Source: Phyllobates terribilis
Lineage: Eukaryota
Assembly (NCBI RefSeq): GCF_046119375.1
Contig: NW_027362762.1
Span: 500,216,001 to 500,280,000 of the forward strand
DNA: 64,000 nucleotides
Direction: 5' to 3'
The translations under genes were made by a program, and so were the position numbers. Below the pieces are notes generated by a model. It saw only the letters and a program-made list of their open reading frames with translations, did no database searches and had not been told where the DNA came from. Positions 1 through 64,000 of the stretch are shown in pieces. Position 1 is the first letter of the stretch. Every line of letters starts with the position of its first letter.

Positions 1-138
1 ATTAAAAAATTACAAATCTATCATTCGTTATACAAAATTATAGTAGACATAACATCTCTAGGAGAAATGTGCTTCCACCCTTTCATCCCAATAGATACCA
101 AATTCTTCTGTAAATTATTCAAAATAAAATAGTTAAAT

Positions 139-144
139 TTTATT
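139..144 (-). promoter_or_regulatory. Candidate AATAAA polyadenylation signal of AIRIM
   Basis: TTTATT on the + strand about 330 nt downstream of the AIRIM stop; only positional support. Confidence 0.45.
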
Positions 145-471
145 GTTTAAATATATTAGTCCAAAATGATACAATACAGATTTACTCTGAGCCAGTTCAG
201 TAGTTTCCTTATTTCAGGAACCCGTTTTCTTGATCTGTAGTAGTCCTCAGTGTCCCATTAATCTCCTACCCAGTAATATCAGGAACCTGCCTATAAACAT
301 ATATATACTGCTGGAGGAATACTACAAGTAGCAGCTCCTTTCACCGGTCAGGAAGTACATTCAACGATTCCGCTTCTCCGCTGGGCTGTACTGAATATCG
401 CTACCATACTTCATACTGACCAAGCTAATAAACCACTAGAACCAACTCGCAATGCCGATATGAAGTCTTTG

Positions 472-524
472 TCAGAGACTCGAGTTTGTGGCTTCTCGAA
501 AGAATGATACATTCAGCAACATAT
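472..524 (-). CDS. AIRIM: AIRIM coding exon 4 with stop codon (absent from the ORF track)
   Basis: ttacag|AT ATG TTG CTG AAT GTA TCA TTC TTT CGA GAA ... TGA; completes D-MLLNVSFFRE. Confidence 0.88.
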
Positions 525-3500
525 CTGTAAGTAGATAAAGCAGTTATTACAATCTGAGTACAGTATAAAAAGTACACATAGACATGAACATGCAGCTAAG
601 TAAGTGACATTTACTAAAACTGGCACCATGGTGGAATCCAGTGTCAATGTGTGAAACCCAGGGTCATACATGCAACCAGGCCCTCCTTGAGGGAATTACA
701 TAATTAAAAAAGTATAAACTAGATGTTCTATGTGTCCATGGTGTCATTTTAACTACTCATAACAACGATACAATGCAATTATTGTATTCTTTGGACTATA
801 CGATGCATTTTTAGCAAGAAAAAGTGTGTGTGTGTTTTATAGTCTGGATGCAGCTTCCTATGACTGAGCCAAGTGTCATTCCAAACTCCCTGCCCGATAC
901 TGATCTATCTGCTCAGTGCAGGGCAGGAGAGAACTGAACAGGACCTGCACAAGAAGGCTGCAGGTCCTGAGAAGTTGAAGGACTTTTCAGGTCAGGTGAT
1001 CAGTCACATGCCAGGAAAGCGCTTCAAAATGTAATAATATATACATTTCAAGCTGTAATAAAATCAGTGTGTAGGCTTTGTCAATTTGTGTGTGTATATG
1101 AATGCAGGACAGCTGTGTGTGCATCTGTACATACAGTGGTGTGAAAAAGTGTTTGCCCTTTTCCTGATTTCTTATTCTTCTGCATATTTGTCACACTTAA
1201 ACGTTTCAGATCACAAAACAAATTTAAATATTAGACAAAGATAACACAAGTAAACACAAAATGCAGTTTTTAAATGAAGGTCTTTATTATTAAGGGGAAA
1301 AGTAATCCAAACTTGCGGGGCCCTGTGTGAAAAAGTCAATGCCCTCCCACCCTTAAAACATAAATTATCTATGGTTGATCACATCTTTGGGGAGCTGAGT
1401 TCAATTTCCCTAGCCACACACAGGCCTGATTACTGCCACACCTGTTCTCAAACAAGAAATCACTTAAAATAGGATCGGCCTAACAAAGTAAAGTAGACCA
1501 AAAGATCCTCAAAAGCTAGACATCATGATGTGATCCAAAGAAATTCAAGAACAAAAGAAAAGCAAATGTGAAAGCACCCTTACTGTGAATTCACAAGTCA
1601 TACTATTCTTCAGCCCATCATTTCATGTTACAAGGAGAGGCTAAGCAGTGCAGTCTGACAAAGGTAAACACTATTTAGAGGTCCTCTGACAATGGTGGTC
1701 AGTGCATCTAAGTTGGCATGTGTAAACCACAGCATGGCAGCACACTGAGGCCTTTTGTCCATCCAGACTTTCTAAAGGTCACACACCTTGTGATTCCATT
1801 ATGCTGTGGTTTACACATGCTGATTTCTGCTAATTAGATGCACTGACCACCATTGTCAGAGGACCTCTGAAAAGTGTTTACCTTTCCAGCATGGCCCCTT
1901 GCTGAAGGATTGACCAGAGCTTCACAATCAGACTATAATGCTCAGCCTCCTCTTATTTTACATGAAAATAGGGGCCAAGGAAGGGTATAATCTGTGAATC
2001 ACAGACAGGATTTTGGCTATATCCTTGACAAGATCTCGGTTTAATATTTATTTTCCCTGTATGGATTGTGAGTAAACAGCGGAGATTTGATTGCATAGTG
2101 TGAACTACCGCCTTCTTATTGGCACCCAATGAAATCTGGACTCTCCCATTGTTATTCACTCATATATTCAAGTGCCTCCTTGAATCTCTATGCTTGTTGA
2201 TTAAATGCGTGAATATTGCTTTTGGGTTGTTAATGGGTTGTTTAAACTCTATGACTGCTGATTCAGACATTTACAGCAGTCACCTAATAATTACATAAAC
2301 CACTTAATGAGTATGTCTGCACAGTTTGCATGATTACATTTGTTGCATAGTTGGTGACTATTTCAGCTCCTAGGGGGTTAAACACTAAAGTCGGCTTTTG
2401 TAAATCTTTATATGTAGCTTTTTACTACTTGTAAAATATTATATTTCTGCTACTGGTTTTTGTTTTCTTATAGGCCAGAGACCAGCTAATGTGTTTTTTT
2501 TAATGTTTTCCCATGTTCAATTTGTTTGTATGCACAATTTTTCCAGTAATGAATTTAATGTTTGGAGAATTGAGGGGATTTTTTAAATAATAAAAATTAT
2601 ACTAATTATTTATCCTCTTGAATTTGTTGGTGTGCTTGTTAGTTCTGGACGGTTTGCGTTTCTTTCTTCTATTAATTCATATACCAGAATAAGTTGAGAT
2701 AATTTGAAGCATTTACATTTCCTTAGGTGTGGGCCTCGATATATTTTCTTCTGATTTCATTATTTAATCTTATATAGCGGTATTATTGGAAATATTGGTC
2801 TTCTAGTAAATCTTGATTTCCTCCAGGCTGGGAAACATTTGTAATAGAGGCTTCCATCTGGAGTAGGGGAAGGGGTAATGAACACCGTGGATCTGTGTGC
2901 TTTCAAATATGGGGACTGAATTTCATTATTACACAGGGGTTTCTAACTAAGAGGAAAAAATCTATACATAAACACCAAACTATATTGGTAGATTTAATCC
3001 GGAAATCCAAATGTCCAGAGAGAGAGCAGATGGACAGTCATATAGGAAGGCATGCATGCATATAGCCGAAAATAATGTACAGAACTCTAATCCACCCATC
3101 AGGACAAGTCCTTTCACAATACCTTCTTCTGTTAGCCAGAGCAAATCCCAGATCTCGCTTGGCTGAGCTAGGCAAGTGTTACATGGTCGCTCATCCATAT
3201 TTTAGGCGCTCTGTAGAAGAATATTTCCGTTGCTTTAGTGCTAGGACTTCTGTGTCAAAAAATATATTTCAGTCATTTATACAATACCTTCAACAAGATG
3301 TTGCTTTGTTGTGACTTTATCATTTAATCTTTCCCAAGACTGAGTTACATCTTTGATATCTGACAATTGATGATCCTGTACATTTAGCAGAAGCTTCCTT
3401 TGTAGGTATCTATGACATAGTTAAGGCACATTTTCCTAGATGGTTCTCAGACTTTGAAGACTCTTCCCCATGACCAGCTGTGTGTTCTCTAATGAAGGAC

Positions 3501-6500
3501 TGTTACCCAACACTGTTAACCCCTTCACGACATCCGCCGTATATCTACGATGCCACAAGAAATGCGTTCCTGCAAACCAGCATACATGTACAGTGCGACG
3601 ACTGCGCCTGCTCACCAGCAGACCCGGCGAAATCATCAACGGGTGTCATCTATACATCATAGCTGACACCATGCAGCAATGCCCACGATTGGTGCTAGTG
3701 CCAATCGAGGGCATTTAACCCCATTGATGCAATGTACTTACAGAGGGAGGGAGCTCTCTCTATACTTTGATCGGCACAGAGCAATTGCATCATATCGATA
3801 ATCTCCATGGTGACCCCAGGCTGAAAAATGGCAGCAAGGTCATCCAGGTATGGTGGCCTGTAAGGGTCCTGCCAGGACTTGACACTCCTCTTGCCTGTGT
3901 CTGATTGACAGCTCTAATACCCTGCAATGCAAAATCAATGCAGAGTATTAGATCAGCGATCAGGCTAGGAAAAGTTGATGCCGCATACTGGGGCCAAAAA
4001 GAAAAGTAATAAAAAGGTGAAATAAAGTTTGTAAATATGTGAAAAAATAAACGGGAAATTACGGAAAAAAAAATAGAAAAATGTTTTGCAAGTAAAAAAT
4101 CTGGTTATTTCTGTAACAAAAGTAAAGGAAAAAAAGTACACGTTTGGTATGGCCGCGTCTGTAACAAACCAATCTATAAAACGGTCATATTATTTAACCC
4201 ATTTGGTCAACGTTGTAAAAAATAAAATAAAAAAAAAGGACCAAAAATATAGCTGTTTTGTAATACTAACACACAAATCATAGAATAAAAAAAGTGATAA
4301 AAAAAAATGCATACAAAAAATTGGTTCAAAAGCATAAAGTGGGAAGGCACCTCCAGTTAAAACAATCTTCAAACTTCATTTCATATCAAAAAGGAGAATA
4401 AAAATTTACACATGTTGGCGGTAAAAACACTGACGCGTTTCTGGCGCTGAGCGCGCCCTTAGTCATAGAGCATCCCAAAAAAAATCGTATTAATAAAAAC
4501 ATCATCTTGTCCCCCAAAAACAAGCCGTTACATAGCTCCGTTGTCAAAAAAATAAAGTTACAGCTATCAGAGTATGATGATGAAAAAACATAAAAAATCT
4601 ATATTAATCTGGTATCACTAATATCAAAATGACCCAAAGAATAAAGTTGCCTGATCACTTTTACCGCACAGAGAATGGCGTGAAAAAAAATATAAACATT
4701 TATGAATTTCTGGTTTTTGTTCACTCTGCCACCCATAAAATTGAAAAAAAAAAGCGATCAAAAATGGTATGTAATCCAAAATGGTACAAATAAAAACGTC
4801 AACTCACCCCACAGAAAAGAAGCCCCCACACAGCTTGTTCAGCGGAAAAATAAAAAAAGATATATCTCTCAAAATATGGCAATGCAATAACAAATACTTT
4901 TTTTTGTAAATCAATGTTTTAGCGTGCAAATTATGAACATACTTTATAACAAAGGTGTTGTTGTAATAGTACTTACCCAAAGAATAAAGTTGTCATATCA
5001 CGTTTACTGCGAGGTGAACAGCGTAAAAAAAGGAAGACAATTCATGAATTGCTTTTTATTTGTTCACTTTATTTCTCAAAAATTCAAATAAAAAGCAAAT
5101 AAAAAATGCACCCCCAGATAGCACCAATTAAAACATCATCTCATCCTGCAAAAGTCAAGTCCCATCTCAGATTTGATGAAGGAAAAATAGAGGCTGTCCA
5201 TTCTCCTAGTAGTTCAGAGGCGTTGGAAAAGCGACATGGCTACCTAAAAAAAAAACAATCTAATAAAATCCAAGCTCGGAAAGGCAAACCCCCCCCCCCC
5301 CCTTATGAGCACCCCAGCGTACCCAAACCACACTTAACATCAATATCTATGGCATTGCTGCAAAGGGGAGAATGCACTTAGCGGGGTTCTCTGGGTCTAA
5401 TCATTGATGATCTAGCAGCTGCATATTTATTCAATATGAGATCGGTGGGAGTCCGACACCAGCATACCCACCTATCTGCTGAAAATGGCTCCGGCAGTGG
5501 CCGGACCTTAGCGATGTGCGAGCGCAACACCACAGCAGCCCTGTACATTTCTTAGTAGATGAGTACTGAGCTTTATCTCCCATTGAAGTGAATGTACTGT
5601 AGTATTCAGGCAGCAGCCACAAAGCAATGTACAGGGTTGCTGTATATAGCCCATACATCACTTAGGCTAGGTCCCCTTATCCATGCACCTAACATACAGT
5701 ATATACGTCTGGAAACTTTTCCAGACGTATATGGTAATGGCCGACCATTCACCAGACGAGGCTAAAAGTGTGTTCTTTCAGTCTCCGTTTATCCTGCATG
5801 CACTTATGTAAATGTATAAGAAAGCGCAGCAGATTGCACTTCCCTATACAGGGGGACACTGCAAAGAGATGTAAACCATGCAACATCTCTCTTTATAGTG
5901 GGCCCCTATAGTGGATGGATCTATCCTGACAGAGCACACTGACGGGCTCATACCTCCCGGGCTTATGCATACTACAGTGTCCACAAGCGCAGTGTGGACT
6001 TAGCCTTAGTTTGGGCCACTGCCCGAGAGGTTTCAGCTGATCGTGAGAGTGTTGGATCCCCACCAATCTTTTATTGTGATGAGCTGTCAATTATTAGGTC
6101 CTGGACAACCTTTTTAACAATTTATGCGGCACATGTCTCTAGAAGCACAAGCCGGGAACTATCTATTGGGCACTAAAATGGCATATTTGTAATTTTCACG
6201 CTGCAACATCCATTGTGCATTGTGCACTGATTTTTGGAGAATGCCAATGGGGTCAAAAAATAGTCACTACACCCCTAGATGATTTCGCTGAGTGTAATTA
6301 GCAAAATGGGGTCAACTTTTCGGGGATTTCTGCTGTTTTAGAAACTCAGTGGCTCTGCAAATGGTGCCCAAACTACTTTAGGAAAATCTGCTCCCTAAAA
6401 GCCAAATGGCATTCTCCCTATTCTGAGCCCTGCAATACACCCAAACAAAAGTGTATGACCACATATAGGGTATTGCTGCATTCGGAAGAAATTGCTTTAT

Positions 6501-8197
6501 AAATGTTTGGGTCCATTTCTTCCTATTGTTCTCTGTGAAAATTAAAAATTTGGGGGTAAAATAACATTTGTGTGTAAAAAAATATATATTTTTCATTTAG
6601 AAGTCCTAATGTTAAAAAAAATCTGTGAAGCACCTGTGGGTTCACCATGCTCACCCAAGAATTCCTTAAGGGGTGTAATTTCCAAAATGGGGTAATTTGT
6701 GGGAAGTTATTGCTCTTCTGGAAATACAAGGGCTCTATATATGTGGCATGGTGTCCGCAAACCATACGAGCAAAGTCTGATTCCCAAAACGGCATTCCTT
6801 TCTTTTGGAGATCTACTGTGTCCCCGATAGTAGTTTTCCCAAACATATGGGGCAATAGTGTACTCAGGAGAAAAATTGGGTTGTCCATTTTCTCTTGTTA
6901 CTCTTGTGAAAAATGAAAAATTGGGGGCAAAAGCACCATGGTGGGGAAAAAAATTAAAAGGGGTATTCCCATCTTCAAGATCCTATCCCAATATGTAGTA
7001 GGTGTAATAATAATATTAGCAAATACCTCCGATTAGAAATGTAGTATAGTTCTTCTCTTTCCTCGTGTGCAGGCATTGCAGTACCTTAGGTATCCATGGT
7101 ACAGAGTAGTCTCGAAAGCTTGCGATTTATTACCATCTTTTCAGTTAGCCATATAAAGGAATTAAACAATGACGAATTTCAAATTTTAATACTTTTCTAT
7201 CTACTGCCTAACACGGTACAAAGATATTATTTTTCATGTGTCAAATGGCAGGAACTTGTGCACAAAGACGTGAATTTCCTTCAAACAGTAAAAATCTCAT
7301 TTAGAAAGGATACTGGTTTCTATAATATTTTTCGGTGTCTTGAAGCCACTCTAACATATCGGCTACAGAAGGGCTGTGACAAGTGCGTTCCAGGGATGCC
7401 TCGAGGCTGAGCCTCTCTGAGTTCACCTCGTAAACATAGAGGACCGATCCCACCTGGTGGCTGACAGAGTCCCTTACTCCTTGGAGTATACACCTGCAAT
7501 AATAAATCAGTCCTGTCATACTGCATGAAGCTTACCTTCCTCACATAATTGGAATACTACATTTACCACATACATTATTGTTCTACATGAAAATATATGG
7601 TATATATGATATCATACATTAAAGCTCAGTCTCTGTGACATGACGATCCTTCTTCTCTGTGACACTGCTTTGTTGGTTGGGCAACCTCTAATGCCAAAAA
7701 GTCCCAAAAACAGTTTAGCACAAAAAAGTCATTTTTTTTTATTTGCACCATTTTCAAGAATTTGCTGCCAAAAATGGCAACTAACACTACGAAAGAAAAA
7801 ATGAATGGGACTTAAAAAAAAAACGCAAATGATTCGAGATATCATTGAGGTTTTATTAATAAATAAGGATCTAAGATCTAGTATCAAATATGCAACCTTA
7901 ACTTTTGTCCACAGTGAAAACTTACATGTTCTCATTGAGCTTCTGAAGAGTTAGGTCAACAGCAGCCTCAAGCTTATAGCGAAGGCGATCTTGTAGATCA
8001 GTGAAGGCACAGAGGGGAGTCTTTGAAAAGACAACTTTATGGCAAGCCTGGAGCTGCTCCGCCAGGTTACTCAATGAGCTCACCAAGGGGGCGCACTCCA
8101 ATATAGCACGGTTCCATTCCTTATGTTGTTGCTCTAAAGCATCGAAGCACCGTCTAAGGGACTGCTGAACAGAAAGCAGGGCGGCATCTTCTGACAT
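472..8197 (-). CDS. AIRIM: AIRIM / C1orf109 (AFG2-interacting ribosome maturation factor), spliced CDS join(8197..7926,7493..7314,3409..3288,524..472), 627 nt = 208 aa + stop
   Basis: Four exons with canonical AG/GT ends and matching phases (2,2,1). Translation MSEDAALLSVQQSLRRCF...LSNLAEQLQA...SPSVADMLEWLQD...YLQRKLLL...DMLLNVSFFREATNSSL* follows my recollection of human C1orf109 (LSNLAEQLQA, SPSVADMLEWLQD, DILLNVSFFLEE). Confidence 0.93.
1134..1565 (+). mobile_element. 5' fragment of a Tc1-like DNA transposon
   Basis: TA + CAGTGGTGTGAAAAAGTGTTTGCCC terminus, inner direct repeat GTGTGAAAAAGT..TGCCC near 1325, degenerate transposase start near 1526. Confidence 0.7.
1660..1885. repeat. About 226-bp fold-back (palindromic MITE-like) element in AIRIM intron 3
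   Basis: Arm aaaggtaaacactatttagaggtcctctgacaatggtggtcagtgcatctaa is the near-exact reverse complement of ttagatgcactgaccaccattgtcagaggacctctgaaaagtgtttaccttt; a second inner arm pair gcatgtgtaaaccacagcat. Confidence 0.8.
3288..3409 (-). CDS. AIRIM: AIRIM coding exon 3 (absent from the ORF track)
   Basis: atag|A TAC CTA CAA AGG ... GTT GAA G|gtattg; encodes YLQRKLLLNVQDHQLSDIKDVTQSWERLNDKVTTKQHLVE. Confidence 0.88.
3520..6950. mobile_element. Remnants of large AT-rich non-autonomous TTAA-type (piggyBac-like) elements with younger inserts
   Basis: TTAA-CCCCTT start at 3516-3525; 6165-6950 resembles the interior of the 40743-42529 element; right end not resolved. Confidence 0.45.
4326..4473 (-). 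mobile_element. 148-nt Penelope-like terminal-repeat module with a hammerhead-ribozyme-like motif (copy 1)
   Basis: Minus strand atgctctATGACTAagggcgc-gctca-gcgccaGAAACGCGTCagtg...; a second copy with the same boundaries lies at 32477-32615. Confidence 0.6.
6958..7099 (+). mobile_element. Left half of a Kolobok/T2-type MITE (same family as 34767-35374)
   Basis: TTAA-AAGGGGTATTCCCATC..AAGATCCTATCCCAATATGTAGTAGG; interrupted after CCATGG. Confidence 0.7.
7100..7235 (+). mobile_element. Penelope-like 3' terminal fragment with a partial hammerhead (GAAAGCTTG only)
   Basis: ctcGAAAGCTTGcgatttattaccatcttttcagttagcc...ctatctactgcctaacacggtac resembles a common anuran PLE tail as I recall it; not searched. 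Confidence 0.45.
7314..7493 (-). CDS. AIRIM: AIRIM coding exon 2
   Basis: Acceptor ttgcag|G, donor CA|gtatcc; encodes CILQGVRDSVSHQV...SPSVADMLEWLQDTEKYYRN. Confidence 0.92.
7926..8197 (-). CDS. AIRIM: AIRIM coding exon 1 (ATG at 8197; acceptor ttctag one base upstream, so a non-coding exon lies further 5')
   Basis: Lies within ORF 7922..8245; donor AT|gtaag at 7925. Confidence 0.92.
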
Positions 8198-10106
8198 TCT
8201 AGAATGGAAACATGTATTGTAAACCATTGGGTAGTACAGAAACATATGGTTGCAAGAAAAAATAAGTGAACACTGTAGAATGACTTAGATAGCCATCTAA
8301 GCCATGACTGTAGAAAAACACAATCTAGCTGATCTAATAACATATACAAACAGTTATATTGAGCCCATGACATTTACTAATGATAATGTCCCATGCCTTG
8401 GGAGGTATGCCCCTAACAGTGTGCACAGTCAGGGAGAATGCCAAGGCATCTGTCCCCAATAGAGACCCATTTCAAAAAAAAAAAAAAATGTAAACCACTT
8501 GGTATACATTTCTTTGCAGTGGACCTCTGTATAGAATGGCGCAGCCTGTTGCTCTTTCCTATACAGTAAAACAATCGGTATGTATGTGCAGACCTGCCGG
8601 ACAGAAGCTGTCAGGTTATTGCACAGGGCTAGCACATATGAGGGCATATGGATGTGATAGAGGTTGGCTTCCGCACTGACAAGCAGCAGCTCTGGCGGAC
8701 CGGACTTTGTTTATATGACATGCCATCCACAATTTACCCTGGTATACTGTGTTCAATGCTGTCGCAATAGCTCATAGCAACAAAGAATTCAGGAAGCTGC
8801 CTAAAGGTTTTAAGCCTGCAAACCCCCAGGGATGGTAACAGATTGACAACGATGTCCTTCCATATTCTGGCTGATGTCACTGGAGATGGCCTATGATGAG
8901 GTATCTTGGTCTGTGGGACATCAATCAAGGCAGAGAAAAGAGCAGCTAAGTATAATACTCAGGAGAAAATCTCCACCCTTATGACTCCTTACAGGTAATT
9001 ATAAAACGAGTGCCCTGTCTTCAAATCACTTTATCTGTGTTACTCTGCACCAGCCAGAATATAATAGATTATCAATTTCACCAGGATTGTGGTGCTTTTA
9101 GGACCAAAATCTTTCTATCAGGTTTCCTTAAGCTATGGTCATATGAAATGGTCTTGCTGAAGATTATTAAGTAGCGTATCTGCAGAAGAATCATCATGCA
9201 TAACAAGTCGACTTTGCATATTTCCAGGGGATTACACCCTTTGCATTGAACAAATCCTTAGATTACATTCACATGTTGCAACCACGTTGCGTTTTTTAAC
9301 AGCAGTCAATGTGGCAATGTAAGTCTTATCCCAAAAAAACAACATATCTGCAAAATGTGATCTCGGCCTTAAAAGGAAACTATCATGAAAAAATTACATA
9401 GGTACTATTATTAAATGTATTTTTTCACACATTTTTAGCAATTTTTTCTTAGACATATCACATTCTGTATTAAAAATAAAAAAATAGAAATTGTACTATT
9501 TTCGACTCTTACTTGCTTTTGTTTCAGGAAACAATACATGTATATAGCCACAATGGTCTGATCCTGTCCCTATCTGTTATATTGAAGAGTCTAATGAGTC
9601 TGTGCAAAGGTCATTGTGAAGGGAGCAGGGTCAGGAGTGAAATGCTCTATTGTGATTGGTGGATCCTGTGTTATCAGCTGTGTATTGGGGTGTTAATTCT
9701 CATTATAAGGGCACGCTCACACTGGTGTATATATCACGGCCGTGTGCTATGTGATGTTTTATTGGACAGCACTCAGCCCAATGTTGTACTATGAGGCAGT
9801 GCAGATCTGTGATTTTTTTGCCTCAGGCTGATTCAGCATGAAAACAATCTCAGTATGCTGCGGGTGGCTCCGATATTCGGATCACGTGCACCCATACAAG
9901 TCTGTGGGTGCGTGTGACACATCAGGTTGCACTCGGAATGAATCCGAATGCAGTCCAATAATACGCGCACAAAGACAATGGAGAAATTAAGTTCTCCGTC
10001 TTCTTCACACCTCTGTTATGATTCGCCCATGTGAAAGAACCGGATCACAATAAGGTGACACTCGGATCAAACAAGTCTGACAAGCAGACAGTGAAATGTT
10101 TCACCC

Positions 10107-11255
10107 CATAGAGAATCACCTGCTGTAACATCAGCATACACCAATGTCACGGGTCATAGAGAATCACCAGCTGTAACGTCAGCATACACCAATGTCACGG
10201 GTCATAGAGAATCACCAGCTGTAACGTCAGCATACACCAATGTCACGGGTCATAGAGAATCACCAGCTGTAACGTCAGCATACACCAATGTCACGGGTCA
10301 TAGAGAATCACCAGCTGTAACGTCAGCATACACCAATGTCACGGGTCATAGAGAATCACCAGCTGTAACGTCAGCATACACTAACGTCACGGGTCATAGA
10401 GAATCACCCGCTGTAACGTCAGCATACACTAACGTCACGGGTCATAGAGAATCACCCGCTGTAACGTCAGCATACACTAACGACACGGGTCATAGAGAAT
10501 CACTCGCTGTAACGTCAGCATACACTAACGTCACGGGTCATAGAGAATCACCGGCTGTAACGTCAGCATACACTAACGTCACGGGTCATAGAGAATCACC
10601 GGCTGTAACGTCAGCATACACTAACGTCACGGGTCATAGAGAATCACCGGCTGTAACGTCAGCATACACTAACGTCACGGGTCATAGAGAATCACCAGCT
10701 GTAACGTCAGCATACACTAATGTCACGGGTCATAGAGAATCACCTGCTGTAACGTCAGCATACACTAACGTCACGGGTCATAGAGAATCACCGGCTGTAA
10801 CGTCAGCATACACTAACGTCACGGGTCATAGAGAATCACCGGCTGTAACGTCAGCATACACTAACGTCACGGGTCATAGAGAATCACCGGCTGTAACGTC
10901 AGCATACACTAACGTCACGGGTCATAGAGAATCACCGGCTGTAACGTCAGCATACACTAACGTCACGGGTCATAGAGAATCACCAGCTGTAACGTCAGCA
11001 TACACTAATGTCACGGGTCATAGAGAATCACCTGCTGTAACGTCAGCATACACTAACGTCACGGGTCATAGAGAATCACCGGCTGTAACGTCAGCATACA
11101 CTAACGTCACGGGTCATAGAGAATCACCGGCTGTAACGTCAGCATACACTAACGTCACGGGTCATAGAGAATCACCTGCTGTAACGTCAGCATACACCAA
11201 TGTCACGGGTTATAGAGAATCACCTGCTGCAACGTCAGCATACACTAATGTCATG
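10107..11255. repeat. 48-bp minisatellite, about 24 copies, in AIRIM intron 1 next to the promoter
   Basis: Unit gggtcatagagaatcacc(a/g/t)gctgtaacgtcagcatacac(c/t)aa(t/c)gtcac; line starts recur every 240 nt (5 x 48). Confidence 0.97.
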
Positions 11256-11399
11256 GGCTACAACGTGTCCTATCAAACTCAGTCTTGTCACAAGCTAGGA
11301 CATGGCTTTTTTCCATAGGGGTGTACTTATTTATGTATTCCGCACCACTAATACTAGCACATAAAGCCCCGCATGTCATGTGTGCTGGCTGGGTACACC

Positions 11400-12060
11400 C
11401 CATACACGTGTAAGTGAGAGACCACCACGACCAGGCGCCCCCCAGTGACCCCGCCACACCGCACTCAGCAGATAACAGCGCACACTAACTGCCCGGAGCC
11501 GAAGAGTTGTACCTGAGAAACCGTGGGATAGGGCACGCCCCTCTACGTCATCGCTCTGCTCTGTCAACAAGCTTTATTGAAAAGCACAGTACCTGTACAT
11601 CACTGGTTTATGCTAGTCAGCTGTCGAACAGGTTTTCTGCGCATGCTCACATCAAACAGGAAGTGATGGTATGTGCACCGGAAGCAACGACTCCCAGCAA
11701 GCTCTGCTGTTTCCGGCGTTGTAGCCGAAACTCCACTCAGCTGTACTGCGAAGAGCATTGGCTACCAGAACGATGAAGGAAGAAGGGAGACACAAGAAGA
11801 GGAGGCCGCACAGCCCGGACGCCATGCCTGTAAAGGAGGAGAGAAGGAGCCCGAACAGACGGCACCGGAAACGGCGAAGTCCAAGCTCCGACGGCAGTGA
11901 TGGGGACTCCCCGGCGGCCGGGAGAAGCAGGTGCGTTACACTGCGGGTGGAATGGCTGGAGGCACGGGCAGCACACTGCTGTGTGAGTGCAGGCAGGGAC
12001 GAGGGGCCTGTGGCTGGCCGCTCTGTGGACACTTATATAGGGGAGCGCCCGGTCAGAGGG
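11400..12060. promoter_or_regulatory. CpG-island bidirectional promoter between AIRIM (-) and SNIP1 (+)
   Basis: GC/CpG-rich. Motifs: CRE-like TACGTCAT 11544-11551, NRF1-like TGCGCATGCT 11638-11647, ETS/GABP-like ACAGGAAGTG 11656-11665 and ACCGGAAG 11677-11684. Candidate minus-strand donors CAG|GTAC for the AIRIM 5'UTR exon end at 11513 or 11593. Confidence 0.75.
11773..11930 (+). CDS. SNIP1: SNIP1 exon 1
   Basis: ATG AAG GAA at 11773 (the ORF track starts at an upstream TTG); donor AG|gtgcgt. Confidence 0.88.
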
Positions 12061-15000
12061 TTTGGCGCGTACTCCAGGCCTAATACAGGGGTTAGCTGGA
12101 GGAGTGTGCCTAATTCATTAGCCGGGGCACACCACTTATAGGGGCTGTCCTATGAACAGGGTACATTTTCATTAATACATCTTTAAATAATAATAATTTC
12201 CACAATTGGATGTGTTAAAAAAATATTCCTGTGCTGAGATAATCTTATAAATGTGGGGATCACAGCTTATTGTTTAAAAACGTGTTTTTCCTCACAGTAA
12301 CAATCAGCTTTGATCCCATACTGTAATGTCTGTATGCTTTTTTTTCCTCCCCCTCTGTCCAGGAGCTGTGGTATGATCAGACCATGTCCCTGTACGGTGT
12401 ATCTGTTACCTTTCATGCGGTGCCATCACAAATGTAATTCAGGCTGGGTGCCCACGATGCGTTTTTCAAGCGTTTATGCTGCGGAATTTCTGCAGCATAA
12501 ACGCTTCAAAAACGCATGGTAATCCGCCCCCCATGGTCCCCAAGGGGATTCCACAAGTTCTATGCCCATGCTGCGGATTTTTCCGCAACGTTTATGCTGC
12601 GCTCAAAAATCCGCAGCATGTCCATTGACTTGCATTGAGACGCATATAATCCGTGTCTGTACATTTGTACTCACAGATTATATGCGTTTCAATGTGCGGA
12701 TGGTACCCAGTTCTGGAGGAGAGAAGACTCTCATCCAGACCTGGGTACCATTGTACCTGTAAAAAAATGAATAAAATAAAAAATAAAGATAATATTCACC
12801 TTCCGACGGCCCCCGGTCTCCTTCCCTGTGCTTGCGGGCAGGACTGAAGGACCTGCGGTGACGTCACAGTCATGTGACCACAGGCCGTTCAGTGCAGTGT
12901 CCCGCGATCAGCTGGCAGCCAGGAACGAGCGCAGCAACACACGCCGGGCCATCGGAAGGTAAGTATAGGTTTATTTATTTTTTTTTTTTTTAACATTCTT
13001 ACGGTCACACTATATAAATCCATGCTGTTTGCATGGATTTATATAGTGTGACCTAGTTGTCAAGCACTTCCCAAGTGATGCTAAAATCGCCTGGAAAGCG
13101 CTTGTCAATCCGCATGCAGAAACGCTTGTGAATAACGCTTCAAATCCGCATGTATTTGGCAGGAAAAACGCATGCACAATCTGCATGCGTTTTTCCTGCC
13201 AGGGATATGCAGAAATTCTGCAGAGATTTTCTGCTTAATTTCTGCATCGTGGGCACATAGGCTCAGTCAGGGACTGGAGCCTCTACAGTGGTGTAACTTT
13301 TCATGAATTTTATGGGCTGGTGCCCATGTTGCACCCATACTGCACCAAATATAATATTTTTACACATTCACAGTTGCGCAAAAAACATTGTGACTTATTA
13401 AAAGCATTTTAAGCCAGAAATTTGGAGTAAATCCCTTGCTGAATTAAGGCCTCTGTTTTCTGAGTGCCACTGCTTTTCAGAGTAAACCTACACAACTGCA
13501 GTGAGGTAGGTAGTGACTGATTGTTGTTGCCCACGGTGCAGGCTGTATGGATCGGTTGACAGCTTCTCTTTATAGACCCATCTGTAGGTGTCCCTCCAGT
13601 GTTTAAAAGTGGTTGTCTGCTACTAATGGCTTGGATAGACTCGGCTGTATGCTTGTCAAGGCAACCATATGACGCACGGCGATTATTCATGAGACTTTAG
13701 TTCTTTTACAACCCCAGACTTTGGCTCAGAATGTGTGCTGATCAGCGATATTGCAAGCTGATCACCACATATTAAGTACTGTATTACTAAAATCTCTTAT
13801 CGGCAGGAGATTATCACTAGAGAATTTAGTAATTTACTGCCATTTAGCCCTCCATATTCATGAACTCTGTATAACTCAGTCCCAACAATGATTGGCAGCT
13901 TTCTGCCCATGCAGTGTGCACAGAAAGCTGCCAATCAGTGGTGGGGCTGGGATTATACAGCACTCAGCATACTGACCACTGCTTAGTCTGTGGTAGGTAA
14001 AACAGAATTTTTATCAAAACTGCAGCACCCAGTAACATAGGTGCCCCATCGCTGGATCAGGGTCTCCATCCCTACATTATGCTGCTCGCAGATGCGGTAT
14101 CTATAACCTGGTGGTGCAGTCTCTTCAAACTCCTCATAAAATAAGCAGTCAAGCAAACAATGTGCATTTGATTGGATATGTTTATACGAGTGAATAGTTG
14201 CTTCATCCAACCTATCATCAGCCCGTGTAAAATGGCCTTTACTCTAAATAGTAGGACTTATGCATGATACTCGTTGGGTCTTCTGATCATTTTCTTGGTA
14301 ACCCAATTGGCCAGTGTGCTGCTGCACCTGATTTGAGGATCAATTGTGAACATAACATTGTAGAGAAAATTTAAAGGGATTCTCTAGTCATAAGGTAAAT
14401 TTGGCAGTGGACAGTGGAGGTGGTAAAACAAGAAAAGAATGCATCATCACCCCCGCACTGCTGCCATCACCCCCCTCTTTGGCTTCATTCATTGCTTACT
14501 GTCTGAACTCCTTGCCTGATATCACACAGACAGTGAGCTATCAATCAAGCTAAAGAGGCTGGTGCTGGGCAGGTAACAACCTGAGGAGGCAGAGGCTGGT
14601 GATGTGCTCTGTCACACCCAGAGCACTTAACACTTCATTGGTATATGCATGAAAATTCAGTAACCAGTGACAATTTCAAGATGTTAATGGATTTATAACC
14701 CCTATCTCCTTGCCAATACATGTTGTTTGAGGGGTTGATCTTACTGACAGATTCCCTTTAAATTTCACTAATAGGATTTACTTTGTGGTGCTAAATATTT
14801 GTGTGTTTTTTTTTTTTTGTGTAGGTCACCAGGAAAACGGAAGAGGTCACATATAAAACGAAGCAGATCTCCAAGGAGTAGGAGGCAAAGAAGTGAAAGT
14901 CCTCCGCACTTTCCTGTGAAAATAAAGCAGGTACATATGGGGTTTGCATTTTCGGGGCAAAATCTGAATTATGGTACCAGTTAATAGTTTGTACATACCT

Positions 15001-18000
15001 ATTCATACAGTGGTTGCCCTTTTGTCTTACTGGAATGTGCACTTTGTAGATTCAAACTGAAGGCATCAGACACAAGTGAACACATGTAGAAACAAACCAG
15101 AGCGTTTTAAACCATAGATTCCTCAAAGTCACACAGCTTTACACACGTTTGGTATCCTCTCAAGCAGCTTCATCAGGTAGTCGCCTAGAATGGCTTCCAA
15201 TGAACAGACGTGATTTGTCAAGATTTTTTTGTGAAATCACCAGCCTTCAGAAAGCGTTTGTGACCATCAGGTATGTTCTGCCGAGGAAGTGTTGGTACAC
15301 ACTGTTTCATACAGTGCTGAATGCTATTCCACAACCATTCTCAGCCAGAATATGGCAAGAACCACTCAACCAAGAAAGCAGAAATGTCTGTACATTATTA
15401 CATTAAGACATGATAGTCAGGCGCTCTCAATTTGTGTTTTCTGAGGCTGCTACCTCTGATGAACTTATCCTCTCCAGCGGAGATAATTCTAGGACCCCCT
15501 TTCCTGTGGTGGCCCTCACAAGAACCAGTTTAATCTTAGCAATTGATGGTTTTCATTACTGCTCTGTGTGATCATTATGTGGCTTTTACAATGTAAGCCT
15601 ATAGAGTGTCAGAATGAGGCTCCATAGGCATTCATTGTAAAATAGACTTTCGGATCACCCATGGAGTGAGCTGGCTAGTCCCAATTGCGGCAACGTCACT
15701 GACAAGCGAAGCAGGATGGCGCTGGACACCGGAGAAAGCAGCTGTAGGTGAGTATATTGATACTTGCAGTATATTACATGTATGCACACTTATTAAAGCA
15801 CCACTCCAGCTGGCTTTTTATTGCACCACTGGAGTGGTGCTTTAAATGCAAGTCCCCTGTCTGATAGTCACCTGCCGCCTTCATCAGTTTCCAGTGTCAT
15901 TCCGGTTAGTCTCCGGCAAAAAGTGACATGCTTGCAGATCCAGTGTTTCATGGAGCTGCATGGAGGTCACTTTTGAATAAAAGTCTATGAGAGCCTTGTT
16001 TTGGCTCTAATAGACTTGTATTGAGAGCGTGTGCCATAGCTCCTGGCTTCCAGCCAGTCAGAAGCTACTATTACAAGATGGCACAAAGGGACTGGAGCGG
16101 CACCGAAAAAACTGCGCCGGAGGGTGAGTATGTGACCGGTGCTAGGGGGCTTAGATTTAAAGTGCCATTCCAGCGCTGAAAAAAAAACCCCGCTGAGTAG
16201 TGCTTTAAAAAAAAAAAAAAGGTGAGTACCTTCGTAAACCTGAAATTATTCGGTTGGTGATATGATTCATAGCTTTAGATACGTAAGCTATATCTTATAG
16301 GTGCATTTTATATTTCACCTTGTTTACTTGTGTACCTCTATTTCACTATATACAGTTAGGTCCATATATATTTGGACAGAGGCAACATTTTTCTAATTTT
16401 GGTTCTAGACATTACCACAATGAATTTTAAACAAAACAATTCAGATGCAGTTGAAGTTCAGACTTTCAGCTTTCATTTGAGGGTATCCACATTAAAATTG
16501 GATGAAGGGTTTAGGAGTTTCAGCTCCTTAACATGTGCCACCCTGTTTTTAAAGGGACCAAAAGTAATTGGACAGATTAAATAATTGTAAATAAAATGTT
16601 CATTTCTAGTACATGGTTGAAAACCCTTTGTTGGCAATGACTGCCTGAAGTCTTGAACTCATGGACATCACCAGACGCTGTGTTTCCTCCTTTTTGATGC
16701 TTTGCCAGGCCTTCACTGCGGTTGTTTTCAGTTGCTGTTTGTTTGTGGGCCTTTCTGTCTGAAGTTTAGTCTTTAACAAGTGAAATACATGCTCAATTGG
16801 GCTGAGATCAGGTGACTGACTTGGCCATTCAAGAATATTCCACTTCTTTGCTTTAATAAACTCCTGGGTTGCTTTGGCTTTGTTTTGGGTCATTGTCCAT
16901 CTGTAGTATGAAAAGATCGACCGATCAGTTTGGCTGCATTTGGCTGGATCTGAGCACACAGTATGGCTCTGAATACATCAGAATTCATTCGGCTGCTTCT
17001 GTCCTGTGTCACATCATCAATAAACACTAGTGACTCAGTTCCACTGGCAGCCATGAATGCCCAAGCCATCACACTGCCTCCGCCGTGTTTTACAGATGAT
17101 GTGGTATGCTTTGGATCATAAGCTGTACCACGCCTTCGCCATACTTTTCTCTTTCCATCATTCTGGTAGAGGTTGATCTTGGTTTCATCTGTCCAAAGAA
17201 TGTTCTTCCAGAACTGTGCTGGCTTTTTTAGATGTTTTTTTAGCAAAGTCCCGTCTAGCCTTTTTATTCTTGATGCTTATGAGTGGCTTGCACCGTGCAG
17301 TGAACCCTCTGTATTTACTTTCATGCAGTCTTCTCTTTGTGGTAGATTTGGATATTGATACGCCTACCTCCTGGAGAGTGTTGTGCACTTGGTTGGCTGT
17401 TGTGAAGGGGTTTCGCTTCACCATGGAGATGATTCTGCGATCATCCACCACTGTTGTCTTCCGTGGGCGCCCAGGTCTTTTTGCATTGATGAGTTCACCA
17501 GTGCTTTCTTTCGTTCTCAGGATGTACCAAACTGTAGATTTTGCCACTCCTAATATTGTAGCAATTTCTCGGATGGGTTTTTTCTGTTTTTGCAGCTTAA
17601 GGATGGCTTGTTTCACCTGCATGGAGAGCTCATTTGACAGCATGTTTACTTCACAGCAAAACCTTCCAAATGCAAGCACCACACCTCAAATCAACTCCAG
17701 GCCTTTTATCTGCTTAATTGAGAATGACATAACGAAGGGATTGCCCACACCTGTCCCTGAAATAGCCTTGGAGTCAATTGTCCAATTACTTTTGGTCCCT
17801 TTAAAAACAGGGTGGCACATGTTAAGGAGCTGAAACTCCTAAACCCTTCATCCAATTTTAATGTGGATACCCTCAAATGAAAGCTGAAAGTCTGAACTTC
17901 AACTGCATCTGAATTGTTTTGTTTAAAATTCATTGTGGTAATGTCTAGAACCAAAATTAGAAAAATGTCTCTGTCCAAATATATATGGCCCTAACTGTAT

Positions 18001-18070
18001 GTACTGTCTGTATGAAATCTATTTTTTTTTTCATTCTACTTGAAAATTTAATAAAAAAAAAATATATATA

Positions 18071-18101
<31 letters not shown>

Positions 18102-21100
18102 GTGTAGTGCTTCTTTAAGGACTGGACATTAGATCAGTGAAAATATGTATGTTGGTCTGATGGGTCAAAATGTGAGATATTTGGTACCATCCACCATGTC
18201 TTTCTAAGATGCAGGAATAGTGAATGGATTATTCTACATGTGATTCCTATCGTGAAGGATGGAGGGGCAGGTGTGATGATGTGTGGGTTCTTTGTTGGTG
18301 ACACTATTGGTGATTTATTCCAAATTCAAGGCACACTTACCCAGCATGGCTACCACATCATTCTGCAATGACATACCATCCCATCTGATTTGCACTTAGT
18401 GAGACCATGATTGGTGTTGCAACAGGACAATGACTCAAAACACACACATGTAGGCTATGTACCGTTCTAAAAAGAACGGAGGTCTGTAATTTTTATCGCA
18501 GGTACACTTTAACTGTGAGAGACAGAATTTTAAATAAAATTTTATTGCATGAAATAAGTAGTTGATACAATTGAAAAACATAACTTAATATTTGGTGCAG
18601 AAAACTTTGTTTTCAATTACAGAGGTCAGATGTTTCCTGTAGTTCTTGACCAAGTTTTCACACACTGCAGCAGGGACTTTGGCCCACTCCTCCATACAGA
18701 TCTTTTAGGTTTCGGGGCTGTCGCTAGGCAACATTGAGTTTCAGCTCCCTCCCAAAGATTTTCTATTGGGTTCAGGTCAGGAGACTGGCTAGGCCACTCC
18801 AGGACCTTGAAATGCTTCTTACGGAGCCACTCCTTAATTGTCCTGAGTGTGTGTTTCAGGTCATTGTCATGTTGGAAGACCCAGCCACGACAATGCTCTT
18901 ACTGAGGGAAGGAGGTTGTTGGGCAGAATCTCGCTATACATTACCCGATCCATCCTCCCTTCAATATAGTGCAGTTGTCCTGTCTCCTTTGCAGAAAAAG
19001 CACCCCCAAAGTATATTTTCCCCACCATGCTTCACGGTTGGGACGGTGTTCTTAGGGTTTTACTCATCCTTCTTCCTCCAAACACGGCGAGTGGAGTTGA
19101 TGCCAAAAAGTTCTATTTTGGTGTTATCTGACCACATGACCTTCTCACTTGCCTCCTCTGGATCATCCAGCTGGTCACTGGCGTGAGCAGGGGGACCTTG
19201 CATGCCCTGCAGGATTTTAATCCATGACCGTGTAGTGTGTTACTAACGGTGATGTTCGAGACTGTGGTCCAGCTCTCTTCAGGTCATTGACCAGGTCCTC
19301 CCGTGTAGCTCTGGGCAGATACCTGACCTTTCTCAGAATTCTTCTTACCCCACGAGGCGAGATCTTGCATGGAGCCCCAGACCGAGGAAGATTGACTTCA
19401 TCTTGTGTTCCTTCCATTTTCTAATAATTGCGCCAACAGTTGTTACCTTCTCACCAAGCTGCTTCCTATTGTCATGCTGCCCATCCCAGCCTTGTGCAGG
19501 TCCACAATTTTGTCCCTGGTGTCCTTAGACAGCTCTTTGGTCTTGGCCATGGTGGAGAGGTGTGAGTGAGTGTGGACAGGTGTCTTTTATCTAGGTAATG
19601 AGTTCAGACAGGTGCAATTAATACAGGTAATGAGTGCAGAGTAGGAGGGCTTCTTAAAGAAAAACTAACTGGTCTGTGAGAGCCACAATTCTTGCTGGTT
19701 GGTAGGTGATCAAATACTTATTTCATGCCATGAAATGCAATTTTATTTTTTAAAAATCATAATGTAATTATCAGGTTTTTTTTTTTTTTTTTATTTATTT
19801 TTTTATTAGATTCTGTGTCTCACAACTGAAGTGTACCTATGATAAAAATGACAGACCTCTCCATTCTTTGTAGGTGGGAAAACTTGAAAAATCGGGAGTG
19901 TATCAAATGCTTATTTTCCCCACTTATTTATCACCCAACCTCAACTCAATTGTGCTGGATTGGGATGAGTTGGATCACAGCGTGAAGGAAAAGCTACCAA
20001 TAAGTGCTCAGCACCTCTGCGAATGCTTTTAAGACTGTTTGAAACTCATTCCAGGTGACTACCTGGTAAAACTGCTCGAGAGAAGGGGGCTACTTTGAGG
20101 AATATAAGGTTTAAGACATACTTTGGTTTGTTTTCCACATGTTTCTTATCTCCTTGTTTCCATATGTGTTCTTTTTTTGGTGTTGCTGCCTTCAGCTGAA
20201 TCTACAATGTGCACATACCAATAAGAACAAGGAAAACCATTGCATGAACCAATATGTTCACACTTTTGACCAGCACTGTACATATTTACTTAAGGCTTAA
20301 GTTTATACCATTAGTTATGCAAATTACCTATTCAGAGAAAAAGAGGACTTGTACTCTATAGCGCCACCTATTGGAAGCAGCAATCCTACAAGTCACGATC
20401 AACCCTTTAACGAGTCATGCAATATGACTTAGGATAAAAGCCAAATCAGAATCTCAATTTTCAGACATTGCCATATATAATTCCTCTGAATAAAGCAATT
20501 AGGTGATCAATTCATTGATGTTAGTACTTTCCCTCTGTACTGCTTGCATCCTTGTGGAAGACACAACTATTGTGCTAAGAAATAGTTAAGTGAAGCCACT
20601 CGTGTTTCCTGTGGAACTAGTGATTTATATGCCTTATTAGGCTGCTACTCAGAATCTCTCTGTGATCAGGGCTGTGAGCTGCAGAAGTCGCTCCTTGTCT
20701 GGCAGCCTCATTGTGAGCATATATCACATGTTCACCCATTCGTTTAAATGGACCTAGAGTAATACTAAGATTACATTGCTGTGGAAATGACCAGGCGAGA
20801 GAACCGCTTTGTTTCATTTTCTACGGTTTAGCAAAAAATCTTATCAATGAATAAAGAAGCACTCCCATCAATATTTGTATCCTTTTAATATATTGCTGTC
20901 ATCATATTATATAGCACTGTGTACTTACAATTGCTCATTTTGCGCTTCTACCCAGCTAATTCTTCTTTTCTCTGCTCTTATGTAGAAACAGGAAATATCT
21001 TGTCCCTGCAGAAATCAACTCTTGACCCAGCTGCTGTGCCCTTCCCCCTGCCATTGACTTATGCAGTGACATATGACTCATACAGGGAAAATTGACCTCC

Positions 21101-24100
21101 TGTTTCTATGTAGAGCTTAGAAGGATAAGTCTGTTTTTAATCATGTGATGTCATAGACCTAATGGAAAAAAGCAGTAGTCGCTGGGTAGAAAGGCAAAAC
21201 GAGCAATTGTAAGTACACAGTGTTATATAATATGGTGATTGCAATATAATTAGAGGATAAAAAATTGATGGGAGGAGTGCTTCTTTAGGTATAGACTTTT
21301 ATTGGAAAATATTGATCATATAACATATGTATGAATGTTTCCAAAGGAAAGAGACGATAACTCACACCGAATTCATGATGACCGGCAGCCCTCGCATAGG
21401 AACAGAAATAGAGACCAAACTGATAGAAGCTGGAACAGCCTCTCCAGACACAGAGAAAGGGAGCGGGAGGAAAACAATTTAAGGGAGCAAAGAGCAGAAA
21501 GGGAATTCCACAATGACAGGAGGAGAGAAAGAAGACAAAGAGAAGAGCAAGAAGGAGAGCAAGGAACGGAGTCTGACAGCACTACTAATAAGAAAGAAGC
21601 ACCAAACTTTGAACTTTCTGGAGCGTTACTTGAAGACACAAATACCTTCCGAGGTGTGGTAATAAAGTACAGTGAACCGCCTGAAGCTCGCGTCCCGAAG
21701 AAGCGTTGGCGATTATATCCTTTCAAGAATGACGAGTCTCTCCCAGTCATGTACATCCACAGACAGAGTGCATACCTGCTGGGCAGGCAAAGGCGGATTG
21801 CTGATATTCCCATAGATCATCCTTCCTGCTCCAAACAACATGCCGTCTTGCAGTACAGGTAATAGTCATTTCTACCTTTTCATCGAGGGGCATAGTGTTG
21901 CATCTGACAATTTTTATTGTTCTTGGTTGTGTTATAGGGTTAGTAGCTTTGTCAAAAGGCAAAGCCATTAAACGATGGCTGTGACATCAGTAGGACACAT
22001 GTCACTGTAACATTTACACCTGCTTGTGGCCTTGCCTGTTCTGATACACTACTTAGTAATTGCATGCATTTATATTTTGGCATTATTAGCCCTTGCTCAC
22101 AAATGGTTGTAGTTGTAATTCAATTTTGTCATTGAATTGCTGCATCTACACATACAGTTAAAGGGAAACTATGAAGTCCACCTACGATTTTACAATGTGC
22201 CCATCACCAGTTAGTCCCTTATTCATGTATTCCAGTAATGTTTTAAACAACTGCATATATTTGAGTAAAGTGAAGTTATTTGCAGCACCTCCCCTGTATG
22301 CTAATGAATGAGGACTAGTCCGGTGAGGCATTTTCTCAGTAGCTGCAGTAGTGCCCCCTGGATGTGATTGACAGTCCCTGCACTGTGTTGTGATCTTCAG
22401 AGTTTGCGCACCTCCCTGCATCTCTCTTGTGCTGTCACGCTAGTGGCTCACTGCAGAGCTGTGACAGGGCAACACAAGTGCCAGGAGGAGCACAAACTGA
22501 ATTCTCAAGCTCCACAGGGACTGTTAATTGTGTCCAGGGGCTGTGATTGCAGCTTCTGAACCTGGATTAGTCTGAGTAAATGCCTCTCTGGACTAGTCCT
22601 GGTTCATTAGCATATAGCGAGGTGTTACTTTTACTCAGATTTGTGCAGTTTATACTGCTAATGCTGTAATCACATTCACTTGGAGAATCATGATGAAATG
22701 TCATTTTTACAATACAATAAACCCTATAAAAACAAACCACATAAAACAAATGTTGAATTTTTTTTCCTTCCAACTTCACTGCACTTGGATTTTTTCCCCA
22801 TTTCCCAGCACATATTATAGGAAAACTTCAACTCGCCCTGCTAACAAATAATTGCTCATACGGCTACTTCAACAGAAAACAAAGGGGATCTGAAATGTTC
22901 CTCTTAAGGGGGTATTCCCATCTCCAATATGGTACGCCATAATTGTCTGATGTGGGTTATGTCCATTGATGGCAGTGCGTGATGGTCACCCATTCACTAG
23001 ATGGGTCCTAGAAGTGAACATGTCATGCCGCCGTGAATGGAGAGGTGATCAGCATCTATCATACAATTATGCCATAAAGGTCCGCTCCTATAAGTCCAGA
23101 AGATGGCAGGCATCAGAAACGGGTGTCAGCTATAATATATAACAACCATCCTCTGGGTGCAGTCTGGATGGAAGAACTCCAACGCTTTTGACCTCTTAGA
23201 TGCCACCTTCACCAGAGACTTATTTGGCATTGAGGTGGTTAGAAAGTGCACGGATAAGGACATGAATTCAAAAAAACATCACAGAAAAGAAGCAGGTCTT
23301 ACCAACACCAGGTCAGATTACCAAAGCACAAGCCGGATGCAGCAGACCCCCATGGTAAAGGCGGGGGCAGCACAGGTGCAGAATACTGATGTGACAGCCT
23401 TCCCCTCCATGAAATGGCAGATGTGAGTGGCTGTGTAGTACTACAATTGCACACAGATTGGGCTTGCATAGGACACCAGTCACACAGATAGGTATGATGC
23501 AAGTTGTCTGGCTTACAGCCTATTAATGACACCCTTAATTTTAAATCAAGCGGACTGTCCAGCACTATATATGTGCACCCCACAGAACAGATGCCCCAAT
23601 TCACCCAACCAACATGGCTGCATCCTGCAAATGATGAAAAATGTGCAATAAAAAGATGATAAATACATTACATTAGGTATTGGTCGATATCATGGGGGTC
23701 TGCTGCATCCTGCTTGTGCATTGGTTATCTGACCTGGTGTTGGTAAGGCCTGCTTCTTTTCTGTGGTTAGAAAGTGGTAGTAAACTCCCACCCCATCATC
23801 AGTGGAGTGCTAACAAAGGCTCTTAGGCATGTACACCAATAAGTTGTGTGTGTGTCTTTTTTCTGAATCTTTTTTTGTGGCAGAAACTACCACGTTTTTG
23901 AGGAGGATTTGGAGAATTTCTGTTAAGTTTCTGCACTAAAAAGTCCTCAAAAAGCTTTGTGCATTTACCCTCTGGTGAAGAGAATGAACTCATCCCACAC
24001 ACAAGCAGCCCCCATGCAAACTGCATATGTGGAAAAATAAAACTTAAGGCTTTGAATATAGCGTCCTAAACACTCAAATACTTTTTAAATGGATGTCACA

Positions 24101-24441
24101 TTAGCTAGAATGGATAGGGTTTGGATGGTGTATGTAATTTTACAGTATTTTGTCTTTTTGTCTCTAGAATGGTGGCATTTACCCGCGCAGATGGAACAAC
24201 AGGTAGACGGGTCAGACCGTACATTATCGATCTGGGGTCTGGAAATGGCACGTATCTGAACAACCAAAGAATTGAGCCACAGCGGTACTATGAACTGAAA
24301 GAAAAGGATGTGCTGAAATTTGGCTTCAGCAGCAGGGAATATGTAGTTTTACACGAATCGTCAGATACCTCAGAAGTGGACAAGAAGCCTGATGATGATG
24401 ACGAGGAGGATGATGAGGAAGATGAGGGCACAGATGGCTAA
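11773..24441 (+). CDS. SNIP1: SNIP1 (Smad nuclear-interacting protein 1, FHA domain), join(11773..11930,14825..14930,21347..21858,24168..24441), 1050 nt = 349 aa + stop
   Basis: RS/RE-rich N-terminus; [39 protein letters not shown]; FHA core [28 protein letters not shown]...[13 protein letters not shown]; canonical splice sites with consistent phases. Confidence 0.96.
12442..13262 (+). mobile_element. PIF/Harbinger-type MITE in SNIP1 intron 1
   Basis: TIR GGCT.GGTGCCCACGATGC / GCATCGTGGGCACATAGGC with a 3-bp TSD tca/tca; homologous to 47183-48048. Confidence 0.8.
14825..14930 (+). CDS. SNIP1: SNIP1 exon 2
   Basis: Poly-T tract, gtag|G; encodes [35 protein letters not shown]; donor CAG|gtacat. 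Confidence 0.92.
15030..15560. mobile_element. Degenerate, internally rearranged Tc1 remnant related to the 30682 family
   Basis: Pieces similar to the 5' part of the 30682-32250 element, in both orientations. Confidence 0.5.
15797..16204. mobile_element. Kolobok/T2-type MITE
   Basis: TTAA-AGCACCACTC ... GAGTAGTGCT-TTAA. Confidence 0.7.
16353..17997 (-). mobile_element. Full-length Tc1 (DD34E-type) transposon with frameshifted transposase, in SNIP1 intron 2
   Basis: TA TSD; long TIRs CAGTTAGG.CCATATATATTTGGACAGA; transposase split over ORFs 17185..17682 (paired-like HTH, GRPRK), 16890..17246 (WTDETK) and 16606..16959 ([12 protein letters not shown]). Confidence 0.95.
18160..20275 (+). mobile_element. 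Old Tc1 (30682-like family) remnant split by a younger Tc1
   Basis: Catalytic-region similarity at 18160-18465, resuming at 19930-20275 and ending ttgaccagcactgTA. Confidence 0.6.
18470..19924 (-). mobile_element. Tc1 element with degraded transposase and one truncated end (family of 48861-55939)
   Basis: Terminus GTATCAAATGCTTATTTTCCCCACT; minus-strand ATGGCCAAGACCAAAGAGCTG start matches the 48861 copy. Confidence 0.85.
20335..20468 (-). mobile_element. Probable Penelope-like terminal fragment
   Basis: tatagcgccacctattggaag...ggataaaagccaaatcag.atctcaatt..cagaca resembles a recurrent anuran PLE tail as I recall it; not searched. Confidence 0.35.
20853..21287. mobile_element. Kolobok/T2-type MITE with long TIRs, ending about 60 nt upstream of SNIP1 exon 3
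   Basis: AAAGAAGCACTCC ... GGAGTGCTTCTTT; the arms are extensively complementary. Confidence 0.75.
21347..21858 (+). CDS. SNIP1: SNIP1 exon 3
   Basis: ccaaag|GAA AGA ... TAC AG|gtaata; within ORF 21335..21862. Confidence 0.93.
24168..24441 (+). CDS. SNIP1: SNIP1 exon 4 with stop codon
   Basis: tctctag|A ATG GTG GCA ... GGC TAA; C-terminal half of the FHA domain and an acidic tail. Confidence 0.95.
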
Positions 24442-25389
24442 CAAGCTTGCCTGATGGACCAGTGATATCTGGTGTGATATATTTCTGGGGAGTATCTCTA
24501 AATCCCTGCCTCATTATGTCATTAAGATCATACAGGACTAGTGGCATTTGTGTGCATTGTTTCCAATCCTCAGGTGTAATTAAACAGCGTTCCTGTGTGA
24601 ACTGCAACCTCTCAGAGACATTGTCTTTGTAACACTGCTGTTTATATTCTGTAAATTTGTAACTGTATGTTTCACTATATCTCTCCATGGAATAATGCCA
24701 TCCACGTGAAGGTATCACCTACTGGAATTAAAGGTACTGTTCTGCCTCCTGGAGAGTTTATTAATGAATTGGCAAAGACACACTATTAGTGTGGTTAGTA
24801 GCAAGCGAACAAGACCCCATTTATAAAGGCACAAACTATGATGCTTCACTAAAGTAATACTTTTCTAAGAAACAATTGCTTTTTATATAGGATGTGACGC
24901 CATTCTGTATGCCTATGGCATCTTACTGTCTGCAGTAGGTAAATATGTAGGGATAAGTGTATAGATGAACATGCTTGATAAATGTGCATCCTATAAAATG
25001 GTGACAAATCTCCAGGGCTTATACTGTTTTCTACTCTTTAATTGTTTTATCTATAAAATAGAAATAAGCAAGAAAGTTTCAATGAAAGGGGATTTCCACT
25101 TTTTGGGGACTTTTTTTTTTCTTTATATGCAAGTAATTTGCCCTAAATATTTTTTTCAATTGTGTTTCATTAAAAGTTGTGCACCCTTTAACTTTTATAG
25201 CTTCTGTGTTGCGCTGGCTGCAGAACTATATTGTATGACACCTTTTAATGGTAGAGATATGCCTACTGTAGGAAAATGAGACCATTCAAATATGCTTACA
25301 GCCTTGGGAGGAGAACAAAGTTGTTGCTCCAGCACCAGGCTACAGTGGTACTGGTATTACCTGGCACTGTAAACAGTAGAAGCAAGAGT

Positions 25390-25705
25390 AAAGTTGGCCA
25401 TACACATTAAATGGCTGTCGGCCAAATTATGTATTGGTCTATCATTAGGCCGACAGCCATCTCCGCCAACTGTCCCATACCCAGGAGCACCCCATTGGCT
25501 TGAGTGCTCCTGTGTTCTCTGAGAAAGCCACTAAGTGACATGTTGGTCGGATGCTTATTTCAGAGAGAACAATTCGATTGGCAGTCTGCAATCAGACATG
25601 TCCGATGGACATCAGCCGGCGCTCCCACACACATTATACCGTCATCTGAGCCCTTCGATATTGCAGATTCAGCCGACGTTAATCTAATGTGTATGGAGGC
25701 CCTAA
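25390..25705. mobile_element. Harbinger-like MITE
   Basis: Inverted termini ggccatacacatta / taatgtgtatgg. Confidence 0.55.
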
Positions 25706-26149
25706 GGCCTCTTTCTCAAAACTTAAGAGTGGAAGGAAACATTTGCATGACTTCCATGGTTTGTGTTACAAATGCTGATGAAAATGCTCCCTCTTATAAG
25801 TGGCCTCAGTATATTTGAGGGGTCAGTCAGAATACCACCCAAATCTCACACAACCCCCTTAGTTATCACAGTGCTGCATAGATTTGGGGTAAATGGAAAC
25901 ATCTATATGGTAAATTTTCTGTGTGGTCCATCTCGTTCCCTGCTAGTAATCACATCTCTCCACAATACAATAGAACCATTCTTTTATATATGTACGGTAT
26001 ATAGTGCCACCGTATTCTACAGCACTTGGGGAAGTCACAAAAAATGAGACATAGGAGCTTACAATCTAGAATGACGATGTTATTAGGACCAGACAGTTTT
26101 ACTAAACTTATGTGTAGCTGTGAAAAAGGCAAAACTGAGTTTTAGTAAT

Positions 26150-26700
26150 TTGGAGGAGTGATGTGGGGAAACTTATTGGGAATTGCTTCTCTATAAACGG
26201 TCCAAATGATGCTGTGTAATTGGCTGGTGGCCTTGTTCGGTTGGCTTTCATGGGATTTCCAAACATACACACCCAGAGACATAATGCAATGTGAGGTCTT
26301 GTAGATTGTGAAGAAATAAAATGCAGTGCTCAAGCTTTGCTGTACATCCCCATTGGTGGTATGCTGGATGCCATGGAGTCCATCTTTCTTAAGCTGTATA
26401 CATGACTTGCATGTGTGGTGCCATACATAATGTTTTGTACTGTAAATAGTCTCAAAATATGAAATAAAGTCTAATTTCCATATTACCCCAAATGTTGGTG
26501 CTCTGTGCCGCATAACGTGATGCTCTGGTGCATTTCTTGATATTCTATTTTAATCCTTCCCTGCACATGAGTAGTGCGGCCTTTCTCCAATGTTTCAAAG
26601 AATATGCATAAGGCCCTGCTCATCACATGTTTTCCATTTTTACAACATTTATGATATGATATATATCTTTTTAACATTTTATGGATTTCTAGATATATTT
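26150..26700 (-). mobile_element. Possible degenerate Penelope-like (GIY-YIG) ORF remnant
   Basis: STKHYVWHHTCKSC and late REA motifs in ORF 26142..26513 resemble PLE endonuclease regions; weak. Confidence 0.3.
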
Positions 26701-27648
26701 TTTTTAACAAGATTCAGTACCACAGGGTATAAAATGGTAAACATCAAATAGTGACTGAAATGTGAATAGCCTGAGTGGCTGAATCCTGAAGCACATACGT
26801 CTCCAAAAAGAAGCCATCTGCTATAATCTGTTAGATTTCTTTTTGGATTCATGTGCTATCAATTGCAAAATAGCCCCTACTTGGGTAAAATGGAAGGATC
26901 GCTTTTCCTTCAGAATCTAAATCTATAGCACTACCAGGCTTCTGTAGTATACTTTGTACTATGTAAACCTCAAACTAATAATTTAGTACAGGCGTTTGCC
27001 AGCAATTATCTTTTCTCTGGCCCCCAAAGTGTTATAACGGCAGCTGCGTTTGGCCGTCTGCCATTCCTTTTAATTTTTGTATTACTCTACAGGACGCTGC
27101 AGAGCGTGCAATGGAAGATTACGTCAGTCAGGACATACTCTGTGAGTGGAGTTAGCGCACAATGCAGCGCCTCCAGTGACGTCTATGCCCCAGCCACGGG
27201 TCCCCAGTGACGTCTATGCTCCAGCCACATGTCACTAGTGAGGTTGGCTGTGGCTGTATATGCCCCAGACACATGTCCCCAGTGTCTCCAGTGATGTCTA
27301 TGCCTCAGCCACATGTCTCCAGTGATGACTATGCCCCATCTCAGTGTCTCCAGTGACGTATGCCTGAGCCCCATGTCTCTAGTGAGGTTGGCTGTGGATG
27401 TATATGCCCCAGCCACATGTCCCCAGTGTCTCCAGTGATGTCTATGCCTCAGCCACATGTCTCCAGTGATGACTATGCCCCATCTCAGTGTCTCCAGTGA
27501 CGTATGCCTGAGCCCCATGTCTCTAGTGAGGTTGGCTGTGGATGTATATGCCCCAGCCACATGTCCCCAGCAGCGACGTCTATACCCTAGCCCCATCCCA
27601 GTGTCTCCAGTGACGTCTATGCCCCAGCCACATGTCTCCAGTGATGTA

Positions 27649-29264
27649 CAGTGCATTGTGAAAGTATTTGGCCCCCTTGAACTTTTCTACCCTTTGCCAC
27701 ATTTCTGGCTTCAAACATAAAGATATAAAATTCTAATTTTTGGGGGAAGAAACAACAAGTGGGACACAATCTTGAAGTGGAACGAAATTTATTGGATATT
27801 TTAAACTTTTTTACATTGAAAAGTGGGGTGTGCAATATTATTCGGCCCCCTTGAGTTAATACTTTGTAGCGCCACCTTTTGCTGCGATTACAGCTGCAAG
27901 TCGCTTGGGGTATGTCTCTATCAGTTTTGCACATCGAGAGGCTGAAATTCTTGCCCATGCTTCCTTGCAAAACAGCTCGAGCTCATTGAGGTTGGATGGA
28001 GGGCGTTTGTGAACAGCAGTTTTCAGCTCCTTCCACAGATTCTCGATTGGATTCAGGTCTGGACTTTGACTTGGCCATTCTAACACCTGGATACGTTTTA
28101 TTTTTGAACCATTCCATTGTAGATTTTGCTTTATGTTTGGGATCATTGCCTTGTTGGAAGATAAATCTCTGTCCCAGTCTCAGGTCTTTTGCAGACTCCA
28201 ACAGGTTTTCTTCCAGAATGGTCTTGTATTTGGCTCCGTCCATCTTCCCATCAATTTTAACCATCTTCCCTATCCCTGCTGAAGAAAAGCAGGCCCAAAC
28301 CATGATGCTGCCACCACCTTGTTTGACAGTGGGGATGGTGTTTTGAGGGTGATGAGCTGTGTTGCTTTTACACCAAACATATCGTTTTGCATTGTGGCCA
28401 AAAAGTTCGATTTTGGTTTCATCTGACCAGAGCACCTTATTCCACATGTTTGTTGTGTCTCCCAGGTGGCTTGTGGAAAACTTCAAATGAGACTTTTTAT
28501 GGATAGCTTTGAGAAATGGCTTTCTTCTTGCCACTCTTCCATAAAGGCCAGATTTGTGCAGTGTACGACTGATTGTTGTCCTATGGACAGACTCTCCCAC
28601 CTCAGCTGTAGATCTCTGCAGTTCATCCAGAGTGATCATGGGCCTTGTGGCTGCATCTCTGATCAGTCTTCTCCTTGTTCGAGATGAAAGTTTAGAGGGA
28701 CGGCCGGGTCTTGGTAGATATGCAGTGGTCTGATACTCCTTCCATTTTAATATGATAGCTTGCACAGTGCTCCTTGAGATGTTTAAAACTTTGGAAATCT
28801 TTTTGTATCCAAATCCGGCTTTAAACTTCGCCACAACAGTATCTCAGACCTGCCTGGTGTGTTCCTTGGTCTTCATGATGCTCTCTGCACTTGAAACAGA
28901 ACCCTGAGACTATCACAGAGCAGGTGCATTTATACGGAGACTTGATTACACACAGGTGGATTCTATTTATCATTACCAGTCATTTAGGACAACATTGGAT
29001 CATTCAGAGATCCTCACTGAACTTCTGGAGTGAGTTTGCTGCACTGAAAGTAAAGGGGCCGAATAATTTTGCACGCCCCACTTTTCATTTTTTTTTTTTT
29101 AAAGTTTAAAATTTCCAATAAATTTTGTTCCACTTCATGATTGTGTCCCACTTGTTGTTGATTCTTCCCCAAAAAGTTAGAATTTGATACCTTTATGTTT
29201 GAAGCCAGAAATGTGGCAAAAGGTAGAAAAGTTCAAGGGGGCCAAATACTTTCACAATGCACTG
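27649..29264 (-). mobile_element. Full-length Tc1 (DD34E) transposon, defective
   Basis: TA TSD; TIR CAGTGCATTGTGAAAGTATTTGGCCCC; ATG near 28876 (MKTKEHTRQV*), early stop, catalytic QQDND changed to QQGND, frameshift before [12 protein letters not shown]. Confidence 0.95.
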
Positions 29265-30681
29265 TATATGCCTCAGCCACATGTCTCCAGTGATGTCTAT
29301 GCCTCAGCCACATGTCTCCAGTGATGTCTATGCCTCAGCCACATGTCTCCAGTGATGTCTATGCCTCAGCCACATGTCTCCAGTGATGTCTATGCCTCAG
29401 CCACATGTCTCCAGTGATGTCTATGCCTCAGCCACATGTCTCCAGTGATGTCTATGCCTCAGCCACATGTCTCCAGTGATGTCTATGCCCCATCCCAGTG
29501 ATATATATGCCCCAGCTACATGTCTTCTGTGACGTGTATGCCCCAGCTACATGTCTTCTGTGACGTGTATGCCTCAGCCCCATGTCTCCTGTGATGTATA
29601 TGCCTCATCTCAGTGTCTCTAGTAACGTATATGCCTTGGCCTCATATCTCCAGTGCTGTCTATGCCCCATCAGTGTCTCCAGTGACGTCTATGCCCCAGC
29701 CACATATCTCCAGTGATGTCTGTGCCCCAGCCCAGTGTCTCCAGTGATGTCTATGCCTCAGCCACATGTCCCCAGTGATGTATATGCCTCAGCCACATGT
29801 CTCCAGTGATGTCTATGCCCCATCCCAGTGTCTCCAGTGACGTCTATGCCCCATCCCAGTGTCTCCAGTGACGTCTATGCCCCAGCCACATATCTCCAGT
29901 GATGTCTATGCCTCAGCCACATGTCCCCAGTGATGTCTATGCCCCATCCCAGTGTCTCCAGTGATGTCTATGCCCCATCCCAGTGTCTCCAGTGATGTCT
30001 ATGCCCCAGCCACATGTTTCCTGTGATGTATATGCCCCATCTCTGTTTCTCCAGTAACGTATATGCCTCAGCCACATATCTCCAGTCATGTCTATACCCC
30101 ATCAGTGTCTCCAGTGATGCCTATACCCCATCAGTGTCTCCAGTGATGCCTATACCCCATCAGTGTCTCCAGTGATAGCTATGCCCCCATTACAGTCTCT
30201 AATGATATCTATGCCCCTTCCCAATGTCTCCAGTGACGTCTATGACCCTTCCCAATGTCTCCAGTGACGTCTATGCCCCAGCCACATATCTCCAGTGATG
30301 TATATGCCACTGCCCAGTGTCTTCAGTGATGTCTATGCCCCAGCCACATGTCCCCAGTGACGTCTATGCCCAAGCCCCATCTCTGTGTCTCCAGTGATGT
30401 CTATGCCTCAGCCACGTCTCCAGTGATGTATATGCCTCAGCCACGTCTCCAGTGATGTATATGCCACAGCCACATGTCTCCAGTGATGTATATGCCCCAG
30501 CCACATGTCTCCAGTGATGTATATGCCTCAGCCGCATGTCTCCAGTGATGTCTATGCCCCATCACAGTGTTTCCAGTGATGTCTATGCCCCATCACAGTG
30601 TTTCCAGTGATATCTACGCCCCTGCCCAGTGTCTCCAGTGATGTACAGTATATGCCCCTGCTCAGTGTCTCCAGTGATGTA

Positions 30682-32250
30682 CAGTACAGACCAAAAGTTT
30701 GGACACACCTTCTCATTTAAAGATTTTTCTGTATTTTCATGACTTTCAAAATTGTACATTCACACTGAAGGCATCAAAACTATGAATTAACACATGTGGA
30801 ATTATATACTTAACAAAAAAGTGTGAAACAACTGAAAATATGTCTTATATTCTAGGTTCTTCAAAGTAGCCACCTTTTGCTTTGATGACTGCTTTGCACA
30901 CTCTTGGAATTCTCTTGATGAGCTTCAAGAGGTAGTCACCGGAAATAGTCTTCCAACAATCTTGAAGGAGTTCCCTGAAATGCTTAGCACTTGTTGGCCC
31001 TTTTGCCTTCATTCTGCAGTCCAGCTCACCCCAAACCATATCGATTGGGTTCTGGTCTGGTGACTGTGGAGGCCAGGTCATCTGGCGTAGCACCCCATCA
31101 ATCTCTGTCTTGGTCAAATAGCCCTTACACAGCCCTGAGGTGTGTTTGGGGTCATTGTCCTGTAGAAAAATAAATGATAGTCCAACTAAACGCAAACCGG
31201 ATGGAATAGCATGCCGCTGCAAGATGCTGTGGTAGCCATGCTGGTTTAGTATGCCTTCAATTTTGAATAAATCCCCAACAGTGTCACCAGCCAAGCACCC
31301 CCACACCATCACACCTCCTCCTCCATGCTTCACGGTGGGAACCAGGCATGTAGAGTCCATCCGTTCACCTTTTCTGCGTCGCACAAAGACACGGTGGTTG
31401 GAACCAAAGATCTCAAATTTGGACTCATCAGCGCAAACAAATCTCTTCTGCTTGTTGCCTGTCCTTAGCAGTGGTTTCCTAGCAGCTATTTTACCATGAA
31501 GGCCTGCTGCACAAAGTCTCCTCTTAACAGTTGTTGAAGAGATGTGTCTGCTGCTAGAACTCTGTGTGGCATTGACCTGGTATCTAATCTGAGCTGCTGT
31601 TAACCTGTGATCTCTGAGGCTGGTGACTCGGATAAACTTATCCACAGAAGCAGAGGTGACTCTTGGTCTTCCTTTCCTGGGGCGGTCCTCATGTGAACCA
31701 GTTTCTTTGTAGCGCTTGATGGTTTTTGCAACTGCACTTGGGGACACATTCAAAGTTTGCGGACTGACTGACCTTCATTTCTTAAAGTAATGATGGCCAC
31801 TCGTTTTTCTTTACTTAGCTGCTTTTTTCTTGCCATTATACAAATTCTAACAGTCTATTCAGTAGGACTATCAGCTGTGTATCCATCAGACTTCTGCACA
31901 ACACAACTGATAGTCCCAACCCCATTTATAAGGCAAGAAATCCCACTTATTAAACCTGATAGGGCACACCTGTGAGGTGAAAACCATTTCCGGTGACTAC
32001 CTCTTGAAGCTCATCAAGAGAATGCCAGGAGTGTGCAAAGCAGTCATCAAAGCAAAAGGTGGCTACTTTGAAGAACCTAGAATATAAGACATATTTTCAG
32101 TTGTTTCACACTTTTTTGTTAAGTATATAATTCCACATGTGTTAATTCATAGTTTTGATGCCTTCAGAGTGAATGTACAATTTTCAAAGTCATGAAAATG
32201 CAGAAAAATATTTAAATGAGAAGGTGTGTCCAAACTTTTGGTCTGCACTG
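30682..32250 (-). mobile_element. Near-full-length Tc1-like transposon of DD38E (Intruder-type) spacing
   Basis: TA TSD; TIR CAGT.CAGACCAAAAGTTTGGACACACCTTCTC; ORF 30845..31753 has 38 residues between the D of QDND and the final acidic residue (here D); short internal deletion before DESKF. Confidence 0.9.
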
Positions 32251-32407
32251 TATATGCCCCTGCTCAGTGTCTCCAGTGATGTATATGCCCCTACCCAGTG
32301 TCTCCAGTGATGTATATGCCCCATCCCAGTGTCTGCAGTGATGTCTATGCCTCAGCCACATGTCTCCAGTTATGTCTATGCCTCAGCCACATGTCTCCAG
32401 TGATGTA

Positions 32408-32476
32408 CAGGTGCATCTCACTAAATTAGAATATCATCAAAAAGTTAATTTATTTCAGTTCTTCAATACAAAAAGT
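32408..32476 (+). mobile_element. 69-bp terminus of a third Tc1 family
   Basis: gatgTA-CAGGTGCATCTCACTAAATTAGAATATCATCAAAAAG; truncated by the PLE-like module. Confidence 0.65.
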
Positions 32477-32615
32477 ATGCTCTATGACTAAGGGCGCGCT
32501 CAGTGCCAGAGTGTTTTTACCGCCAACTTGTGGAAATTTTTATTTTGCTTTTTGATATGAAATAAAGTTTGAAGATTATTTTAACTGGAGGTGCCTTCCC
32601 ACTTTACGCTTTTGA
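32477..32615 (+). mobile_element. Penelope-like/hammerhead module copy 2 (9-nt deletion AAACGCGTC)
   Basis: Reverse complement of 4326-4473 with identical ends; has AATAAA in the tail. Confidence 0.65.
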
Positions 32616-32839
32616 TGGGTCTCCAGTGATGTATATGCCCCAGCCCCGAAGTCTCCTGTCATGTGTATGCCCCAGCCCCGATGTCTCCTGTATGTACAGC
32701 AGCCTCTGTGTCTCCTGTGTGAATATACAGCAGCCTCTGTGTCTCCTGTGTGAATATACAGCAGCCTCTGTGTCTCCTGTCATGTGTATGCCCCAGCCCC
32801 GATGTCTCCTGTGTGATGTATATACAAACCTTCACACTA

Positions 32840-33290
32840 TATAATTGCCTTCATACAGTATAATGCCCCCCCCACATAGCCCTCAAAATATTATAATGGC
32901 CCCACATAGCCTTCCGTACAGTATAATGCGCACCCCGTAGTCCTCCATACAGTATAATGCGCTCCCCATAGTCCTCCATACAGTATAATGCGCTCCCCAT
33001 AGTCCTCCATACAGTATAATGCGCTCCCCGTGTCCTCCATACAGTATAATGCACTCCCCATAGTCCTCCATACAGTATAATGCGCTCCCCATAGTCCTCC
33101 ATACAGTATAATGCGCTCCCCATAGTCCTCCATACAGTATAATGCGCTCCCCATAGTCCCCCATACAGTATAATGCGCTCCCCATAGTCCCCCATACAGT
33201 ATAATGCGCTCCCCATAGTCCCCCACAGAATATAATGTGCTCCCCATAGTCCCCCATAGAATATAATGTACTCCCCATAGTCTTGCATAG
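32840..33290. repeat. 31-bp minisatellite (tacagtataatgcgctccccatagtcctcca)
   Basis: Period 31 (33061/33092); explains the 31-aa periodic ORFs 32851..33321. Confidence 0.95.
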
Positions 33291-33294
33291 AATA

Positions 33295-34035
33295 CAGGGT
33301 GAACCATTTATATGGATACACCTAAATGAAATGGGAATGGAATGAAACTTCCTGTTTGTGGCACATTAGTATATGGGAGGGGGAAAACTTTTCCAAATGG
33401 GTGGTGACCATTTTGAAGTCGGCCATTTTGGATCCAACTTTATTTTTTTCAATGGAAAGAGGGTCATGTGACACATCAAACTTATTGAGAATTTCATAAG
33501 AAAAACAATGGTGTTCTTGGTTTTAATGTAACTTTATTCTTTCATGAGTTTTTTACAAGTTTATGACCACTTTTAAAATGTGTTCAAAGTGCTGCCCATT
33601 GTGTTGGATTGTCATTGCAACCCTCTTCTCCCACTCTTGACACACTGATAGCAACACCACAGAAGAAATGCTAGCACAGGCTTCCAGTATCTTTTGTTTC
33701 AGATGCTACACATCTCGTATCTTGATGGTATGGTGGAGTATATGGGGTACAAAGATAGTGGGGCCATTCTTCATCAATGGAAACCTCAATGCCACTGGAC
33801 ATCTGAAATTGCTACATGATGATGTGTTGCCCTCTTTATGCACTGTAGATGGCACGTTCCCTGAGTTTTTCCAACACGATGGTGCACCACCATATTATGG
33901 GTGTCAGGTCCGAGCATTCCTACATGAACAGTTTCCTGGAAAGTGGATTGGTCGTCATGGGCCAGTTGAATGGCCACCAAGGTCTCCCAATCTGACCCCC
34001 TTAGACTTTTATCTTTGGGGTCATCTGAAGGCAAT
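33295..34035. mobile_element. DD41D (rosa/Visitor-type) mariner-like remnant with an internal inversion
   Basis: TA-CAGGGTG terminus; + strand FQHDGAPP...WPPRSPNLTPLD with 41 residues between the two D's; C-terminus KIRDV.HLKQKILEAC...NGQHFEHIL on the - strand at 33575-33723. Confidence 0.8.
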
Positions 34036-34653
34036 CCTGGTATGTATAGCACCCCCCCCCATCCCCCAATCCTGGTATGTATGGCACCCCCCATCCCTGG
34101 TATGTATGGCACCCCTCATCCCCCAATTCTGGTATGTATGGCCCCATCACTGCACACATAAAAAATAAACACTTATACTCTCCTTCCTTCCTCACCTCTG
34201 CTCCAGCGCTGCATCCTGTTTTGCTGCAGCAGCTCATGTCAGCATCTGAGCAGCGAATGACCTCACAGCCATGCGCTCTCAGACGCTGATGTGAGCTACC
34301 GCCATATTCACTCCTCTCCATGCCCGGAATATGGACGTGGAGAGGAGCAAATATGCATTCTCTTTAGTAGCGGGCACTGTCAACAGGAGCCGCGGCTCAG
34401 TGCTCGTCCGTGCCTGCTACTAAAGAGAATGAATATTCATTCTTCTCCACGCCCATGGGAGTAGAGAAGAGGGAATATTCATTTCCCTTTAGCAACGGGC
34501 ACACGTGGTAGCTGCAGCAGCGGCCACTGCGTGTACCCCGCTCCTCCGCCGCCGCAACTCCCCCTCCCCACTATCCACCAACGGAATTTCTATACACTCA
34601 AGAATATACTCAACAATGTGCTGAAAAACTCGGCTTATACTCGAGTACATACG
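34036..34653 (-). mobile_element. Pogo/Tigger-like MITE (one end visible) with short internal repeats
   Basis: Terminus CTCGGCTTATACTCGAGTACATACGG-TA. Confidence 0.55.
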
Positions 34654-34766
34654 GTAAATACAATACTCACCTATCCTCCTCGTTCCCCCGCTGCTTCACC
34701 CCTCCCCCGGCACATGGGCCCCATAGCAGTCGCGTAGCCTGCCGCCATTGGCGGTACGCCACTGTC

Positions 34767-35374
34767 CAAGATCCTATCCCAATATGTAGTAGGTGTAATA
34801 ATAATATTAGCAAATACCTCCAATTATAAATGTAGTATAGTTCTCCTGATTCAGTATGTCACTTACCTCATGTGCAGTCATTGCAGGACCTTAAGTATCC
34901 ATGGAAAAAAGCAATTGATCCAGCGAAAAAGGCATATAGAAGAAAATAAAACGTAGCTTTTATTAGCCATATAAAATAATGCTCCACTGTTTAGCAATAT
35001 TTTATATGGCGAATAAAAGCTAAATTTTATTTTCTTTTATATGCCTTTTTCGCTGGATCAATTGCTTTTTTCCTTGGATCCTCTCTTAGTTGCTCTGGCT
35101 GGATCCGTGTGAGGCGTAGATTGCTTCCCACCCCAAACAGGTGACTATTTTCTTTGTGTATACTTAGGTATCCATGGTTACGACCACTCATATAGTGACA
35201 GTTAGTTGTTAGTGGTCATAACCATGCATACCTAAGCTACTACAATGCCCTGTACATGCAATAAGTGACAAAGCGAATCAGAAGAACTACACTACATTCC
35301 TAATTGGAGGTATTTGGTATTATTATTATACCTACTACATATTGGGATAGGATCTTGGAGTTGGGAATATCCCT
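34767..35374 (+). mobile_element. Kolobok/T2-type MITE carrying a 258-bp insertion
   Basis: Arms AAGATCCTATCCCAATATGTAGTAGG / CCTACTACATATTGGGATAGGATCTT, right end CCCT-TTAA; insert 34905-35162 flanked by cttaagtatccatgg / cttaggtatccatgg. Confidence 0.8.
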
Positions 35375-36069
35375 TTAATTCTGAGTTGCTGGATCACGCT
35401 GGGGGTTACGTGTGAACTAGAAGTCACCTGTACAAGGAAAGAGATGTGGTGTCATAAGCAAGGTAAGTGAAAGCAGTGCTTCCTCACAGCTTCTATTACT
35501 GCCTTCAAATGAACTGTAATTAGGGGTTGGTGATAGAAGCAGGGTGATAACACCACCGCTCCCTGAAACAACTCGTGTGAGAGCGGTGACAGAGGCTGAG
35601 AGGTGGTGTTTCTACCCCTGATGATGTCTCATTTCAGGGAGAGATGGTGGTGATAGAAGCAGGGACTGTGGTGGGCAGGGCCGGCGTCAGCGCCCGGCGC
35701 ACCCGGGCAAGTGCCGGGCCCTGAGCAGGTGGGGGGGCCCACTCACTGTTGGGCAACCCGCTGCACTATTGGACCCGTGAGCAGGGCAGTGCCGGTGTCA
35801 GCGCCCGCTCCCCCCACGCCTGCTCAGCAGCCGGCACAATACTTACCTCTCCCTGTGCCTCCGCAGCAGCTGCGGTCTTTTCCGCGTCCTCTGACTGTGA
35901 CGTCTCAGGTCAGAGGGTGCGGTGACGTCTTTACACCACGCTCTCTCCTGAGCCGTCACAGCGCAGAGCAGGAAGACGCTGGAGACGCTGGAGTCCGGAG
36001 CTGCGGCAGCAGGTGAGAAGTGAGGTGAGTATTTGATTATTCTTATTTTTTTTTTTTAATGTATGGAGG

Positions 36070-39000
36070 CATGGGGCATTATAAGGGAGGGTGTGTGTGT
36101 GACATCCTGCATGGTGCATAATACGGGGGGGGGGGGTGACATCCTGCATGGGGCATTATAAGGGAGGGGGGGTGACAATGCATGGGGCATTACAGGGGGG
36201 GTGACATAATGCAAGGGGCATAATAAGGGAGGGGGTGACATCCTGCATGGGGCATAATAAGGGGGGGGGTGACATAATGCATGGGGCATAATAAGGGGGA
36301 GTGACATCCTGCATGGGGCATTATAAGGGGGGTATGACATTCTGCATGGGGCATAATAAGAGGGGGGTGACATCCTGCATGGGGCATAAGGGAGAGTGAC
36401 ATCCTGCATGGGGCATTATAAGGGGGAGTGACATCCTGCATGGGGCATTATAAGGGGGGTGACATAATGCATGGGACATTATAAGAGGTGAGTGACATCC
36501 TGCATGGGGCATTATAAGGGGGGTGACATCCTGCATGGGGCATTATAAGGGAGGGGGTGTGACAATGCATGGGGTATTATAGGGGGGGTGACATAATGCA
36601 AGGGGCATAATAAGGGAGGGAGTGACATCCTGCATGGGGCATTATAAGGGGGGGTGACAATGCATGGGGCATTATAAGGGCGGTATGACATTCCGCATGG
36701 GGCATAATAAGAGGGGGGTGACATCCTGCATGGGGCATAAGGGAGAGTGACATCCTGCATGGGGCATTATAAGGGGGAGTGACATCCTGCATGGGGCATT
36801 ATAAGGGGGGTGACATAATGCATGGGACATTATAAGGGGTGTGTGACATCCTGCATGGTGCATTATAAGGGGGGGTGACATTGCATGGGGCATTATAAGG
36901 GGGGGTGACATTCTGCATGGGGCATAATAAAGGGGGTGACATCCTGCATGGGGCATAATAAGGGGGGTGACATCCTGCATGGAGCATAAGGGGGGTGACA
37001 TCCTGCATGGGGCATTATAAGGGGGGTGACATCCTGCATGGGGCATTATAAGGGGGGGTGACATCCTGCATGGGGCATTATAAGGGGGGGTGACATCCTG
37101 CATGGGGCATTATAAGGGGGGTGACAATGCATGGGGCATTATAGGGGGGGTGATATAATGCATGGGGCATTATAAGGGGAGATGACATCCTGCATGGGGC
37201 ATTATAAAGAGGGGGGGTGACAATGCATGGGGCATTATAAGGGGGGTGACATCCTGCATGGGGCATTATAAGATGGGATGACATCCTGCATGGGGCATTA
37301 TAAGGGAGGGGGGGTGACATCCTGCATGGGCATTATAAGGGGGGGGTGACAATGCATGGGGCATTATAAGGGGGGGATGACATTCTGCATGGGGCATAAT
37401 AAGGGGGGGTGACTCCCTGCATGGGGCATAATAAGGGGGGTGTGACATAATGCATGGGGCATTATAAGGGGGAGTGACATCCTGCATGGGGCATTATAAG
37501 GGAGGGGGGTGTGTGACATCCTGCATGGGGCATTATGGGGGGGACATCCTGCATGGGGCATTATAAGGGAGGGGGGGTGACATCCTGCATGGGGCATAAT
37601 AAGGTGGAGTGACATAATGCATGGGGCATTATAAGGGGGGATGACATCCTGCATGGGGCATAATAAGGGGGGGGGTGACATCCTGCATCGGGCATTATAA
37701 GGGGGGGTGACATAATGCATGGGGCATTATAAGGGGGGTGACATAATGCATGGGGCATTATAAGGGGGGGTGACATCCTGCATGGGGCATTATAAGGGGG
37801 GAGACATCCTGCATGGGGCATTATAAGGGGGGAGACATCCTGCATGGGGCATTATAAGGGAGGGGGGGTGGCATCCTGCATGGGGCATTATAAGAGAGGG
37901 GGGTACATCCTGCATGGGGCATAATAAGGTGCGGTGACATAATGCATGGGGCATAATAAGGGGGGATGACATCCTGCATGGGGCATAATAAGGGGGGGTG
38001 ACATAATGCATGGGGCATTATAAGGGGGGTGACATCCTGCATGGGGCATTATAAGGGGGGATGACATCCTGCATGGGGCATTATAAGGGGGGGTGACAAT
38101 GCATGGGGCATTATAAGGGGGGGATGACATTCTGCATGGGGCATAATAAGGGGGGGTGACTCCCTGCATGGGGCATAATAAGGGGGGTGTGACATAATGC
38201 ATGGGGCATTATAAGGGGGAGTGACATCCTGCATGGGGCATTATAAGGGGGGGGTGACAATGCATGGGGCATTATAAGGGGGGGATGACATTCTGCATGG
38301 GGCATAATAAGGGGGGGTGACTCCCTGCATGGGGCATAATAAGGGGGGTGTGACATAATGCATGGGGCATTATAAGGGGGAGTGACATCCTGCATGGGGC
38401 ATTATAAGGGAGGGGGGTGTGTGACATCCTGCATGGGGCATTATGGGGGGGACATCCTGCATGGGGCATTATAAGGGAGGGGGGTGACATCCTGCATGGG
38501 GCATAATAAGGTGGAGTGACATAATGCATGGGGCATTATAAGGGGGGATGACATCCTGCATGGGGCATAATAAGGGGGGGGATGACATCCTGCATCGGGC
38601 ATTATAAGGGGGGGTGACATAATGCATGGGGCATTATAAGGGGGGTGACATAATGCATGGGGCATTATAAGGGGGGGTGACATCCTGCATGGGGCATTAT
38701 AAGGGGGGAGACATCCTGCATGGGGCATTATAAGGGGGGAGACATCCTGCATGGGGCATTATAAGGGAGGGGGGGTGGCATCCTGCATGGGGCATTATAA
38801 GAGAGGGGGGTACATCCTGCATGGGGCATAATAAGGTGCGGTGACATAATGCATGGGGCATAATAAGGGGGGATGACATCCTGCATGGGGCATAATAAGG
38901 GGGGGTGACATAATGCATGGGGCATTATAAGGGGGGTGACATCCTGCATGGGGCATTATAAGGGGGGATGACATCCTGCATGGGGCATTATAAGGGGGGG

Positions 39001-39200
39001 TGACATCCTGCATTGGGCATTATAAGGGAGGGGGGGTGTGACATCCTGCATGGGGCATTATAAGGAGGGGGGTGTGTGTGACATCCTGCGTGGGGCATTA
39101 TAAGGGAGGGGGGGGTGTGACATCCTGCATGGGGCATTATAAGGGGGGGACATCCTGCATTGTGCATTATAAGGGGGGGAGGGGACAGCCTGCATGAGGC
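36070..39200 (+). repeat. G-rich minisatellite, unit about 30-34 bp (gtgacatcctgcatggggcattataagggggg), roughly 100 copies
   Basis: Direct reading; identical ORF-track translations recur at a 907-bp offset. Confidence 0.97.
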
Positions 39201-39226
39201 ATCATTTGGCAGGGAACAGCCTGCAT

Positions 39227-39418
39227 GGAGCGTTATATGGGGGCCAGTATTCTGTATGGAGCGTTATATGGGGGCCAGTATCCTGTATGGAGCGTTATAT
39301 GGGGGCCAGTATTCTGTATGGAGCTTTATAAGGGGACCAGTATCCTGTATGGAGCGTTATATGGGGGCCAGTATTCTGAATGGAGCGTTATATGGGGGCC
39401 AGTATCCTGTATGGAGCG
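39227..39418. repeat. 31-bp minisatellite (ggagcgttatatgggggccagtat(c/t)ctgtat), about 6 copies
   Basis: Period 31 (39227/39258). Confidence 0.9.
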
Positions 39419-39471
39419 ATTCTATTCACAATAGATATCCCTCATGTAATGTAAGTGAAATCTTTGGCATT

Positions 39472-39475
<4 letters not shown>

Positions 39476-39556
<81 letters not shown>
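39476..39556. repeat. (TA)n microsatellite, about 40 units
   Basis: Direct reading. Shorter (TA)n tracts at about 18065-18101, 40668-40690 and 59409-59447. Confidence 0.98.
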
Positions 39557-39558
<2 letters not shown>

Positions 39559-40118
39559 CTCTGCGGTATCTGTGCATCATGAACCGTGGTATGTGTTAAA
39601 GGGGCCCACTGAAACTCTTTCGCCCGGGGCCCACAAAAACCTGCAGCCGGCCTTGGTGGTGGGGCCACTGAAGTTACAAGTTGGGGGCAGAAGTGTGGTG
39701 GTGGCCACTGAAGCTGGGGTCAGTGCTTCATCATTATGGGGGTGACAGAAGCTGTGAGAAGTGACAGCAGTACCCTGTACTTTTCGCACTGCAGACAATT
39801 CCCTCTGTGGTGAGCACACGGTGTCTGACAGGCCGTCCATGAGAGCAGCTAAGGCAGCCAATCAGACGCCAGCTTTCTTTCTTCCCAGGTCAGATAAACA
39901 ATGTGAGGAGTGATCTGGTTGGGTAGTGGCTCGCAGCACACGGCCGTACCCTCCACTAGTGCTCCTGTAATAAGCGCGCTGCCGCCGTTCACACATCAGC
40001 AGTACTCTGCCGGCTCCCAGCAGGCGCGCTCAGCACTGCATAGAGGGTGGGCCAGGCTTATATATCCGCTCGTCGCCGCCACCTCCCCTTGTCCCTCCTT
40101 CCTTGCGCGCACTCCATC

Positions 40119-60014
<19,896 letters not shown>

Positions 60015-61098
60015 GTTGGCCAAAGAATTGTTGCTTTCATTTAAATCTATTGTTGTTCTTTTAAAGCAAGTCATGGGTTGTATAATTTTTTTTCTTTTCT
60101 CTGCTCTCCAAATTCTTCCTTTTTGGCCTCGCTAGTACTGCTGTGCAATATATTATACAGTTAGATTTGTAGGATCATTAAACATCCAGGGTGTCAAATG
60201 TGGCATTCTGCTATTTGGTTTCAGGGCTATCGAGTCAGTTAAATGTTATATCAATCTAGGGCCCCTACCTACAATTTTACTACAGCAAATTTGTTACTTA
60301 TTACTATACACGAGCTGTTAATGAAGGCTCACCAACTCTACAGCCCTGTTTGTTTTGGCGTTGGTATTAATGCATGTATGAAAATATCAATTTGTACATT
60401 TAACAAGCTATTTTAGAGAAATTACCAGGAAAACCAGCATCAGAGAGGTTATGGATAGTTACAAAGATTACCCATGTTATTTAGATTAACTCCTTAACAC
60501 TCCAAGATGAAAATATACTTTAAAGACGAAGGTGCCAAACTAGTCTGGTTTCCGGCTATCATATTTTCCACAGCCGGCTGTTCCCTGTGTTAGGTGATTG
60601 ACACATGTCACCCTCGTGCGTACCCTAGGGAGAGCCCTGTCAGTTGTCTGCAGCATCGATTTGTAGAGTCATTGGGGAGAACACCGGACCGTTAAATGCC
60701 ATAGTGTTTAAGCAGAAAATGTATAGCTATTGATTTATCTAATATTTGAAATTGGTACTGCTACATCTGTAAAATTCCAGTCTTATCACAAATTAAACAC
60801 TTTTTTTTTTTATAGTAAATGTCGTAAAAGAAAAAGGTGTCACCACCCACACACAATGCAATAAAAAATGTAGTATGTACCCCAAATGGTATCAAAAAAA
60901 AAAACCTCCACCCAACTCAATTGACAGAGAAGTAAAAAAAAGTATCACAAAATGGTAACAATTTATTTATTTTAATTGTTAGAAAGTTACATTTAAAAAA
61001 AAAAATAGAAAATAAAACTTTAGTTTGGTATCGCTGTTTTCATATGCACCTAGACAGTTATGATGTCATGACTTTTTATTTATTTTTTTTATCTTTAA

Positions 61099-61314
61099 CC
61101 CTAGAACGCATGACCATAAAAATCTACTTTTTCACATACCTGGGGCCTTTTAGGCCCGTGTGCAAATAACATGGAATAACTCAAACAAAAATGACAAACA
61201 ACTATATACCTGAAGAATACCTAGAGTTTCAAAATTCTAACTAAAGTAATCTTGTAGAAAATAGAAAACAATTAACAGGGCGGGACTGCGAGGCCCCAGG
61301 TATGCGTTCTAGGG
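61099..61314. mobile_element. 216-bp piggyBac-type MITE
   Basis: TTAA-CCCTAGAACGCAT ... ATGCGTTCTAGGG-TTAA, perfect 13-bp TIR. Confidence 0.88.
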
Positions 61315-61463
61315 TTAATTCACAATTAAAGTAAATATTATACCCCATAAACTGGCGGAAAAGCATTTTTTTCCCACCACACTTGCAATTTTTTTTCTCT
61401 CCTATTTCTTGTATACTATGTAGTAAAATGAATGGTGCCCTTCAAAACTGACTGCATCCTTAA

Positions 61464-62022
61464 AGGGGTTGTCCCATGAACAAAGCACATTTTAATTAAT
61501 AGATCTTGGAATATAAAGAAGTTCCACAATTGGACGTGTTTAAATAAAAAAAAAAAAAAAAAAATCCTTTGAGATAATCTTATAAATGTGCCCCTGCTGT
61601 GTACTGTGTAATGGCTGTGTCTGACCGTACAGGGACATGGTCTGATCATACCGCATCTCCTGGGCAGGGGAGGGGAGAAGTATACAGACATTACAGCAGG
61701 GGATCACAGCTGATTCTTTACATGAGGAAAAACAAGTTTTTAAACAAGCAGGGAAATGTTTTACCTTACTGAAAGCGCGCATGAGTTAGCAGCTGATTCT
61801 ATCTATATCCTCTCTTCCTTCCTCCCCGGCCCAGGAGATGTGGTATGATCAGACCATGTCCCTGTACTGTCAGACACAGCCATTAGACAGTACACAGCAG
61901 GGGCACATTTATAAGATTATCTCAGCACAGGGACATTTTATTTAAACACATCCAATTGTGGAACTTAGTATTATTCCAAGATCTATTACTTTAAATGTAC
62001 TTTGTTCAAGGGAAAACCCATT
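61464..62022. mobile_element. Kolobok/T2-type fold-back MITE (a partial relative lies at about 12140-12400)
   Basis: TTAA-AGGGGTTGTCCCATGAACAAAG ... CTTTGTTCAAGGGAAAACCCAT-TTAA with long inner arms. Confidence 0.75.
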
Positions 62023-64000
62023 TAAAGAGTTATAAAATGGTTCTGTGGTTAAGAAGGAAAAAAAAAAGATACATTAATTTAAATGTGTTCATAACATGAG
62101 CAAGCACTCATCATTTACTTATCTTCAATGCTGCTCCTATATTCAGCTACCAGCCTTGGTCTTGTATTTGGCAGCTCTGTCATGGCCAATGTGCAGACAT
62201 TGAGGCTGGCTTGGGATTGAAGTGAGCAGTCAGTCAGACCTCTTCACACAGTGTTGATGACTTGCTGACATGGATAATTGTGTGTGGAGCAAGGGCCTAG
62301 AAGTAAACCTGCTGAATTGGGGACCAAGGCTGATGGCTGAACCTTGTGGCACATCTGATAATAAAAGTAGATTAGTAAAATGTTCATAATCCTATTATAA
62401 ACACATCTTCCATCAGTCACTTTTTGCACGTTTAAAACCTGAAGTGACTTGCCCGTCCTCTGCTGCTCCCATGACACTCCGGTCTCTGATGCTGTTGTCA
62501 GTCTCCTCTCCCAGCCCTTTACTAACAGGAAGTACTTGGTGGGAGACGTGGTCACATGAGACAAAGCGGAGTTCGTAGATGGACTTTAACTGTCTGACGT
62601 GCCCACATCTCCCTCCTGACACTTCCTATTAGTTAAGGGCCGGGAGAGGAGATTGGACAGCAGCATCAGAGTAAGTGTCGCCGGAGCAGCCAACGACTGG
62701 TAACTATCAATGAGGACCATTCCTGACCTCAAATCATTGTCGCATTTAAGTCAGAACTGTGGGCAAGTGCTTATCTTTTCTCCTACCTATGGGCGCTGCC
62801 TTCTTATGATTGGGCAGAGTCATAGTGGGATGATATTCTGGGCTGTGGAGTCGGTATAAAATGGACCGACTCAGACTCCTGAAATATATAATAAATTGGG
62901 TTCAGTGCAGCATTTGCTATAATTTTTCATTAAGAATTTGGGAAAGTTATGAAATGTCCTAGAAATGTCTGTTCTGTCCCTGATCTAAGGGTTTAGGGTT
63001 TTAGTTGAGATGAATCTGTGCTGCACTTTATGTACACGCTCAGTGGTGGTTTGGCTTACCGACTCCACAGCCCTGATGAAATTACATGTGAATGATAAGA
63101 AAAATAACACTATAGGGGACAGTTATTTTGATGCCCTGTATCTGCACAACTGAGTGGAGAGAAAATTATATAAAATTATTTTAATTTACATTTTTCTGAC
63201 TATATCGAACAGAAGGCATAGACATCGTATTCGGTGTTGCTTTTGTTTTTTTCAATGGATGAGATGTTTCCATAAAACGTCAAATTTTTTTGTTGTGTAA
63301 TGCATGTTGTTTGACCACTCAGGCTGTCCTAGCACTGCAGCACATAGAGAACGACAAATGCTACTGGGGTTCAGGGGGGTTTGATAAAGGGAATGGTGTA
63401 ATCTGCAACTCAATTCTTTGCTGCAGCCAAGGAAGTCAACAGGGGCCATCTGGATTCAGTCTGTAGCTCTTATGGTTTGGCTTTAAGTAGCCATATACTG
63501 CATTAGTCCTAATTACATACCACTTACTTTTTAGTAAAATCGACAATTATGTAATCCGCAGGCTGTTACACTATTGGCCAAGTAGATGAGATTTTACATG
63601 CTGCAATGATGAATTTTTACCACTTTTCAATGAAACCAGGGGTGAATATATAAAAAAGTTTCCGGGAGAATTTGCCATTTATCAAGCTACTCTTTTATAC
63701 TTTTTCTGGATTTGCTCCCTTTTATGGTAGGCAAAATGTAGTACTAGTGCTGGCCAGAAGGTGGGGCAGAAGACAAATTTCATACAATATGCCCTATGGA
63801 GTAAAAAAGGCCACAATTAAATGGCATCAGCAATCTGCCTAAAGTGAAACTGTGTCTATGGGCTGCCAGCAAGCTGGCCTACTTTATTAGGCTATGTTCG
63901 CACTGCGTCTTTTTCCATACTTTTTTTTTGGCGCAAAAAGCATTGTCAAAATGCTCCTGTGAATTCACTTATTAATTTCTATGTAGAAACGATTTTGTTC

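Follow-up and report, generated by a model that had tools for sequence, protein, structure and literature searches.

The window examined here, that is, the whole stretch of 64,000 nt of Phyllobates terribilis DNA, includes a 148-nt repeat unit (copy A) whose sense strand is the minus strand and whose first ~45 nt form a hammerhead-like motif (Table 1). Inspection of the sequence shows that the minus-strand string at 4427–4471 reads exactly as it was given in the initial annotation, with the same mapping onto hammerhead positions and the same predicted cut. The host of copy A is an older AT-rich repeat of ~300–340 bp, into whose unit 1 it was inserted. The 148-nt unit is missing from the paralogous units 2 and 3 of this host repeat, and comparison with the paralogous units revealed no target-site duplication around copy A. 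The large ORFs of the window correspond to Tc1 transposases and to a gypsy-type RT/RNase H, and among ORFs of at least 130 aa in the window there is no Penelope reverse-transcriptase or GIY-YIG gene.

Table 1. Positions of the repeat copies and of the parts of the hammerhead-like motif in the window
Feature	Position	Strand	Basis
148-nt repeat unit, copy A	4326..4473	sense = minus	second copy, contig depth edges
Copy B of the 148-nt unit	32477..32615	+	blastn within window, 88.5% identity
Hammerhead-like motif with possible 7-position helix I (4467-4473 with 4431-4425)	4425..4473	-	sequence, pair list, energies
Helix I, 5' strand	4471-4467	-	hammerhead numbering
Core positions 3-9 (AUGACUA) and unpaired A at 4459 (between 9 and 10.1)	4459..4466	-	sequence
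Core letters	A3 4466, U4 4465, G5 4464, A6 4463, C7 4462, U8 4461, A9 4460	-	sequence
G10.1	4458	-	sequence
Helix II: G10.1 (4458)-A11.1 (4442) mismatch, then 5 G-C-rich pairs	4442..4458	-	sequence, folds
Helix II pairs; loop GCUCA	4457-4453 with 4447-4443; loop 4452-4448	-	sequence, folds
A11.1	4442	-	sequence
G12 A13 A14 A15.1	4441-4438	-	sequence
Palindrome CGCG (4437-4434), then U16.1 (4433)	part 4433..4441	-	sequence
Predicted scissile bond C17 (4432) / A1.1 (4431)	4431..4432	-	follows from hammerhead numbering
Helix I, 3' strand	4431-4427	-	hammerhead numbering
Competing hairpin (4442-4435 paired with 4430-4423)	4423..4442	-	minimum-energy fold

The claim that the 148 nt are a discrete mobile module is borne out both by a second copy with the same ends and by edges in contig depth. 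A blastn search within the window returned one other copy (copy B), which shares both ends with copy A; the sequences flanking the two show no relationship. Public sequencing of this organism's DNA, drawn from two independent studies, provides hundreds of contigs that end sharply at 4326 and 4473, and contig depth drops more than 6-fold at each end of this interval; the contig counts of 442 and 154 for the two studies span the whole 281-nt stretch, neighbouring repeat included. The 148-nt unit is a very abundant, high-copy repeat of this frog. Its 5' end is fixed at 4473, whereas long elements would be expected to be truncated raggedly at that end. A gradient in contig depth, considered as a trace of 5' truncation, was set aside because a few contigs dominate the summed k-mer depths on which it rests. 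Copy B is without the 9 nt AAACGCGUC, with the gap between 32509 and 32510, and consequently lacks the GAAA, helix III and the cleavage site. This gap is not among the common indels of the family, and a single contig that shows 9 gaps is probably copy B itself; the deletion is private to copy B and not a family trait. Except for copy B, no further copy of the 42-nt piece was present in the window within 14 mismatches.

Architecture of the motif and its core

In the minimal hammerheads of Penelope-like elements (PLEs), helix I is short, one base stays unpaired between positions 9 and 10.1, and 15.2–16.2 is palindromic (PMC4209133, Cervera & de la Pena 2014). The motif at 4425–4473 resembles them in its short helix I, the unpaired base between A9 and 10.1, the G-C-rich helix II, the GAAA, the palindrome, the UC and a helix III that is possible only between two copies. 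The assignment to the type I minimal hammerheads of the Penelope kind, proposed in the initial annotation, agrees with this published architecture, and the extra A after A9 (4459), which had been left without interpretation, is a published hallmark of such motifs (PMC4209133). The sequence ACGCGU (4438–4433) is self-complementary, with all six intermolecular pairs standard, and helix III can therefore form only between two copies. The residues G12-A13-A14 and A15.1-U16.1, together with a position 17 other than G, are all present (GAAA 4441–4438, U 4433, C 4432).

The core deviates from the conserved C3-U4-G5-A6-N7-G8-A9, reading A-U-G-A-C-U-A, with changes at both positions 3 and 8, which are still able to pair. 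The conserved G10.1-C11.1 pair is also absent, as G4458 faces A4442. The contigs of the family carry no alternative letter at a frequency of at least 5% at A3 (4466), U8 (4461) or A11.1 (4442). The A3-U8 swap was thus inherited by the whole family, and the earlier caveat that the closing pair of helix II is G-A proved correct and family-wide. A canonical C3/G8 family consensus, which would have spoken against the proposed core, was looked for, and the consensus is A3/U8. The motif also differs from the PLE minimal hammerheads in having A-U at 3-8 and not C-G or U-A, in the G-A mismatch at the otherwise highly conserved 10.1-11.1 G-C pair, in a helix II of 5 pairs where 6–8 have been described, and in that no Penelope gene or pseudo-LTR was identified beside either copy.

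A change at 3-8 that preserves pairing has a precedent among PLE motifs, as the covariant U3-A8 is found in ~1,300 copies in Schistosoma (PMC4209133). Natural U3-A8 hammerheads (Perreault et al. 2011, PMC3088659) likewise replace C3-G8 with another Watson-Crick pair, and exchanges at this pair were previously shown to be active in vitro (PMC3088659). The orientation A3-U8 is, however, the opposite of theirs; U3-A8 hammerheads otherwise keep the consensus, whereas the motif described here has a further change at 11.1 and its activity is putative. PMC4209133 cites a viroid hammerhead (De la Pena & Flores 2001) in which A9 and G10.1 are separated by one more A; by that account it is comparable in tolerating a further unpaired base at helix II's 5' end, but has a canonical core and stable helices. 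The motif is thus of a known kind, and its A3-U8 core is apparently undescribed; no mention of an A3-U8 hammerhead was found in the literature searched.

Rfam detected no hammerhead family in the window at gathering score, nor at E≤10 in 301 or 4,501 bases, and its models may not cover Penelope-type minimal motifs; the sole match at E≤10 was a meaningless one to HIV-1 SL4 (E 4.9). Exact-pattern scans of metagenomes (with the hammerhead piece and the 3' part of the unit) and of viral sequences gave no match, and these blank scans are uninformative because frog DNA is not expected in such collections.

Predicted folds, family variation and chance resemblance

The helix II hairpin is present in every predicted fold. 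In helix I of copy A, 5 of the 7 positions are paired, and up to 7 of 7 are with common family alleles. The five-position stem I of the initial annotation comprises three Watson-Crick pairs, together with one G-U and the U-U mismatch noted there. For copy A, the minimum-energy fold has -17.3/-17.4 kcal/mol, versus -7.4 for the hammerhead-compatible fold. The competing hairpin, which is ~10 kcal/mol more stable, ties up the 3' strand of helix I as well as the GAAA and helix III. As modelled, the predicted fold of copy A is not a hammerhead, and the fold of the region is not more stable than those of shuffled sequences (z -0.83 and -0.17). With the alternative letters at both 4429 and 4426, a hypothetical combination, the hammerhead-compatible fold has -14.5 versus -17.4 for the minimum-energy fold, which retains helices I and II.

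Positions 4429 and 4426 are the most polymorphic sites of the family (41–45% and 26–36%, respectively). They are exactly the two mismatches of the 7-position helix I that starts at the first base of the unit, and the alternative letter at each restores a helix I pair. All changes of the family within the motif are one-sided, and no double compensatory change was seen in the contigs. Helix II varies solely by small indels in loop and stem, while helix III undergoes ordinary CpG decay (CpG-type changes at 4434–4437, 5–10% each). At position 17 (4432), C to U and C to A occur at ~7% each and G is below 5%. The hammerhead piece is not less variable among the family contigs than the remainder of the 148-nt unit. 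The description of A3-U8 as compensatory was not sustained: positions 3 and 8 are invariant in the family, so that there is no covariation to be counted, and two changed letters would pair by chance about 1 time in 3.

Numerous contigs break at 4430/4431, from either side, and many align just to 4430–4470, with unrelated AT-rich flanks on both sides; the loose ends at this piece number 33 and 24 in run X1, and 25 and 19+11 in run X7. The hammerhead piece thus recurs in other contexts.

A general minimal-hammerhead descriptor matched the real window solely at the candidate. A descriptor tailored to the candidate had 0 matches in 300 Markov-shuffled windows, and the general Penelope-style descriptor had 0.0625 matches per shuffled window, or 0.0025 when a 4-nt palindrome was included. 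Within one window, chance is therefore an unlikely source of such a string, although across a whole-genome scan it is not an impossible one: 0.06 matches per window amount to dozens over 773 windows of this genome, a figure which has to be set against the far lower rate obtained with the palindrome. The corresponding alternative sees in the unit an ordinary short interspersed repeat, be it a SINE, a MITE or part of a larger transposon, in which a G-C hairpin followed by GAAACGCGUC resembles a hammerhead by accident and the A3/U8 'pair' is a coincidence. We regard this as unlikely. The blank Rfam result and the three departures from the conserved core, including G-A at 10.1-11.1, would be expected under it, but the extra base after A9, which was not selected for, and the palindrome both agree with the published motif. 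Likewise, the invariance of positions 3 and 8, with its lack of covariation, and a fold stability not above that of shuffles would suit a look-alike, whereas the coincidence of the two most polymorphic sites with the helix I mismatches and the recurrence of the 41-nt piece with differing flanks would not. A tRNA-derived SINE head was not found by ARAGORN, and the many T-runs of the minus strand, which would stop Pol III, argue against one. A Helitron 3' end on the plus strand, considered because of the hairpin near that end, was rejected, as the terminus reads GCAT where CTRR would be needed, and the opposite end is fixed as well.

Putative ancestry, activity and mobilisation

Taken as a whole, copy A is probably a dead stand-alone copy of an abundant retroposon-like repeat which starts with a Penelope-type minimal type I hammerhead motif. 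The Penelope link of the 148-nt unit is inferred from architecture. Penelope-type motifs are mostly solo copies, with ~9,000 of them in Xenopus tropicalis (PMC4209133), and the family described here is similarly solo for the most part, dispersed, high-copy and decaying. The motif would descend from the pseudo-LTRs of Penelope-like elements or from their non-autonomous derivatives, the animal non-LTR retrozymes. We propose that the founder of the family already had A3 and U8 in place of C3 and G8, with pairing possible, as well as A11.1 in place of C, and that all copies would have inherited these three core departures. In the living element, the palindromic ACGCGU might join two copies of the motif and so build helix III, and the cut would be predicted after GUC, perhaps with assistance from the protein of the element; the anole motif cleaves in the presence of protein only (PMC11167929).

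Animal non-LTR retrozymes, including the amphibian satellite-2, are thought to be mobilised by Penelope elements (PMC7229834; bioRxiv 10.64898/2026.07.22.740005). The 148-nt unit resembles them in being a short, non-coding and AT-rich unit, in its type I hammerhead, whose very short helix III makes a dimer necessary, and in its occurrence in an amphibian; monomer derivatives are also common among them. It differs from them in that copies A and B are single and dispersed and not in tandem head-to-tail arrays, in its length (148 nt, versus an average of 316 bp for amphibian retrozymes), in its non-canonical core, and in missing the contacts between the loops of helices I and II. A special case of the preferred reading, and not a true alternative to it, is that the unit is the monomer of a small retrozyme, for which the copying of a hammerhead RNA, tandem or circular, would have gone slightly beyond a single turn (~138 nt). 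This would account for the start AUGCUCUAUGA and the end AUGCUUUUGA of the unit, which are alike at 9 of 11 positions with one gap, although so short a similarity could be due to chance. Published vertebrate retrozyme units range from 51 to 972 bp, with monomer fractions from 0 to 1 (bioRxiv 10.64898/2026.07.22.740005), and in one contig of run X8 the 40-nt piece goes back on itself (4470 to 4431). The joint that such a monomer would lead one to expect, head-to-tail from 4326 to 4473, is nevertheless not among the contig joints listed, and both window copies are single units. We consider this special case improbable.

Cleavage by copy A is not expected from its modelled structure, since it is monomeric, carries mismatches in helix I and favours the competing hairpin; standing alone, it has no partner for the dimer that these motifs need. 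That the motif at this locus is an active ribozyme which processes a host transcript is accordingly a most remote prospect. The presence of the essential G5, A6, A9, G12–A14, A15.1-U16.1 and C17, together with the possible 3-8 pairing, is all that speaks for it; the monomer, however, has a helix III of 1 bp, no second copy lies within 28 kb, copy B has lost the catalytic segment, and in vitro cleavage is poor even for canonical Penelope motifs (PMC4209133). For the locus itself nothing follows, as it harbours a decaying solo copy.

It is a separate question whether the A3-U8 core with its G10.1-A11.1 mismatch is a working natural hammerhead, whose master copies would cleave after GUC either as dimers or with a Penelope protein. 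We hold this to be doubtful. If it is a working design, it would apparently be the first natural A3-U8 hammerhead to be described, and would define a poison-frog lineage of mini-elements, consisting of dispersed 148-nt units and short tandem arrays, which escape both CUGANGA descriptors and Rfam. Members that cleave would moreover amount to a natural experiment on the C3-G8 tertiary pair, indicating that the active site needs the pair and not the identity of the base G8, in an orientation unreported from nature. Independently of any activity, neither Rfam nor descriptors built on the consensus core pick up the hundreds of Penelope-type motif copies that this genome contains. The amphibian counts of hammerheads, Penelope remnants and retrozyme-like repeats are consequently too low, and will stay so unless every Watson-Crick combination at positions 3 and 8 is allowed.

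Some features of the unit can be compared with the insertion of known Penelope elements. In the anole element, reverse transcription starts ~85–92 nt past the cut site and the targets are AT-rich (PMC11167929); the 148-nt unit ends 106 nt past the predicted cut site and is inserted in AT-rich DNA. An ORF that opens at the motif, as in the anole element, was sought and rejected, as the AUG formed by A3-U4-G5 begins a frame of just 26 codons and no reading frame runs the length of the unit. Two contigs have head-to-head joints between opposite strands (4431 to 4473 and 4405 to 4465), the same arrangement, inverted and 5'-truncated, as has been described for Penelope insertions (PMC8557442).

Architecture of the hammerhead-like motif and its relatives

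The letters on the minus strand at 4421-4478 are identical to those of the initial annotation, which had proposed a minimal hammerhead fold with an apparently compensatory A3-U8 core pair in a discrete 148-nt mobile module, and in hammerhead numbering the predicted cut falls where it had been placed, at 4432/4431. As first drawn, helix I comprises three Watson-Crick pairs, one G-U and one U-U.

Elements of the motif (hammerhead numbering) and transposase genes of the window
Feature	Position	Strand	Remarks
Helix I, 5' strand	4471-4467	minus	
Core AUGACUA	4466-4460	minus	A3 = 4466, U8 = 4461
Extra A	4459	minus	
G10.1	4458	minus	
Helix II	4457-4453 with 4447-4443	minus	5 G-C-rich pairs, loop GCUCA
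A11.1	4442	minus	
GAAA	4441-4438	minus	
Palindrome CGCG	4437-4434	minus	
U16.1	4433	minus	
C17	4432	minus	
A1.1	4431	minus	
Tc1-type transposase genes	27983-28834, 30845-31753	minus	Pfam HTH_Tnp_Tc3_2, HTH_SB, DDE_3

Cervera and de la Pena (PMC4209133) described minimal hammerheads within Penelope-like elements, where they occupy the pseudo-LTRs. In these motifs helix I is short (4-5 bp) and helix II long, positions 9 and 10.1 are separated by an unpaired nucleotide, the G10.1-C11.1 pair is highly conserved, and 15.2-16.2 or loop 3 is palindromic; their in vitro activity is very low and limited to dimers, and solo copies predominate, with ~9,000 motifs in Xenopus tropicalis. The candidate matches these architectural traits save G10.1-C11.1, and the extra A after A9, left uninterpreted in the initial annotation, is a hallmark of this class. 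A covariant U3-A8 pair is present in ~1,300 copies in Schistosoma (PMC4209133), and natural U3-A8 was also described by Perreault et al. (PMC3088659), who note in vitro activity of exchanges at the 3-8 pair. The hammerhead kind itself is already known, and A3-U8 is an apparently new core variant; a full-text literature search, of incomplete coverage, did not return 'A3-U8' together with hammerhead, and 'U3-A8' turned up in a single paper. An Rfam search of the motif region gave no hammerhead match, even at E<=10.

In the Penelope element of the anole (Frangieh et al., PMC11167929), the motif lies at the pseudo-LTR/ORF junction, reverse transcription begins ~85-92 nt past the cut site, and the targets are AT-rich; the ribozyme requires protein and is dispensable for in vitro insertion. 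By comparison, the 148-nt unit ends 106 nt past the predicted cut and is surrounded by AT-rich DNA. Penelope elements typically include inverted copies truncated at the 5' end (PMC8557442), and vertebrate retrozyme families, whose units measure 51-972 bp and whose monomer fraction can take any value, have been argued to derive from Penelope pseudo-LTRs (bioRxiv 10.64898/2026.07.22.740005). No Penelope gene was found in the window; its large ORFs encode Tc1 transposases and an RT/RNase H of gypsy type. The probable link of the unit to Penelope elements is drawn from architecture, the types of contig joint and the literature.

A descriptor tailored to the candidate had no match in 300 Markov-shuffled windows. 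The general descriptor, built on the published Penelope minimal hammerhead, left the 3-8 pair free to be of any Watson-Crick type and made the unpaired base optional; helix II needed 4 or more pairs with 1 mismatch tolerated, the palindrome could span 0-6 nt, and helix I had to form 3 of its 4 pairs. This descriptor gave 0.0625 matches per shuffled window (0.0025 when the palindrome was 4 nt), and its sole match in the real window is the candidate. The low rate among shuffled windows makes the string unusual for a single window; in a scan covering hundreds of windows from the P. terribilis genome, the motif could not decide the matter by itself. Predicted stability shows no gain over shuffles (z -0.83 for the motif, -0.17 for the unit). 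That a hammerhead look-alike arose by chance within an unrelated repeat is, in our judgement, quite improbable.

The 148-nt unit and its recurrence

The proposal of a discrete module is borne out by a second copy sharing both end bases and by contig depth, which falls sharply at both unit ends. A blastn search with the neighbourhood of copy A (4326-4473, minus strand) against the window revealed one further copy, copy B (32477-32615, plus strand), with 88.5% identity and the same first and last bases. Logan contigs from four runs of the same organism (X1, X5, X7 and X8) were aligned to 4260-4540 at 80% likeness, which placed 442 contigs from X1 and 154 from X7, a run from a different study. 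Within 4326-4473 the summed depth ranges from hundreds to thousands, falling by a factor of more than 6 at either end. Copy A is inserted in unit 1 of an older host repeat whose units 2 and 3 are without it, and no target duplication is visible around it. Copy B is flanked by a 70-nt Tc1-like terminal fragment on one side and by a 31-bp satellite on the other. No further copy of the 42-nt hammerhead piece was found within the window, and microbial, viral and metagenome public collections, in which frog DNA is not expected, gave no match.

Many contigs matching only 4430-4470 and continuing on both sides into AT-rich, unlike sequence occur in X1 (33 and 24 loose ends) and X7 (25 and 19+11); the 41-nt hammerhead piece is thus a module recurring in other contexts. 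Its seam lies within 1-2 bases of the predicted scissile bond, and further contigs (records 5 and 13) end at 4431 when approached from the 3' side. Head-to-head joints between opposite strands connect 4431 to 4473 and 4405 to 4465 in two contigs. One X8 contig repeats the 40-nt hammerhead piece. None of the runs is recorded as RNA; X8, whose status as RNA is a guess, has contigs across 4430-4470.

On the minus strand the unit starts with AUGCUCUAUGA (4463-4473) and ends with AUGCUUUUGA (4326-4336), a short terminal direct repeat. It could reflect copying that ran a little past a full turn of a circular or tandem RNA, or chance.

Family variation, folding and predicted activity

Among the family contigs, alternative letters at 4466, 4461 and 4442 are all below 5%, and the family as a whole thus has A3, U8 and A11.1, a state passed on by its founder. 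The consensus on which the initial annotation had let its claim depend is accordingly A3/U8 and not C3/G8. The defining 10.1-11.1 pair is broken throughout the family. Helix III undergoes CpG decay of the ordinary kind (5-10% at each position of 4434-4437), position 17 has changed to U in ~7%, to A in ~7% and to G in <5%, and by a crude count the hammerhead piece is no less variable than the remaining unit. The 9-nt deletion of copy B (loss of AAACGCGUC) is private to it, lying outside the common indels, with 9 gaps in a single contig. The dispersed copies of the unit are decaying neutrally.

In both runs polymorphism within the unit is highest at two positions, 4429, where 41-45% have the letter giving A at 1.3, and 4426, where 26-36% give G at 1.6. 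These are the two mismatches in a 7-position helix I starting at the first base of the unit (4473), and either alternative letter restores a pair. The chance that the top two of 148 positions fall on both mismatches is ~1 in 10,000, and that both merely lie in the 7-nt strand ~2 in 1,000; both figures are rough and partly post hoc.

The minimum-energy fold of copy A keeps helix II and pairs 4442-4435 with 4430-4423, a pairing that occludes GAAA, helix III and the helix I 3' strand. Adopting the hammerhead-compatible fold is ~10 kcal/mol costlier (-7.4 vs -17.3 kcal/mol). Were the common alleles at 4429 and 4426 combined in one copy, helix I would have 7 pairs, the hammerhead-compatible fold would reach -14.5 vs -17.4, and the minimum-energy fold itself would retain helices I and II. 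Six standard pairs in helix III (ACGCGU) are possible only between two copies, and copy A, a lone monomer, should not cleave.

We consider the motif to be probably a Penelope-type minimal hammerhead with an inherited A3-U8 core in a mobile unit, copy A being a dead monomer. The initial interpretation is retained as to motif type, preserved pairing and a discrete mobile unit; the 'compensatory' character of the pair is putative. Master copies of the lineage might be, or might once have been, catalytically active, a possibility that we regard as doubtful.

Other features of the window

The host repeat forms three degenerate head-to-tail units at 4230-5330 (AT-rich, ~300-340 bp, mean column identity 56%), and neither these nor their surroundings gave a hammerhead or other Rfam match. 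Its 41-nt piece adjoining the unit (4480-4520) is extremely abundant in the genome, with a summed depth that climbs to ~8,000 in X1; of the aligned stretch, the small runs X5 and X8, possibly RNA, contain this part alone, and the flanks of its other copies agree 0.6-0.8 among themselves.

A long ~31-bp satellite array at 27170-32830 is broken by the Tc1-type transposase genes. The ~70 nt preceding copy B (32407-32476) resemble a Tc1-like terminal inverted repeat and begin directly past a TA of the satellite; no other copy of this fragment occurs in the window. Since the remainder of the transposon is absent and the satellite resumes right after copy B, either insertion with deletion or a rearrangement is indicated. 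Another Tc1-type transposase DNA-binding fragment, on the minus strand, and a 175-aa ORF were recorded at 17185-17682 and 21335-21862; the final 29 residues of the ORF align with the beginning of an FHA domain (E value 1e-4), and it is possibly a host exon.

At 50849-53868, a 709-aa ORF encodes reverse transcriptase and RNase H domains of the LTR-retrotransposon type. The 297-aa ORF upstream has a weak yet above-threshold match to the LAP2alpha domain (E value 5e-10), which is unexpected in front of a polymerase of a retroelement. Positions 50277-50418 are an assembly gap or masked run. The 4 kb at 36001-40000 have a very strong G-over-C skew (0.36-0.49) and ~52% G+C, unlike the remaining window, and are probably a strand-asymmetric G-rich repeat.
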